From: Dehalococcoidia bacterium
GTDB taxonomy: Bacteria; Chloroflexota; Dehalococcoidia; Bin125
Reading direction: 5' to 3'
Assembly (NCBI GenBank): GCA_963662615.2
Contig: CAXXSR010000001.1
Coordinates: forward strand, 832,001 to 896,000
Length of the DNA: 64,000 nucleotides
Shown: positions 1-64,000 of the stretch, piece by piece
Layout of the letters: each line of letters starts with the position of its first letter
Numbering within the stretch: position 1 is the stretch's first letter
The notes under the pieces: model-generated
Seen by the model: the letters and a program-made list of their open reading frames with translations, nothing else
The model's database searches: none
What the model was told of the DNA's origin: nothing
Translations under genes and position numbers: made by a program

Positions 1-1
1 C

Positions 2-589
2 GTCTCGTTGGAGGGATATCTCTTGCCCGGCACCTATCAGTTTTCCCTGCTGGTGAGCGGGGGCGAAGTCGTGCGTGCGATGCTGGAGCGGCTCGAGCGG
101 GAGTTGACGCCCGCGACGCGGGAGGCGATAGCGGCCGGCGGCCGCACGGTGCATGAGGTCTTGACGGTCGCTTCCCTGGTGGAGCGAGAGGCCGTCGTGG
201 CGGCCGAGCAGCCGCTCATCGCCTCGGTATTCTGGAACCGCCTGCGGCTGCGACGGCGGCTGGAGGCGGACCCGACCGTGCAATACGCACTCGCCCAGGA
301 GCCGGACAGCGTCGATCGCTACGGCTACTGGAAAGCGGGGTTGACGTTGGCCGACTTGGCAGTGGACTCGCCCTACAACACCTACCGCGTGCCCGGACTC
401 CCGCCGACACCGATCGCCGCGCCCGGGGCCGGCGCTCTCAGCGCCGCGATCCGGCCGGCCGAGACCGATCTGCTCTACTTCGTGGCGCGCGGCGACGGCT
501 CGCACGCCTTCGCCACCACCTTCGCCGATCACCTGCTCAACGTGGAGCGCTTCCAGCCCGCCGGCGGGACAGCGGAGCGGGAGCGATGA
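2..589 (+). CDS. mltG: Endolytic transglycosylase MltG (5' truncated by window edge)
   Basis: LEGYLxPxTY, ASLVEREA catalytic Glu motif, VFxNRL, LEADPTVQY, SPYNTY..GLPP.PI, LYFVA motifs; frame is open from base 2. Confidence 0.95.
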   Translation, partial: VSLEGYLLPGTYQFSLLVSGGEVVRAMLERLERELTPATREAIAAGGRTVHEVLTVASLVEREAVVAAEQPLIASVFWNRLRLRRRLEADPTVQYALAQEPDSVDRYGYWKAGLTLADLAVDSPYNTYRVPGLPPTPIAAPGAGALSAAIRPAETDLLYFVARGDGSHAFATTFADHLLNVERFQPAGGTAERER

Positions 590-1458
590 GCGGGCGCGTG
601 GGGCTCATTGCGCACCCGGCCCGACACAGCATCTCGCCGCGCTTTCAGCAGCCCGCCTTCGACGCCCTGGGCATTGACGCCCGTTACGAGGCCTGGGACG
701 TCCCGCCGGAGCGGCTGGCCGCGTTCATTGAGGGGCTGCGGGCCGCCGATGCCCTGGGCGCGAACGTGACCATCCCCCACAAGGAGGCGGCGGCACGGTG
801 CATGGACCGACTGGACCGCACCGCCAGGGCGGTGGGGGCGATCAACACGATCGTCAACAGGGACGGCCGGCTGGAAGGGTTCAACACGGACGTCGTTGGC
901 TTTCAGCGAGCGTTGGAGGCGGCGGGGTTCGACGCGGCCAGCGCGCGCGCGGTGATCTGGGGCGCGGGCGGCGCGGCTCGAGCGGTCGCGTGGGCCCTGA
1001 TCGAGCGCGAGGCCGCCGCTCTCACGGTGGTCAATCGCACGCCGGAGCGGGGGCGGCGTCTGCGCGATGATCTGCTCCGTGCCGGCGAGCGCGCGCGCGT
1101 ATCGGCCTGCGGTGCGGACGAGCCCGCGGCGATGACCGCTCTGGCCGCCTGCGATCTGGTGGTGCAGTGCACGCCGGTGGGGATGCGGGGCAGCGCGGGA
1201 GAAGGGCTGCTGCCCTTCGACGTTGCCTCGCTGGGCCCGACCACGATGGTCGTGGACCTTATCGCGAGTCCGCCCGAGACGCCGTTGGTGCGCGCCGCCA
1301 GAGGCAGCGGTCGTGCGGCGTTGGGGGGACTCCCTATGCTGGTGTACCAAGGGGCGGCCTCCTTCGCCATGTGGACGGGGCGCGAACCACCGATCGAGGC
1401 GATGTTCGCGGCGGCGGAGGCGGCAACAGCGGCGGACGCGCAGCCCCAACGAGAGTGA
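586..1458 (+). CDS. aroE: Shikimate dehydrogenase
   Basis: HSISP, GANVTIPHK, GAINT, NTD, GAGGAARA, GLPMLVYQG motifs; ATGA overlap with mltG stop. Confidence 0.95.
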   Translation: MSGRVGLIAHPARHSISPRFQQPAFDALGIDARYEAWDVPPERLAAFIEGLRAADALGANVTIPHKEAAARCMDRLDRTARAVGAINTIVNRDGRLEGFNTDVVGFQRALEAAGFDAASARAVIWGAGGAARAVAWALIEREAAALTVVNRTPERGRRLRDDLLRAGERARVSACGADEPAAMTALAACDLVVQCTPVGMRGSAGEGLLPFDVASLGPTTMVVDLIASPPETPLVRAARGSGRAALGGLPMLVYQGAASFAMWTGREPPIEAMFAAAEAATAADAQPQRE

Positions 1459-1467
1459 AGGCGTGCG

Positions 1468-2172
1468 ATGGCTGAAGGAGTGGCGATCGCCTTCGCGGTG
1501 ATCTTCTTCTTCGTCGCGCTCATTGGCCTTGTGCTCTTCAAGGAGGTGCGCACGCATCGGTTTTGGCGCCGCTTGGTGGAGGAGAACGACCTGGAGGCGA
1601 TTCGCGGCTTGCTGGAGGGGGAGATCGAAGGCTGGCGCACGATGCGGCCTCCCAAGGGGATCAGCGCCGCGGTCTGGGCCGGCGTTCAGGGCATGGAGCT
1701 GCTCGCCGCCGACGCCAGCTTTGTGCATCTGGGCAGCAGCGCTCAACCCGAATTCCGGGTAGTGGAGGGGAAGCAAAAGCAAGTGGCAACGGCGCTGGAC
1801 GGCGCTCTGGCCACCGCGGTCAAGTTGGTGGAGATGGTCTTCTACGACATTGCGGATTACCGCCCCGAGGTGGTCCGCGTGGACGTCTACACGGCCTTCC
1901 GTGAGGAAGCCGGCGTCGCCACCTCGCGACCGATCCTCAGCGTCACCGCCGATCGTGCCGACGCCATGGGCATCGACTGGGATGAGCCGGACGCGCGGCA
2001 GATCGCGTTGAGCTTCGATGCCGTCTACGAGCTTGGCCCCGCGGGCGAGCCCAGGCCGATCGTGCTGCCGCCGTCGGAGCCGGCGCTCACCGTGGCGGCC
2101 GGCGAGGAGATGCAGGATGCGTCGTCGCCGAGCGATGCCGGTGCGGAGGACCGCTCCTCCGGGGTGAGCTAG
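1468..2172 (+). CDS. Hypothetical protein with N-terminal transmembrane helix
   Basis: Fills the gap between aroE and aroC with 9-nt spacers; hydrophobic N-terminus IAFAVIFFFVALIGLVLF; no family recognised. Confidence 0.8.
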   Translation: MAEGVAIAFAVIFFFVALIGLVLFKEVRTHRFWRRLVEENDLEAIRGLLEGEIEGWRTMRPPKGISAAVWAGVQGMELLAADASFVHLGSSAQPEFRVVEGKQKQVATALDGALATAVKLVEMVFYDIADYRPEVVRVDVYTAFREEAGVATSRPILSVTADRADAMGIDWDEPDARQIALSFDAVYELGPAGEPRPIVLPPSEPALTVAAGEEMQDASSPSDAGAEDRSSGVS

Positions 2173-2181
2173 GCTCGTCGC

Positions 2182-3408
2182 ATGGGTGGCTTGGACTGGT
2201 ACAGCGCGGGCGAATCGCACGGCCCCGGCCTGACGGCGATCCTGGAGGGCATGCCCGCCGGCCTGGCGCTGGACGAGAGCTACATCCGCACGCAACTGGC
2301 CCGTCGCCAGAAGGGCTACGGCCGCGGCGGGCGCATGAAGATCGAGACGGACTACGCGTATCTGCGCGGGGGCGTCCGGCACGGCCTGACCCTGGGCAGC
2401 CCGATTGCGGTGTGGCTGGAGAATCGCGACCACGCGACGGGCAAGGGGCCGGACAAGCGCCCTTGGACCGAGACGATGGCGATTGAACCCGGTGAACCGG
2501 CGGGCGGGCCGGTGCAGCGCATCACGCGGCTCCGCCCCGGCCACGCCGACCTGGCCGCCGCCCTCAAGTACGGCTTTGACGACGTGCGCAATTCGCTGGA
2601 GCGGGCCAGCTCCCGTGAGAGCGCCGCCCGGGTGGCGCTGGGCGCGGTGGCGCGGCGGCTGATGGAGGAGTTGGGCGCGGGCTTTCATAGCCACGTGATC
2701 CGCATTGGCGAGGTGGCCTGGCAGCCGGAGGACGGCGCCGCCTTGGACTGGGACGCCGTGGAGGAGTCGCCTGTGCGCTGCGCGGACGCCGACGCCACTG
2801 TGCGAATGGTGGCGGCGATTGACGCGGCCAAAGGGGACGGTGACAGCGTGGGCGGCGTCGTGGAGGCGCGGGTGACGGGCGTGCCGTTCGGGCTGGGCTC
2901 GCACGTTCACTGGCAGCGCAAGCTGAGCAGCCGCATTGGCCAGGCGCTGCTGAGCATGAACGCCTTCAAGGGGGTGGAGATCGGCGACGGTTTCGCGGGG
3001 GCGGCGCGGCGCGGCTCGCAGTTTCAGGACATCGTGCTGCCGCGCGAGCAATGGACGGATCGCCCTTGGCGTCGCGCCTCCAACCATGCCGGCGGCATTG
3101 AGGGCGGCACCAGCAACGGCGAGGAGATCGTGGTGCACGTCGCGGTCAAGCCGATCGCGACGCTGGCGCACCCGCTGCCCTCCGCCGACCTTGACACGGG
3201 CGAGCTGACGCAGGCGCACTACGAGCGCTCGGACGTGTGTGTGGTGCCGGCGGCCGGCGTGATCGTGGAGGCGATGCTGGCGCTGGTGCTCGCCGGCGCG
3301 GTGCTGGAGAAATACGGCGGCGATCATATTGACGAGACGAAGCGGAACCTGGAGGCGTTCGAGCGCACGCTGGGGCCGCGAGGCATGGCGGGGGCCGGCG
3401 AGCCGTGA
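2182..3408 (+). CDS. aroC: Chorismate synthase
   Basis: AGESHG, RRQKGYGRGGRM, RPGHAD, ERASSRE, GGIEGG, KPIATL, ERSDVC signatures. Confidence 0.97.
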   Translation: MGGLDWYSAGESHGPGLTAILEGMPAGLALDESYIRTQLARRQKGYGRGGRMKIETDYAYLRGGVRHGLTLGSPIAVWLENRDHATGKGPDKRPWTETMAIEPGEPAGGPVQRITRLRPGHADLAAALKYGFDDVRNSLERASSRESAARVALGAVARRLMEELGAGFHSHVIRIGEVAWQPEDGAALDWDAVEESPVRCADADATVRMVAAIDAAKGDGDSVGGVVEARVTGVPFGLGSHVHWQRKLSSRIGQALLSMNAFKGVEIGDGFAGAARRGSQFQDIVLPREQWTDRPWRRASNHAGGIEGGTSNGEEIVVHVAVKPIATLAHPLPSADLDTGELTQAHYERSDVCVVPAAGVIVEAMLALVLAGAVLEKYGGDHIDETKRNLEAFERTLGPRGMAGAGEP

Positions 3409-5195
3409 CGCGCCCCCCTGATTCCCTGAAGCGCATTGCTGCCCTGAAGCGGATTGTGCTGATCGGCTTCAGCGCCACGGGGAAATCGGCGGTGGCTCCG
3501 GCGCTGGCGGCGTCGCTGGGCTGGCGCGCGCTCGATCTCGACGTGCTGATCGAGGAGCGGGACGGGCGCAGCGTGCCCGACATCTTCGCCCAGGACGGGG
3601 AGCACGCCTTTCGCGCGATCGAGCGGGAGGCGGTGCGGGCGGGGGCGGCGGAAGCCGGCGTGGTAATCGCCGCGGGCGGGGGCGCCTGGCTCGATGCGGA
3701 GAGCCGCGGCCTCCTCGCCGATGGGGGCTTCGTGGTGGCGCTGGAGGCTCGGCTGGACACCATCTTGGCCCGCCACACCGGCGCGGAGCTGGGCCGGCCG
3801 GACGCGCGACCGCTCCTGGCGGGCGCCGACTCGGTCGCGCGGGTGCAATTGCTGAAGGCGCGGCGCCAGCCGTTCTACGCCCTCGCCGACGCCACCGTTC
3901 ACACCGACGAGACGGCGGTGGGCGCCGTGGTGGAGGAGATCCGGCAGGCGCTGGACCGCAACGCCGCGCGCGCCCTCGCGTCGCGCTCGCGGCTGCACGG
4001 CATGGTGGAAGGGCCGGGCGTCGCGAGCACGGCGCCGCCCGACTTCGGCGCGGACGTCGCCTGCACGGTCGATGTGGGGGGCGACGGGAGCGTCGCGGCT
4101 TACCCCGTCTACTGTCGCTGGGGCTTGCTCGCGCGGCTGCCCGCACTTCTCGACGCCGTGGGGCTGCGCGGTCGCGTGTTCGTAATCAGCGATGAGACGG
4201 TGCGCGGGCTCTACGCCGAGCCGGTCGTGGCCGGGCTGCGCGAGTCGGGCCGGCCGGCGTCGCTGCGCGCCGTGCCGCCGGGCGAGACCAGCAAGAGCCT
4301 GGAGCAGTTGGAGCGGCTGTACGCGTGGCTGGCGGAGGAGCGGGCGGAGCGTGACGACACTGTGCTGGCGCTGGGCGGCGGCGTGGTGACGGACCTGGCC
4401 GGCACCGTCGCGGCGACGTACCTGCGGGGGATGCCGCTGGTGCACGTGCCGACGACGCTGCTGGGAATGGTCGATGCGGCGATCGGCGGGAAGGTGGCGG
4501 TGGACCTGCCCGCGGGCAAGAACCTGGTGGGCGCGTTCTACCAGCCGCGGGCGGTGGTGGCGGACGTGGCGACGCTGGCGACGCTGCCGTCGCGCGAGCT
4601 GCGCGCGGGCTACGCCGAGGTGATCAAGCACGCGTTCATTCGCGACGCGGCGATGTTGGACGAGCTGGAGCGGGACGCCGAGACGCTGCTGGCGATCAAC
4701 GACGCCGGGGCCGATGCCGCACGCGAGCGGGCGGTGGCGCTGATCGCGCGGAACATGGCGATCAAGGCCGCCGTGGTCTCCGTCGATGAGCGCGAGGGCG
4801 ATCTGCGCATGATTCTCAATTACGGTCACACGATCGGCCACGCGATCGAGGCGGTAACCGGGTACGGGCGGTTCCGCCATGGTGAGGCGGTCGCGATCGG
4901 GCTGATGGGGGCGGCGCGGATCGCGGAGCGGGTGGGGCTGATCGATAGTGCGATCGTGGAGCGTCACCGTCGCATCCTTCAGCGCTTCGGTTTGCCTATC
5001 GCTATGCCGGATGGCGATGCTGTTCCAGTCGATGCGCTGCTGGAGGCAATTCTGAGCGACAAAAAGGTGGTGGAGGGGCAGTCGCGCTGGGTCCTGCTGG
5101 AGAGCGTGGGCTCGCCCGTGGTGCGGGAGGACGTGCCCGAGGCCGTCGTGCGCGAGGTGCTTGGCGAGTTGGTGGGCGCGCCCGCGCGGGCGTAG
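3405..5195 (+). CDS. aroKB: Bifunctional shikimate kinase / 3-dehydroquinate synthase
   Basis: N-terminal P-loop GFSATGKS, DLD, IF..DGE..FR, GGG; C-terminal GGGVVTD, PTTLL..VDAAIGGK, GKNLVGAF, LNYGHTIGHAIE, HGEAV. Confidence 0.95.
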   Translation: MTRPPDSLKRIAALKRIVLIGFSATGKSAVAPALAASLGWRALDLDVLIEERDGRSVPDIFAQDGEHAFRAIEREAVRAGAAEAGVVIAAGGGAWLDAESRGLLADGGFVVALEARLDTILARHTGAELGRPDARPLLAGADSVARVQLLKARRQPFYALADATVHTDETAVGAVVEEIRQALDRNAARALASRSRLHGMVEGPGVASTAPPDFGADVACTVDVGGDGSVAAYPVYCRWGLLARLPALLDAVGLRGRVFVISDETVRGLYAEPVVAGLRESGRPASLRAVPPGETSKSLEQLERLYAWLAEERAERDDTVLALGGGVVTDLAGTVAATYLRGMPLVHVPTTLLGMVDAAIGGKVAVDLPAGKNLVGAFYQPRAVVADVATLATLPSRELRAGYAEVIKHAFIRDAAMLDELERDAETLLAINDAGADAARERAVALIARNMAIKAAVVSVDEREGDLRMILNYGHTIGHAIEAVTGYGRFRHGEAVAIGLMGAARIAERVGLIDSAIVERHRRILQRFGLPIAMPDGDAVPVDALLEAILSDKKVVEGQSRWVLLESVGSPVVREDVPEAVVREVLGELVGAPARA

Positions 5196-5211
5196 GGAGC
5201 CGGGCCCGTCG

Positions 5212-5535
5212 ATGAGTGTCGGCGCGGACGAGGATGGTCCCAAAGTCGAGCGCTTGACGGCGCGCGTGCACGGCTTCGTCCAGGGCGTGGGTTATCGCGA
5301 TTACTGCATGAGCGTCGCCGCCGGCATCGGGCGGTCGGAGGGGCGGGCGATCAGCGGCTACGCGCGCAACATGCCCAACGGGTCGATGGTGGAGGTCGTG
5401 GCGGAGGGGCCGCGGCCGCTGCTGGAGCGCCTGTTGCGCGAGCTGCACCAGGGCCCGCGGATTGCAGAAGTGGTGAAGGTGGAGGCGTCGTGGGGGGCGG
5501 CGTCGCGGGAGTTCGACGGGTTTCGCTGGCGGTAG
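5212..5535 (+). CDS. acyP: Acylphosphatase
   Basis: VHGFVQGVGYR and GYARNMPNGS.VEV motifs; ATG at 5212 after GGGAG. Confidence 0.9.
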   Translation: MSVGADEDGPKVERLTARVHGFVQGVGYRDYCMSVAAGIGRSEGRAISGYARNMPNGSMVEVVAEGPRPLLERLLRELHQGPRIAEVVKVEASWGAASREFDGFRWR

Positions 5536-5607
5536 GGCCGGCGCCCGAGGGATCGGCTCGGTGCTGAGGTATCCGTCGTTGTCGGGGATGGGGAGAGTCA
5601 TCGCTTG

Positions 5608-5841
5608 ATGTTCCTGGAGTACGACGCCGACGCCGACGCGATCTATGTGCGCCTCTCGGACAAGGAACGCGCGTCGACGACGAGCCTGGACGATGACCGC
5701 CATGTTGATGTCGCTGGGGACGGCACGTCGATTGGCGTGGAATTTCTGAACGTGAGTCGGGGCATCAACCTTGGCGGTGTCCCCGAGATGAAGGCGATCG
5801 CGAGGCTGTTGGAGTCGGTGCGGGCCGTGCGGGTGGCGTAG
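5608..5841 (+). CDS. DUF2283 family protein (putative antitoxin-like)
   Basis: YD.DADAIYVRL ... VD...G..IGVEFL pattern typical of DUF2283. Confidence 0.8.
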   Translation: MFLEYDADADAIYVRLSDKERASTTSLDDDRHVDVAGDGTSIGVEFLNVSRGINLGGVPEMKAIARLLESVRAVRVA

Positions 5842-6074
5842 AATCCGGCGCGCCGCGGCGCCCACGATCGACAGCTCAAAGCGCGTCGGCGCGGGCCATC
5901 GCGTTTAGGCCATGGCGGCTCCATTTCTCATCCGCGTGCTGTGTTGTCCTTTTGTGTCCCCCTGTCCACGGCCCGCTCCAGATGGGGCGGGCGTTGGAAG
6001 TGTGGCGCGGTTGTCGGAGGGGTGACAGAAAGGGACACGATCGGGCATCGGGGGGACAGGGGGTGGGCGGCGTC

Positions 6075-6150
6075 GGGACAGGGCGGCGACAGGGGCGGGA
6101 CAGGGCGGGACAGGGCGGCGACAGGGGCGGGACAGGGCGGGGACAGGGGC
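6075..6150. repeat. Degenerate 10-11 bp G-rich tandem repeat (GACAGGG(G)CGG), about 7 units
   Basis: Read directly in the non-coding stretch upstream of the accessory ORFs. Confidence 0.85.
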
Positions 6151-6414
6151 CGGCAGGGAAAGGTGGTGGGGGAGGCATGGGCGCGTTCGGGGGGTCAGTC
6201 GGGGGAATGGAGAGCGGGGGTTGTCGGTTCAGTTTAGGTCGTCGAGGGGGAGGGGAGGTATCGCGGGGGAGACGGAGGGGGATACATCGGCGGTCAGGAT
6301 GATATACAGGGCACGAGCGGCCGGAGGGCCGATATGATCTTGCCCGCAGCAGGTTACGGGTTCGCGCCTACTGCTTCCTCTACTGCGCGACCGATGCGGA
6401 CGGGAATCAGAACC

Positions 6415-6642
6415 ATGCCGAAAAGTGACCTCCGACTCTGGGTTTACGAGAACTGGACACACAAGAAAGCGCGCGTGCACGACGCAAAGTGCGTCTTCTG
6501 CAAGGACGGCGCGGGAATCCACCCAGGCACGGGCGATGCGAACGGAAAGTGGCACGGGCCGTTCGACTCGTTCGCGGACGCACTTAGACTCGCGCGCACG
6601 CAACAGCCGGACGCGCGGCCCTGCTCCGTCTGCGCGACGTAA
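6415..6642 (+). CDS. Small hypothetical protein, putative metal-binding (H..CxxC..H..CxxC)
   Basis: 75 aa MPKSDLRLWVYENWTHKKARVHDAKCVFC...KWHGPF...CSVCAT; protein-like composition; double TAA stop. Confidence 0.7.
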   Translation: MPKSDLRLWVYENWTHKKARVHDAKCVFCKDGAGIHPGTGDANGKWHGPFDSFADALRLARTQQPDARPCSVCAT

Positions 6643-6687
6643 TAACAATCATTCGATGAACGTGGGCTGGGGACGAAGGTAGCCCCC

Positions 6688-7329
6688 TTGGTTTCAGCAA
6701 CGGTCGTTGACGAGGCGCTTGTTGAGTTGGCCCGTACTCGGCCGCTGTTTCACTCTGAGGCCGACTTCCAGCACGCACTCGCGTGGATGATCCGAGAGCG
6801 GTTGGCGGACTGGTCGGTTCGGTTGGAGTACCCAATCCCGTGGGATGGTCCCCGCGCCTACGCAGACATCTGGCTCCGTGGCCCAAGCGGATCTGTCGCG
6901 ATAGAGCTCAAATACTGGAAACGTTCCCTCATCGCGCAGATCGGCGATGAGCCGTATGCGCTTCGGAACCAGGCGGCACAGGATATAAGCCGGTACGACT
7001 TCGCGAGAGACTTACAACGCCTTGAGCGCATCGTGGCGAGTGGACTCACGCACGAGGGCCACATCATCGCGCTCACCAACGACCAGGGATATTGGCGAGT
7101 AGGCCGTCAGGGCACTGTAGATGCGGCCTTTCGGCTTCATGAAGGCCGTGAACTCCGCGGTGTCCTCTCATGGGCACCTAACACGGGCGCAGGGACGATG
7201 AAGGGGCGGGCCGGGCCAATTCAACTGAACCAGCGATACGAGGTCCGCTGGCGGCCATATTCGGTCGTCGGGGACGGGCGCGGCACCGAATTCCGATATC
7301 TGCTTTTGTCGGTGCCCCGCGGTGGATGA
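6688..7329 (+). CDS. Hypothetical protein, PD-(D/E)XK nuclease-like
   Basis: HSEADFQ helix, VRLEY, YADIW, AIELKY (E-x-K), downstream D..RL helix; lower GC than flanks. Confidence 0.7.
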   Translation: MVSATVVDEALVELARTRPLFHSEADFQHALAWMIRERLADWSVRLEYPIPWDGPRAYADIWLRGPSGSVAIELKYWKRSLIAQIGDEPYALRNQAAQDISRYDFARDLQRLERIVASGLTHEGHIIALTNDQGYWRVGRQGTVDAAFRLHEGRELRGVLSWAPNTGAGTMKGRAGPIQLNQRYEVRWRPYSVVGDGRGTEFRYLLLSVPRGG

Positions 7330-7442
7330 TGCGGCGCGCGCCGTAGTCGGCCGCGCTTCTCAAAAGAGAGCTGTTCGAGCTACGCCCGCAGCTGTCCTGG
7401 CTGCCAAGAAGTGCCGTGGAGACGCTCTACGGCCGATCGTCT

Positions 7443-7697
7443 CTACTCACCGAAATCATCGATCTCCTCGTCGGTCGCCAGGTTCACGAGGTCCATCACC
7501 TCCGCGGCGCGCCGACGGCGGCGATCGAGGGGCGGGAGTTTGAAGTTTGCTGGTGGTGCCCCGTACGCCGCCATGTGCTTGCGGGCGTTTTCGTCGTGGA
7601 GCAGGAGTCCGATCCAATAGCAGATGCGCCTGACCTCATCCGCGGGCGCATCGGGAGTGAAGTTGACGTTGTAGGCCCAATGTTCGCGGTCGGCCAT
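7443..7697 (-). CDS. Hypothetical protein (84 aa)
   Basis: ATG preceded by GGAGGA; protein-like composition; co-oriented with moeA. Confidence 0.65.
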   Translation of the reverse strand: MADREHWAYNVNFTPDAPADEVRRICYWIGLLLHDENARKHMAAYGAPPANFKLPPLDRRRRRAAEVMDLVNLATDEEIDDFGE

Positions 7698-7757
7698 CGG
7701 CGCATTCCTCCAGTGCGTTCATGGTTCTTAGCCCCGCCCTGAGTTCTGGCTCGCGCT

Positions 7758-7946
7758 TCATCCCTCCTCGTGATCTTGGTCTCGAAGCAGCCGCTCGGCT
7801 TCGGCGATGGCGGCTTCGGGGGTGAGGGGGGTTTGCGCTTCGGCCTCCGCCTGGGCGCGATCGTGGGCGTCAAAGCCTTCCATGAGCGGCACGGCCGCCT
7901 GCGGCGGCAGCAGATGCGCCGTTCCGCCAATGAGGATGAATCGCAC
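7758..7946 (-). CDS. Hypothetical protein (62 aa)
   Basis: GTG at 7946 preceded by AAGGAG; directly downstream of moeA. Confidence 0.55.
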   Translation of the reverse strand: MRFILIGGTAHLLPPQAAVPLMEGFDAHDRAQAEAEAQTPLTPEAAIAEAERLLRDQDHEEG

Positions 7947-7972
7947 GGGCCCGGCTCCTTTCCCAAGCCTGC

Positions 7973-9319
7973 TCAGTCCTGCGGCTGTTCCCAGTCCAGC
8001 ATGATCACGTCGCACTCCTGGCCGGCGTCGACCTGGTCGGCATCCTCGGGGCAGATGGCGAGGCCGTTGGCCAGCGCCAGCGACGTCAGAACCCCCGAGC
8101 CCTGGGGCCCGGTGAGGCGAGCGTGCCAGCGGCCGTCTTGGCCACGGGCGACGATGGCGCGGGCGTAGACGCGACGGCGGTCCGTGTTGACGATGGGTTC
8201 GTCGGCGATGGCGCGGATGGTGGGGCGGGCCTCGGGCTTGCGGCCCAGCATCTTGAAGATGGCCGGGCGCCCGAACAGCTCAAAGGCGAGTAAGGAAGAG
8301 ACGGGATTGCCGGGCAGCCCGATATGCGGGATTTTCTTGACCGGCGCTTTGGCGCGCCCGTCGCCGGTGCGCTCCGCGGGTGCGTCGAAATGGCCGAAGG
8401 CCAACGGCTTGCCCGGCTTCATGCGCACCGTCCAGAAGTTGATCGCCCCCTGGGACACCAGCACCTCCTTGACGACGTCGAAGTCGCCCCGCGACACGCC
8501 GGCGGAAGTGACGACGAGGTCGGCCCGGCGCGTCGCTTCGTGGATCTTCGCGGTCAGGGCCTCGACCGTGTCGGCGGCGATGCCGAGCCGCAGGGGGACA
8601 CCGCCGTACTCGCGCACCAGGGCGGCGAGGCCGGCGGCGTTGCTGTCGTAGATCTTGCCGGGCTGGAGCGGCTCGCCGGGGGAGAGCAGCTCGTCGCCGG
8701 TGGAGAGGATGGCGACGATGGGGCGTCGGATCACGGAGGCCCGATCGACGCCGAGGGAGGCGAGCACGGCGATCTCGGCGCCGCGCAGGAGCGTGCCCCG
8801 CGTGAGGATGGTGGCGCCGGCGCGCACATCCTCGCCGCGCCGACGGACGTTGGCGCCCGACTTCGCCGCCTTGAGGATGCCGACGCTGTCGATGGCGGCG
8901 TGCTGCTGCCCGGGCGCGCGGATGCCGTCGCGCAAGGTCTCGTCGGTCTCCTCAAAGGGGACGATGGCGTCGGCGCCGTCGGGGATGGGCGCGCCGGTCA
9001 TGATGCGCACGGCCTCGCCCGGCCCGACCTCGCCGTCGAAGAGGTAGCCCGCGGCCAGCTCGCCGCCGACGCGCAGGCGAACGGGGCGGTCCGAGCCGGC
9101 GCCGAGGGTGCTGGCGGCTTGGACGGCGTAGCCGTCCATGGCGGTGTTGTCGAGCGGGGGGATGTCGAAGGGGGCGATGACGTCGTCCGCCAGCACCTGA
9201 CCCAAGGCATCGTCGATGGGGCGGGTCTGGGGCGGGAGGACGTCGCAGAGGGCGAGGATGCGCTCCAGCGCCTCCTCGACCGGCAACATTGCGGGGAGTG
9301 GTTCGGTCCGTAGGGGCAC
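7973..9319 (-). CDS. moeA: Molybdopterin molybdenumtransferase
   Basis: PPLDNTAMDGYA, IMTGAPIP, STGDEL, IYDSN, SAGVSRGDFD, KPGKP, GLPGNPVS, QGSGVL; alternative ATG at 9289. Confidence 0.97.
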   Translation of the reverse strand: MPLRTEPLPAMLPVEEALERILALCDVLPPQTRPIDDALGQVLADDVIAPFDIPPLDNTAMDGYAVQAASTLGAGSDRPVRLRVGGELAAGYLFDGEVGPGEAVRIMTGAPIPDGADAIVPFEETDETLRDGIRAPGQQHAAIDSVGILKAAKSGANVRRRGEDVRAGATILTRGTLLRGAEIAVLASLGVDRASVIRRPIVAILSTGDELLSPGEPLQPGKIYDSNAAGLAALVREYGGVPLRLGIAADTVEALTAKIHEATRRADLVVTSAGVSRGDFDVVKEVLVSQGAINFWTVRMKPGKPLAFGHFDAPAERTGDGRAKAPVKKIPHIGLPGNPVSSLLAFELFGRPAIFKMLGRKPEARPTIRAIADEPIVNTDRRRVYARAIVARGQDGRWHARLTGPQGSGVLTSLALANGLAICPEDADQVDAGQECDVIMLDWEQPQD

Positions 9320-9386
9320 CGTCGCGGCGCGCTCTCCCGCCTTCGTCGAATCGTCGCTCAGCTCAGGGCCGCTCAGTTCAGGTCTC

Positions 9387-9638
9387 TCAGTTCAGGACAA
9401 GGCTGAGGCAGGTCGTGGTCCGATTCACGCCGGGGATGGTTTGGATCGCCTCGGTGATGCAGACGCCCAACTTGTTGAGATCGTCGGCCTCCAACTGCAC
9501 GATGACGTCGTAGGGGCCGGTGACGGTGTCGACCGAGGTGACGGTGGCGTCGTCGCTGGAGAGCTCGCGGAGACGATCGGTGACAGCTTTGGCGGTCCCG
9601 ACCTCCGTCTCCACGAGAACGTAGCTCTTCACTAGCAT
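9387..9638 (-). CDS. Lrp/AsnC ligand-binding (stand-alone RAM) domain protein
   Basis: YVLV..E.G, VTGPYDVIV, IQTIPGV..TTT pattern; no HTH; GGAGGAGG upstream of ATG 9638. Confidence 0.88.
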   Translation of the reverse strand: MLVKSYVLVETEVGTAKAVTDRLRELSSDDATVTSVDTVTGPYDVIVQLEADDLNKLGVCITEAIQTIPGVNRTTTCLSLVLN

Positions 9639-9785
9639 GCGGACGGACCTCCTCCACATTGCGGCGCGCCCGGCGGGCCGTGTGTGCGGCGCAGTGTATC
9701 AGCCGTCGCCATCGCCCCGCAGCGCGCGCGTATCGAGGTGGGGCCATCATCGCGGGGGGCCCGTGAGGCCAGGGCGGGGCCGAGA

Positions 9786-9815
9786 TTGACCCCGGCTTGG
9801 ACCCGTTTGTACGGT
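9786..9815 (+). promoter_or_regulatory. Sigma70-type promoter of pheS
   Basis: TTGACC (9786-9791), 18-nt spacer, TACGGT (9810-9815); ATG 8 nt downstream. Confidence 0.6.
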
Positions 9816-9823
9816 GACGGACG

Positions 9824-10837
9824 ATGGCACTTCAAGAGTTGGACGAGCTTCGCGAGGAGGCGCTGCGAGGGCTCGCGTCCGCGGCCGACGCCGCCGCGGC
9901 GGAGCAGTGGCGGCTGGCCTTCTTGGGCCGCAGCGGCAAGCTGACAATGGAGTTGCGGGCGCTCAGGGATCTGCCGCTGGAGGAGCGGCGCAGCGTGGGG
10001 GCGGCGGCGAACGCGCTCAAGCGGGAGCTGGAAGGGGCGCTGGAGGAGCGACAGGCGGTGCTGCAGGCAGTGCTGCGTCGTGGGGAAGCGGGGGTGGCAG
10101 CGGAGGCTGTGGACGTGACGCTGCCGGCGCGGGCGCTGCCCCGCGGCCACCTGCACCCGATGACGTTGATGCGTCGGAGCGTGGAGCGGATCTTTGGCGC
10201 CATGGGCTTCGCCGTCGTGGAGGGGCCGGAAGTGGAGTGGGAGCACTACAACTTCGAGCGGCTGCGGATTCCCAAGGACCACCCCGCCCGCGACATGTGG
10301 GACACGCTCTGGATCGACTACGAACGTGAGGGCGAGCGGCCTCTGCTACTGCGCACGCATACGTCGCCCATGCAGATCCGCTTCATGGAGACGCACGCGC
10401 CGCCGATCCGCGTGATCGTCCCCGGCACGTGCTATCGCTACGAGGCCACGGACGCCACGCACGAGTGGATGCTCACGCAGGTGGAGGGGCTGGTGATCGA
10501 CGAGGGGATCACGTTCGGGCATCTGAAGGGCACGCTGGAGTCGTTCGTGCACCGGCTTTTCGGGCCGAACGTGGAGACGCGCTTTCGCTGCGACTACTTC
10601 CCCTTCGTGGAGCCGGGGGCGGAGTTGGCGATCCGCTGGCGCGACGGGCGTTGGTTGGAGATGCTGGGCGCGGGGATGGTTCATCCGGAGATCATTGAGG
10701 CGGCGGGCTTCGATCCGGATCGGTACACCGGCTTCGCCTTCGGCATGGGGATCGAGCGCTTCGCCATGCTGCGCTACGGCATCGAGGATATCCGCGACTT
10801 CTATCAGAACGACCTGCGCTTTCTGGAGCAGTTCTAG
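9824..10837 (+). CDS. pheS: Phenylalanine--tRNA ligase alpha subunit
   Basis: HPARDMWDT, LLRTHTSP, YFPFVEP, GAGMVHP, GFAFGMGIER, NDLRFLEQF. Confidence 0.98.
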   Translation: MALQELDELREEALRGLASAADAAAAEQWRLAFLGRSGKLTMELRALRDLPLEERRSVGAAANALKRELEGALEERQAVLQAVLRRGEAGVAAEAVDVTLPARALPRGHLHPMTLMRRSVERIFGAMGFAVVEGPEVEWEHYNFERLRIPKDHPARDMWDTLWIDYEREGERPLLLRTHTSPMQIRFMETHAPPIRVIVPGTCYRYEATDATHEWMLTQVEGLVIDEGITFGHLKGTLESFVHRLFGPNVETRFRCDYFPFVEPGAELAIRWRDGRWLEMLGAGMVHPEIIEAAGFDPDRYTGFAFGMGIERFAMLRYGIEDIRDFYQNDLRFLEQF

Positions 10838-10888
10838 GGTGCGCCCGTCGCACCGTTTCCGAGTGGCCGAGGCGGAGAAAGTGAAGCC

Positions 10889-13357
10889 GTGAAGATCCCG
10901 CTGCTCTGGCTCAGTGACTACGTTGAGCTGTCGCTGTCGCCCGACGAGATGGCGCATCGCCTGTCGATGGCGGGCGCGGAGGTCGAGACGGTGGAGGGTG
11001 GGGCGGACTGGGACGGGGTCTCGGTGGGACTGGTCACGGCGGTGGAGCCGCACCCCAACGCCGACCGGCTGCGCCTGGCGACGGTGGACGTTGGCGAGGG
11101 CGAGCCGCAGACGGTCGTGTGCGGAGCGCCGAACGTGGCCGTGGGCCAGAAGATCGCCTTCGCGCGGGAGGGGGCGCGGCTGATCGATCCGCGCAGCGGA
11201 GAACGCAAGAAGCTGCGCCGATCGAAGATCCGCGGCGTGGTCTCGGCGGGCATGGTCTGCTCCGAGCGCGAGCTGGGCCTCTCCGACGAGCACACCGGCA
11301 TCCTGGTGCTGGAGCCGGACGTGCCGCTGGGTGTGCCGCTGGAGCAAGCGCTGGCGCGGGCCGTGCTGGCGCGGACGGTGCTGGAGATCAGCGCCACCCC
11401 CAACCGGCCCGATCATCTGTCGGTGCTGGGGATCGCGCGGGAGGTGGCGGCGCTGACGGGACAGACGGTGCAGGAGCCGGATCGGAGCTTCGCGGGGGAC
11501 GGGCCGCCGGTGGAGGAGCGGACGTCGGTGGTAATCGAGGATCCGGACCTGTGCGCGCGCTACATCGCTACGGTGATCACCGGCGTGAAGGTCGGTCCGT
11601 CGCCGTCGTGGATGCAGGAGGCGCTGCTGTCGGCGGGCCAGCGACCGATCAACAACGTGGTGGACGTGACCAACTACGTGATGCTGGAGCTGGGCCAACC
11701 GCTGCACGCCTTCGACTTCGAGAGGCTGCGTGGCGGCCGCATTGTGGTGCGACGGGCGCGGGCCGGCGAACGGCTGCGCCTGATCGACGGGAGCGAGCAG
11801 GCTTTGGCGCCGGACAGCCTGGTCATCGCCGACGCCGAGGAGGCCGTCGCGGTGGCGGGGGTGATGGGCGGCGCCGGTTCGGAGGTGTCGGAGGCGACGA
11901 CCACAATCCTGCTGGAGGTCGCCAGCTTCGACAGCGCCAGCATCCGTCGCACGGCGGCGGCGCTGAAGCAGCGCACGGAGGCGAGCACGCGTTTTGAGAA
12001 GGGGCTGAACCCGGAGCTGGCGGCGGTGGCGTCGGAGCGGGCGATGCGGCTGCTGTTGGAGACGGCCGGGGGCCGCGCCGACGCGGGACGGGTGGACAGC
12101 TACCCGGGCGAGCAGCCAGCGGCGACGGTGCGCTTGGCCCGTCGGCGCGTGGAGCAGGTGCTGGGCCTGGACGTGCCGGCCGAGCGGGTGCGCTCCATCC
12201 TGGCGGCGTTGGGCTTCGACGTGCGCGCGAGCGGGGCCGACGGGTTCGAGGTGGTCGCGCCCTACTGGCGCACCGATATCCACATCGCCGATGACTTGGT
12301 GGAGGAGGTCGCGCGGATCCTGGGCTACGACGCCCTACCCAGCGCGCCCCTGCGTGGCTCCATTCCCGATCCCGACCCGCAGCCCCTGCTGGAGACGCGG
12401 GAGAGCGCCCGCGACGCGCTGAAGGGCGCCGGCTTGATTGAGGTGATCAACTACGTGACGACCAGCGAGGCGATCATCGCGCGGGTGCAGCCGCCGGAGT
12501 CGATCACGCAGGCGCCGCCGCTGCGGCTGTTCAATCCGCTGAACATGGAGCGCGACCAGCTGCGAACGACGCTGCGCCCGGGGCTGCTGGAGAGTTACGC
12601 GGCGGCGGTCCGCCGTCGGCGTGACGCCGGCGGCGGCGCGCTGGGGCTGTTCGAGGTCGGCAAGGTGTTCTGGTCGCGGGCGGACGACCTGCCCGACGAG
12701 CGCTGGCTCGTTGCCGCGCTCTGCGGCGGAGCCGTCGCGCCGTTCTTGCTCGAAGGCGGCTCCGGTGAGGGCGGGCGCGGAGTGGACTTCTTCGACGCCA
12801 AGGCGGTCGCGGAGGCGGTGGCGTCGTCGCTGGGGGTCGCGTTCCGCTACGAGGCGCCGGCGGCGGGGGAGGGGGACCCTGCGTTGGAAGCGGGCGAGAG
12901 CGCCCGCATTGGGGTGGGCGGTCCTTCCGGAGGAAAGATGGTCGGTGTCCTGGGACGTGTTCAGGCGGCGGTGCGCGAGCGCTTCGACATTGAAGACGAG
13001 GTGTACCTGTTGGAGTTGGACGTGTCGGCGCTGGCGGCGCTGCCACGGGCGTCGATCAACGTGGGGCGGGTGAGCCGCTTCCCGGCGGTGAGCGAGGATT
13101 TGGCCGTGGTGGTGGAGGCGTCGACGCCGGCGGGGGCGGTCGAGGCGGTGCTGTTGCGGCAGGAGCTGGTGGAGCGGGCGGAGCTGTTCGACGTGTACGT
13201 GGGGCCGCAGATCCCGTCGGGGAAGAGGTCGCTGGCGTACGCGCTGACGTACCGGGCGCCGGACCGGACGTTGACGGACGCGGAGGTGGCGGCGGTGCGG
13301 GCGTCGATGGTGGGGGAGTTGGGGCGGGAGCTGGGGGGGGTGGTGCGGGAGGGGTAG
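10889..13357 (+). CDS. pheT: Phenylalanine--tRNA ligase beta subunit
   Basis: HPNADRL, VCGAPN, TPNRPD, NNVVDVTNYV, GQPLHAFD, RFEKG, DLVEEVARI.GY, C-terminal FDX-ACB domain. Confidence 0.98.
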   Translation: MKIPLLWLSDYVELSLSPDEMAHRLSMAGAEVETVEGGADWDGVSVGLVTAVEPHPNADRLRLATVDVGEGEPQTVVCGAPNVAVGQKIAFAREGARLIDPRSGERKKLRRSKIRGVVSAGMVCSERELGLSDEHTGILVLEPDVPLGVPLEQALARAVLARTVLEISATPNRPDHLSVLGIAREVAALTGQTVQEPDRSFAGDGPPVEERTSVVIEDPDLCARYIATVITGVKVGPSPSWMQEALLSAGQRPINNVVDVTNYVMLELGQPLHAFDFERLRGGRIVVRRARAGERLRLIDGSEQALAPDSLVIADAEEAVAVAGVMGGAGSEVSEATTTILLEVASFDSASIRRTAAALKQRTEASTRFEKGLNPELAAVASERAMRLLLETAGGRADAGRVDSYPGEQPAATVRLARRRVEQVLGLDVPAERVRSILAALGFDVRASGADGFEVVAPYWRTDIHIADDLVEEVARILGYDALPSAPLRGSIPDPDPQPLLETRESARDALKGAGLIEVINYVTTSEAIIARVQPPESITQAPPLRLFNPLNMERDQLRTTLRPGLLESYAAAVRRRRDAGGGALGLFEVGKVFWSRADDLPDERWLVAALCGGAVAPFLLEGGSGEGGRGVDFFDAKAVAEAVASSLGVAFRYEAPAAGEGDPALEAGESARIGVGGPSGGKMVGVLGRVQAAVRERFDIEDEVYLLELDVSALAALPRASINVGRVSRFPAVSEDLAVVVEASTPAGAVEAVLLRQELVERAELFDVYVGPQIPSGKRSLAYALTYRAPDRTLTDAEVAAVRASMVGELGRELGGVVREG

Positions 13358-13686
13358 GGGGATGATGCTCACGGCGGCAAGCACGACCAGTGGCCGTGAT
13401 ACTGGCGCCGGAGAATGGCCGTTATCTCAATGCGTCATTCTCGACCGACCAGATCTGACTTGTTTCGTAGATGGGCGACTTGAGGGTCCCGTTGACTCAC
13501 GCGCAGGTGGCGGGCAGCGACGCAAAGCATCTAGGCTTGAGTACAATCGCCGCCACCTGAGATGGCGGCAAAGGCGAAGGTGCATCTGTGGACGCAAGCG
13601 TGGGGCCCGAGCGGACCGCGGCGGCTTCCGGGGTCACGGGTAGGCAGAAGCAGAACGCCTGTCCGTTGGACGACAGGGACACAACG

Positions 13687-14886
13687 ATGGGAGCGCCGAA
13701 CCTCGCGGACAAGGTAAATGCAGCCGGGCGCCGATCCTCTGAAGTCAGAGACGTCCGGCAGATGGCGCTTTGGAGCGAGCACCCATTAGGAGAGAATCCA
13801 GGCTACTTCTCCAAGCAGCTGATCACGTATATCGGGAACAAGCGAGCTCTACTGGGTCACATCGGCAATGCCGTTGATCGAGTGAAACAGCGGCTAGGCA
13901 AGAACCGCCTTCGGATCCTCGATGTGTTTTCAGGATCAGGCGTAGTGTCGCGGTATTTGAAAGCGCATGCGACGTCTTTGATCAGCAACGATTTCGAGGA
14001 CTACGCGGCGGTGATTGGCCGGTGTTATCTTTGCAACGCGAGCACCGTAGATCTAAATGGCATCAACGAGATCGTCGATGACCTAAACGTCCGTGTTGAA
14101 ACTGAGGAACTGCCGCCCGGATTCATCGAAGAACTGTATGCACCGCGCGATGAATCGAACATTACGACCGAAGATCGCGTCTTCTATACGCGCGAGAACG
14201 CTCGCCGGCTAGACAACTACCGGAGGCTCTTCGATTCCGTTCCTGACGGCGTGGGCGACATGCTGCTGGGTCCTTTGCTGAGCAAGGCCTCGATCCACGC
14301 CAACACGGCAGGTGTCTTCAAGGGGTTCTACAAGGATCGGCGGACCAAAGTCGGCCGGTTTGGTGGAAGCAATGGAGACGCGCTCACCCGGATAAGAGGC
14401 AAGATCATTCTGGAACCTCCGATTCTAAGCAGGTTCGAATGCGAGGTTGAGGTTCTTCAAGAGGATGCGAGCAGTGTCGCGCAGCACATACGAGACGTTG
14501 ATCTCGCTTACGTTGATCCTCCCTACAATCAACACCCGTATGGGTCCAACTACTTCATGCTCAACCTACTCGTTCACTACGATCGGCCGCAGCGCATCAG
14601 CGGGGTCTCCGGCATTCCCATCGATTGGCGGCGATCTGGATACAACGTGCAAGCACGATCTTTGTCCCTCCTGCGCGATCTTTTACATGGGCTCGACTCT
14701 CGGTTCCTCCTGGTCTCTTTTAACAATGAGGGCTTCATTAGGCCGAGAGAGATGCGCGCTCTCCTTGCCGAGATTGGTTCAGTTGAGCTAATCGAGACGC
14801 GCTACAACACGTTCCGCGGTAGCAGGAATCTGAGGAATCGCAATATTCACGTCACCGAGCAACTCTTCTTGGTGGAGCGAAGCTAG
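13687..14886 (+). CDS. N6-adenine DNA methyltransferase (D12 / alpha class)
   Basis: YIGNK, motif I DVFSGSG preceding motif IV DPPY; lower GC; start uncertain (13588 GTG, 13687 or 13762 ATG). Confidence 0.92.
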   Translation: MGAPNLADKVNAAGRRSSEVRDVRQMALWSEHPLGENPGYFSKQLITYIGNKRALLGHIGNAVDRVKQRLGKNRLRILDVFSGSGVVSRYLKAHATSLISNDFEDYAAVIGRCYLCNASTVDLNGINEIVDDLNVRVETEELPPGFIEELYAPRDESNITTEDRVFYTRENARRLDNYRRLFDSVPDGVGDMLLGPLLSKASIHANTAGVFKGFYKDRRTKVGRFGGSNGDALTRIRGKIILEPPILSRFECEVEVLQEDASSVAQHIRDVDLAYVDPPYNQHPYGSNYFMLNLLVHYDRPQRISGVSGIPIDWRRSGYNVQARSLSLLRDLLHGLDSRFLLVSFNNEGFIRPREMRALLAEIGSVELIETRYNTFRGSRNLRNRNIHVTEQLFLVERS

Positions 14887-14916
14887 ACCGAACTCACGTC
14901 GATCGAGAGAGAGCCG

Positions 14917-15648
14917 ATGGCACGGAAGCAGCAGTTGTGCGAGCAGCGAGCTGGGACGGTCATAAACTTCAGATCAAAAACGCAGGAGGCTCGCCTCGGC
15001 AAGCCTTTGAGCGCTGTCACCGAGCGGCTCGGTCGCGAATTCGGCGTAACGCTCCACCACGAGCATGAATGGAAGCTCGCGGATATTGTGCCGCGTCTGC
15101 GCAACTTTTTTCCAGACGTTCAGTTCCATCACTACTCCGATAAGTCGTCTATGCGGCCCGACGGCGGCATTCTTTCCATTCGGGACAAGGATGGCAATCT
15201 GTTCCCGGTCCTGATAGTCGAGGTAAAGAACCAAGGCACCAATGATTTGAGGAAAGCTGAAGGCAAGCCGCCGCAGGCCAAAGGGAATGCGATCGAACGT
15301 TTAGGGAAGAACGTCATAGGGTTCCGGACCGCGATGCTCAGCGAGGGCATTACTCCTTTCGTTTGTTTTGGTGATGGCTGCGACTTCGCCGACTCCAGCA
15401 CCATTCTGGATAGGGTTGTGACCATTGCGATGTTCGGACCTCTTAACCATGTTCAAGTTGTTAACGAGGGCGAACATGGGCGATTCAATCGAGGGAGCTT
15501 CTTCTTCCGCGAGGCTGCTTGGACTTCTGAGGAGATGGAGGAGGTCATATACGAAGTCGCGGAGCGGAGCGTGAGCTACTACTTCGCGAAATACGGAAGG
15601 CGGCGCTTTATTCCCGATGGAACGGCGGTGAGTGAGCGGGGCAGCTAG
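14917..15648 (+). CDS. EcoRI-family type II restriction endonuclease
   Basis: RPDGG...EVKNQG active site (EcoRI PDGG...EAKHQG), GNAIER recognition motif, LDR; follows MTase. Confidence 0.88.
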   Translation: MARKQQLCEQRAGTVINFRSKTQEARLGKPLSAVTERLGREFGVTLHHEHEWKLADIVPRLRNFFPDVQFHHYSDKSSMRPDGGILSIRDKDGNLFPVLIVEVKNQGTNDLRKAEGKPPQAKGNAIERLGKNVIGFRTAMLSEGITPFVCFGDGCDFADSSTILDRVVTIAMFGPLNHVQVVNEGEHGRFNRGSFFFREAAWTSEEMEEVIYEVAERSVSYYFAKYGRRRFIPDGTAVSERGS

Positions 15649-15719
15649 GAGGCTCCAACATTCGTACGCAGCTGAGGGTAGTTGGCCTCAGGGGCGTTGC
15701 TGTTCGCATAGGTCAGATC

Positions 15720-16655
15720 TCAGGCGTGAGGGATGTGAGGAAGTCGTAGGTGCGGGCGCGAGCGTCGCGTGAGGGATGTGAGGAAGTCGTAGGTGCGGGC
15801 GCGAGCGTCGCGGTCGGTGGGGATGGCGATGAAGTCGCTGACGCCGATGTCGCGGAGGCGCTGCAACTGTCGCACGACTTCGGCCTCGTCGCCGATGGGC
15901 GAGACGTCGGCGGGGCTTTTGGCGCCGGATCCTTCGATGACGCGTTGGTAGGAGGGGAGGTCGGTGTAAAAGCCGTAAGCGTGGTCGATGCGCTCGCGGC
16001 CGGCGTCGGCGTCGGCGGCGACGATGACGGGGACCGAGGCGATGATGCGGGGTTGGGGGCGCCCGGCGGCCTCGGCGGCGCGGGTGATGGTGGGCAGGAC
16101 CGTGCCCTCCAGGTAGGAGGGGCCGGCCATCCAAGTGACGGTGCCGTCGGCGAGGCGGCCGGCGAGGGCGAGCATCTGCGGGCCGAGGGCGGCGAGGATC
16201 ACGGGCGGCGGTTGGGCGTCGGGCACGCGCAGCTGGGCGTCGATGCGGAAGAGGTCGCCTTTGTAGTCGACGTGCTCGCCGCGCAGCAGCGGTCGCAGGA
16301 CTTCCAGGTACTCGCGCATGTAGCGGACGGGCTTGGCGAAGTCGAGGCCGAGCGAGTCCTCGATGATGCGGCGATGGCTGAGGCCGAGGCCGAGGACGAA
16401 GCGGTTGCCGCTGGCGGCGGCCGCCGTGAGCGCCTGTTGGGCCATGACGAGAGGGTGGCGCGTGTAGACGGGCACCACGTCGACGCCGAGCTCGATGCGG
16501 GAGGTGACGGCGCCGGCGGCGGCGATGAGGGTCATGGTGTCGTGGTCGTTGATGCTGGGGAGCCAGGCGCCGGTGAAGCCGTCCTCTTCGAGCTGCCGGT
16601 AGCGGGCGAGCTTGTCGGCGAAGGTGCGGGCGATGGGGGAGGTGGCGAGTCGCAT
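15720..16655 (-). CDS. LLM-class (probably F420-dependent) oxidoreductase
   Basis: T..IELG..V.P.YTRHP, RF.LGLGLSH, P...MREYL, AALGP.ML.LAG..ADG motifs; C-terminus altered by a duplication. Confidence 0.92.
   Translation of the reverse strand: MRLATSPIARTFADKLARYRQLEEDGFTGAWLPSINDHDTMTLIAAAGAVTSRIELGVDVVPVYTRHPLVMAQQALTAAAASGNRFVLGLGLSHRRIIEDSLGLDFAKPVRYMREYLEVLRPLLRGEHVDYKGDLFRIDAQLRVPDAQPPPVILAALGPQMLALAGRLADGTVTWMAGPSYLEGTVLPTITRAAEAAGRPQPRIIASVPVIVAADADAGRERIDHAYGFYTDLPSYQRVIEGSGAKSPADVSPIGDEAEVVRQLQRLRDIGVSDFIAIPTDRDARARTYDFLTSLTRRSRPHLRLPHIPHA
15727..15812. repeat. Perfect 43-bp tandem duplication at 3' end of LLM gene
   Basis: TGAGGGATGTGAGGAAGTCGTAGGTGCGGGCGCGAGCGTCGCG at 15727-15769 and 15770-15812. 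Confidence 0.97.
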
Positions 16656-16748
16656 GGTGGGTCTCCGTGGCGGTGGTGGGCGAGGGGACGGTAGGGGGCA
16701 GGGGAGAGGCGGTCAATGCGGTCGCGGGGCGGGGGCGTGAATTGCCGG

Positions 16749-17028
16749 CCGTTCGCCCTTCGGCGAGGTCAGGGGGAACGGGTTGAAAGGCTCAGGGGGA
16801 ACGGAGGGACCTCACCCATCCTCCCCCTCTCCATCACAAGGCGATGGAGAGGGGGAGGATGGGGGTTCGCCCTTCGACCGTTCGTCCTTCCCGCGGGGAA
16901 GGATCAGGACAGGCAGGTTCAGGGTGAGCGGGTTTAGAAGGGGGGCTCCTTCCCAGGGGGAAGGACAGGTCAGGGTGAGCGGGGGGCCTGTGGCCCGCTC
17001 GCCCTTCGACAGGCTCAGGGTGAGCGGG
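16749..17028. repeat. Cluster of REP-like palindromes (CG(T/C)TCGCCCTTCGAC..GCTCAGGGxGA(A/G)CGG family) around a 21-bp-stem hairpin
   Basis: Copies at about 16749-16781, 16865-16932, 16944-16984, 16994-17028; inverted repeat CCCATCCTCCCCCTCTCCATC / GATGGAGAGGGGGAGGATGGG at 16815-16863. Confidence 0.85.
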
Positions 17029-17033
17029 CGGGG

Positions 17034-17396
17034 CTAGTCGGCGGGGAGGGCGGCTTTGGCTTGGGCGGCGATGGCGGCGAAGGCGTCGGGGTCGCGGATG
17101 GCGAGGTCGGCGAGGACTTTGCGGTCGATCTCGATCCGGCCCAGGCGCAGGCCGTGGATGAAGGTGCTGTAGCTGAGGCCGTGGAGGCGGGCGGCGGCGT
17201 TGATGCGCTGGATCCAGAGGCGGCGGAAGTCGGCTTTGCGGTCGCGGCGGTCGCGATAGGCGTAGGCGAGCGCGTGTACGCGTGACTCGGCCGCGCGCCG
17301 GAAGATGCGGTGGCGAAGGCCGTGATGCCCTTTGGTCTGGGCGATTATCTTTTTGTGCCGGCGGCGCAGTTTGGTGCCGCGCCTCACACGGGTCAC
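17034..17396 (-). CDS. rplT: 50S ribosomal protein L20
   Basis: TRVRRG...[32 protein letters not shown]; GTG start after GGGAGGT. Confidence 0.98.
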
Positions 17397-17403
17397 GTCG
17401 TTC

Positions 17404-17490
17404 TTACCTCCCTAGGAGAGACGAGTGTGGCATCGGCGGGGGCCGCTTGTGCCGGCGGCGCAGCTTGGGGCCGCGCCTTACGCGGGTCAT
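17404..17490 (-). CDS. 28-aa mini-ORF duplicating the L20 N-terminus ([28 protein letters not shown])
   Basis: ATG at 17490 with AGGAGG/GGAG upstream, TAA at 17404-17406; first 15 codons match rplT at 14/15 residues. Confidence 0.6.
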
Positions 17491-17552
17491 GGTGGTCTCC
17501 GTCCTCCTGCTGGGCGACGCGACCGCGCTTGTCGCTCCCAGCCGCGCGACCG

Positions 17553-17756
17553 CTAGGAGCCGTAGGGTAGCAGCCGCTTGATCGTCTTTTGCTGGCGCTT
17601 GGACTTGACCGGATGCATGTCGCCCATGGCGAAGAGCTGGCGCTTGTTCTTTTTGGACTTGTTGTGGCCGCGGTGGCCCTTCATCCGCAGCACCTTGCCG
17701 GTGCCGGTGATCTTGAAGCGCTTTTTGGCGCCGCTGTGTGATTTCATCTTTGGCAT
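17553..17756 (-). CDS. rpmI: 50S ribosomal protein L35
   Basis: [21 protein letters not shown] ... LLPY. Confidence 0.98.
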
Positions 17757-17772
17757 CAGCGTATCTTTGACA

Positions 17773-18360
17773 TCAGACTGCGGCTTGCTCGGAGCCGGCC
17801 GGCTCGGCCTCGCTCTCCTTGGCCAGCGCCGCCGCCTTCACCTTGTCGGCCGTGACGATCACGCTCATAAAGCGCCCTTCCATGGAGATGGACTTCTCCA
17901 CGAGCAGCGGGATCCCCTCTTCCTCCAGGCGCTCCATCATGGCCGTGATGCGATCTTTGCCGATCTGCGGGTGCGTGATCTCGCGTCCGCGGAACATCAC
18001 GGTGATCTTGACCTTGTCGCCTTCGCGCAGGAGCTTGGCGGCGGTGCGCGTCTTGAAGTCGATATCGTGCTTGCCGATGTTCGGCTTCATCTTCACTTCG
18101 CGCAGCTCGACGCGGCTCTGCTTCTTCCGTCCTTCGTTCTCGCGCTTGGCTTGCTCGTACTTGAACTTGCCGTAGTCCAGGATGCGCGCGACGGGGGGTT
18201 GCGCGGTGGGGGCGACCTCGACCAGGTCCAGGCCTTGTTCCTCCGCCAGTCGCAGCGCCGCCGCCGTGGGCATGACGCCGAGTTGCTCGCTGCCCTGGCC
18301 GATCACGCGGACTTCGGGCACTCGGATTCGCTCGTTGATGCGATGCTCACGGCTTGCCAG
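17773..18360 (-). CDS. infC: Translation initiation factor IF-3 (non-canonical CTG start proposed)
   Basis: [14 protein letters not shown] lies upstream of the called GTG at 18321; [21 protein letters not shown]; GGAGGA 5 nt before in-frame CTG at 18360. Confidence 0.95.
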
Positions 18361-18429
18361 AGACGTCCTCCGTTTTCATGGCGGCGCGCGCAGCGGGCGG
18401 CCCCGCCTGCCAGGCGCCATCAGCGTCTC

Positions 18430-18459
18430 ATCGTAGCAATCGTACGAAAACGGGGTCAA
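18430..18459 (-). promoter_or_regulatory. Sigma70-type promoter of infC-rpmI-rplT
   Basis: TTGACC, 18-nt spacer, TG-C-TACGAT (extended -10) on the minus strand. Confidence 0.7.
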
Positions 18460-18465
18460 TGGCAC

Positions 18466-18990
18466 TCACGACCGCTCCTCCTGGACCGCTAGGACCAGCA
18501 GGAGGGCGCCCGGCTCCACAGCGTCGTCCGGTTCGACGTGCACGCTCTTGACGCTGCCGCTCAGCGGCGATCGGATTTCGTTGTTCATTTTCATGGCGAC
18601 GATCACGATCAGGGGGTCGCCCTGGACGACGCGATCGCCCTCCGCGACCAGCAGCTCGACGATGGCGCCGGCCATGGGCGCCGTGATCGCGAGCTCGCGC
18701 CCGGCGGTGGCCAGGCCCTCGGCGGCGCCCGGCACGCCGCCCCGCTGCACGGTCACCATGTGCGTGTCCGGGCCCACCACGACCTTGAGGCCGCCGCGCT
18801 CGCGTGCAATCACGACCTCAATGGCCCGTCCATCCACCAGCAGCCGGTAGAGGTTGCCGTCGCCCACCCGCTCGAGGCGGACGGCGTGCTCGCGTCCGCC
18901 GACGACCATCTTGAAGGCGCCGTGGGGAGCGGGCACGATCTCGATCTGTTGGTTCGTCGATCCGACGGCTAGAGAGAGCCTCGGCGCCAT
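18466..18990 (-). CDS. Biotin carboxyl carrier domain protein
   Basis: APMAG..V...V.EGD.V..GDPL, AMKM biotinylation motif; N-terminal BT-like domain. Confidence 0.92.
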   Translation of the reverse strand: MAPRLSLAVGSTNQQIEIVPAPHGAFKMVVGGREHAVRLERVGDGNLYRLLVDGRAIEVVIARERGGLKVVVGPDTHMVTVQRGGVPGAAEGLATAGRELAITAPMAGAIVELLVAEGDRVVQGDPLIVIVAMKMNNEIRSPLSGSVKSVHVEPDDAVEPGALLLVLAVQEERS

Positions 18991-20510
18991 CCCTGCTCCA
19001 GGGCGCGGCGGTGGCGCGCCTGTCTGCTCCAGCCCCCCTGCCCGGCGCCGTTGCGCGCACCAGGGTCAAGGGAGCGCTCGCCCTGCTCGCGGAGGAAGGC
19101 GGCGGCGGCGAGGGCGGCCGTCTGGGCGGTCTGGGGCCGCGCCTCCGGGTGCATGGTAAAGGACTCCTGCACGGAGTCCGTGTGGAACTGCCCGGCAATG
19201 AACTTGGGGTCGTCCAGGAGCGCCAGGTGAAAAGGGATGCTGGTGGAGATGCCGACGATGGTGAACTCGCGGAGGGCGCGGATCATGCGGCGGCGGCAGT
19301 GCTCGCGGTCGCGGCCCCAGACGGCGAGCTTCGCCAGGAGGGAGTCGTAGTGGACGCTGACCTCCATGCCGGGGTAGAGCATGCTATCGACGCGGACGCC
19401 GGGTCCGGCGGGCTCGCGGAAGTGCGAGACCGTGCCCACGCTGGGCAGGAAGTTGCTGTAGGGGTCCTCCGCCACAATGCGGCACTCCATGGCCCAGCCT
19501 TTGGGAGGCCGCTGCGCGGCCGTGTAGCCGAGCGGCTCGCCCGCCGCCAGGCGCAGCTGCTCCGCCACCAGGTCCATGTCACGGACCAGCTCCGTGACGG
19601 GATGCTCCACTTGCAGGCGGCTGTTCATCTCCAAGAAGGTGAAGTGATCCTGATCGGTGACGAGGAACTCCACGGTGCCGGCGTTGACGTAATGACTGGC
19701 GCGGGCCACGGCCTGGGCCGCCTCCTCCATCCGTTCCCGGAGCGCCGGCGTGAGGGCGGGTGACGGGCTTTCCTCCAGCAGTTTTTGACGACGCCGCTGG
19801 ATGGAGCACTCGCGCTCACCCAGCGTCACCACGTCGCCGTGCTGGTCGGCCAGCAGCTGAATCTCAATGTGGCGCGCGGGCCGCAGCCATTTCTCAATGA
19901 AGATGGCGCCGTCGCCGAAGGAGAGCGCGGCCTCGCGCCGGGCGCTGGCCATGGCCCGGGCCAGCTGCTCTTCGTGATGGGCGACGCGGATGCCCTTGCC
20001 GCCGCCGCCGCCGGCCGGTTTGACCAGCAGCGGATAGCCGATGCGGGCCGCGACGCGAGTCGCGTCACGGACGTCGGTGACCGGATCGATGGAGCCCGGG
20101 ATGATCGGCACCCCGGCGTCCTGGGCGGCGCGGCGCGCAGCGATCTTGTCGCCCGTGATGGCCAGGGCCTCGGGCGGCGGGCCCACGAAAGTCAAGCCGG
20201 CGTCGCGACAGGCGCGGGCGAAGGCGGCGTTTTCGGCCAGGAAGCCGTAGCCGGGGTGGACGGCCTGGGCGCCGGAGCGGCGGGCGACGTCCAGGATGCG
20301 CTCAATGTTGAGATAGCTGTCGGCCGCCGGGGCGGGCCCCAGGAGATGCGCCTCATCGGCGTAGCGGACGTGCGGGAGGGCGGCGTCGGCATCGGAATAG
20401 ACGGCGACGGTGCGGATGCCGAGGTCGCGGGCGCTGCGGATGATGCGGAGGGCAATCTCGCCGCGGTTGGCGACGAGGAGGGCGTTGAAGAGTGGGGTCA
20501 CCGTTGGCAT
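18969..20510 (-). CDS. accC: Biotin carboxylase subunit of an acyl-CoA carboxylase
   Basis: LVANRGEIA, HPGYGFLAEN, GGGGKG, ERECSIQRR, FLEMNSRLQVEHPVTE, YDSLLAK. Confidence 0.93.
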   Translation of the reverse strand: MPTVTPLFNALLVANRGEIALRIIRSARDLGIRTVAVYSDADAALPHVRYADEAHLLGPAPAADSYLNIERILDVARRSGAQAVHPGYGFLAENAAFARACRDAGLTFVGPPPEALAITGDKIAARRAAQDAGVPIIPGSIDPVTDVRDATRVAARIGYPLLVKPAGGGGGKGIRVAHHEEQLARAMASARREAALSFGDGAIFIEKWLRPARHIEIQLLADQHGDVVTLGERECSIQRRRQKLLEESPSPALTPALRERMEEAAQAVARASHYVNAGTVEFLVTDQDHFTFLEMNSRLQVEHPVTELVRDMDLVAEQLRLAAGEPLGYTAAQRPPKGWAMECRIVAEDPYSNFLPSVGTVSHFREPAGPGVRVDSMLYPGMEVSVHYDSLLAKLAVWGRDREHCRRRMIRALREFTIVGISTSIPFHLALLDDPKFIAGQFHTDSVQESFTMHPEARPQTAQTAALAAAAFLREQGERSLDPGARNGAGQGGWSRQARHRRALEQGWRRGSL

Positions 20511-20622
20511 GCCGGCGCTTCCCGCTGGGCCTCGCCTGCCGAGGGTCGGGCGCGATCATAGCAGCGGTCGCAGGGAGGGACGAGAAGGGCGCACCTCCCC
20601 CCGCGAGGGGGCGTTGGGGCCA

Positions 20623-22410
20623 TCAGCGGCGGCGCTCGCGGACTTCGGCCTGGAGGTCGGCGGTGAACTGCTGGGCGGGAACGATGCCCAGGTCCTGGCC
20701 GCCGCGTTTGCGCACGGCGACCGCGTTGGCGGCGATCTCTTTGTCGCCGACGATGAGGAGGTAGGGGATCTTTTCCAGCTGGCCGGTGCGGATCTTGGCG
20801 TTCATGCGCTCTTTGCCGTCGTCCACGTCGGCGCGGAGGCCGTCGCGGCGCAGCCGCGCGACGACGTCGCGGGCGTAGGGGAGGTGGCGGTCGGCGATGG
20901 GGATCAGTCGCGCTTGGATGGGGGCGAGCCAGGCGGGGAAGTTGCCCTCGTAGTGCTCAATGAGAATGCCGAGGAAGCGTTCGGTGGTGCCGGTGATGGC
21001 GCGGTGCAGGACCACGGGCGTGTGGCGGGCGCCGTCCTCGCCCACGTACTCGCAGCCCAGCCGCCCGGGCTGGATGAAATCGACCTGAATGGTGGAGAGC
21101 TGCCATTCGCGGTCCAGGACGTCGCGGGCGAAGAAGTCGGCCTTGGGCCCATAGAAGGCGGCCTCCCCCTCCTCTTCGTCATAGGCGAGTCCGGAGGCGT
21201 CCAGGGCGCGGCGCAGGGCCTCAACGGCGCGCTCCCACTGTTCCGCTTCCTCATTGAGTTTGTCGTCGCTGCCGGGCAGGGAGAGGGCGACGCGGTAGTC
21301 GCTGAGGCCGTAGGTGTCCAGGGCGGTGCGGACCAGGCTCAAGGCGAGGGCGAACTCGTCCTGGATCTGATCGGGCGTGCAGAAGATGTGGCAGTCGTCC
21401 TGGGTGAGCGCGCGCACGCGCGTGAGCCCGATCAGCTGCCCGGACTTCTCGTCGCGGTAGAGGGTGGCGAACTCGGCGTAGCGAAGGGGCAGGTCGCGGT
21501 AGCTGTGCGGCTGGGCGTTGTAGAGGGTCATGTGGGAGGGGCAGTTCATGGGCTTGAGGAAGGTTTCCGTATCGCCATCCACCATGGGCGGGAACATGAG
21601 GTCGCGGTAATTGGCCAGGTGTCCGGAGCGTTCGTAGAGGCGGCCCTTGGCGAGATGGCCGGTCCAGACGTGCTGGTGGCCGCTGGCCTCCTGGAGATCG
21701 CGCATGTAGCTCTCCATGGTGTGGCGGATGATCTCGCCCTTGGGCAGGAAGAGGGGGAGGCCGGCGCCGACGTCGTCGGAGAAGATGAAGAGGCCGAGCT
21801 CGCGGCCGAGCTTGCGATGGTCGCGGCGGGCCGCCTCTTCGAGCCGCTGGAAGTGCGCTTTCAGTTGAGCGGGCGTGGCGAAGAGCGCGCCGTAGATGCG
21901 CTGCAGCTGCGGGCGCTTCTCATCGCCGCGCCAGTAGGCGCCGGCGACGTTGGTGAGCTGGAAGGGGCCGATCTCGCCGGTGTTGCCCACGTGGCCGCCG
22001 CGGCAGAGGTCGGTGAAGCCGGCGTGCGTGCAGAGGCCCACGGGGCCGCCGTCGGGGCTGAACTCGTCGATCAGCTCCAGCTTAAAGGGCTGATCCCCAA
22101 AGCGTTCGCGCGCCAGGCGCGCGGGGACCTCTTCCCAGACGAAGGGGTGGGCGCGCCGCACCTCCTCCTGCATGCGCCTCGCGATGGTTTCGAGGTCGTC
22201 CGGGGTGAGGGTGCGGGAGAGGAGGAAGTCGTAGTAGAAGCCGGTGTCAATGGGCGGGCCGATGGCGATCTTGCCGTCGGGGAAGATCTCCAGGACGACT
22301 TGGGCCAGGACGTGGGCGGCGGAGTGGCGCATGCGCCGCAGCCATTCGGCCGTGTCAACGTCGTCGGGCCGCGCGACCGCCGGGCCTTGGCGCTGTTCTT
22401 CGTCGCTCAT
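20623..22410 (-). CDS. thrS: Threonine--tRNA ligase (no TGS domain)
   Basis: RHSAAHVLA, DLCRGGH, GAYWRG, RDHRKLG, KPMNCP, TRVR, AFYGPK, HRA..G..ERF. Confidence 0.98.
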   Translation of the reverse strand: MSDEEQRQGPAVARPDDVDTAEWLRRMRHSAAHVLAQVVLEIFPDGKIAIGPPIDTGFYYDFLLSRTLTPDDLETIARRMQEEVRRAHPFVWEEVPARLARERFGDQPFKLELIDEFSPDGGPVGLCTHAGFTDLCRGGHVGNTGEIGPFQLTNVAGAYWRGDEKRPQLQRIYGALFATPAQLKAHFQRLEEAARRDHRKLGRELGLFIFSDDVGAGLPLFLPKGEIIRHTMESYMRDLQEASGHQHVWTGHLAKGRLYERSGHLANYRDLMFPPMVDGDTETFLKPMNCPSHMTLYNAQPHSYRDLPLRYAEFATLYRDEKSGQLIGLTRVRALTQDDCHIFCTPDQIQDEFALALSLVRTALDTYGLSDYRVALSLPGSDDKLNEEAEQWERAVEALRRALDASGLAYDEEEGEAAFYGPKADFFARDVLDREWQLSTIQVDFIQPGRLGCEYVGEDGARHTPVVLHRAITGTTERFLGILIEHYEGNFPAWLAPIQARLIPIADRHLPYARDVVARLRRDGLRADVDDGKERMNAKIRTGQLEKIPYLLIVGDKEIAANAVAVRKRGGQDLGIVPAQQFTADLQAEVRERRR

Positions 22411-22567
22411 GCTCAGGGTTCCATTGTCGGCATGGGCGGGCACTGGGTCGATAGGCCGGTCAATAGGCCCATGCGCGCGCGCCGGCCGCGCCGGCGGGGC
22501 GGGAGCGCGACGAGGCCCCTGCGTGAGGGCAGGTCCGGCGCCGACGAGGTGGCCGGGTGGGCAGGGA

Positions 22568-22644
22568 TGGTGGGCGATACTGGACTTGAACCAGTGACCT
22601 CTGCGATGTCAACGCAGCGCTCTAGCCGACTGAGCTAACCGCCC
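22568..22644 (-). tRNA. tRNA-Val(GAC)
   Basis: Cloverleaf GGGCGGT...ATCGCCC-ACCA; anticodon arm CTGCG TT-GAC-AT CGCAG; GGTTCAAGTCC T-arm. Confidence 0.97.
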
Positions 22645-22658
22645 CGGTCGCCGGCTCA

Positions 22659-22688
22659 ATGCTAGTTGGCCCGTTTCCGGGGGGTCAA
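22659..22688 (-). promoter_or_regulatory. Sigma70-type promoter of tRNA-Val/thrS
   Basis: TTGACC, 18-nt spacer, TAGCAT on the minus strand, 14 nt before the tRNA. Confidence 0.6.
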
Positions 22689-22857
22689 TTTTCGCCAGCG
22701 CAGGTTTCGCGAGAGTGGGCGGGAGGCGCGGCTGGCGGGTCGCCGGAGCCGTCGCTGCGATGACGCGCTGCGATGGCGCGCTACGATGGCGATTGTGGGG
22801 TCGCCCCACAGCGGTGCGGTAGGCTGGATGCGCGCGTGCCGGGGCGAGTTCGGGAGT

Positions 22858-22933
<76 letters not shown>

Positions 22934-22998
22934 CGCCCGCCCCTGCGGCGGGGCCGGCGCCGGCAAGCGCAGGGGCGCCCGATCGGGGGTCGGCTCTG

Positions 22999-23083
22999 GG
23001 GGAAGTGTCGGAATTGGCAGACGAGCATGATTTAGGATCATGTGCCGCAAGGCGTAGGAGTTCGAGTCTCCTCTTCCCCACCA
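22999..23083 (+). tRNA. tRNA-Leu(TAG)
   Basis: GGGGAAG...CTTCCCC-ACCA; anticodon arm CATGA TT-TAG-GA TCATG; long variable arm GCC-GCAA-GGC. Confidence 0.97.
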
Positions 23084-23125
23084 GCGCCGCCGACCCCTAG
23101 CCCCGCGTCTGCGAGGAGAAGGCTC

Positions 23126-24150
<1,025 letters not shown>

Positions 24151-24154
<4 letters not shown>

Positions 24155-25401
24155 CCGGCGACCGCGGGCAGTCCGAGAACGATCGACGCCGAGAGGAGCC
24201 GGCGCGGGCGCGCGCTGGGGCGGTGGCGCGGGTGGAGACGGGGGTGGGCGCGCTCACGCCGGAGGAGATGCGCGCGAAGGCGACGTCCGCGATCCGGGCG
24301 GCGAGCGGCGCGCTCAGCCATCGTGGCCCCCGCGTCGGCCGCAGCACGCCGCGCGCCAACACGCTGCTGGAGGTGGAGGGGCTGAAGATGTACTTCCCCG
24401 TCAGCGGCGGCGTCTTCTTGCGGCGCAAGGTCGCGGACATCAAGGCCGTGGACGGCGTCAGCTTCCACATTCGCGAGGGCGAGACGCTGGGCCTGGTTGG
24501 CGAATCCGGCTGCGGCAAGACGGCGACGGGCCGCGCCATCCTCCAGCTTTACCGGCCCACGGCCGGCCGCGTCTGGATGTACGAGCGAGAGGGCGCGGGG
24601 CTCTCGGCGCCGGCGGGCGCGGGAGGGGAGGTTGGCGCGCGGCGCGTGGAGCTGACCTCGCTGCGGGGCAAACGGCTGCGGCGGTACCGGCGCCGCATGC
24701 AGATGATCTTCCAAGACCCCTACGCCTCGCTGAATCCGCGCATGAGCGTGGGCGGCATCCTGGCGGAGCCGCTGGCGATCCACGGCCTGCACAAGGGCCG
24801 GCGCAAGGAGCGCGTCAGCGAGCTGCTGACGACCGTGGGGCTGAACCCGTATTTCGCCACGCGCTACCCGCACGAGCTGTCGGGCGGACAGCGCCAGCGT
24901 GTCGGCATCGCCCGGGCGCTGGCGGTGGAGCCGGCCTTCATCGTGGCGGATGAGCCGGTCTCGGCGCTGGACGTCTCCATTCAGGCGCAGATCATCAATC
25001 TGCTGGAGGAGCTGCAGAAGAGCTTCGGGCTGACGTACCTGTTCATTGCCCACGACCTCTCCGTGGTGCGGCACCTCAGCCATCGGGTGGCGGTGATGTA
25101 CCTGGGCAAGATCGTGGAGCTGAGCGACAGCGACTCGCTCTACGAGGACCCTCTGCATCCCTACACACAGGCGCTGCTCTCGGCCGTGCCGATCCCGGAC
25201 CCGGTCGTGGAGCGCCGGCGCGAGCGGATCATCCTCAGCGGCGACGTGCCCAGCCCGCTGGCGCCGCCGCCCGGCTGCAACTTCCATACGCGCTGCCCCA
25301 TCGCCATTGACATCTGCAAGGTCGAGGACCCGGAGTGGGTGGAGCACCGGCCCGGCCACTTCGCCAAGTGCCATCGCATCGCAGAGTCCAATCACATCTG
25401 A
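24151..25401 (+). CDS. oppF: Oligo/dipeptide ABC transporter ATP-binding protein
   Basis: [49 protein letters not shown]; about 70-aa N-terminal extension. Confidence 0.93.
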
Positions 25402-25490
25402 GACCCAGCGCTTCTCAGGCAGGGTCGGGTGCGTCAGGCCGGGAGCGGTGGCTCGGGAGCGGGGCGGCTGCGTGATACGATCGACACCCC

Positions 25491-27317
25491 ATGGATCGCG
25501 ATCGCATTCGCAACTTCTGCATCATCGCCCACATCGATCACGGCAAGTCGACGCTGGCGGACCGGCTGTTGGAGGTCACCGGCACGGTGGAGTCGCGGAA
25601 GATGTCGGCGCAACTGCTGGATTCCATGGAGCTGGAGCGGGAGAAGGGGATCACGATCAAGGCAAGGGCGGTGCGGATGACGCACACGGTCGCCGGGGCC
25701 AGCTACCAGCTCAACCTGATCGACACGCCGGGGCACGTGGACTTCGGCTACGAGGTTTCGCGCAGCCTGGCGGCGGCGGAGGGCGCGCTCCTGGTGGTCG
25801 ACGCGGCGGCGGGCATCCAGGCGCAGACGCTGGCCAACGTCTACCTGGCGCTGGGCGAGGATCTCACGGTGATCCCGGTGATCAACAAGATCGACCTGGA
25901 GGTGGCGCGGCCGGAGCAGGTGGGGCGCGAACTCGTGGACGCGATTGGCTTCACGGAGGAGGAGCTGCTGTTCGTCTCCGCCAAGACGGGTGAGGGGATC
26001 GAGCGGCTGCTGGAGGCGATCGTAGAGCGGGTGCCGGCGCCGGCCGGCGCAGTGGAGGCGCCGCCGCGGGCGCTGATCTTCGACTCCGAGTACGACGCCT
26101 ACAAGGGGGCGATCGCCTACCTGCGGGTCGTGGACGGGTCGCTGCAGGGCGAGGCGCCGCTGCGGCTGCTGGCGACGGGGCGGCGCTTCGAGCCGATGGA
26201 GTTCGGCACCTTCAGGCCGGAGCTGACGCCGCTGCCGGGCCTCTCGACGGGCGAGGTGGGCTACGTGGCGACGGGGCTGAAGGACGTGAGCGACGTTCGC
26301 GTGGGCGACACGATCACGACGTGGGCGGAGCGGGCGGCGTCGCCGCTGCCCGGCTATCGCGGTCCCAAAGCGATGGTCTTCGCCGGCCTCTACCCGGCGC
26401 AGTCGACCGACTACCCGCTGCTGCGCGAGGCGCTGGCGAAGCTGCACCTGAGTGATTCCTCATTCCAGTACGAAGCGGAGAGTTCGGCGGCGCTGGGCTT
26501 CGGCTTTCGCATGGGCTTTTTGGGCCTGCTGCACATGGAGATCGTGCAGGAGCGGCTGGAGCGGGAGTACGGCCTGGCGCTGATCTTCACGGCGCCGTCG
26601 GTGGAGTACGAGGTAGAGACGCGGGACGGGGCGGTGCGGCGTCTGGACAACCCGGCGGAGCTGCCGGACCCCACCCGGATCGCGGAGGTGCGGGAGCCGT
26701 GGGTGCGGATGAGCGTGATCGCGCCCAGCCGTTTCGTGGGAGCGGTGATGGAGGTGGTGACGGCGCGACGGGGGAAGTTCGGGAAGATGGACTACCTGGA
26801 GCGGGGGCACGTCCAGGCCGAGGGCGCGGCGACGCGGGTGCTGCTGGAGTACGAGGCGCCGCTGGCCGAGATCCTGACCGACTTCTACGACGAGCTGAAG
26901 TCCCGCACGCAGGGTTACGCCAGCCTGGACTACACCCTGATCGCCTACCGCGCGGCCAAGCTGGTGAAGCTGGAGATCCTGGTCAACGGCGACTCCATCG
27001 ACGCGCTCTCCTCGATCATCCCCGCCGACGATGCGCAGGTGCAGGGGCGCGCGCTGGTGCAGCGGCTGCGGTCGCTGATCCCGCGCCAGCACTTCGACGT
27101 GCCGGTGCAGGCGGCGGTGGGGGGGCGCATCGTGGCGCGGGAGACGGTAAAGGCGCTGCGCAAGAACGTGCTGGCCAAGTGCTACGGCGGCGACGTGACG
27201 CGCAAGCGCAAGCTGCTGGCGCGGCAGGCGGCGGGGAAGAAGCGGATGAAGCGGGTGGGCAACGTGGAGATCCCGCAGGAGGCGTTCATGGCGGTGCTGA
27301 GGATCGGGAAAGAGTGA
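25491..27317 (+). CDS. lepA: Elongation factor 4 (LepA)
   Basis: [58 protein letters not shown]. Confidence 0.99.
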
Positions 27318-27336
27318 CCGGTCAGAGAGGTGCAAG

Positions 27337-28074
27337 GTGACCGAGGGGTTTAGTTGGCAATGCCCATTCTGTGGTCGTCCGGTAACCCTGTTAGATCAGA
27401 ATCTGAGTACATCAAGTCACCACCTCTCGATCAAAAATCAACACGGGGACCAGCGGCTCGACACACTGTTTATGGTCTGCCCTAACGAGGAGTGTCGCGA
27501 GTTCGTGCTCAAAGCTTCGCTTGAAGGCGGCGCCTGGCGCACGCATCCGGGGGGAGGCCGCGAGTGGGACGGCTCGACAGTAGATAAGCAGCGCTGGGAT
27601 TTAGTTCCTCAATCGAACGCGCAGGTCTGGCCCGACTACGTACCTCGGCAGATTCGCGAGGACTATCAGGAAGCGTGCGCGATACGTGCGTTGAGCCCTA
27701 AAGCGTCCGCGGCACTGTCGAGACGGTGCTTGCAAGGGATGATCCGCGACTTCTTTGGAATCCGGAAAGACACGCTCAAGCAGGAGATAGACACGCTGAG
27801 AGAGAAGGTAGGCCCCGGCGTTTGGGACGCAATTGATGGCGTTCGTCGCGTCGGGAACGTCGGCGCGCACATGGAAAAGCACGTGAACCTCATCATCCCC
27901 CTCGACTCCGATGAGGCGAACGTCATGATCGGGCTGCTGGAGGAGCTAGCGCAGCTCTGGTACGTGGACCGCCACAATCGCGAATTGCGGATCACGGCGA
28001 TGACAAAGCTTGCGGAGGAAAAGGACGAAGCTCGTCAGGGCCAGAATGATGCGAACGCAGAAGGTTCCCCTTAG
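27337..28074 (+). CDS. DUF4145 domain protein with N-terminal zinc-ribbon-like motif
   Basis: CPFC...CPNEEC; DY.EA....LSPKASAALSRRCLQ.MIRDF, R..GN.GAH; lower GC. Confidence 0.85.
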   Translation: MTEGFSWQCPFCGRPVTLLDQNLSTSSHHLSIKNQHGDQRLDTLFMVCPNEECREFVLKASLEGGAWRTHPGGGREWDGSTVDKQRWDLVPQSNAQVWPDYVPRQIREDYQEACAIRALSPKASAALSRRCLQGMIRDFFGIRKDTLKQEIDTLREKVGPGVWDAIDGVRRVGNVGAHMEKHVNLIIPLDSDEANVMIGLLEELAQLWYVDRHNRELRITAMTKLAEEKDEARQGQNDANAEGSP

Positions 28075-28180
28075 CCTCGCTCTCGACCAAGGAATTGGTG
28101 GCTTGCGCCACTAAGGACGCCCGAGCGAGCACGATTTTACTTGTTGCTTCGTTTAGGGTACGTCGCGCCGGGAACGTCGA

Positions 28181-28210
28181 TTGACTGGGGAGGAGGGCGA
28201 CGCCTACAGT
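28181..28210 (+). promoter_or_regulatory. Sigma70-type promoter of SRP RNA
   Basis: TTGACT (28181-28186), 18 nt, TACAGT (28205-28210), RNA begins about 6 nt later. Confidence 0.75.
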
Positions 28211-28215
28211 GACGC

Positions 28216-28484
28216 CGGTCGTGCTAGGCGGGGAGCTAGCGGTGCCCTGTACCCGCAATCCGCTTCAGCGGGGTTGAATTCCCGTCCGAGGGCGTTCGCC
28301 ATGGAACCTACCGGCGAGAAGTGGCGCTGAAGCCTGGGTCCCGTGCGGCGAGGCGCTACCAACCCCGTCAGGTCCGAGAGGATGCAGCGGTACGTAGAGA
28401 GCTTCGGGCGCCACGGGGTGGCCTGGGTGGAGCCGGCTGGCGTCGGCAAGCCCGTGGTGGCGTTCGACGGCGGGTGCACGGCCG
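28216..28484 (+). ncRNA. ffs: Signal recognition particle RNA, large (Alu-domain) type
   Basis: 5' Alu segment GTGCTAGGCGGGGAG..AGCGGTGCCCTGTACCCGCAATCCGC like Bacillus scRNA; helix 8 CAGGTCC-GAGA-GGATGCAGC; 3' GGGTGCACGGCCG pairs with 5' CGGTCGTGC. Confidence 0.95.
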
Positions 28485-28671
28485 CTCCCCACATCTCCCC
28501 GGCGGTGCTTTCTGCGCTTCGGACAGGGGGCGTTGTCGAAGTGGAGCCGGGAGTGCGCCGGTTCGGCGAGTTCGGACCTCCCCAAAGCAGCAAGACGGCC
28601 CGATGCGCCGAGCCGCAGCCCTTGGGCGCTCCGCCGCCGCCGGTGGCGGGCCGAACCTGATCTGACTTGGC

Positions 28672-29541
28672 GTGAGCAAGGCGCGACGGCCGCTACGGCC
28701 GCGCTTGGGCCAGCACTTCCTCCACGACCTTGAGGTGCGCGATCGGATCATGGCCGCCGTGCCCGCGGACGGCCGTCCCCTCATTGAGGTGGGGCCGGGC
28801 GACGGCGTGCTGACCGAGCCGTTGGTGGCGCTGGGACGGCCGCTGGCGGCGGTGGAGCTTGACCGAGGGCTGGCGGCGTTGGTGCGGCATCGCTTGGAGG
28901 GGCTGCCCGCGGCCCGCGTGGCGGCGCCCTGGGCGGTGATCGAGGCGGACGTCCTGGACGTGGACGCCCGCGAGGCGCTGGCGGCGGTGGGTGCGGCGCC
29001 CCCGTACGGCGTGGTGGGCAACCTGCCCTACGCGATCACGTCGCCGCTGCTGCGCAAGTTTCTCAGCACGGAGCCGTCGCCGCCGGCGTGGTTGCTGGTG
29101 ATGATGCAGCGCGAGGTGGCGCAGCAGGTGGTGGCGCCGGCGGGCAAGCGCTCGCTGCTGAGCGTGTCGGTGCAGTACTACGCGGAGGCGGAGATGCTCT
29201 TCACGGTCGAGCGGGAGGCGTTCCGGCCGGCGCCGGCGGTGCGCTCGGCGGTGGTGCGGATCGAGCGGCTGCCCGCGGCCCGCGTGGCGGCGCCCAGCGA
29301 GGCGCGCTTTTTCGAGGTGGTGCGGGCGGGCTTCCGCGCGCCCCGCAAGCAGCTGCACAACGCGCTGGCGCAGGGGCTCGGGCTTGCGGCCGATGAGGCG
29401 AAGCGCTGGCTCAGCGAGTGCGACATCGATTCCGGGCGCCGCCCGGCGACGCTGACGCTGGAGGAGTGGGCGCGACTGGCCTGGTGGTGGGAGCGCTCGG
29501 GCTCGGCCGCGGTCGCGGCGCCGAAGGGGGCATTGCCATGA
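28672..29541 (+). CDS. rsmA: 16S rRNA m6,2A dimethyltransferase
   Basis: LGQHFL, EVGPG.G.LT, VELD, GNLPY.ITSP, MQREVA, F.P.P.V.S, RKQL.N. Confidence 0.96.
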   Translation: MSKARRPLRPRLGQHFLHDLEVRDRIMAAVPADGRPLIEVGPGDGVLTEPLVALGRPLAAVELDRGLAALVRHRLEGLPAARVAAPWAVIEADVLDVDAREALAAVGAAPPYGVVGNLPYAITSPLLRKFLSTEPSPPAWLLVMMQREVAQQVVAPAGKRSLLSVSVQYYAEAEMLFTVEREAFRPAPAVRSAVVRIERLPAARVAAPSEARFFEVVRAGFRAPRKQLHNALAQGLGLAADEAKRWLSECDIDSGRRPATLTLEEWARLAWWWERSGSAAVAAPKGALP

Positions 29542-29621
29542 AGCGCCATGACGTGAAGCGCCCTGCCATGAAGCACCGTGCCATGAAGCGCAATGCCGTG
29601 AACCGTAATGTCATGAACGGC
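29538..29621 (+). repeat. Degenerate 15-bp tandem repeat of the ispE start region (6 units, each beginning ATG/GTG)
   Basis: MKRHD VKRPA MKHRA MKRNA VNRNV MNG. Confidence 0.85.
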
Positions 29622-30680
29622 CAGGCGGCCTCCAACGACTCCGCGCGCGACTCCCCGCGCGAGGAGCGGCGAGGGCTGCGCACGCGCGCGCCGGCGAAGC
29701 TCAACTTGACGCTGGAGGTGCTGCGCAAACGGGACGACGGCTATCACGAGATCGCCTCCGTGCTGCAGACCGTCGATCTGGCCGACACGCTGACTATTGT
29801 TCCAGCCGACACTGTCGTTCCCGCCGGCACTGTCGCCCGCGGCGACGAACTGCGGATCGACTTCCAAGACGAAGAGGGCCGGCCGTTGCCCGTGCGCCTG
29901 GAGGGGGAGCTGGTGGCGCGGAGCTGGGAGGCCGTGCGCGCGCGCTTCGGCGTGGAAGCGACGGCGGCCGTGATGGTGACGAAGCGGATCCCGATCGCGG
30001 GAGGGCTCGGGGGCGGATCGGCGGACGCGGCCGCCTTCCTGCGATTGGCCCGCGCCTGGTGGGCGCTGCCCGTCGACGATGCCGAGCTTGGCGCCCTGGC
30101 GGCGTCGATCGGCTCGGACGTGCCGGCCTTGCTGAGGGGCGGCACGGTGCTGGTGGAAGGGCGGGGCGAGCGGGTTACGGGGCTGCCCGCCGCCACTGCT
30201 CCGGCAGAGGGCCCTGGGGCGGAAGAGCCGGCGGCGCTGATCTACACGCCGGAGGTGCCGTTGCCGGCGGAGAAAACGCGGACGATGTTCGCCTCGCTGC
30301 GATCGAGCGACTTGGGCGGCGGCGCGCGCACGCAGCGGTTGGCCGAGAAGCTGGGGCGGGGTGAGCGCATCGCCCCCGGCGACCTCCACAACGCCTTTGA
30401 CCGCGTCGCCAATGAGGTGTTGATCGGGGTGCAGGCGGCGCGTCGTCGGTTCGCCGCGGCGCTGCCGCGCGAACTGGGCCTGGTGCCAACGCTGGCCGGG
30501 GCCGGGCCCAGCCTCTTCGTGATCGGGCCGGCGGCGGCGCTGCAGCCGGCGCAGAGGGCGCTGGACGGGAGGGGCGGGCGGGCCTGGCTGGCGCGGCCGC
30601 TGGGACGGGCGGAGGCCGCGCGTGTGGAAGGTATCGGGCCGGCGATCGGGCCAGCGATCGGGCCGGCGATCGGGCCGTAG
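29538..30680 (+). CDS. ispE: 4-diphosphocytidyl-2-C-methyl-D-erythritol kinase
   Basis: APAKLNLTL, DGYHEI, KRIP..GGLGGGSADAA, GSDVP, GRGE; repeat-derived N- and C-terminal extensions. Confidence 0.92.
   Translation: MKRHDVKRPAMKHRAMKRNAVNRNVMNGQAASNDSARDSPREERRGLRTRAPAKLNLTLEVLRKRDDGYHEIASVLQTVDLADTLTIVPADTVVPAGTVARGDELRIDFQDEEGRPLPVRLEGELVARSWEAVRARFGVEATAAVMVTKRIPIAGGLGGGSADAAAFLRLARAWWALPVDDAELGALAASIGSDVPALLRGGTVLVEGRGERVTGLPAATAPAEGPGAEEPAALIYTPEVPLPAEKTRTMFASLRSSDLGGGARTQRLAEKLGRGERIAPGDLHNAFDRVANEVLIGVQAARRRFAAALPRELGLVPTLAGAGPSLFVIGPAAALQPAQRALDGRGGRAWLARPLGRAEAARVEGIGPAIGPAIGPAIGP
30633..30677 (+). repeat. 12-bp tandem repeat (ATCGGGCCGGCG x about 4) before ispE stop
   Basis: Encodes IGPA IGPA IGPA IGP-stop. 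Confidence 0.9.
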
Positions 30681-30699
30681 CGAAGGGCGAGGCGCCGGG

Positions 30700-31113
30700 G
30701 TGGAGTCGCTGCTGGCCGGAGTCGTCGCGGGCCACGCGATGGGGCTGTTCTCGCTGGGCCTCTTGGCGCCGTCGCTGTTGCGGCTGGAGGCACGGGTGCG
30801 GAGCGTACAGGCGCGGCTGCGACGGGGAACGCCCCTACCCGTCGTCACGGCCGGGCTGGCCGTGGCGGGACAGGCGCTGTGGGCGCTGACCGGCTTGGCC
30901 TTCGGGGCCGCCTATTGGGCCATCCGCGCCAACGCGGAAGGAGGGCTGGGGAGCCCCGCCTGGGGCTTCACGGTCGTGATCGTGGTGCTGGCGGCGGCGG
31001 GCGTCGCCGTGGCGGTGACGGTGCAGCCGGGCTGGTGGCGGCGCGCCGCCCTGGCCGCGCTGGCCTTCGCGGGCGCCTTCGGCTGGCTCCTTCCCAATCT
31101 CGCGGAAGCCTGA
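30700..31113 (+). CDS. Hypothetical integral membrane protein
   Basis: About four hydrophobic segments; fills ispE-dinG gap; GTG at 30700. Confidence 0.75.
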   Translation: MESLLAGVVAGHAMGLFSLGLLAPSLLRLEARVRSVQARLRRGTPLPVVTAGLAVAGQALWALTGLAFGAAYWAIRANAEGGLGSPAWGFTVVIVVLAAAGVAVAVTVQPGWWRRAALAALAFAGAFGWLLPNLAEA

Positions 31114-31196
31114 GCGGGCCGTCGCTGGCGCGCTGCGATAGGCTGTGCCCGATCGCGGCCCCAATCCCCGACGGTCGGGCTGGACGAGGAGCAGGC

Positions 31197-34136
31197 ATGG
31201 CCGCGCGCACGTACGTGGCCGTCGACCTGGAGACGACGGGGCTGGAGGCGGGGCGCGACCGGATCACGGAAGTGGGCATGGTCCGCTTCACCCTGGAAGG
31301 GGTGCAGCGGAGCTACTCCTCGCTGGTCAACCCCGAGATCCCGATCCCCTTTCGGATTGCACGGCTCACCGGCATTAGCGACGGCGACGTGCGCGACGCC
31401 CCCCGCTTCGGCAGCATCCGGCTGGACGTGGAAGAGTTCCTGGGCGACGCCGTCGTGGTGGGGCAGAACGTCGGCTTCGATCTCGCCTTCCTGGCGGAGG
31501 AGGGGATCGTCCCGGCGGGGCCGGCCTACGACACTCTGGCGCTGGTGTCGCTGCTGCAGCCGCGCCGGCGCGACCGCCGCCTGGCGGCGCTGGCGGAGGG
31601 CTACGGCATTGAGGCGCCGGTGGCCCATCGCGCGCTGGCCGACGCCGAGACCGCCCGCCGCGTTTTCCTGGCCCTCTACGAAGAGGCGCGGGAGCTGCCC
31701 GCGGAGCTGCTGCGTGAGCTGATCGCGTTGGGCGACGACGGCGACGGGTCGCCGGTCGCGCTTCTGCGCGAGATCGCGCGGGAGCGCGGGCCGGCAAGCA
31801 CTGCGCCCCCGAGCGTTGCGCCGCCGTCGTCGGTGGCGAGGTCGCGGCCGGCGCCGCCGGTGCCGCTGCTGCGGCCGGCGGACGGTTCGCTCGAGCAAGC
31901 GGCCGCGGCCCCGAGCGCGGTGGAGGCCCCGAGGGTAGGGGAGGTGTTGCGACCGCCGCCGCTGCCATCGCGGCCACCGCTGGTTGAGGCGGTGGCGGAG
32001 GACGATCGCCCCTTAGCGGAGCGGGCGCTGGCGGTGCTGGCGGCGGGCCGTCGCCACGAAGAGCTGTTCGGCGCTTTTGAGGAGCGGCCGGAGCAGGTGG
32101 GCATGACGCGCGCCGTGGCCAGGGCCATGGCGGAGGGCCGCCATCTCGTGGTGGAGGCGGGGACCGGGACGGGCAAGTCGCTGGCCTATCTGATCCCGGC
32201 GGCGTTGCAGGCGCTGGAGAGCGGCCGTCGCGTCGTCGTCAGCACCAACACGATCAATCTCCAAGAGCAGCTCGTGGGCAAGGACGTCCCGGCGCTGCGG
32301 GCGTTGCTGCGCGACGTGGTGGGGGAGGAGGCGGCGGACGCGCTGAGGGTGTCGCCGCTCAAGGGGCGGCGCAACTACCTCTGCCTGCGGCGGCTGGCGC
32401 ACGAGCGCGCCGGCGGCGGCCAGGCGGGCGTGGACGCGCGGCTGCTGGGGCGCATCTTGGTTTGGCTGCGGGAGACCGAGAGCGGCGACCGCACGGAGCT
32501 GCGCTTGAGCCCGGAGGAGGAGGCGGCCTGGCCGCACTACAGCGCCGAGGGCGAGGACTGCCTGTCCAGTCGCAGCAATCCCTACGTGCGCGACGGCAGC
32601 TGCTTTCTCCTGCGCGCCCGCAAAGCGGCGGAGGCGGCGCACATCGTCATCGTCAACCACGCCCTACTGCTGAGCGATCTCGCGGCCGGGGGCAGCGTCC
32701 TGCCGGCAAGCGATACGACGGTCATTGACGAGGCGCATCATTTGGAAGAGTCGGCCACGCAGCACCTCGGCGCGGCGGTGAGCCTGGCCTCGTTCAGCGA
32801 ACTGCTCGACCGCGTGCAGCGCCCGGGACCGCGGGGGCGCGACGCCGGCATCGTGGCCGCCGTGGCGGCAGGCCCGGCCCCCGACGGTGGCGTCGATGCG
32901 TCGGCGCAGGCGGAGCTGCTGCGGTTAACGGGGCCGCTGCCCGCCGCCGTCGCCGCCGCCCGCGAGGCGCTGCTGGCGCTGTTCACGGGGCTGCGTCGCT
33001 TCACGGACGACAGCGCCGAAGATCGGTTCGCCGGCGAGCAGCGGCTGCGGCTGACCCCGGCGCAACGGGCGCAGCCGGACTGGAGCGGCGTGGAGATTCA
33101 GTGGGAGACGGCGTTCGCGCGGCTGCGCGAGGTTGAGGCCAACGTGGCGGAGCTACAGGAAGGGTTGGAAGAGTCCGACACCGAAGCGCATGAATCGCTG
33201 GCCGGCGATTGCGGCTCGTTCCGGGAGGCGCTGGCCGAGCGCACGGAGCTGTGCGGCGACCTGCTGACGCAGAACGACGCGGACACGATCGTCTGGCTCC
33301 GCACCCTCAGGCGCTCCGACGTCGCCACCGTACAGGCCGCGCCGCTGCGAGTGGACGCGCTGCTCTCCGAAGGCCTGTTCGACGCCAAGCGCAGCGTGGT
33401 CCTCACGGGCGCCACGCTGGCCGTCGCGGGCAGATTCGACTACCTGCGCGAGCGCGTGGGCGCGGCGGAGAGCGACGAGGAGCGGTTCGGCTCGCCCTTC
33501 GACTTCCGTCGCGCCGTGCGCCTGCTCCTGCCCACGGACATGCCGGCGCCGTCGGAGCGCGGCTATCAAGAATCGATGGAGGAGACGCTGGTGGAGCTGG
33601 TGCAGGCCAGTGACGGTCGCGCGCTGGTCCTGTTCACGTCGCACGGGGCGTTGCGCGCGACCGCCAACGGCATCCGGGGCCCGCTGGAGCAGGCCGGCAT
33701 CCTGGTGCTGGCGCAAGGGCCGGACGGATCGCCCGGCCGCGTCATTGCGGCGCTGCAGGAGAACCCCCGGGCGGTGGTGCTGGGGACGGCGTCGTTGTGG
33801 GAGGGCGTGGATATGCCGGGCCCCACGGTGTCGCTGCTGGTCATTGCGCGGCTGCCGTTCGCCGTGCCCAGCGACCCCGTCTACGCCGCGCGCGCGGAGC
33901 TGTACGACGAGCCCTTCATGCAGTACGCGGTGCCCCAGGCGATCGTGCGATTCCGCCAGGGCTTCGGCCGCCTGATCCGGCGGCGCGACGATCGCGGCGT
34001 GGTGGCGGTGCTGGACGGCCGCATCACCAGCAAGGGCTACGGGGGCGCCTTCGTGCGGTCGCTGCCGCCGGTGGCGATCGCGCGGCTGGCGCTGCACGAG
34101 TTCGGCGCGGCGACGGCGGAGTGGCTGCAGCGGTGA
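31197..34136 (+). CDS. dinG: DinG-family helicase with N-terminal DEDDh 3'-5' exonuclease
   Basis: DLETTG, N..FD, HRALADA; EAGTGTGKSLAYL, NHALL, DEAHH, LFTS, WEGVD, QGFGRLIR; GAGGAG before ATG 31197. Confidence 0.95.
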   Translation: MAARTYVAVDLETTGLEAGRDRITEVGMVRFTLEGVQRSYSSLVNPEIPIPFRIARLTGISDGDVRDAPRFGSIRLDVEEFLGDAVVVGQNVGFDLAFLAEEGIVPAGPAYDTLALVSLLQPRRRDRRLAALAEGYGIEAPVAHRALADAETARRVFLALYEEARELPAELLRELIALGDDGDGSPVALLREIARERGPASTAPPSVAPPSSVARSRPAPPVPLLRPADGSLEQAAAAPSAVEAPRVGEVLRPPPLPSRPPLVEAVAEDDRPLAERALAVLAAGRRHEELFGAFEERPEQVGMTRAVARAMAEGRHLVVEAGTGTGKSLAYLIPAALQALESGRRVVVSTNTINLQEQLVGKDVPALRALLRDVVGEEAADALRVSPLKGRRNYLCLRRLAHERAGGGQAGVDARLLGRILVWLRETESGDRTELRLSPEEEAAWPHYSAEGEDCLSSRSNPYVRDGSCFLLRARKAAEAAHIVIVNHALLLSDLAAGGSVLPASDTTVIDEAHHLEESATQHLGAAVSLASFSELLDRVQRPGPRGRDAGIVAAVAAGPAPDGGVDASAQAELLRLTGPLPAAVAAAREALLALFTGLRRFTDDSAEDRFAGEQRLRLTPAQRAQPDWSGVEIQWETAFARLREVEANVAELQEGLEESDTEAHESLAGDCGSFREALAERTELCGDLLTQNDADTIVWLRTLRRSDVATVQAAPLRVDALLSEGLFDAKRSVVLTGATLAVAGRFDYLRERVGAAESDEERFGSPFDFRRAVRLLLPTDMPAPSERGYQESMEETLVELVQASDGRALVLFTSHGALRATANGIRGPLEQAGILVLAQGPDGSPGRVIAALQENPRAVVLGTASLWEGVDMPGPTVSLLVIARLPFAVPSDPVYAARAELYDEPFMQYAVPQAIVRFRQGFGRLIRRRDDRGVVAVLDGRITSKGYGGAFVRSLPPVAIARLALHEFGAATAEWLQR

Positions 34137-34624
34137 CCGCGGGCGCCGGTCCCGGCTGGCCGGCGCTGCTGCGCTCGCGTCGGGTCACGCTGCGGGCGTT
34201 GCGGTCGGCGGAGCCGGCGCCGGACTGGCTGCCGGAGGCGGAGCGGGCCGTCCTGGGAGCGCCGCCGGGCTGCCGCCTGCGCGACCGCATTGACGCCGGT
34301 GACGCCGTCTACTGGATCCGTATGCCCGGCCAGCGTGGCGCGGCCGCCATTGGCGCTCTGGCCGCGCGCGAAGAGAGCGGGGCGCTGCTCTGGACCTGGC
34401 TGGCGGTGGGGGCGGAGCGGCGCCACTTCGGCTACGGCGGCGCGGCCGTGCCGCTGCTGGAACGGGCGGCCCATCGCGCGGGGATGCGCCGGGGGCGCGT
34501 GCTGGTGGCGGCGCGCAACGGGGTCGCGCTCTACTTCTGGCTTCGGCTGGGCTACCGGCCCCGTCCCGATGCTCGTTGGCCCAAGCCGTGCGCGGGCACC
34601 TGGATGGAGCGCGAGCAGCTCTGA
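34133..34624 (+). CDS. GNAT-fold N-acetyltransferase-like protein
   Basis: LAV....R.FGYG (motif A-like), N..ALYFW.RLGY (motif B-like); GTGA overlap with dinG stop. Confidence 0.75.
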   Translation: MTAGAGPGWPALLRSRRVTLRALRSAEPAPDWLPEAERAVLGAPPGCRLRDRIDAGDAVYWIRMPGQRGAAAIGALAAREESGALLWTWLAVGAERRHFGYGGAAVPLLERAAHRAGMRRGRVLVAARNGVALYFWLRLGYRPRPDARWPKPCAGTWMEREQL

Positions 34625-34640
34625 CCGGCGGCGCTGTGGC

Positions 34641-34964
34641 TCAGGTTTCGTCGTCGCCGGGGTCGTATTCGGCGTCGGTATCACCCCGCAGCTGCGCCCG
34701 CCGTCGCTCGCGCAGGCGGCCGGTGAGAAGCCGCGAGAGCCCCATGCCCATGCCCAAGGCGCCGGCCAAGAACGCCACGGCGCCGACAGTCTCCGAGAAG
34801 GCGAGGAGAGCGCCGAGCCAGAGTCCGACCGAGAAGGCGAGGACGATGCCCACCGTGGGTCGCCACCACGGGCGCAACTCCAGGCCCGGGGCCGCGCGGC
34901 GCAGCGCCCCCTGGGGCCCGCGACGGGAGCGGGGTCGGCGGCGGCGGCGACGCTGTCTTGGCAT
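34641..34964 (-). CDS. Hypothetical membrane protein
   Basis: Basic N-terminus, two hydrophobic helices, acidic tail; GGGAG RBS. Confidence 0.75.
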   Translation of the reverse strand: MPRQRRRRRRPRSRRGPQGALRRAAPGLELRPWWRPTVGIVLAFSVGLWLGALLAFSETVGAVAFLAGALGMGMGLSRLLTGRLRERRRAQLRGDTDAEYDPGDDET

Positions 34965-34982
34965 GGCTCCCTTAGGGCTGTC

Positions 34983-36332
34983 TTAACGCGGTGCGGGCCG
35001 CGTGCTCTGTCCTTGCCGGCGTCGTGCCCGGGAAGGAGGGGGTGCGCCGCGTCGCGATTCTACCCAAGCGGCAGCAGGTGCGGCAGCGGCGGGGCCGGGG
35101 GGGAGGTCAGCGTCGATGCGGGCGTCGCGGAGGCGCTCCAGCCAGGCGCCGAGGGCGGGACCGGCGGGCACGCCCAAGCGTCGCAGCGCGGCCGCGCTCA
35201 GCGGCGGCTCCACCAGGCTCCAGTCGTTCAGGTAGGCGTCAATGCGCGTGGCCGCGCGGCCGGGCCAGAGCGCACGCGCAGCCAGCAGGGACGCCGGCGG
35301 CAGCGGTCGCAGGCTCTGGGCGAGGGCGCTGGGCCGGGACGCGGGGCGGACCAGGGCCCGGCGCAGGTGGCGGAGTTGGAGGGCGCCCTCCAGCGCCGCG
35401 CGCTCGTCCCGCTGCAGGTCGCAGCGCCGCGCCAATTGCGCCGCGATGCGGGCCCGGCTCTCCGCCTCACCGGCAAGGGTCAGGCCCACGAGCGCCCAGA
35501 ACGCGGGCGCGGCGGGCGGCTGGTTCCCGGTATCGCCGCGGGCGTCGAAGGCGCGCAGCAGGCGCGGCGGCAGGGTCCAATCGGGCTGCCACGTGTCCGG
35601 CAGGCGCAGGCGCTGGGCCCGGGCCAGGGCGTTGGTTTCGGTGGCGCCGGCGGCGTCCTGGAGGAGCAGTCGCCAAGCGGCGCCGAAGCGGGGCGCCGTG
35701 AGCGTGCGCAGGTAGTGACGATCGCGGCGCGCAGCCGCCAGCGTGGCGGGAGTCAAGCGCCCGCCGATGCGGGCCGCGTAACGACAGGCGCGGATCAGGC
35801 GGGTGGGGTCGTCGCGGAAGGAGGCGTCGTGAAGGATGCGCACGCGCCCGGCGGCGAGGTCGTCGCGGCCGTTGCAAGGGTCGAGGAGGGCGCCCGCGCT
35901 GGGGCCCGTAAGGGCGAGCGCGATGGCGTTGATGCTGAAATCGCGCCGGTGCAGGTCCTCGGCGATGGGCGCCGGCTCCACCAGGGGCAGGGCGCCGGGA
36001 CGGGGATAGCGCTCGCGACGGCTGCGGGCCAGGTCCAGGGCGCCGTCCTGGAGCCGCAGGGCGGCCGTGCCGAAGCGGTCGTGCGGGGCCAGCGTCGCGC
36101 CGGTCGTCGCCGCGACGGCTCGTGCCAGCCCCAGCGCGTCGCCCTCAACGGCCAAGTCCAAGTCCGGCAGGCGCGCGGGGGCGCCGGGGCGCAGGAGATC
36201 GCGGACGGCGCCGCCGACGAGGTAGAGCGGCGTATCGGTGCGGACGGCCTCACGGCGGCAGGCGCGCAGGAGCCGGCGCGCGCTGGGGCTGAGGCGCAGG
36301 AGCAGCTGCTTGACCAGGTCGTCTGTTTTCAT
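34983..36332 (-). CDS. cca: CCA-adding tRNA nucleotidyltransferase / poly(A) polymerase family
   Basis: YLVGGAVRD, DLD, R.E.Y, EDLHRRDFSINA, DDPTR..RA.RY, GP..G. Confidence 0.9.
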   Translation of the reverse strand: MKTDDLVKQLLLRLSPSARRLLRACRREAVRTDTPLYLVGGAVRDLLRPGAPARLPDLDLAVEGDALGLARAVAATTGATLAPHDRFGTAALRLQDGALDLARSRRERYPRPGALPLVEPAPIAEDLHRRDFSINAIALALTGPSAGALLDPCNGRDDLAAGRVRILHDASFRDDPTRLIRACRYAARIGGRLTPATLAAARRDRHYLRTLTAPRFGAAWRLLLQDAAGATETNALARAQRLRLPDTWQPDWTLPPRLLRAFDARGDTGNQPPAAPAFWALVGLTLAGEAESRARIAAQLARRCDLQRDERAALEGALQLRHLRRALVRPASRPSALAQSLRPLPPASLLAARALWPGRAATRIDAYLNDWSLVEPPLSAAALRRLGVPAGPALGAWLERLRDARIDADLPPGPAAAAPAAAWVESRRGAPPPSRARRRQGQSTRPAPR

Positions 36333-36447
36333 AAGATGGTGGCCGGGGTGAGCGGCCCCAGGGCTAAACTGTGCATGTGTCTAAGCGGCTACCTTGTTTG
36401 ACTGCCAGAGAGCGCCGGCCGATGGCGTCGCCGGGGACGCCGTGCCT

Positions 36448-37206
36448 GTGAGCGCCGCCGCCCGGCCCCTTCGCGGCGGTGTTCGCGGTGGTGTTCGCGG
36501 TGGTGGTGGCCGCCTGGACGCGCTGGCCCGGCGCTTGGGGCATCGCTTTCAGGATCCCACCCTCCTTCGTCGGGCCATGATCCACCGTTCCTACCTCAAT
36601 GAGAACCCGGACGAAGGGGTGGAGTCGAACGAGCGGCTGGAATTCTTGGGGGACGCGGTCTTGGGATCGGTGGTCTCGCGACGGCTCTACCATGACTATC
36701 CCCACGCGGCCGAGGGCTGGCTGACGGAGGTCCGCTCGCGACTGGTGCGCAACGAGACGCTGGCGCTGCTGGCGCTGGACTACGAGCTGGGCCGCTACCT
36801 GGTGCTGGGCAAGGGTGTGGAGGCGCAGGGCGGACGGGAGCGCCCGGCCATCCTGGGCCGCGCCTTCGAAGCCGTGATCGGCGCGATCCACCTCGATGGG
36901 GGGGTGCGGGCGGCGCGGCGCTTCATCCTGCAGGCGCTGGCCGCGGAGCTGGGGACGATCGCCGTGGCCGGCCTGGAGCGCGACCCCAAGAGCCTCCTGC
37001 AGCAGGCCTGTCAGGCGCACTGGCGGACCGTGCCGAACTATCGCACCGTGGAGGAGCGAGGCCCCGCGCACGACCGCGACTTTCGCGTGGAGGTGCGCTT
37101 GGACGGCAAGGTGATGGGCAGCGGCGAGGGCAAAAGCAAGCAGGCGGCGCAGCAAGCGGCGGCGGAGGCGGCGCTGCGCGCGTTGCCGGTGGAGGCGCTG
37201 GCCTGA
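36448..37206 (+). CDS. rnc: Ribonuclease III
   Basis: HRSY, NERLEFLGDAVL, FEA.IGA, DPKS.LQ and dsRBD; start approximate. Confidence 0.97.
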   Translation: MSAAARPLRGGVRGGVRGGGGRLDALARRLGHRFQDPTLLRRAMIHRSYLNENPDEGVESNERLEFLGDAVLGSVVSRRLYHDYPHAAEGWLTEVRSRLVRNETLALLALDYELGRYLVLGKGVEAQGGRERPAILGRAFEAVIGAIHLDGGVRAARRFILQALAAELGTIAVAGLERDPKSLLQQACQAHWRTVPNYRTVEERGPAHDRDFRVEVRLDGKVMGSGEGKSKQAAQQAAAEAALRALPVEALA

Positions 37207-37271
37207 GACGCGGAGGGCGGGCGCCGGCCTGCTGGGGCTGCTAGGGCGAGCCGCCGGTATAGTGGGCGATC

Positions 37272-40200
37272 ATGCACTTCAAACGGTTGGAGATTCAGGG
37301 CTACAAGGCGTTCGCGACGCGAACGGTCTTCGACATTGACCCCGGCATCACGGCGGTCGTGGGCCCCAACGGCTCCGGCAAATCCAACATCATGGACGCC
37401 CTGCGCTGGGTGATGGGCGAGACCGCTAACCGGCACATGCGCGCGAACCGACTGGAGGAGGTCATCTTCACCGGCTCCCAGCAGCGCGCGCCCACCGGCA
37501 TGGCGGAGGTGCGGGTGGTCCTGAACAACGACGACGGCTGGCTGCCGCTCGACCCGGGCGAGGTGAGCGTGACCCGGCGTGTGCATCGCAGCGGCGACTC
37601 CGAGTTCCTGATCAACGACAAGCCGGTGCGCCTGCGCGAGATCCAGCAACTGTTCAGCCGGGGCGGCTTGGGTGCAGGCTCCTACGCCTTGATGGGTCAA
37701 GGACTCGTGGAGGAGGTGCTGCGCCTGAAGCCGGAGGAGCGACGCGGGCTGATTGAGGAGGTTGCCGACGTACGCCGGCATCGACGGCAGATGGAGGAGG
37801 CGCGGCGGCGGCGGCAGGAGTCGCACGAGAACTTGGAACGGGTGCGGCTGCTGGTGGAGGAGATTGAGCCGCGCCGGCGCACGCTGGAACGGCAGGCCAA
37901 GCGGGCGCTCCAGCACGCCGACCTGACGGCTGAGCTGCGCGCGGCCCTGCGCCGCTTTTACGGACAGGAAGGGCGCCGCCTGCAGGCCGAGCTGGCCGCG
38001 CGGGCGGGCGCCCGCGGGGAGCGTCGGGTCGCGCGGGACCGCGTGGCGCAGGAGGTCGCGGACGCGGAGGCGGCGCTGGCCGCCTGGAACAGCGCCATCA
38101 GTGAAGCGCGCGCCGTCCAGGAGCGAGCGGAGGAAGAGCGGCGGCGGCGGGGCGCGCGCCTGCGCGAGCTGGAGCACGAGCGGGCCCTGGCCCGGCAGGG
38201 GGACGAGTTGCTGCAGCGGCGCCTGGAGGAGCTGCGGTCGGACGTGGCCGCCCTGACGGAGGAGGCGGAGAGCGCCGGCGCGCCGGCGGCGCCGGATCCG
38301 GGCGATGTGGACGTCGCGGCGCGCGATCAGGCGCTGGCGACCGCGCGCGACGCGCATCAGCGGGCACAGGCGGCGCTGGACGCCATCGATGGGGAGCAGG
38401 CCGCGCTCCGCCGCCGCAAGGCGGAGGCGGACGAGCGGCTGCGCCGGCTCGCCGTCGTGGCGGCGGAGGAGGAGCAGCGGCTCAAGGCCGTGGAGGACGA
38501 GCGCAGCGCTCTCAGCACGGCGGCGAACGAGCGGGCGGAGCGCATGACGCCGCTGCGGCGGCGTCTGGAGGCGGCGGCCGTCGCCGCCGGCGAGGCGGCG
38601 GCGCGCCTGGCCGCCAGCGGACCCGACGCCAACGCCGCCGGCGAAAGGCGCGACGAGCTGGCGCAGCGCCTCTACGGGGCCGGGGCGCGTCTGCGGGAGC
38701 TGGAGGCCGGCCGCGCCGAGCGCGACCGTCGCCTCACGCGCGCCCGCGACCGCTTGCAGATGCTGAAGGAGCTACAGGCGGAAAGTGAAGGGATGCAGCA
38801 AGGCTTACGCGCCCTCTTCGGGAGCCGCGGCGTCCCTCACGCCGGCGAGCCCACGGGCATCCCCGGCGTGGTGGGGGTCATCCGCCATCTCGTGCGGGCG
38901 CCACGGGGGCTGGAGCAGGCCATTGAGGCCGCCTTGCAGGACTACTTGGACGCCGTGATCTTTGAGTCCGCGACCGACGCTGTGGGCACCATTGAGGCGT
39001 TGATCGCCGAACGGGCGGGCCGTTTGGTGGCCCTGCCGCTGGACGAAATACGGCCGCGCAGTCCCCTGGTCCTGCCGCCCGAGCGGCACGTGATCGGCGT
39101 CGCCGCCCGGCTGGTGAAGTGTCACAGCCGCTATCGCGATCTGGTCAATACGCTGCTGGGCCGCACCATCGTGGTGGAGGACATCGACACGGCCCGGGCG
39201 CTGCTCAAGCGCGGGCTGGGCGCGGTGGTCACCCGCGACGGCCACCTGCTCCGCCCCAACGGCGCCATCGCCGGCGGACGCATCGCCGAGGCGGGCGCCT
39301 TTACGCGGGAGAATGAACTGCAATCGCTGCCGGCGCAGATCGAGCAGTTGGAACGGGATCTGGCGGAGAGCGCCGCCGTGGCGGAGCCGCGCGCCGAGCT
39401 GGAACGGCTGGAGCGCGAGCTGCAAGCAGCGGAGCGGACGAGCGAGGAGACGGCGGCCGCGCGTCGGCAGGCGCAGGAGGCCGCCGCCGCCCACGAGGCC
39501 GACGCCGTGCGGATGCGAGGCGAGCTGGCCGCGTTGGAGGCGGAGGGCGAGCAGGCGGCGCGGCGCCTGCAGAGCTTGACGGCGGAGGCGGCAACGCTGG
39601 AGGCGGCCGGGGAGCGCCGCGAGAACGAGCGGGCCGAGATGGAGGCCGCAGGCCCGGACGCGGCGGTGCGCCCGGATGAGGCGGCGCCGGCCGAGCGCCG
39701 GGCGGCGCAGGCGCGCTTGGTGGGCGAGGCGGCGGTACGGCTCAGCGTCCTGGAGGGCGAGGAGGGCGCGCTGCGTGAGGCGCTGCGCGGGCGCGAGGCA
39801 GCCCTAGCGCGGCTGCGCCAGCAAGGGCAGGCGCGACGCGCGCAGCTGGAGCGGGTCGAGGCGGAGCGTGTGGAACTGGCCGCGACGCTGGCGCGGCTGC
39901 AGCGGGAGTTGGCGGCGGCGCGCGACGCCCTTGCCGCCGCTGCCGAGGAGGGCGCGGAGGAAGGGACGCTGGCGCGGCTGGCGGCGCAGGAAAAGGGCCG
40001 GCGGGAGGCGGTGGGGGGCGCGCAACGGTCGCAGATCGGGGCGGAGCGGGCCCTGGTCGTGGCGGAGGCGGCCCACGAGGAGACGGAGGGCGCCTGCGCC
40101 CGGCTGCGCGAGCAGATGCGGAGCGACGAGTTCGCCATTGACGCCGAGGGCAGGGTCGTGACCGGGGGCGGGGCGCGGGTGCCCGCCTTCATGGCCCGCG

Positions 40201-41120
40201 AGGAGCCGCCCGGCGCCGCGCCTGCGGCGGGCGGCTCGGGGGCCCTGCCGGCGGCGACGCAGTCCACGCCGACGGCGGGCGGCGGCAACGGTGGTGGTCA
40301 GGAGCCGGGTGGCCAGGAGCCGGCGTCGGGCGGGGAGGAGCCGTCGTTGGCGGAGCTGCGCGAGGGCATCGAGACGCTGCGCGGCCGCCTGCGCTGGCTG
40401 GGCGCCGTCAACCCGGACGCAGCCGGGGAGTTCCAGGAGGTGCGCGAGCGCTACGACTATCTCAGCGGCCAGATCGCCGACCTGGAGGGGGCGGAGCAGC
40501 GGCTGCTGACGGCGGAGGCCGAATTGGCGGGCCTGATTCGGGAGCGCTTCGAGAGCGCCTTCAAGGCCGTGGACGGACAGTTTCGGCACTACTTCCAGCA
40601 GATGTTCGGCGGCGGCAACGCCCGCCTGGCCCTGAGCGACGAGGGGGACTGGGAGAACAGCGGCGTGGAGATCGCGGCGCAGCCGCCGGGCAAGCGGCTG
40701 GACAACCTGAGCATGCTCTCGGGCGGCGAGCGCTCGCTCACGGCGATCGCCCTGCTCTTCGCCATGCTGACCGTCAAGCCGGCGCCGTTCTGCGTGCTGG
40801 ACGAGGTCGACGCGGCGCTGGACGAGGTCAACGTGGGCCGCTTCGTGGGGGCGCTGCAGGCGCTGGCCGCGCGCACGCAGTTCGTCATCATCACCCACAA
40901 CCGCCGCACCATTGAGCAGGCCGACTCCATCTACGGCATCACCATGGGCGACGATTCGGTGAGCCGGGTGCTGTCGGTGCGCCTGGCCGACTTCGACGTG
41001 GAGGCCGACTCCGACAGGGAGGGCGACTCCGACAGGGAGGGCGGCCGCGACGTGGAGGGCGACCGCGACGTGGAGGGCGGCCGCGACGTGGAGGGCGAGC
41101 CGGCGGCGCCCGCGCGCTAG
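37272..41120 (+). CDS. smc: Chromosome segregation protein SMC
   Basis: GPNGSGKSN Walker A, coiled coils, hinge domain, LSGGE signature, LDEVDAALD, ITH. Confidence 0.97.
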   Translation: MHFKRLEIQGYKAFATRTVFDIDPGITAVVGPNGSGKSNIMDALRWVMGETANRHMRANRLEEVIFTGSQQRAPTGMAEVRVVLNNDDGWLPLDPGEVSVTRRVHRSGDSEFLINDKPVRLREIQQLFSRGGLGAGSYALMGQGLVEEVLRLKPEERRGLIEEVADVRRHRRQMEEARRRRQESHENLERVRLLVEEIEPRRRTLERQAKRALQHADLTAELRAALRRFYGQEGRRLQAELAARAGARGERRVARDRVAQEVADAEAALAAWNSAISEARAVQERAEEERRRRGARLRELEHERALARQGDELLQRRLEELRSDVAALTEEAESAGAPAAPDPGDVDVAARDQALATARDAHQRAQAALDAIDGEQAALRRRKAEADERLRRLAVVAAEEEQRLKAVEDERSALSTAANERAERMTPLRRRLEAAAVAAGEAAARLAASGPDANAAGERRDELAQRLYGAGARLRELEAGRAERDRRLTRARDRLQMLKELQAESEGMQQGLRALFGSRGVPHAGEPTGIPGVVGVIRHLVRAPRGLEQAIEAALQDYLDAVIFESATDAVGTIEALIAERAGRLVALPLDEIRPRSPLVLPPERHVIGVAARLVKCHSRYRDLVNTLLGRTIVVEDIDTARALLKRGLGAVVTRDGHLLRPNGAIAGGRIAEAGAFTRENELQSLPAQIEQLERDLAESAAVAEPRAELERLERELQAAERTSEETAAARRQAQEAAAAHEADAVRMRGELAALEAEGEQAARRLQSLTAEAATLEAAGERRENERAEMEAAGPDAAVRPDEAAPAERRAAQARLVGEAAVRLSVLEGEEGALREALRGREAALARLRQQGQARRAQLERVEAERVELAATLARLQRELAAARDALAAAAEEGAEEGTLARLAAQEKGRREAVGGAQRSQIGAERALVVAEAAHEETEGACARLREQMRSDEFAIDAEGRVVTGGGARVPAFMAREEPPGAAPAAGGSGALPAATQSTPTAGGGNGGGQEPGGQEPASGGEEPSLAELREGIETLRGRLRWLGAVNPDAAGEFQEVRERYDYLSGQIADLEGAEQRLLTAEAELAGLIRERFESAFKAVDGQFRHYFQQMFGGGNARLALSDEGDWENSGVEIAAQPPGKRLDNLSMLSGGERSLTAIALLFAMLTVKPAPFCVLDEVDAALDEVNVGRFVGALQALAARTQFVIITHNRRTIEQADSIYGITMGDDSVSRVLSVRLADFDVEADSDREGDSDREGGRDVEGDRDVEGGRDVEGEPAAPAR
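40996..41098 (+). repeat. 18-bp degenerate tandem repeat in SMC C-terminal tail
   Basis: Encodes EADSDR EGDSDR EGGRDV EGDRDV EGGRDV EG. Confidence 0.85.
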
Positions 41121-41176
41121 CATGGGGGCGGGCCGCTCCGCGGCGGCGGCGACGACGATCGATCAACGGTGAGGCA

Positions 41177-42193
41177 ATGGTGAAGCTCTTTCGCTTCCGG
41201 GGCCGGGAGGCGGCGGCGGCCGGCGCGGTCGCCGCTTCCGGGGCCGTCGAGGCCGACGAGAAGGCCGAGCTGGCGGCGCTGCTGAGGGCGAGCACGGCCC
41301 GCACCCGCGGCGGCGTCTGGGGGCGGCTGGGAGGCGTGTTCCGCCGCGGCGCCTTGGGCGCGGAGGTTTGGGAGGAGCTGGAGGAGATCCTGATCGGCGC
41401 CGACGTGGGCGCGGGCACGGCGGCGGCGCTGATCGAGCGCGCGCGCGCTGGCGCCGGCGCGGCGGGGGTGCGCGACGGCGCCGGCCTGCGGCCGTTGCTG
41501 CGGACGGAGCTGGTGACGCTGCTGCGGCGCCCGCGCCAGCGGGGGCAGCTGTGGGGCGAGGCGCCGTTGCCGCCGCCGCCGCACGTGATCTTGGTGGTGG
41601 GGGTGAACGGCTCCGGCAAGACCACCAGCATCGCCAAGCTCGCGCACGCCTACCAGGCCGAGGGCAAGACGGTGATCCTGGGCGCCGCCGACACCTTCCG
41701 CGCCGCCGCCATCGACCAGCTGCAGGTCTGGGGCGAGCGCCTGGGGGTGCCGCTGGTGGCGCACCAGCCCGGCGGCGACCCCGGCGCCGTGGCCTACGAC
41801 ACGGTCAGCGCCGCCCAGGCGCGCGGCCTCGATGTGGCCATCATCGATACGGCCGGCCGCCTGCAGACGAAGCGGAACTTGATGGCGGAGCTGGGCAAGG
41901 TGCGCCGCGTGATCGCGGGCCGACTGGAGGGCGCGCCGCATGAGGCGCTGCTGGTGCTGGACGCCACCACGGGCCAGAACGGGCTCAGCCAGGCGCGCCT
42001 GTTCGGCGAGGCGGCGGCGGTCAGCGCCATCTGCCTGGCCAAGCTGGACGGGACCAGCAAGGGCGGGATCGTCTTCGCCATCGCCGACCGGCTGGGGGTG
42101 CCGGTGCGCTTCGTGGGCACGGGCGAGGGCGCCGGCGATCTGGCGCCGTTCGAGGCGGAGATCTTCGTGGACGCGCTGCTGGGCGATGTCTGA
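41177..42193 (+). CDS. ftsY: SRP receptor FtsY
   Basis: [41 protein letters not shown]. Confidence 0.97.
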
Positions 42194-42230
42194 GGGCGGT
42201 GCCTGAGGGCGGTACCTGAGGCCGGTGCGA
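42192..42230 (+). repeat. 13-bp tandem repeat x3 incorporating the ftsY stop (CTGAGGGCGGTRC)
   Basis: CTGAGGGCGGTGC CTGAGGGCGGTAC CTGAGGCCGGTGC. Confidence 0.8.
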
Positions 42231-42339
42231 CGGATTTGCTCCTCCGTAGCCGCTGGGCGCCCGGCCGCGCGCTTGTTCGGCGGCGCCGGCGCTCGGTAGG
42301 ATGGGCCCGCGGCGCCGCTGCCGGGCCTGCGGAGGGCTG

Positions 42340-42912
42340 ATGGAACGCATAGGCGAGCTGTTGGCGCGGCTGCCCCGCGAGCGGGGCCAGCTGCTGCCGG
42401 CGCTGCACTTGGTCCAGGAGGAGTTGGGCTGGGTGCCGCGCGAGGCGATGCGGCTGGTGGCCCGCCACCTGCGCCTGACGGAGGCGCAGGTCTTCGGCCC
42501 CGCCAGCTACTACTCGGAGTTTCGCTTCAGCCCACCCCCACGCACGCTGGTGACCTGGTGCAGCGGCCCCTCCTGCCGCGTCCTCGGCGGCGAGCGGGTG
42601 CGTCGCATCCTGGAGGCGGAGCTGGGCTGCCGCTTGGGCGAGAACGGCCCCAACGACGGCTACGGGCTCTGGCTGGGGCAGTGCAACGGCACCTGCGAGC
42701 GGGCGCCCCAGGTCTGGGTGAACGGGCGTGTGGTGGGCCCCCTGAGCCTGGCCCAGACGGTGCGGCTGGCGCGGCGCGTGCGGGCGGGAGAGGCGGTGGC
42801 GCCGGTGGCGCCGGCTCTCGCGGAGGCGGTCACGATCCAGCCCTCGCTGCACCGGCGCGAGCCAGGCGCGGGGGCGGGCGCGGGCGCCGCAGCCGCATCG
42901 GAGCGGCCGTGA
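42340..42912 (+). CDS. NuoE/FdsG/HndA-like [2Fe-2S] subunit
   Basis: LLPALH.VQ...GW.P, ASYY..F, CSGPSC...CNGTC..AP. Confidence 0.9.
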   Translation: MERIGELLARLPRERGQLLPALHLVQEELGWVPREAMRLVARHLRLTEAQVFGPASYYSEFRFSPPPRTLVTWCSGPSCRVLGGERVRRILEAELGCRLGENGPNDGYGLWLGQCNGTCERAPQVWVNGRVVGPLSLAQTVRLARRVRAGEAVAPVAPALAEAVTIQPSLHRREPGAGAGAGAAAASERP

Positions 42913-44855
42913 GCGCCGCTGTGAGCGCCGCTGTGAGCGCCGCCTACGAGACGCTGCGGGAGGCGGCGCGACCGTTGCGAGAGGCGCGCGAGCGGCCGCT
43001 GCGGCCGCTGCTGCGGGTGGACCTGACCACCTCGTCGGTGGCGGCGGGCGGCGACGCCACCCTGGCCGCCCTGCGCCGGGCCCTGCGGGAGCGGCAGCTG
43101 GACTGTGACCTGATCACCGTGGGCACGCTGGGCCTCTCCTTCCTGCAGCCCGTGGTGGAGCTACAGCGGCCGGGCCGGGCGCCGGTGGTCTACGGCCCCC
43201 TGGCGGCGGCCGAGGCGGACGCCTTCGTGGCGGCGGCGCTGCAGGGGCAGGGCGAGGCCGCTCACTGGGCGCTGGGCGTGCGCGCGCCGGCGGGCGAGGA
43301 GGGGCTGCCCAGCCTCTTCGCGCACCCGTTCTGGGCGCCCCAGGAGCGACGGCTGATGGAGTGGATGGGGGTGATCGACCCCGAGGACGTGGATGAGGCG
43401 ATCGGCGTGGGCCGCTACGCCGGGCTGGAGCGGGCCCTGGCCATGGAGCCGGCGGCGATCTGCGACCTGGTGGAGGAGGCGGGGCTGTTGGGCCGCGGCG
43501 GCGCCGGCTTCCCCGCCGGGCGCAAGTGGAAGTTTCTCCTGGGCGCCCCCGGCCCCCTGAAGTACCAGGTCTGCAACGCCGACGAGGGCGACCCCGGCGC
43601 CTTCGTCAACCGGGTGTTGATGGAATCCGACCCGCACCTGGTGATCGAGGGGATGGCGATCGCCGCCCAGGCCACCGGCGCGCGCCACGGCTTCGTCTAC
43701 ATCCGCGACGAATACCCGCTCAGCATCGTGCGCATGCAGCGGGCCATCGAGGGCGCGGGCGCGCGCGGGCTGCTGGGCGAGGGCATCCTGGGCACGGACC
43801 TCTGCTTCACCCTGGAAGTGGTTCGCGGGGCCGGCTCCTACGTCTGCGGCGAGGAGTCGGGGCTGATCGCCTCGGTGGAGGGGCTGCGCGGCATGCCCAA
43901 GATCCGCCCGCCTTTTCCCGCTCAGCGAGGGGTCTTCGGCCGGCCCAGCAACGTCAACAACACCGAGACCTTCGCCAATGTGCCGCTGGTGCTGCAGCAC
44001 GGCGCCGCTTGGTACCGGGAGCAGGGCACGGCCTCCGACCCCGGCACCAAGATGTTCAGCGTCAGCGGCGCCGTGGCCCGCAGCGGCGTTCTGGAGCTGC
44101 CCTTCGGCACCTCCCTGGCGACGGCGCTGCTGGAGGCGGGCGGCGGGCCCCCGCCGGGCCGGCGTCCCAAAGGGGTGCAGCCGGGCGGCCCCTTGGGGGG
44201 GATGTTCAGCGCCGAAGAGCTGGCGCTGCCGTTGGAGCGGCCGCCCTTCACGGAGCTGGGGGTGCTGCTGGGCTCGGGCGGCCTGATCCTCTTCGACGAT
44301 CGCGCCTGCGCCCTGGACCTGGCCCTCTACTTCAGCGAGTTCTGCGAGGACGAGTCCTGCGGCCGCTGCACCACCTGTCACGGCGGCAGCCAGCGGCTGG
44401 TGGAGATCCTGCGCCGCATCGCCGGCGGCGGCGGGCGCGAGAGCGACCTAGAGCGGATCGGCCTGCTGGACCGGGCGCTGCAGAACGCCAACTGCGTGCA
44501 CGGGCAGTTCACGCCCTACGCCGTGCGCGCCGCCGTGCGCCACTTCGGCGCCGAGATCGAGGCGCACATCCGCGAGCGGCGCTGCCCCGCCGGGGTCTGC
44601 CGGGGCCTGATCCGGCACCGCATCACGGCGCCCGCCGACCCCGCCCTGGTTGAGGCGGCCGATCTCTGCCCCACCGACGCGATTGTGCCGGCGGGCGTGT
44701 TGGAGGGCGTGGCGGCGGGCGTGGCTGGGGGTGCGGAAGGGGGGGCGGGCTACGGCATCGACGATGGCGCCTGCATCCAGTGCGGCCTCTGCCGCGAGCT
44801 GGCGCCGGCGGCGGTGACCGTCGAGGAGCGCTTTCCGGCCCCCACGCCGGCCTAA
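42909..44855 (+). CDS. NuoF/FdsB/HndC-like FMN/NADH-binding subunit (long form)
   Basis: GRGGAGFP.G.KW, NADEGDPG, GAGSYVCGEE, NNTET, GGP.GG, ESCGRCTTC...C, C-terminal ferredoxin-like domain. Confidence 0.92.
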   Translation: MSAAVSAAVSAAYETLREAARPLREARERPLRPLLRVDLTTSSVAAGGDATLAALRRALRERQLDCDLITVGTLGLSFLQPVVELQRPGRAPVVYGPLAAAEADAFVAAALQGQGEAAHWALGVRAPAGEEGLPSLFAHPFWAPQERRLMEWMGVIDPEDVDEAIGVGRYAGLERALAMEPAAICDLVEEAGLLGRGGAGFPAGRKWKFLLGAPGPLKYQVCNADEGDPGAFVNRVLMESDPHLVIEGMAIAAQATGARHGFVYIRDEYPLSIVRMQRAIEGAGARGLLGEGILGTDLCFTLEVVRGAGSYVCGEESGLIASVEGLRGMPKIRPPFPAQRGVFGRPSNVNNTETFANVPLVLQHGAAWYREQGTASDPGTKMFSVSGAVARSGVLELPFGTSLATALLEAGGGPPPGRRPKGVQPGGPLGGMFSAEELALPLERPPFTELGVLLGSGGLILFDDRACALDLALYFSEFCEDESCGRCTTCHGGSQRLVEILRRIAGGGGRESDLERIGLLDRALQNANCVHGQFTPYAVRAAVRHFGAEIEAHIRERRCPAGVCRGLIRHRITAPADPALVEAADLCPTDAIVPAGVLEGVAAGVAGGAEGGAGYGIDDGACIQCGLCRELAPAAVTVEERFPAPTPA

Positions 44856-44989
44856 GGATTGTAACTGCGGCCGGCGCGCCGGCCGAGGGTCGCGGCTGCG
44901 AATTGCACTGTGGCCCGGTGTGTCGGTGCGGGCCCGGCCCTGCGTTTATGTCGCACTGATGTTCTATCGCAGGCCCGTCGCTGCTACCC

Positions 44990-47900
44990 TTGCCACTTGA
45001 GGGTCGGTATGATACACGGAACCGTGTAGGAACGCGGAGCCGTAGCCCCGCCGCGACCGCGTCGAAGCGCGGCAGCGGGAGGGGGGAGGCCGGCCTGGTC
45101 AGCCCGGTCCGTCGCCAGTACCTGGAGCAGAAGGCGCGCCACCCCGACGCGATCCTCTTCTTCCGCCTGGGCGACTTCTACGAGACCTTCGACGGCGACG
45201 CCGAGCTGGTCAGCCGTGAGCTGGAGATCGCCCTGACCAGCAAGCCGCTGGGCGAGGGGCTGCGGGTGCCGCTGGCGGGCGTGCCCGTGCAGGCGGTCGA
45301 GCGCCACCTGGCGCGGCTGATCGCGCGGGGACATCGCGTCGCCATCTGCGAGCAGCTGGAGGACCCCAAGGCGACCAAGGGGCTGGTGGCGCGGGGGGTG
45401 GTGCGGGTGCTCTCGCCGGGGACGGCGCTGGAGCCGGCCCTGCTGGAGGCGGGCAGCAGCCGCTACTGCGCCGCCCTGGCCCCGCCCAGGCGCAGCGGCG
45501 CCCGCGCCGGGCGGGCCGGACTGGCCGCGGTGGACCTGAGCACGGGCGAGTTCTTGGTCTGCGAGCTGGGGCCGTTCCTCAGTGCGGATGGGGCCGCCGA
45601 GGGGGAGTCGGTGTCGGCGGTGCCGGAGACGGTGCCGGAGACGGTGCTGGAGCGCGCCGTGGTGCGGGAGCTGGCGCGCCTGGGCGCCGTGGAGCTGCTG
45701 CTGCCGGCCGGGGCGGCGCCGCCGGCGGGGCTGCCGGCCTCGCTGCGGGGGGCGCTGCGGGCGCGCCCGCCTGATCGCTTCGACGAGGGTGCGGCGGCGC
45801 GGCGGCTGTGCCGGCACTACGCCGTCGCCGACGTGGAGGGGCTGGGGCTGGCGGGGCGGCCGGCGGCGCTGGCGGCGGCGGGGGCGCTGCTGGACTACCT
45901 GGCCGAGTGCCGGCCCTCGTTTCCAGGCAGCGCGTCACAGGGCAGCGCCTCTCCGGGCAGTGCGCCCGCGGGCGGCGCGTCCTCAGGCGGTGTGTTCCAA
46001 GGCGGCGCGTCCCCAGGCGGTGTGTCCCCAGGCGGCAGCGACCCGCTGGCCCATCTGGCCCCTCCCCGCCTCTACGAGCCGGGCGCCAGCATGGCCCTGG
46101 ACGCGGCCACGGAGCGCGCCCTGGGCCTCTTCAGCAGCGGCCGCGGTGACGGCCGCGGTGGTGAGGACGGCGCCGGCTCGCTGCTCTCGCTCTTGGACCG
46201 CTGCCGCACGGCGGCGGGGCGCCGCCTGCTGCGGCGGCGGTTGGCGCGCCCGCTGCTCGAGCTGGGACGGATTGAGGCGCGCCTGGAGCGGGTGGCGCTG
46301 CTGTGCGCCCAGGGGCTGCTGCGGCGACGGCTGCGCGAGGGGCTGGCGGCGGTGCCGGACCTGGAGCGGCTGCTGGGGCGGATCAGCGCCGGGGAGGCGC
46401 GGCCCCCGGAGGTGGCCGCCCTGGGCCGCGGCCTGGGCGCCGCGGCGGTGCTGCGGGCGGCGCTGGTGGCGCCCCTCAGCGAAGGGCCCGTCGCTGGAGG
46501 CGGGCCGGGGGGGGCGAGCGAGGCCGCCTCTACGGGAATCGCGGCGGGGGCTGGGGAGGCCGGCGCAGGCGAGGCCGCCTCTGCGGGAATCGCGGAGGCG
46601 GGGGCGGCGCTGCGGGCGGGCATGGCCGAGGAGCTGCGCCCCTGCCCCGCGGCTGCGGAGGCGATCGCGGCGACGCTGGTGGAGGAGCCGGCCGCCGACT
46701 GCGAGGAGGGCGGGGTGGTGCGCCCCGGCTGCGACGCCGAGCTGGACCGCTGGCGGGCGCAGCTGGCGCGCGGGCGCGAGGCGATCGCGGCGCTGGAGGC
46801 GCGCGAGCGCGAGCGCTCGGGCATCGCCACGCTCAAACTGGGCTACCACCGCAGCTTCGGCTACTACCTGGAGGTGAGCAGCAGCAAGCTGGGGCGGGTG
46901 CCGCCCGATTGGGAGCGGCGGCAGACGCTGGCGGGCGGGGAGCGCTTCACCACAGCGGAGCTGCGGCAGCTGGAGGGGGAGGTGGCGGCGGCGCGCGAGG
47001 CGGCGGCGGCGCGCGAGCGCGCCCTCTTCCAGCGGCTCTGCCGGCGGCTGGCGGCGGAGGCGGCGGCGCTGCGGGCGCTGGCGCGGGGGCTGGCGCGGCT
47101 GGACGTGGCGGCGGCCCTGGCCGAGGTGGCGAGCGCGCGCGGCTACGTCCGCCCCCAGCTCGATCTGGGCGGGGCGATCGAGATCCGCGAGGGCCGTCAC
47201 CCGATGGTGGAGGCGTCGCTGCCGCCGGGCCGCTTCGTGCCCAACGACCTGCGCCTGCGCGCCGAGCGCGAGCAGGTGCTGGTGGTGACGGGCCCCAACA
47301 TGGCCGGCAAGAGCACCTACCTGCGGCAGGCGGCGCTGATCGTCCTGCTGGCGCAGTGCGGCAGCTTCGTGCCCGCGGCCGAAGCGCGGATCGGTTTGGT
47401 GGACCGCATCTTCGCCCGCGTCGGCGCCCACGACGACCTCGCCGCCGGCCAGAGCACCTTCATGGTAGAGATGCTGGAGACGGCGGCGATCCTGGCCGGG
47501 GCCGGGGACCGGTCCCTCCTGATCCTGGACGAGATCGGTCGCGGCACCAGCACCTACGACGGCCTCGCCATCGCGCGGGCGCTGCTGGAGCAGCTGGCCT
47601 CGGGGCCGCGGCGGGGGCCGCGCACCCTCTTCGCCACCCACTTTCAGGAGCTGACGGAGCTGGCCGGGGGGCATGACCGCATCGGCAACGCCCACGTTGC
47701 TGTGGAAGAGGTTACCGTCGAAGAGGTCGCGGGGGCAGGGGAGGAGGGCGGCGGGCCCGGCCCGGGCAGGGGCGGCGTGCGCTTCCTCTTCCGGGTGCTG
47801 CCGGGGGGCGCGGACCGCTCCTACGGCATCCAAGTGGCGGAGATGGCCGGTCTGCCGGCGCCGCTGCTGGCGCGGGCGCGCGAGATCCTGACTCTTCTGG

Positions 47901-48334
47901 AGGGCGGGCTGGAGGGCGGTCGGGAAGGCGGTGGGGCGGCGCCCGGCCCCGGCGCTGGGGGGCGCGCCGAGCCGAGCGCGGCGCTGCTGTTGCCGCCGCC
48001 GCCCTCGCCCCTGCTGGCGGATCTGGCGGCGCTGGCGGTGGAGGAGCTGACGCCGCTGGAGGCGATCGGCGCGCTTTTTGCGTTGCGCGAACGGGCTCGG
48101 GTAGAGCGAGCGGAGGAGCCGGCCCCGCGGCCAAGCGACTCGCTGCGGGCGGCGTCGGTGGGAGAGACGGCGTTGCGCGAACGGGCGCGGGCCCAGAGCG
48201 GCGAGGGGCCGGGACCGCGACGAAGCGAGACAGCGGAGACGCCGTTGAGGGAGGGGGCGTTGCGCGAGCGGGCCCTGACGGGCGCGGCCGGGGGCGGCGC
48301 GGCCGGCGACAGTGCGGGCGGGGAGGGGCCGTGA
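44990..48334 (+). CDS. mutS: DNA mismatch repair protein MutS (start uncertain)
   Basis: RQY...K, LGDFYE, GPNMAGKSTY, STFMVEM, DEIGRGTST, ATHF, SYGI.VA; several low-complexity inserts. Confidence 0.95.
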   Translation: MPLEGRYDTRNRVGTRSRSPAATASKRGSGRGEAGLVSPVRRQYLEQKARHPDAILFFRLGDFYETFDGDAELVSRELEIALTSKPLGEGLRVPLAGVPVQAVERHLARLIARGHRVAICEQLEDPKATKGLVARGVVRVLSPGTALEPALLEAGSSRYCAALAPPRRSGARAGRAGLAAVDLSTGEFLVCELGPFLSADGAAEGESVSAVPETVPETVLERAVVRELARLGAVELLLPAGAAPPAGLPASLRGALRARPPDRFDEGAAARRLCRHYAVADVEGLGLAGRPAALAAAGALLDYLAECRPSFPGSASQGSASPGSAPAGGASSGGVFQGGASPGGVSPGGSDPLAHLAPPRLYEPGASMALDAATERALGLFSSGRGDGRGGEDGAGSLLSLLDRCRTAAGRRLLRRRLARPLLELGRIEARLERVALLCAQGLLRRRLREGLAAVPDLERLLGRISAGEARPPEVAALGRGLGAAAVLRAALVAPLSEGPVAGGGPGGASEAASTGIAAGAGEAGAGEAASAGIAEAGAALRAGMAEELRPCPAAAEAIAATLVEEPAADCEEGGVVRPGCDAELDRWRAQLARGREAIAALEARERERSGIATLKLGYHRSFGYYLEVSSSKLGRVPPDWERRQTLAGGERFTTAELRQLEGEVAAAREAAAARERALFQRLCRRLAAEAAALRALARGLARLDVAAALAEVASARGYVRPQLDLGGAIEIREGRHPMVEASLPPGRFVPNDLRLRAEREQVLVVTGPNMAGKSTYLRQAALIVLLAQCGSFVPAAEARIGLVDRIFARVGAHDDLAAGQSTFMVEMLETAAILAGAGDRSLLILDEIGRGTSTYDGLAIARALLEQLASGPRRGPRTLFATHFQELTELAGGHDRIGNAHVAVEEVTVEEVAGAGEEGGGPGPGRGGVRFLFRVLPGGADRSYGIQVAEMAGLPAPLLARAREILTLLEGGLEGGREGGGAAPGPGAGGRAEPSAALLLPPPPSPLLADLAALAVEELTPLEAIGALFALRERARVERAEEPAPRPSDSLRAASVGETALRERARAQSGEGPGPRRSETAETPLREGALRERALTGAAGGGAAGDSAGGEGP
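45926..46038 (+). repeat. 15-bp degenerate in-frame tandem repeat in mutS
   Basis: GSASQ GSASP GSAPA GGASS GGVFQ GGASP GGVSP GG. Confidence 0.8.
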
Positions 48335-50187
48335 CGTCGGCCTCCGTGACGTCGGCTTCCGTGGCGGCGGCCGATGCGCGAAGGACGGGGGCAGCGCCGG
48401 CGCCGATCCGGGCGCTGCCGGCGGCGGTGGCGGCGCAGATCGCCGCCGGGGAGGTGATCGAGCGGCCCGCCTCGGTGGTGAAGGAGCTGCTGGAGAACGC
48501 CTGCGACGCCGGCGCGGGGCGCATTGAGGTGGTGGTGGAGGGGGCGGGGCTGGAGCGGATCACGGTGCGCGACGACGGCTGCGGCATCCCCGCCGCGGAG
48601 CTGCCGCTGGCCTTCGCCCGCCACGCCACCTCCAAGCTGCGGACGCCGGCGGATCTGGAGCGGCTGCGCAGCTACGGCTTTCGCGGCGAGGCGCTGCCCA
48701 GCATCGCCGCGGCGGCGGCGGCGGTGGACTGTCTCAGCCGCGTCGCCGGCGCCGCCATGGGCGCGCGCCTCTCCGTCCAGGGCGGCCGGGTGGCAGCGCC
48801 GGTGCGGGCGGGGGCGGCGCCGGGCACCACGGTGGAGGTGCGCGGCCTCTTCGGCCGCCAGCCGGCCCGGCGCGCCTTCCTGGCGCCGGCGCGGAGCGAG
48901 CGCGCCGCCATCGCCCGCGTCTGCAGCGACGCCGCCCTGGCCCGGCCGGGGACGGCGCTGCGATTGCAGATCGACGGGCGCACGCTGCTGCAGAGCGACG
49001 GCGGCGGCGACCTTCGCGCCGCCTTCGCGGCGCTGTGGGGGCCGGCGCTGGGCGCGGCCGCCGTCGCCTTCGGCGGCGAGCGCGCGCCGGCGGGGGCAGG
49101 GGAGGGCGGCGCCCTGCTGCGGGTGGCGGGGCTGGCGGCGCCGCCATCGCACTCGCGGGGGCGGCGTGGGGGCGTGCGTCTCTTCGTCAACGGCCGCCCG
49201 GTCGTCTCGCGGCGGCTGGGCTACGCGGTGGAGGGGGCCTACGCCGAGCTGCTGCCGCGCGGCCGCTACCCGCTGGCGGCCGTGTTCCTGGAGGCACCGG
49301 GGGATCGGGTCGACGTCAACGTGCACCCGGCCAAGGCCAGCGTGCGCCTGCGCGATGAGGACGCCGCCTTCGGGCTGATCCAGCGGACGCTGCGGGCCGC
49401 CCTGCTGGCGGCGCTGGGGCCGGAGGCGGCACTCTCGGCGGCGGCAGTGCTCTCGGCGGCGGCAGTGCCGGCGTCGATGCTGGCAGCGCCGGCACGGGCC
49501 TCGCCGCTGCTGTCGCCGCCGGCCGGCAGCGTCAGGGCGGGCGCGAACGCCGGCCTCGAGGCCCCTGGTGGCGAGGCCGCTGGTCGCGATGGCACAGTGG
49601 GGGCGCTGCCGCTCCTGCGCCCGTTGGGGCAGCTGCGCGGCACCTTCATCGTCGCGGAGGGGCCGGAAGGGATGGTGCTGATCGATCAGCACGCCGCCCA
49701 CGAGCGGGTGCTCTACGAGCGGCTGCTGGGGCGCGCGCCGGAGCCGGAGCAGCAGGCGCTGCTGGAGCCGCCGCTGCTGGAGCTGACGCCGACGCAGGCG
49801 GCGGCGCTGGCATCGCACGAAGGGGAGCTGGCGGCGCTGGGCTTCGCGGTCGAGCCGTTCGGCGACCGCGCCCTGCGTCTGCGCGCCCTGCCGGCCTGTC
49901 TGGGCGGCGGGGCTGGGGGGCGCGAGCGCGAGGCGCGCTCGACGCTGGCGGCGATCCTCGACGACCTGGCGGGAGCGGAGCGGCTGCCGGCCGGGAACGA
50001 CCCCGTCGCCGCAGTCACCGCCTGCCACGCCGCCGTGCGGGCGGGCGATACGCTGGCGATGGAGGAGATGCGGGCGCTGCTGGAGGAGCTGGAGCGTTGC
50101 CGGCTGCCGGGCACCTGCCCCCACGGCCGCCCCACGCTCATCGAGTTCGCCGCCGCCGATCTCTTGCGCAAGTTTGGCCGACGCTGA
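48331..50187 (+). CDS. mutL: DNA mismatch repair endonuclease MutL
   Basis: IAAGEVIERP.SVVKEL.EN..DAG, DDGCGI, HATSK, GFRGEAL, DVNVHP.K, DQHAAHER, CPHGRP. Confidence 0.96.
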   Translation: MTSASVTSASVAAADARRTGAAPAPIRALPAAVAAQIAAGEVIERPASVVKELLENACDAGAGRIEVVVEGAGLERITVRDDGCGIPAAELPLAFARHATSKLRTPADLERLRSYGFRGEALPSIAAAAAAVDCLSRVAGAAMGARLSVQGGRVAAPVRAGAAPGTTVEVRGLFGRQPARRAFLAPARSERAAIARVCSDAALARPGTALRLQIDGRTLLQSDGGGDLRAAFAALWGPALGAAAVAFGGERAPAGAGEGGALLRVAGLAAPPSHSRGRRGGVRLFVNGRPVVSRRLGYAVEGAYAELLPRGRYPLAAVFLEAPGDRVDVNVHPAKASVRLRDEDAAFGLIQRTLRAALLAALGPEAALSAAAVLSAAAVPASMLAAPARASPLLSPPAGSVRAGANAGLEAPGGEAAGRDGTVGALPLLRPLGQLRGTFIVAEGPEGMVLIDQHAAHERVLYERLLGRAPEPEQQALLEPPLLELTPTQAAALASHEGELAALGFAVEPFGDRALRLRALPACLGGGAGGREREARSTLAAILDDLAGAERLPAGNDPVAAVTACHAAVRAGDTLAMEEMRALLEELERCRLPGTCPHGRPTLIEFAAADLLRKFGRR

Positions 50188-50415
50188 GCCTGGGGAGCGA
50201 CCGCGGCCTTGCAGACGGCGAGGAGACCCACAGCCGCCTCGCGATGCCATAAGAGAAGTTCGGCCGTCGCTGAGGCGCGCCGGCGGGCGCGGCTGGGCGC
50301 TTGGGGAGAGCGCGATCGGGCAGAGCGTGGGCGCGCGCCGATACGCTCCATCGCTCCAACGGGGGCTTGCATTGGCCCAGCGCCGTTGGCGATGCTGCAG
50401 GCCGGAGCGGAGGGG

Positions 50416-52047
50416 ATGCGAGCCGTGAGCGAGGCCGGGGTCGCGTCCGACCCCCTGACGCCGCTGCTGCTGCTGGAGCGGACGCTGCGCGTCTTCCCCG
50501 ACAAGGAGGCGGTGGCCTACGGCGAGGAGCGGCTGAGTTGGCGCGACTTCGCCACGCTGGTGGGCCGCTTCGCGGCGGCGCTGCGGCGCGACGGCGTCGG
50601 CCGCGGCGAGCGCGTGGCGGTGCTGCTGCCCAACCTGCCCCTGCACCTGGCCGCCACCTTCGCGGTGCCGCTGGCGGGGGCGGCGCTGGTGGCGATCAAC
50701 ACGCGGCTGGCGGCGGAGGAGGTGGGCCACATCCTGCGGCACAGCGGGGCGCGGCTGCTGTTGGTCGATCCCGAGCTGGCGCCGCGGGTCCCGCTGCGGG
50801 AGCTGCCGGATCTTGAGGTCGTCAACGTGCTGGACCGCGTCGCCGGGCTGACGATGCCGTGGCTGACAGTGCCGGGGCTGCCGGGGCCGAGCTTCGAGGA
50901 GTGGAGCGACGGCGTGGAGCCGCTGCCCGTCGCTAACACCGTCGAGGACGAGGGCGAGCTGCTGGCGATCAACTACACCTCCGGCACCACCGGGCGCCCG
51001 CGCGGGGTGATGTACACGCACCGCGGGGCCTACCTCAACGCGCTGGGGCAGATCGGCGCGCTGGGGCTGGGCCCATCGACGGCGTTCCTGTGGACGCTAC
51101 CGATGTTCCACTGCAACGGCTGGTGCCTGACCTGGGCGGTTACCGGCGCCGGCGGCCGTCACGTCTGCCTGCGGGCGCCGCGGCCGGCCGAGGTCCTGCG
51201 CCTGATCGCGTCGGAGGCGGTGACCAACTTCGCCGGTGCGCCGACGCTGCTGCGGATGATCGCGGCCGAGCCGGAGGGCGCCGGCGTGCGCTTCGAGCCG
51301 CCGGTGACGGTCTGCACGGGGGGGGCGCCGCCCTCGCCCACCGACATCGAGAGCATGGAGCGGCTGGGCGTGCGCGTACAGCACCTCTACGGCCTGACCG
51401 AGACCTACGGCCCCCACGTGGGCTGCGAGCCGCAGGCCGGCTGGCCCGACCTGCCCGCGGCCGAGCGCGCCCGCCTCAGCGCCCGCCAGGGCGTGCCGCT
51501 CCTCCACGCCGTACACCTGCGCGTGGTCGAGGCGGCGTCGATGGCGGACGTGCCCGCCGACGGCGCCACCATGGGCGAGGTGGTGATGCGGGGCAATAAC
51601 GTCATGGCCGGCTACTTCAACGACCCCGAGGCGACGGCGGAGGCGTTTCGCGGCGGCTGGTTCCACTCCGGCGACCTGGCCGTGATGCACCCCGACGGCT
51701 CCATTGAGCTGCGCGATCGCAGCAAGGACGTGATCATCAGCGGCGGCGAGAACATCTCCTCGATCGAGGTCGAGAACGTGCTCTACCGCCACCCCGCCGT
51801 ACAGGAGGTGGCGGTGGTGGGGGCGCCGGACGAGAAGTGGGGCGAGGCGCCGGTGGCGTTCGTGGCGCTGAAGCCCGGGGCGGAGGCGACGGCGGAGGAG
51901 ATCATCGCGTTCGCGCGCGAGCGGCTGAGCCGTTTCAAGTGCCCGCAGCGGGTCACGTTCGGCGAGCTGCCCAAGACCAGCACCGGCAAGATCCAGAAGT
52001 TCAAGCTGCGCGAGCGCGAGTGGGCCGGCCGGGAGCGGCGGGTGTGA
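50416..52047 (+). CDS. Acyl-CoA synthetase (AMP-forming, ttLC-FACS/AAE-like)
   Basis: YTSGTTGRPRG, PMFHCNGW, YGLTE, GWFHSGD, DR.KD.IISGGENI, PKTSTGKIQK. Confidence 0.94.
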   Translation: MRAVSEAGVASDPLTPLLLLERTLRVFPDKEAVAYGEERLSWRDFATLVGRFAAALRRDGVGRGERVAVLLPNLPLHLAATFAVPLAGAALVAINTRLAAEEVGHILRHSGARLLLVDPELAPRVPLRELPDLEVVNVLDRVAGLTMPWLTVPGLPGPSFEEWSDGVEPLPVANTVEDEGELLAINYTSGTTGRPRGVMYTHRGAYLNALGQIGALGLGPSTAFLWTLPMFHCNGWCLTWAVTGAGGRHVCLRAPRPAEVLRLIASEAVTNFAGAPTLLRMIAAEPEGAGVRFEPPVTVCTGGAPPSPTDIESMERLGVRVQHLYGLTETYGPHVGCEPQAGWPDLPAAERARLSARQGVPLLHAVHLRVVEAASMADVPADGATMGEVVMRGNNVMAGYFNDPEATAEAFRGGWFHSGDLAVMHPDGSIELRDRSKDVIISGGENISSIEVENVLYRHPAVQEVAVVGAPDEKWGEAPVAFVALKPGAEATAEEIIAFARERLSRFKCPQRVTFGELPKTSTGKIQKFKLREREWAGRERRV

Positions 52048-52126
52048 GCGACGCGATCAAGCGGCCGTTCAAGCGGGGTAGCGAAGTTTCCGCCCGTGTC
52101 TGGCATTGTTGTCGCGGTCAGCGACG

Positions 52127-52822
52127 CTACCCGTCCGCGAAGAGGCGGAAGCCGTAGTCGTTGTAGCGGCGGTCGGGGTCGAGGCTGGAGCGGGCGCTGA
52201 CGCGGCTGAACTTGAGGGAGTGGCGCCAGCTGCCGCCGCGGCTGGCGCGGCGCACGCCGCCGGCCGGGCCGGGCGGATCGTTCAGCGCTGAAGCGGCGTA
52301 GTAGGCGGGGTCGTACCAGTCGCTGCACCACTCGTGGACGTTGTCGGCCAGGCAGAGGAGGCCGTAGCCGTTGGCGCAGGGCGACGCCGGCCGGTGGGGA
52401 CGATCGAGCCTGGCGATGTCGGGGGCGCGCTCATGGGGCGGGGTCGCGCCCCAGGGCCAGTCGGCGCCCTCCAGGCTGCCGCGCGTCGCGAACTCGCGCT
52501 CGGCCTCGGTGGGGAGGCGGAAGGGGACGCCGGTGCGGGCGGCCAGCCAGCGGCAATAGGCCAGCGCCTCGTGCCAGTTCACGCCCACGACGGGAACTTC
52601 CGGATCGCTGAAGCGGGCGTCATCGAGGAAGGGCGGCGGCGCCCTTTCGCCGGCGGGGCCGCTCTCGGCGACGTAGCGGAGGTAGTCGGTGACGCTGACG
52701 GGCCGGACGGCGGCGCGGAACGGCGCGAGGCGGACGCGATGGCGCGGTCGCTCGTCGGGGCGGCCGGCGTCGTCGCCCATGAGGAAGTCGCCGCCGGGGA
52801 GGTCGATCAGATCGGGGGTCAT
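52127..52822 (-). CDS. FGE-sulfatase (SUMF1/EgtB/PvdO) domain protein
   Basis: F.MG, E.P.H.V, PVV.V.W..A..YC.W, RLPTEAE.E, N.YGL, NV.EW..DWY, RGGSW, GFR. Confidence 0.9.
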   Translation of the reverse strand: MTPDLIDLPGGDFLMGDDAGRPDERPRHRVRLAPFRAAVRPVSVTDYLRYVAESGPAGERAPPPFLDDARFSDPEVPVVGVNWHEALAYCRWLAARTGVPFRLPTEAEREFATRGSLEGADWPWGATPPHERAPDIARLDRPHRPASPCANGYGLLCLADNVHEWCSDWYDPAYYAASALNDPPGPAGGVRRASRGGSWRHSLKFSRVSARSSLDPDRRYNDYGFRLFADG

Positions 52823-52846
52823 GCCGCCTCGCTATCGGTTGTCGCG

Positions 52847-52905
52847 CCGGTTCGCCCTTCGACAAGCTCCTTCCTAGGACAGAAGGACAGGTCAGGACGA
52901 ACGGG
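52847..52905. repeat. REP-like palindrome with nested TCCTTC..GAAGGACAGGTC module
   Basis: GTTCGCCCTTCGACAAGCTC-CTTCCTAGGACAGAAGGACAGGTC-AGGACGAACGGG; same family as 16749-17028. Confidence 0.85.
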
Positions 52906-53005
52906 CACGGCGCGGCGATTCTATCGCGCTTCCGGCCGGCGCTCGCCGATGTGAGCGGGAGGCCGGTAGACTCCGCGCGATCGACGAGCACAGAGGAGGG
53001 CGGGC

Positions 53006-53902
53006 ATGCGAGGCATCGCGACGATCGATTGCATGGTGGGGCTGGCGCGGCCGGGGGCGGAGCTGAGCGTGGCGCAGGCGAGCCGGCGGGCGTCGCTGCC
53101 GCACATGATCGCCGAGGGCTGGCTGCGCGACGCCGAGAGCGCCGCCTCCGACCATCCGGCCGGGCACTTCTTCAAGGGGGTGAGCGAGCGCATCCAGGGC
53201 ACCAGCGTGGAGGAGCTGGTGACGCTGATGGACGAGGTCGGGATTGAACGCGGCCTCGTGGAGTGCGACCTGGACGAGCCGCGGCCGGTCTTGGACGTCG
53301 TCGCCAGGCACCCGAGCCGCTTCTTCGTCACTGTGGCCGTGAATCCGTTCTTGGGCATGCCCGAGTTGCGCAAGCTGGAGGCGCTGGTGCGGAGCGAGAG
53401 CGCCGTGAAGGCCTGCACGGTGACGGGCTTTCGCATCCAGCGCCCCTACAACGACAAGATCTACTGGCCGCTGTACGCGAAGTGCGTGGAGCTGGACCTG
53501 CCGGTGATCTGCTACGTGGGCTTGCCGGGGCCGCGCGTGCCGGGCGACGTGCAGAACCCGATGCACCTGGATGAGGTGCTGTGGTTCTTCCCCGAGCTGA
53601 AGGTGGTGATGCGGCACGGGGGCGAGCCCTGGCAGTTCGAGTGCGTGAAGCTGATGCTGAAGTGGCCCAACCTCTACTACTCCACGTCGGGGTTCGCGCC
53701 CAAGCACTATCCCAAAGAGGTGATGTACTTCGCCAACACGCGGGGGTCGCGGCAGGTGATGTACGCGGGCTACTGGCCGGGCCTGGACCTGCGCCGCATC
53801 GCCAACGAGATCGAGACGGAGCTGGATCTGCGCGACGGTGTCTGGCCGCTTTTCTTGCGGGAGAATGCGATGCGCATCTTCAAGCTGGACGGGGCGGGCT
53901 AA
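53006..53902 (+). CDS. Amidohydrolase-2 family protein
   Basis: Y.P.YAKC.ELDLP, FPELKVV..HGG.PW, PNLY..TS...P, VMY...WP; GAGGAGG RBS. Confidence 0.88.
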   Translation: MRGIATIDCMVGLARPGAELSVAQASRRASLPHMIAEGWLRDAESAASDHPAGHFFKGVSERIQGTSVEELVTLMDEVGIERGLVECDLDEPRPVLDVVARHPSRFFVTVAVNPFLGMPELRKLEALVRSESAVKACTVTGFRIQRPYNDKIYWPLYAKCVELDLPVICYVGLPGPRVPGDVQNPMHLDEVLWFFPELKVVMRHGGEPWQFECVKLMLKWPNLYYSTSGFAPKHYPKEVMYFANTRGSRQVMYAGYWPGLDLRRIANEIETELDLRDGVWPLFLRENAMRIFKLDGAG

Positions 53903-55128
53903 GAGATCGGCGTGTCGGGGCCGACGGCCTCCAGGACGTCGCGGACACGGGCGACGAAGGCCGCCGCGGTGGCCCCGTCCAGGGCGCGATGGTCGAAGGA
54001 GAGGCAGAGGTTCATCATTGAGCGCACGGCGATGGCGTCGTGCTCCAGGACGCGGGGCCGCTTGACGATCGCTTCGGTGGTGAGGATGGCGACCTGGGGC
54101 GAGTTGATGATGGGCGCCGAGGCGACGGCGCCGAAGGAGCCGGTATTGTCGATGGTGAAGGTGCCGCCCTGCACGTCGTCCAGCCTGAGCCGCTTGTGCC
54201 GCGCCCGCTCCGCCAGGTCGGCGATGGCGACGGCCAGCGCGGCGACGTTGAGGCGGTCGGCGTGCTTGATCACGGGGACGAGCAGCCCGGCCTCCGTGTC
54301 CACGGCGACTCCCAGGTTGACGGCGCCGCGCTGCACGAGGTCGTCGCCGGCCCAGGTGGCGTTGAGGATGGGGAAGTCGCGCAGGGCCTGGGCCGCGGCC
54401 TGGGCGGCGAAGGCGAGGTAGCTGATGTCGGCGCCCTGGCGGCGGCGGAAGTCGTCCTTGTGGCGCCGGCGCAAGCGGACCAGCTCGGTGACGTCGGCCT
54501 CCATCAGCAGCCAGGCGTGGGGGGCGCTGCGCACGCTTTCCAGCATGTGCTGGGCGATGCGGCGTCGGGTGGGGGTGAAGGCGACGACGGTGTCGGCCTC
54601 CACCGTTGTCTCTTCGACCCTTCGACTGGGCTCAGGACGAGCGGGTAGCTGCTGGACGGCGGCGAGGACGTCCTTGCGGGTGACGCGGCCGGCGGCGCCG
54701 CTGCCGGTCAGGGTGGCGGGATCGATGCCGTGCTCGGCGGCCAGGCGCGCGACGGCGGGGGAGAAGCGCCGTCCGGGGCGGGTCGGGGTCGGGGGCGTTC
54801 GCCCTTCGATCCTTCCGCTCCCTGCGGTCGCAGAAGGACCTGCGGCGGGCTCCTTCCCTGGAGGGAAGGACAGGTCAGGACGAACGGGAGGTACCGCGCC
54901 GTCGATCTCGGCCAGCGGCGTCCCCACCGGCACCGTCTCGCCCTCGGGGACGAGGACGGCGCCGAGCGTGCCCGCGTAGGGCGAGGGGATCTCGACGTCG
55001 ACCTTTTCGGTCTCGACCTCGACCAGGGGCTCGTCCAACGCGACCGCGTCGCCGGGCTGTTTGAGCCACTTGATGATGGTGCCCTCGGTGACGCTCTCGC
55101 CGAGCTGGGGCATGGTCAGCGTGGCCAT
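53899..55128 (-). CDS. 2-oxoacid dehydrogenase E2 dihydrolipoamide acyltransferase
   Basis: MPQLGESVTEG, lipoyl ETEKV, E3/E1-binding SPAV.RLA.EHGID...G.G..GRVTRKD, catalytic DHR.LDG. Confidence 0.96.
   Translation of the reverse strand: MATLTMPQLGESVTEGTIIKWLKQPGDAVALDEPLVEVETEKVDVEIPSPYAGTLGAVLVPEGETVPVGTPLAEIDGAVPPVRPDLSFPPGKEPAAGPSATAGSGRIEGRTPPTPTRPGRRFSPAVARLAAEHGIDPATLTGSGAAGRVTRKDVLAAVQQLPARPEPSRRVEETTVEADTVVAFTPTRRRIAQHMLESVRSAPHAWLLMEADVTELVRLRRRHKDDFRRRQGADISYLAFAAQAAAQALRDFPILNATWAGDDLVQRGAVNLGVAVDTEAGLLVPVIKHADRLNVAALAVAIADLAERARHKRLRLDDVQGGTFTIDNTGSFGAVASAPIINSPQVAILTTEAIVKRPRVLEHDAIAVRSMMNLCLSFDHRALDGATAAAFVARVRDVLEAVGPDTPIS
54618..54645. repeat. REP-like palindrome inside E2 coding sequence (linker 2)
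   Basis: CCCTTCGACTGGGCTCAGGACGAGCGGG, translated on minus strand as PARPEPSRRV. Confidence 0.8.
54796..54888. repeat. Composite REP-like palindrome inside E2 coding sequence (linker 1)
   Basis: CGTTCGCCCTTCGA...GCTCCTTCCCTGGAGGGAAGGACAGGTCAGGACGAACGGG, translated as PVRPDLSFPPGKEP...GRIEGRT. Confidence 0.85.
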
Positions 55129-55178
55129 GGGCTGCGGCTCCCTCCCCCTTGCCGGTCTCCTTCGCGGACGGGCCGGCG

Positions 55179-56159
55179 CTAGTAGGCCGCCAGTTCGCGG
55201 GCGGCGGCGGCGATGCGCGCGGCGTTGGGCATGAAGGCCTCCTCCAGGGCGTGGTGGTAGCCCATGGCGGGCACGTCGGGGCCGGCGACGCGGACGATGG
55301 GGCCGTCGAGGTGGGCGAAGGCGCCTTCGGCGATCAGCGCCGCCACCTCGCCGCCGATGCCGCCGGTGAGGTGATCCTCGTGCACGATGACGACCTTGCC
55401 GGTGCCGCGGGCCGCGTCCAGGATCGCTTCCCGGTCCAGGGGCGCCACCGTGCGCAGGTCGAGCACGCGGCAGTCGATGCCGTCTTCGGCGAGCTGCTCG
55501 GCGGCGGCGAGGCTTTCGTGCAGCATCAAGCCGTAGCTGATGATCGCGACGTCGTCGCCGTCTCGCCGCAGCGTGGCCTCGCCGATGCGGGCAGGGGGCA
55601 GGTCGTCGGGGACCTCGTCGCGGATGAAGCGGTAGGTGCGCTTGTGCTCCAGGAAGATGACGGGGTCGGGGTCGGCGATGGCGGCGAGGAGGAGCGCCTT
55701 GGCGTCGGCGGGGGTGGCGGGCATGACGACCTTGAGCCCGGGGACGTGGGCGAAGAGCGCCTCCAGACTCTGCGAGTGGGAGAGGCCGCCGTGGACGCCG
55801 CCGCCGTAGGGCGCGCGCACGACCAGCGGCACCGGCCAGGCGCCGGCGCTGCGCCAGCACATCTTGGCCGCCTCCGAGATGAGCTGGTTCACGGCGGGCA
55901 GGATGAAGTCAACGAACTGGATCTCGACCACGGGGCGGAGGCCGCCGAGGGCCGCGCCGATGCCGGCGCCGACGAAGCCGGACTCGGCCAAGGGGGTGTC
56001 GAAGACGCGCTGGGGGCCGAACTCGTCGAGGAGTCCTTGGGTGACGCGGAAGACGCCGCCGACTTCCACGTCCTCGCCCAGGACGATGACGCGGTCGTCG
56101 GCCTGCATGGCCTCGCGCAGGGCGCTGCCGATCGCTTCGGCGACGGTCATGGTGGTCAC
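55179..56159 (-). CDS. 2-oxoacid dehydrogenase E1 beta subunit
   Basis: GEDV..GGVFRVT, DTPLAE, EIQF.DF, HSQS.E, DPV.F.EHK, DLRT..PLD. Confidence 0.96.
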   Translation of the reverse strand: MTTMTVAEAIGSALREAMQADDRVIVLGEDVEVGGVFRVTQGLLDEFGPQRVFDTPLAESGFVGAGIGAALGGLRPVVEIQFVDFILPAVNQLISEAAKMCWRSAGAWPVPLVVRAPYGGGVHGGLSHSQSLEALFAHVPGLKVVMPATPADAKALLLAAIADPDPVIFLEHKRTYRFIRDEVPDDLPPARIGEATLRRDGDDVAIISYGLMLHESLAAAEQLAEDGIDCRVLDLRTVAPLDREAILDAARGTGKVVIVHEDHLTGGIGGEVAALIAEGAFAHLDGPIVRVAGPDVPAMGYHHALEEAFMPNAARIAAAARELAAY

Positions 56160-57388
56160 GGGGCGCCGCCGAAGAGGTGATCGAGCAGGGTGGCGGGGTC
56201 GGGGTCGGGGGCGGCGGCGGCGCGCGCCTCGGCCGCGCGCACCTCCTCGTCCGCCTCGGTCGAGAGCTGGTCGGCATGCTCGTCGGAGAGGATGCCGTCG
56301 TCGAGGAGATTGCGGCGGAAGCGGTCGATGGGGTCGCGCTGAATCCAGAGCTCCAGCTCCTCGCGGGTGCGGTAGCGGCGGTCGTCGTCGTCGGAGGAGT
56401 GGGGCGTGGTGCGATAGGTCTTGGCCTCGATCAGCGTGGGCCCGCCGCCCATGCGCGCCTCCTGCACGGCCTGCTGCATGGTGCGGTAGACGAGGAGGAG
56501 GTCGTTGCCGTCGACGACGACGCCGTTGACGCCGTAGCCGGCGGCGCGGTCGGCCACATCGCGGATCACCATCTCTTTCTCCTGGGCCTCGGTGATGGCG
56601 TAGCCGTTGTTCTCGACGACGACGATCAGCGGCAGGCGCTGGACGGCGGCGAAGTTGAGCCCTTCGTGGAAATCGCCCTGGGAGGTGCCGCCTTCGCCGA
56701 TGTAGACGGCGGCGACGCTGTCCTCGCCGCGCAGCTTGGCGGCCCAGGCGAGCCCGGCGGCGATGGGCACTTGCGTGCCCACGACGCTGGACTGGGAGGG
56801 GATGCGCAGCTCCTTGGAGCTCCAGTGGGCGGGCATCTGGCGGCCGGCGCTGTTGGGGTTGGTGGCCTTGGCGAAGACGTCGAGCATGAGGTCGTCGACG
56901 GTCATGCCCATCGTCAGGACCACGCCGATGTCGCGGTAATAGGGCATCACCCAGTCCTTGCCCGGCGTCAGAGCCGCGGCCGTCCCCACCTGCGTGGCCT
57001 CATGGCCCTGACCGCTGATCACGAAGGGGGCGCGGCCCTGGCGGTTCAGCGTGAACCAGCGCTCGCCCACCTTGCGGGCCAGCAGCATGAGGTGCCAGAG
57101 CTCCACCAGCGCCTCGCTGGAGAGACCGAAGTGGGGATGGGTCTCGCCGCCGCGGCCGGCTGCGCGGCCAGTTGTGCGCTTGCCCCTTGCTTGTGCGCTC
57201 TTCTTGGGCGGTTTGGCGGGCGCCTTCGGCACCGTCTTCCGCACCGTCTTCGGCGATGCCTTCCCTGCCGTGGAGCGGGTCCCGCTGCGCGCCGATGCCG
57301 ACTGCGCCGAAGTCGACCGCGAAGAAGCCGACCGCGAAGAAGCCGACCGCGAAGAAGCCGACCGCGAAGAAGCCGACCGCGCCGCCAT
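56156..57388 (-). CDS. 2-oxoacid dehydrogenase E1 alpha subunit (branched-chain type likely)
   Basis: RQGR..F..SGQGHEA, PYYRD, GRQMPAH, TPP motif GEGGTSQGDFHEGLN...NN, HSSDDD..YR; low-complexity basic N-terminus. Confidence 0.95.
   Translation of the reverse strand: MAARSASSRSASSRSASSRSASSRSTSAQSASARSGTRSTAGKASPKTVRKTVPKAPAKPPKKSAQARGKRTTGRAAGRGGETHPHFGLSSEALVELWHLMLLARKVGERWFTLNRQGRAPFVISGQGHEATQVGTAAALTPGKDWVMPYYRDIGVVLTMGMTVDDLMLDVFAKATNPNSAGRQMPAHWSSKELRIPSQSSVVGTQVPIAAGLAWAAKLRGEDSVAAVYIGEGGTSQGDFHEGLNFAAVQRLPLIVVVENNGYAITEAQEKEMVIRDVADRAAGYGVNGVVVDGNDLLLVYRTMQQAVQEARMGGGPTLIEAKTYRTTPHSSDDDDRRYRTREELELWIQRDPIDRFRRNLLDDGILSDEHADQLSTEADEEVRAAEARAAAAPDPDPATLLDHLFGGAP
57315..57380. repeat. 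Perfect 15-bp tandem repeat x4 (GACCGCGAAGAAGCC) just after E1 alpha start
   Basis: Encodes (RSASS)4 on minus strand. Confidence 0.93.
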
Positions 57389-57416
57389 GCCTCTCCGCCT
57401 TTCCTGCCCGCCCAGC

Positions 57417-57572
57417 CTACGCCGACTTCAGGGCGCGGGGGCGGAGCTGGGGCCGCGAGGCCGCCGGCGCCGCTGGGGCGACCGTCTCGCTTAGGCTGGG
57501 CTGCGGCTGCACGGCGGTGAACTCGCCCCAACCGCCGATGACGAGCGAGTCGAACTGCGCCAGGCTTTTCAT
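57417..57572 (-). pseudogene. Possible relic of dihydrolipoamide dehydrogenase (E3) 5' end
   Basis: Short frame MKSLAQFDSLVIGGWG... resembles the FAD-binding start (F/Y)D.xVIGGG of E3, located directly upstream of E1 alpha. Confidence 0.4.
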
Positions 57573-57741
57573 GATACCGGGCGATCTCGGGCGGGCAGGG
57601 GGCCCGGCGCAACTGCCCGGGGCGCGCGGCCGGCGGGGACACCCGGCATGCGCGCGGGCACGAGCGCGAGCGCCTGCTCTATCCTCTGCGCGCCGCACGG
57701 CGGGCGGTGACCGCGCGGCTCCTAGTGAGGGGGGAGGGATC

Positions 57742-58770
57742 ATGGCGACACGAATCGGCATCATTGGGGCGGGCGCCATCGGCTCGCTCGTGGGGGGGAT
57801 GCTGAGCAAGGCCGGGCGCGACGTCACGTTGGTCGATCCCTGGCCCGCGCACGTCGAGAAGATGAAGCGCGACGGCCTCCACCTCTCGGGGTCGCTGGGC
57901 GACTTCACGATTCCGGTGCGCGCCCTCCACATCTCCGATCTCCAAGGGGTGGCCGAGCCGTTCAATCTGGCCTTCGTGGCGGTCAAGTCGTACGACACGG
58001 ACTGGGCCACGACGCTGATCGCCCCCTTCGTCGCCGACGATGGGGCGGTGGTGTCCGCGCAGAACGGGATCAACGACGATCGCGTGGCGGCGATCGCCGG
58101 GCGCGAGCGCACGCTGGGCTGTGTGATCACGCTGGGCGCCGGCCTCTCTGAGCCCGGGCACGCCGTGCGCACCGACAGCAACGCCGTGGGCTTTCGCGTC
58201 GGCGAGCTGGACGGGAAGGAGACGGAGCGGGCCGGCGAGATCGCGGCGGTGCTCAGCGACGTCGCCAAGACGGTCGTGACCACGAACCTGTGGGGCGAGC
58301 GCTGGGCGAAGCTGGCCACGAACTGCATGGCCAACCCCATTGCCGGGCTGACGGGCTACGGCTCGGCCGAGCTGCGTCGCAGGCCGGAGACACGACGGGT
58401 GAGTATCCAGATCGCCGCTGAGGTGATCCGCGTGGGGCGCGCGCTGGGGCACCACGTGGAGACGGTGTCCGGCATGGAACCGGATCGTCTGCTGGACGCG
58501 GCCGAGGGGTGGGGGCTGGCGGAGCTGGAGGCGCAGATGGAGGAGGGTGCGGCGCGGCTGGGCGAGGGGCGCCCTTCGTTCCTGCAGGACGTGATGCGAG
58601 GGCGGCGCACGGAGATCGATTTCCTCAACGGCTACGTGTCGGAGCAGGGTCGCAAGGTCGCCATCGCCACGCCGTTCAACGACGGCGTGGTGAAAGCGGT
58701 GCACGCCTTCCCGGTGGGCTCGCTTGTGCCGGACCCCAAGAACCTGGAGTCCGTGGCCGCGCTGCTGTAA
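57742..58770 (+). CDS. panE: Ketopantoate reductase family protein
   Basis: IIGAGAIG, VKSYDT, QNG, W.KL..N...N, SFLQD...RRTEID.LNG. Confidence 0.88.
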   Translation: MATRIGIIGAGAIGSLVGGMLSKAGRDVTLVDPWPAHVEKMKRDGLHLSGSLGDFTIPVRALHISDLQGVAEPFNLAFVAVKSYDTDWATTLIAPFVADDGAVVSAQNGINDDRVAAIAGRERTLGCVITLGAGLSEPGHAVRTDSNAVGFRVGELDGKETERAGEIAAVLSDVAKTVVTTNLWGERWAKLATNCMANPIAGLTGYGSAELRRRPETRRVSIQIAAEVIRVGRALGHHVETVSGMEPDRLLDAAEGWGLAELEAQMEEGAARLGEGRPSFLQDVMRGRRTEIDFLNGYVSEQGRKVAIATPFNDGVVKAVHAFPVGSLVPDPKNLESVAALL

Positions 58771-58802
58771 GCGCAGGCCGCGCAGCCCCCGAAGTGGGGG
58801 CG

Positions 58803-59453
58803 CTATGAACCGGCGCGTGGAGCCGCGGAGTCGTCCCCGCCTCGGCGCGCTGCTCTGCGCATGAAGCGGGCGGCGACGGCGAGGGCGAGTGCGCCCCCGG
58901 CGGCGGCGAAAAGACGCGGGGCCGGCCGTAGCCGGGTGGGCGCCGGGGGGCTGGGGATGGCGGCGCGCGCTTGGGGGCTGGCGGCGTTCCGGCGCGCGAG
59001 TTCCAGCCGCAGACTCTCCTCTCCCGTGGCCATGGCCCAGCGATGATTCGCCGCGAACACCGGCTTGAGGAGAGGGGAGAGGGCGCGTAGCAGCATCTTG
59101 CGGGCGCGGATGCGCCAGTCATAGGTGACGTCCACGAAGGGGCCGTCCTGCTCGAAGGTCCAGACGCCCCGGCCCACGAAATCGCCCCAGGCCTCCAGCG
59201 CGAAGCCGTGGGGGCGGTCCACGTCCGTAACGCGGAAGCGCCAGCGCAGCGTGTAGGGCAGCCAGCCCTTCGTATAGAGATCGATCACGCGGCCGATGCC
59301 GCGGTCGTCGCCGGGCTCCAGCTCGCGGACGTCCAGGTAGACGGCGGGCCACCAGCGGGGGAGATCGGTGGCGTCGCCAAGGGTGTCGGCGACCTCCTCG
59401 GCCGTGCCCTGCAGGCGCCAGCGCGTAACGAAGTGGTAGTCGTTGGAGGGCAT
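58803..59453 (-). CDS. SRPBCC (polyketide cyclase-like) family protein
   Basis: YHF.T.W, P.WW, LPYTL, GD..G.G.W, YDW, F..NH.WAM..GE..L pattern. Confidence 0.82.
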   Translation of the reverse strand: MPSNDYHFVTRWRLQGTAEEVADTLGDATDLPRWWPAVYLDVRELEPGDDRGIGRVIDLYTKGWLPYTLRWRFRVTDVDRPHGFALEAWGDFVGRGVWTFEQDGPFVDVTYDWRIRARKMLLRALSPLLKPVFAANHRWAMATGEESLRLELARRNAASPQARAAIPSPPAPTRLRPAPRLFAAAGGALALAVAARFMRRAARRGGDDSAAPRAGS

Positions 59454-59653
59454 GCGCACCTCAATACCGCGGGGTAAAACCGCCGGGTGTTACCGCCGGG
59501 TCGGCGTCCGAGTGAGGATAGCGCCGGCTGCAGGCGCCCTCTCAGACGGGAGCCCGCCGCGGCCGTCGGCGGCGGGGCATGCCGTAGACTGTGGCGACTC
59601 CGGGAGCTGCGGGCGCGGACCGTCCGGGGGCGGGCCGTCTGCCTTGCGGCCCG

Positions 59654-59696
59654 GCCGTCACGAACAGGCCGTCACGAACAGGCCGTCGCGAACAGG
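59654..59696 (+). repeat. 14-bp tandem repeat x3 (GGCCGTCRCGAACA) ending in the VOC gene RBS
   Basis: Read directly; third unit runs into AGGAGGA. Confidence 0.85.
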
Positions 59697-59704
59697 AGGA
59701 GATC

Positions 59705-60142
59705 GTGATCACGGGGATGAATCACACAGGCTTCGTGGTGAAGGACCTTGAGGGCACCATCGCCTTCTATCGCGACGTGATGGGGCTGACGGTGGATGAC
59801 CCGATCGTGCGGCAAGGCGCGCCTATCTCTCAGGTCGTGGGCTACGAACACACGCACTTGATCCGCGCTTTCCTCCACTTCGGCGACGGCCATAACCTGG
59901 AGCTGCTGCAGTACTATCATCCGCCCAGCGGGGAGCGGCCCGCCGCCAGCGCGGAGCGCAACACGATCGGCGCGAGCCATCTCGCCTTCGACGTGGACGA
60001 CATTGAGGCGACGTATCAAGATCTGGTGGGACGAGGCGCGCGCGGGCTGAAGCCGCCGGCGGAAGTGGCGCCGGGCCGCAAGGCTTGTTACCTGCAGGAC
60101 CCGGACGGCAACTGGATCGAGCTGGTCGAGTTCCACGGGTAA
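59705..60142 (+). CDS. VOC (glyoxalase/bleomycin resistance) family protein
   Basis: NHTGFVV.DLE....FYRD..G, LELLQY, HLAF.VDD, DPDGN.IEL; AGGAGG before GTG. Confidence 0.92.
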   Translation: MITGMNHTGFVVKDLEGTIAFYRDVMGLTVDDPIVRQGAPISQVVGYEHTHLIRAFLHFGDGHNLELLQYYHPPSGERPAASAERNTIGASHLAFDVDDIEATYQDLVGRGARGLKPPAEVAPGRKACYLQDPDGNWIELVEFHG

Positions 60143-60303
60143 GGCGCTGCCGGGGCGCACGGCAGCGTTGCGCCCGGGAGCGTTGCGCCCGGGCGCGGTG
60201 GCGCCGTTGCCCCCGGCCGCTTTGGCGCCGCCTGATGCGGGCGCGCCGCCTGATGCGGACGCCGCGACGATGGCGAGACCGGCCTCGTTGAGACGAGACC
60301 GGC

Positions 60304-60765
60304 CTAGCTGGGGTAGGTATCCGCCGGCTGCGCGTGATCGTCGCCGAAACTGTGCGCCAGCGCCCGCAAGTAGCGATTGATCTCCCGCGTGTGTCCACCG
60401 CGGTAGCGGCTGACGAGGCGCATCACGGGGTTCTGCACCCAGCCGTCTTCCGTAATCACCAGGCGACACCCGGTCCCGGCTTCCTCCAGCGTGAAGCGCC
60501 ACTCGCCGCCAAAGGCGCCGGGATCGGCGATGCGCCGAACGAGGCGGCGGGGCCGCTCTTCCTCCACCGTCTCCATGAGCAGGTCGCCTTCTCGCCAGAC
60601 GGGACGATCATCCCGATCGGCGACGCGATGCACGCCCTGGAGCTTGGGCCGCCAGTCGGGCGAGTTGGCGTAGTCGGTGATGCGTGCCCAGACGGCGTCG
60701 TGGTTCTGGGCGATCTGGATCGTGCGCGCCACCCGATGCTCACGCGCTGGTAAGAGAGAAGGCAT
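60304..60765 (-). CDS. SRPBCC family protein
   Basis: VW..ITD....P.WR, P.RLV.RI.D...FGG.W.F.L, ITEDG.V.NP..R. Confidence 0.82.
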   Translation of the reverse strand: MPSLLPAREHRVARTIQIAQNHDAVWARITDYANSPDWRPKLQGVHRVADRDDRPVWREGDLLMETVEEERPRRLVRRIADPGAFGGEWRFTLEEAGTGCRLVITEDGWVQNPVMRLVSRYRGGHTREINRYLRALAHSFGDDHAQPADTYPS

Positions 60766-60932
60766 GGCGAGATCCCCTTTCGTCTGCACGCCGCGGCGCA
60801 CTCATTGCGAAAGGGCGCCCGCCGGCGCGGGTGTAGTCTACAGCGCGCGGCGGATCGCTGGATCGGCCGCGCGAGCCGCGGGGGATCGTGCGTCGATATC
60901 GCCCTGGCTCCCCCGCGCGAGGTGCGGCGGCG

Positions 60933-61433
60933 CTACCCGAGCCCAAAGGCGACGTTGAGCCGGCCCCGGAAGAGGAAGCTGCCCACGGCCCAGCCCAATT
61001 CGAGGATCTCGGGTTCGCTGTAGTGGCGCCGAAGCTGCTCGAAGAACTCGTCGTCGATTCCACGCGGATCGTAAGCGAACAGCTCGGCGAAGCGGAGGGC
61101 GACCTTCTCGCGATCGCTGAAATCCTCGTTCTCGAAGTTGGCGAGCTTGCTGATCCGCTCCTCGGCCGCGACCTGCTTCTCGTCCAGAGAAGCGCGCAGA
61201 CCGAGTCAATACGAGCAGTCGTTGAGCTCCGCGAGCTTGAGGCGCACCAGCTCCTTCAGCTCCGGCTCCAGGCGGCCGCCGGTTCGCAAGGGAGTCATGA
61301 ACGCGGTGAATGACTTGAGAAAGTCCGGGGCTTGGGCAAACATGCGAATCTCGGTGTCGCCATCCGAGCCGTCCAGCCAGGAGCGCACTTCAGGGTCCAT
61401 CTCGTCATCGGCGAGGAGGCGCAATCGTGCCAT
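60933..61433 (-). CDS. AhpD/carboxymuconolactone decarboxylase family selenoprotein (CxxU), 166 aa with TGA read-through
   Basis: L....KELVRL..A..NDCSY-TGA(61206-61208)-LGLR...FSDREKVALRFAE...F..LR.HYSE.EI.EL continues in frame to TAG at 60933-60935. Confidence 0.88.
61161..61205 (-). promoter_or_regulatory. Bacterial SECIS-like hairpin immediately 3' of the UGA
   Basis: mRNA UGA-CUCGGU..GCUUCUC-UGGAC-GAGAAGC..GCCGAG: 7-bp apical stem, G-containing 5-nt loop starting 19 nt after UGA, basal stem CUCGGU/GCCGAG. Confidence 0.75.
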
Positions 61434-61551
61434 GGCGGGGGACTCCGTTGCAGGCTAGAAGCGGACCCGACATCTGCCGGGCAGGTGCTCGGGAGTCTAG
61501 TCCGGTTGGCCGCACAAGTCAGTCTTTATTGAGGCTACCAGCGGCGCCATC

Positions 61552-61773
61552 GTGCTGGTGGCGCCGGTCGCGAGCCTGTTGGAGTACGCGTTGGAGCGGA
61601 ACGGCCGCTCCGAGATCGTCCTGGTCTCCCCGGACGAGCTGGAGCAGCTGCAATGTTGGAGTTGGTGGAGACGGGGGGGGCCGTCCTCCGCCACTCCACC
61701 AGGGCTCTGGGTTCCGTACCCGGTCAAGCGTGAGTGGGGCGCATACGCCATCGCCTGGAAGCAGGCGGCGTGA
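61552..61773 (+). CDS. Hypothetical ORF or 3' gene fragment coupled to recombinase 1
   Basis: TGATG overlap with next ORF; frame is open back to 61501 without a clear start/RBS. Confidence 0.4.
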   Translation: MLVAPVASLLEYALERNGRSEIVLVSPDELEQLQCWSWWRRGGPSSATPPGLWVPYPVKREWGAYAIAWKQAA

Positions 61774-63215
61774 TGGCTGACACTCGCCGGCCAGTTGGCC
61801 TTCAAGAGCGCGTTGATCATTTCCGCGTTTCGCCGCCGCAACCGCCGGAACTCGGCCCCGTGGAGAAGCCAGAAGAAGGAGCCCGACTACTAAGCAGCGA
61901 TCAGACATTTTCCTCTGACACTGGTTCCGCTGATGGGGGAGGGGGGATCGAAAGTCCCACCCCATCGACCTCGGAACCCGCTGTCACCATGTTTCCCCGC
62001 CCCGCCCGAAAGTCCGGCCGGTTTTGCGATGTACTCCCGCCCCTGTCGGTACGGGTTTCAGAGTCGGATCAGCGCCGGTTCGCGCTCCTCGACTTCGAGG
62101 GACTCAGGCCGCCCAAGGTTCGCCGCCGCACCTACCGCTGCCAACCCATCGCCCCACCGCAGCGTGACGACCTCGACCGGCTGTACGAAGAGCGCGTCGC
62201 CGGACGGCTGCGGAAGCGCAGCATCGAAACATATCGATGGCTCAGGAAGGACATGCTCAGATGCGCGTCCAACGCGGCGGGACGCAACGTCGTCCGCATC
62301 CTCGACCTGTTTATGGATCGCGATCTGCTGGGCCGGGCGCTGGTCTCCGACCGTCTCGCCGATGGCAAAATCTGCTCCAAGTCCACGATTGCGCACCGCC
62401 GGACCGCAATCCGCTCAGTCGCGACGATGCTGCGGCCGGAACTCCAGGCCGACCTCGGGCGCGATCCGCACGAGATCATCCGTGAGGCGCTGCGGTCCGT
62501 GGCGGAGCGTCGGGGAGGGGGCTACCGTATCAACGCCGGTTCACCCCGCACGCGCGGGGGACCTACGCCGAGCCCTGAGGACCGTTGCGCCATGATCGCC
62601 GCGATGGGGCGCGCCGAAGGCTGGATCGGCCTCCGGGATCGCGCGTTCGCGACGCTGCTGGCGAGCACAGCCTCTCGGGTGAACGCCCTCCGGACGCTCG
62701 AAGGTGTGGACTGTCACTCTCTACCAAGGGATCGTGTCCGGGTGCTCCTGCACCAGAAGAACGGGCGCGAACGTCACGAGGTGGAACTGGATCGGGTGTC
62801 CCGCGAGGCGCTGCGCCTGTACATGTTCGCCTTCAACGAAGCGATGAGGGGCGCAGGCCGACCCTACCGGATCGTCCTAGGGAAGCCGGGACCAATCTGG
62901 CGCACCGAACGCGGGGTGCAGATGCCGGAGAAGGCACTGCGGGCTGCGCTCCGCCGTGCGTGCGTCGTGGCCGGGACGCCGGGCTACACGCCTCACGCTT
63001 TCCGCCGCGCGTGGGCGACGGCGGCGGCGGAGGTGCTCCCTCGGTGGGAGGGCGCGCTCGGCGGTGGATGGCGCGGAACCGAGCGGTTCGATGCCTCCTA
63101 CGTAACTCCGAGTCGCGCGTCGGTCTGGCGAAAACTCGCGGCAGTTGCCGTGGAGCATCCGGCGGATCGACCGGAACCGGAGCAGGCGCAGCATGAGCCA
63201 GCGCGCGCTCTTTGA
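61773..63215 (+). CDS. Tyrosine recombinase/integrase (divergent)
   Basis: LRDRA...LLASTASRVNA (R), HQKNG (K), TPHAFRR (HxxR), GGGW (W), ASYV (Y); start uncertain. Confidence 0.85.
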   Translation: MADTRRPVGLQERVDHFRVSPPQPPELGPVEKPEEGARLLSSDQTFSSDTGSADGGGGIESPTPSTSEPAVTMFPRPARKSGRFCDVLPPLSVRVSESDQRRFALLDFEGLRPPKVRRRTYRCQPIAPPQRDDLDRLYEERVAGRLRKRSIETYRWLRKDMLRCASNAAGRNVVRILDLFMDRDLLGRALVSDRLADGKICSKSTIAHRRTAIRSVATMLRPELQADLGRDPHEIIREALRSVAERRGGGYRINAGSPRTRGGPTPSPEDRCAMIAAMGRAEGWIGLRDRAFATLLASTASRVNALRTLEGVDCHSLPRDRVRVLLHQKNGRERHEVELDRVSREALRLYMFAFNEAMRGAGRPYRIVLGKPGPIWRTERGVQMPEKALRAALRRACVVAGTPGYTPHAFRRAWATAAAEVLPRWEGALGGGWRGTERFDASYVTPSRASVWRKLAAVAVEHPADRPEPEQAQHEPARAL

Positions 63216-64000
63216 CCTCGATTCCATTGACCCGGTCCCTAAGCGAGGCCGCCTCGACGCGGATTCCGAGGCGTTCCTAGCGCGCTATCGAGACCACTAC
63301 CGCGGTGACCGATCGGATGGGGCGCTCCGTGGCGAGGTCTCACAGTTGCGAAGCCTCGTCCGTGAGGCTGTCCGTCAGGGCGGGGGCTCCAGGCTTCCCG
63401 AGGTCCTGTCGAACTGTTCTGCGCTGGCAGGAGTGCTAACCGCTCCGGCGAAGCGGCCCTCTGCGGCCACGGCCTTGATCCGACTCGGGGCAATCAATGC
63501 GGCACTCCTCTTCCTGTTCGGCGAGGACGAGGGGAGGCGGCGAATCGACGAACTCGACAAGGCACTCCCGAAGCGTGCCGAAGCCGAGTGGTACCAGAGC
63601 GGCGTAATCTTGGCCGGCGAGCGGGCGCGGCGGCGGGCTCAGAGCCCCACGATCGAGCCGGGCGACTTGTTGCGCATCGTGGAGGCCGCTGGAGCCAGGA
63701 GGCGAACGGCGCTCTCTCTCCGTGACCGCCTGCTCATCGCGGTCCACTGCTACAGCGGGCTCGGCGCGGGCGAGATCCGGGTGCTCCGGTGGGACGACCT
63801 GAGATGGGAGTCCGAGGGCGAGGCGTGGAGTGCGGCTGCGGCGCGCGGCACGAAGCGGACGCGCCTTGCGATCTTCGGCCCGGCTGCTTCCCTCATGATT
63901 CGCCATCGCCTGGAGGCTGAGGCGTTCGACGAGTATGCGTTCGCTAACTCCCGAGGCGAGACCCTCACCGACCGTCAGGTGCGGCGCATTGTCCTCGCCG
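63193..64000 (+). CDS. Second tyrosine recombinase-like protein (3' truncated by window edge; absent from ORF track)
   Basis: Open frame from ATG 63193 to end: LRDRLLIAVHCYSGLGAGEIRVLRWDDL, RGTKR, F.NSRG..LT.RQVRRIV; overlaps recombinase 1 by 23 nt. Confidence 0.82.
   Translation, partial: MSQRALFDLDSIDPVPKRGRLDADSEAFLARYRDHYRGDRSDGALRGEVSQLRSLVREAVRQGGGSRLPEVLSNCSALAGVLTAPAKRPSAATALIRLGAINAALLFLFGEDEGRRRIDELDKALPKRAEAEWYQSGVILAGERARRRAQSPTIEPGDLLRIVEAAGARRRTALSLRDRLLIAVHCYSGLGAGEIRVLRWDDLRWESEGEAWSAAAARGTKRTRLAIFGPAASLMIRHRLEAEAFDEYAFANSRGETLTDRQVRRIVLA

Follow-up and report, generated by a model that had tools for sequence, protein, structure and literature searches.

The interval between the ribosomal protein genes rpmI (L35) and rplT (L20) of this Dehalococcoidia genome contains a 28-codon upstream open reading frame (uORF) that begins with a second copy of the start of rplT. 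We consider it moderately probable that a lineage-specific partial duplication of the rplT 5′ end produced this arrangement and that the uORF relays ribosomes into rplT through termination-reinitiation. The duplication itself was observed in independent assemblies, whereas the relay is predicted from the geometry of the two reading frames. The analysis covers a window of 64,000 nucleotides (nt), by which we mean the whole stretch of DNA examined, together with the source genome, its relatives, and public sequencing runs.

A copy of the rplT start between rpmI and rplT

The source genome has a size of 2.66 Mb and a G+C content of 68%, and the tail of its 16S rRNA is the canonical anti-Shine-Dalgarno (anti-SD) sequence. 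The nearest named relatives of its L20, by protein comparison, are Chloroflexota/Dehalococcoidia MAGs. The genes infC, rpmI, and rplT lie on the minus strand, and the gap between rpmI and rplT amounts to 156 nt, with the uORF located inside it. The features are as follows.

infC (IF3), 17773..18321, minus strand: ORF from GTG 18321; Pfam IF3_N and IF3_C
rpmI (L35), 17553..17756, minus strand: Pfam PF01632, E 2.8e-14; stop codon TAG at 17555-17553
rpmI-to-uORF spacer, 17491..17552, minus strand: 62 nt, of the ancestral type; AGGAGG (17508-17503) and GGAG (17500-17497) before the ATG
uORF (mini-ORF), 17404..17490, minus strand: 28 codons; ATG at 17490-17488, stop codon TAA at 17406-17404
Repeat copy 1, 17447..17498, minus strand: 8 nt before the start codon and, with 17446, codons 1 to 15 (ATG, Pro8, AAG15)
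Three consecutive proline codons (PPP) of the uORF, 17434..17442, minus strand: read from the sequence
Inter-copy stretch of 42 nt, 17405..17446, minus strand: uORF codons 16 to 28 and the first two bases of its stop codon
rplT SD sequence GGGAGG, 17407..17412, minus strand: identical with the last two sense codons of the uORF
Repeat copy 2, 17353..17404, minus strand: 8 nt before the start codon and, with 17352, rplT codons 1 to 15 (GTG, Thr8, AAA15)
rplT (L20), 17034..17396, minus strand: 120 aa from GTG 17396; PF00453, E 9.1e-41, residues 3 to 109

The L20 sequence that represents the cluster of this protein (98%) has the same N terminus and length as the rplT product. In infC, the match of the called ORF (GTG 18321) to IF3_N begins at profile position 8, and the gene thus probably starts further upstream, at a non-canonical codon. 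A sigma-70-like promoter match was also found upstream of infC, at 18459-18430 on the minus strand.

Comparison of the first 15 codons of the uORF with those of rplT revealed identity at 39 of 45 bases. The differences (uORF/rplT) comprised the start codon (ATG/GTG), four synonymous changes (CGC/CGT, GTA/GTG, AAG/AAA, and AAG/AAA), and a single non-synonymous change (CCC/ACC, Pro8/Thr8), exactly as counted by a first-pass annotation of this DNA. A repeat search returned the two copies as a direct repeat of 52 nt with 85% identity and a period of 94 nt (17447-17498 and 17353-17404), extending 8 nt 5′ of both start codons. Recognizable repetition is therefore confined to 52 to 53 nt of the 94 nt of extra DNA, and the uORF frame is offset from the rplT frame by one base (94 = 3 × 31 + 1).

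Beyond codon 15, the uORF (codons 16 to 28, including the PPP at 17442-17434 within RPPPMP) is unrelated to L20, and its 28-aa peptide gave no Pfam match. The 42-nt stretch between the copies consists of a pyrimidine run followed by the rplT SD, in the arrangement GGGAGG-N10-GTG. The TAA sits between that SD and the GTG, being followed by 7 nt and then the rplT start codon, and no further stop interrupts the uORF frame up to the end of rplT. The same annotation had described an ORF with its own SD and ATG, a PPP tract after the L20-like part, and terminal codons GGG AGG TAA that form the rplT SD and end 7 nt before the GTG in a different frame; the sequence, the ORF list, and the coordinates agree with this description throughout.

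The repeat is far above chance and is not an assembly artefact

To place the repeat against other rplT loci, two scans were run. The ungapped scan looked for an upstream copy of a locus's own first 45 nt and covered the 187 rplT loci whose upstream DNA was usable; the score was 39/45 for the window and at most 29/45 for the other 186 loci. In the gapped local alignment, the window scored 33.0, compared with a mean of 8.96 (SD, 1.39) and a maximum of 13.5 among 187 other distinct loci. These data indicated that the repeat is far above chance.

Since the element is known from metagenome-type assemblies only, an assembly or sequencing artefact was considered. The stretch is present in 20 public runs belonging to seven studies, and in four runs, one from each of four studies, 17355-17499 is covered by contigs that show 0 to 3 differences each over their full lengths (X7 record 12, 17191-18037, 1 difference; X9 record 28, 17190-18329, 3 differences; X10 record 3, 17355-17499, 0 differences; X8 records 20 and 21, 0 and 2 differences). 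None of the variants listed falls inside 17404-17490, with one of the three differences of X9 record 28 unplaced, and no joint deleting the 94 nt is among those listed for the four-run contigs, a kind of sequence from which rare variants are dropped. Moreover, the two copies differ from each other at 6 of 45 bases. With the duplication carried by independent assemblies from four studies, the artefact reading was dropped as practically negligible. At one to three differences per contig, these within-species contigs are uninformative on selection.

The element is confined to one isolated lineage

GTDB representatives include no other species of the genus. Among the 28 relatives in which both genes were found, the rpmI-rplT spacer measures 2 to 73 nt in 27 and 120 nt in one, as opposed to 156 nt here, and none of the 28 spacers contains the mini-ORF. 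The search of all 65 genomes of the family, with a query made up of the spacer, uORF, and start of rplT, gave no match to query positions 1 to 193 at the rplT locus in the 64 other genomes. Matches at the rplT locus were obtained in 26 of these 64, all at query positions 194 to 261 (rplT codons 10 onward), and three short matches inside positions 1 to 193 fell elsewhere in those genomes.

Protein and contig searches gave a similar picture of isolation. Among 5.8 billion proteins, the 98% cluster representative was followed by a protein with only 79% identity to this L20, and in searches of genome contigs and metagenome contigs, identity reached at most 63% and 62%, respectively. One divergent contig, about 84% identical (X9 record 27), has 108 nt fewer between the rpmI and rplT anchors, which corresponds to a 48-nt spacer resembling that of the closest genus; this contig probably derives from a relative of the closest-genus kind rather than from a genus-mate. 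Within the reach of these data, only one isolated lineage, at the level of a species, has the element. This restriction favors the suggestion of a scar and speaks against a leader peptide, for which there is no conservation outside the species.

The upstream copy appears to be the older one

By alignment, the upstream copy occupies the position at which relatives start rplT. In the relative G004, rpmI, the spacer, and the rplT start are colinear with query positions 2 to 311, the match ending at codon 15 of copy 1; it overlaps the rplT match (query positions 390 to 684) by 16 nt in G004, which gives the 94-nt offset. The distance from rpmI to the uORF ATG, 62 nt, is within the range of the relatives' spacers. 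Three of the six differences between the copies could be polarized: the start codon is ATG in 26 of 28 relatives, proline stands at residue 8 in 21 of 27 in-register loci as well as in all 8 of the nearest proteins, and codon 15 is AAG in 27 of 27 in-register loci. Copy 1 (ATG, Pro8, AAG15) has the common state of the relatives in all three cases and copy 2 (GTG, Thr8, AAA15) in none, which marks copy 1 as a fossil of the old start. Of the two readings offered by the first-pass annotation, the acquisition of a new 5′ end by rplT, with a scar left behind, is therefore the one that is supported, the element being lineage-restricted and colinear with relatives, with a relative-like copy 1.

At four of the six differences, a G or C in copy 1 corresponds to an A or T in rplT (CGT, ACC, AAA, and AAA), and one of these four, AAA15, is polarizable. 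We infer that the GC-to-AT changes in copy 2 represent later tuning of the new start. Among the first 18 rplT codons (17340-17396), those that end in A/T or are A/T-rich (CGT, AAA, AAA, then AAA AAG ATA ATC) are enriched, in a genome with 68% G+C. An A/T-rich start of this kind would fit selection for an open initiation region.

A predicted relay of ribosomes into rplT

In the reading that we favor, a partial duplication of the rplT 5′ end would have added 94 nt between rpmI and rplT. Since the upstream copy keeps the SD and the ATG at the old start, ribosomes should initiate there, at the uORF; they would then read 15 L20-like codons and 13 unrelated ones and terminate at the TAA, where they would cover the rplT SD and start codon. 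With a terminating ribosome sitting on these signals, rplT would most likely be translated largely by termination-reinitiation, and the old initiation region, with any coupling to rpmI or L20 feedback, would still set the flux into rplT. With the uORF frame otherwise open throughout rplT, it is the TAA that would keep the arrangement viable: in its absence, ribosomes from the old start would be predicted to continue, out of frame, over the new start and on through all of rplT. A stop is present in about 22% of random 16-codon windows of this genome, and the TAA need not have been selected.

We infer translation of the uORF and a dependence of rplT on this translation. The uORF has its own SD and start codon, and the stop-to-start distance of +7 nt lies within the range of a few to about 25 nt, in which coupling is reported to be efficient (PMC12548453). 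The proposal of a translational-coupling device made in the first-pass annotation is thus plausible from geometry only (strong SD, ATG, and TAA at +7 nt), while nothing positive was obtained for its alternative form, a selected leader or decoy. In predicted ensembles of the free RNA, the rplT SD and GTG had unpaired probabilities of 0.44 and 0.47, respectively, fold z-scores were unexceptional (−1.74 and −1.36), and no clear sequestration of the rplT start was seen. Being only partly paired, these signals present no evident structural need for coupling.

Other points weigh against this reading. The good SD of rplT could allow the gene to initiate independently, and copy 1 lacks any polarizable change, which is odd for a neutral remnant; with a synonymous divergence (pS) of 0.32 between the copies, far above within-species diversity, the event would be old. 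A related explanation is that the uORF is a neutral scar, rplT initiating on its own and uORF translation being weak or incidental with little effect on L20 output. The workable distance of the rplT SD, the lack of strong sequestration at the SD and start, the ordinary folds described above, and the absence of conservation outside the species are all in line with it. Set against these, the uORF carries the stronger initiation signals (AGGAGG, GGAG, and ATG versus GGGAGG and GTG), and from the geometry, a ribosome at the TAA would cover the rplT SD and start, such that some interaction, positive or negative, is hard to avoid. We regard a scar without a relay as unlikely, although it would not greatly surprise us.

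Origin of the duplication and of the inter-copy stretch

The inter-copy DNA was compared with several possible sources. Global and local alignments with the upstream spacer and with rplT codons 16 onward gave P values of 0.22 to 0.70 (2000 mononucleotide shuffles), and local alignments evaluated with 1500 random genome segments gave P values of 0.21 for the rest of rplT plus downstream DNA and 0.52 for rpmI and infC. Start-anchored alignment against 2878 to 2882 SD-bearing genome sites as controls yielded P values of 0.12, 0.024, 0.089, and 0.26 for 20, 28, 35, and 49 nt, respectively, the best of which (P = 0.024; 2879 controls) concerns a 28-nt stretch including the SD and is post hoc. Among the matches listed by blastn-short for the whole genome, there was no other genomic copy, the best match being 14 nt long with an E value of 0.3.

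A simple head-to-tail tandem duplication of 94 nt would leave copies alike over the full period, and these are alike over 52 to 53 nt only. With no demonstrable origin of the inter-copy stretch in either flank, a clean 94-nt tandem duplication is not demonstrated. Either an imperfect duplication with filler DNA or an old one whose free parts have decayed may account for the event; the import of an allele with one illegitimate junction is less likely. In the latter scenario, an rplT 5′ end with a short spacer and SD was recombined in from a close relative, and the single illegitimate junction left the resident first 15 codons stranded upstream. It would account for 42 nt that resemble neither flank, for a copy divergence of 13% next to 1 to 3 differences per 568- to 1140-nt contig within the species, and for the three sites (start codon, residue 8, and codon 15) at which copy 2 departs from the family consensus. 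Yet T2, R5, R6, and L10, which are unusual relative to relatives, are common to both copies, so that the donor would have to be a genus-mate, and no such donor is known, the next L20 being 79% identical. Import is also less parsimonious than internal duplication, and we judge it most unlikely.

Selection, proline codons, mimicry, and recoding

Selection on the uORF was evaluated with the single species available. Between the copies, pS was 0.32 as given above and the non-synonymous divergence (pN) was 0.034, yielding a pN/pS of 0.10. A null model in which both copies are neutral gave P = 0.028, whereas under the proper null (copy 1 neutral and copy 2 accepting synonymous changes only), the probability of at most one non-synonymous change in five was 0.135. 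The comparison of copy with copy, whose synonymous excess falls short of significance under this null, therefore does not demonstrate constraint on the uORF. If the Pro8/Thr8 change is assigned to copy 2, the probability of zero non-synonymous change in copy 1 is roughly 0.03 by hand arithmetic on site counts, a figure that is suggestive only of selection on copy 1 and is equally explained by rapid tuning of the working copy after a more recent event.

These values bear on the possibility that the uORF is a selected leader, either a PPP-dependent sensor of EF-P or proline that gates rplT or a mimic of the L20 N terminus or operator that feeds back, as a basic peptide or as RNA, on L20 synthesis or ribosome assembly. 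The low pN/pS and the placement of all three polarizable differences on copy 2, which makes copy 1 look frozen, are what such a leader would show, and PPP occurs in only 2995 of 163068 (1.8%) stop-free 13-codon windows of the genome. Against this weigh the P value of 0.135, the failure to find the element in the 64 other genomes of the family, the presence of an EF-P gene in the genome, and the fact that both PPP and mimicry were noticed post hoc. Furthermore, at three of the four synonymous differences (one polarized), copy 1 has G/C where copy 2 has A/T, a pattern better matched by tuning of the new start than by constraint on copy 1. We therefore consider a selected leader quite unlikely. 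Similar doubt attaches to the view that the uORF is a maintained relay and sensor rather than a passive scar: that the proline run ties rplT flux to EF-P or proline seems very unlikely to us, and the companion claim that the old initiation region and the 15 codons are selected as the control input of the operon, through L35 coupling or L20 feedback, has an equally small chance of being right. On the same view, an abundant basic peptide copying the tip of the rRNA-threading extension of L20 may also act on ribosome assembly.

Searches for regulatory RNA were negative. Rfam at E values of up to 10 returned no ribosomal leader and no L20 leader in 16600-19000, the best likeness by sequence to the organism's own 23S rRNA was 10 nt with an E value of 0.6, which is the chance level, and no minus-strand terminator-like site was found in 16600-18700. 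Neither alternative RNA hairpins nor a terminator under ribosome control was seen in the predicted folds and the terminator scan. For the two devices proposed in the first-pass annotation, an EF-P-dependent stall at PPP and an L20 decoy peptide, nothing positive thus emerged: EF-P is present, the folds are unexceptional, and neither device has conservation outside the species.

A recoding mechanism, in which L20 would be made from the upstream ATG by programmed bypass of the T4 gene 60 type or by a frameshift across the 94 nt, was rejected. Repeated codons do flank a non-coding gap here, and the proline run could pause ribosomes. In the T4 gene 60 bypass, the take-off and landing codons match and a stop immediately follows take-off; here these codons differ (AAG versus AAA), and the take-off codon is followed by CGG instead of a stop. 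In addition, shifted read-through is closed by a TAG located 18 nt before the rplT GTG and in frame with it, and the product would carry a duplicated N terminus. With bypass and frameshift both disfavored by the sequence, we hold recoding to be hardly credible.

Comparison with known systems

In the infC-rpmI-rplT operon of Escherichia coli, as presented in the available text of PMC12548453, L20 synthesis depends on ribosomes translating the ORF just upstream; that ORF is rpmI, located at +52 nt, and it acts by RNA unfolding. The arrangement described here shares the operon and the upstream-ORF logic with this account. It differs in that the upstream ORF is a duplication-born one of 28 codons at +7 nt, which ends inside the spacer between SD and start codon, and in that no inhibitory structure is predicted.

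Bacterial uORFs acting by coupling or occlusion are documented, and the output of the main gene follows uORF translation, in the accessible parts of PMC13285730 and PMC5574718. Like those uORFs, the present one is a short ORF with its own SD that ends at or near the main start. Those in the accessible parts lie in 5′ leaders, are not copies of the start of the main gene, and are not reported there as duplication products, whereas the present one is located within an operon, in front of a ribosomal protein gene that is essential.

L20-binding operators, namely the rpmI pseudoknot and stem-loop of E. coli and the L20 leader of Bacillus, have mRNA that mimics the L20 site of 23S rRNA, as far as the consulted sections of PMC1888825 and PMC1865079 describe them. 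The operon and the idea of mimicry are the same. On this account, however, those operators are rRNA-mimicking RNA structures, while the element here is a DNA repeat of a coding start.

Leaders with proline codons or arrest peptides, such as the mgt leaders of Salmonella, sense translation capacity. As in mgt-type leaders, a short ORF with consecutive prolines precedes a gene, but alternative hairpins, a terminator, and conservation are missing here.

A search of the literature on partial duplication, uORFs, coupling, and rplT leader peptides, at the level of titles and abstracts, found no uORF copied from the start of its own gene, and the one paper returned that contained both rplT and uORF was a coupling review. 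What sets this case apart is the origin of a uORF as a copy of the gene's own start and its place inside a ribosomal protein operon. The present evidence reveals no new regulatory principle, and the element is seen in one species only. Should the relay prove true, the locus would amount to a natural experiment in which an essential, tightly balanced ribosomal protein gene whose own start had been disrupted survived, thanks to a stop codon positioned between the SD and the start codon that are now in use, and it would offer a concrete route from partial duplication to bacterial uORFs and coupled gene pairs. If the uORF were a maintained relay and sensor, a ribosomal protein gene would be controlled via a translated copy of its own start. 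A compact construct of 190 nt would test termination-reinitiation at +7 nt with the SD buried in the last uORF codons.

Other repeats in the window and the genome

Directly downstream of rplT, at 16750-17030, about three copies of an REP-like intergenic element with a common end motif were observed, and a 31-nt probe from it (17000-17030) had 11 copies in the genome at up to 4 mismatches. Summed contig depth in the metagenome runs spikes at this element, reaching up to 6386 at 17002-17052 (X8), which indicates that it is widespread in those samples. A long, nearly perfect hairpin at 16797-16880 is probably part of the same downstream repeat cluster; its sub-threshold Rfam matches to microRNA families on both strands are spurious (best score, 35.7 bits versus a gathering score of 60).

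A genome-wide scan (at least 40 nt, at least 80% identity, and spacing of 40 to 400) yielded 165 short-range direct-repeat pairs, mostly in clustered regions. The pairs concentrate at about 397-401, 521-522, 1461-1485, and 1842-1843 kb, with periods such as 132, 174, and 348 nt, and the clusters may represent genes for repeat proteins or intergenic elements in arrays. Filtering for duplicated gene starts left 56 rows, in which clustered repeat regions were dominant, and the filter missed the rplT case itself. An isolated direct repeat of 50 nt with 80% identity and 54-nt spacing was observed at 40994-41043 of the window (contig positions 872994-873043).
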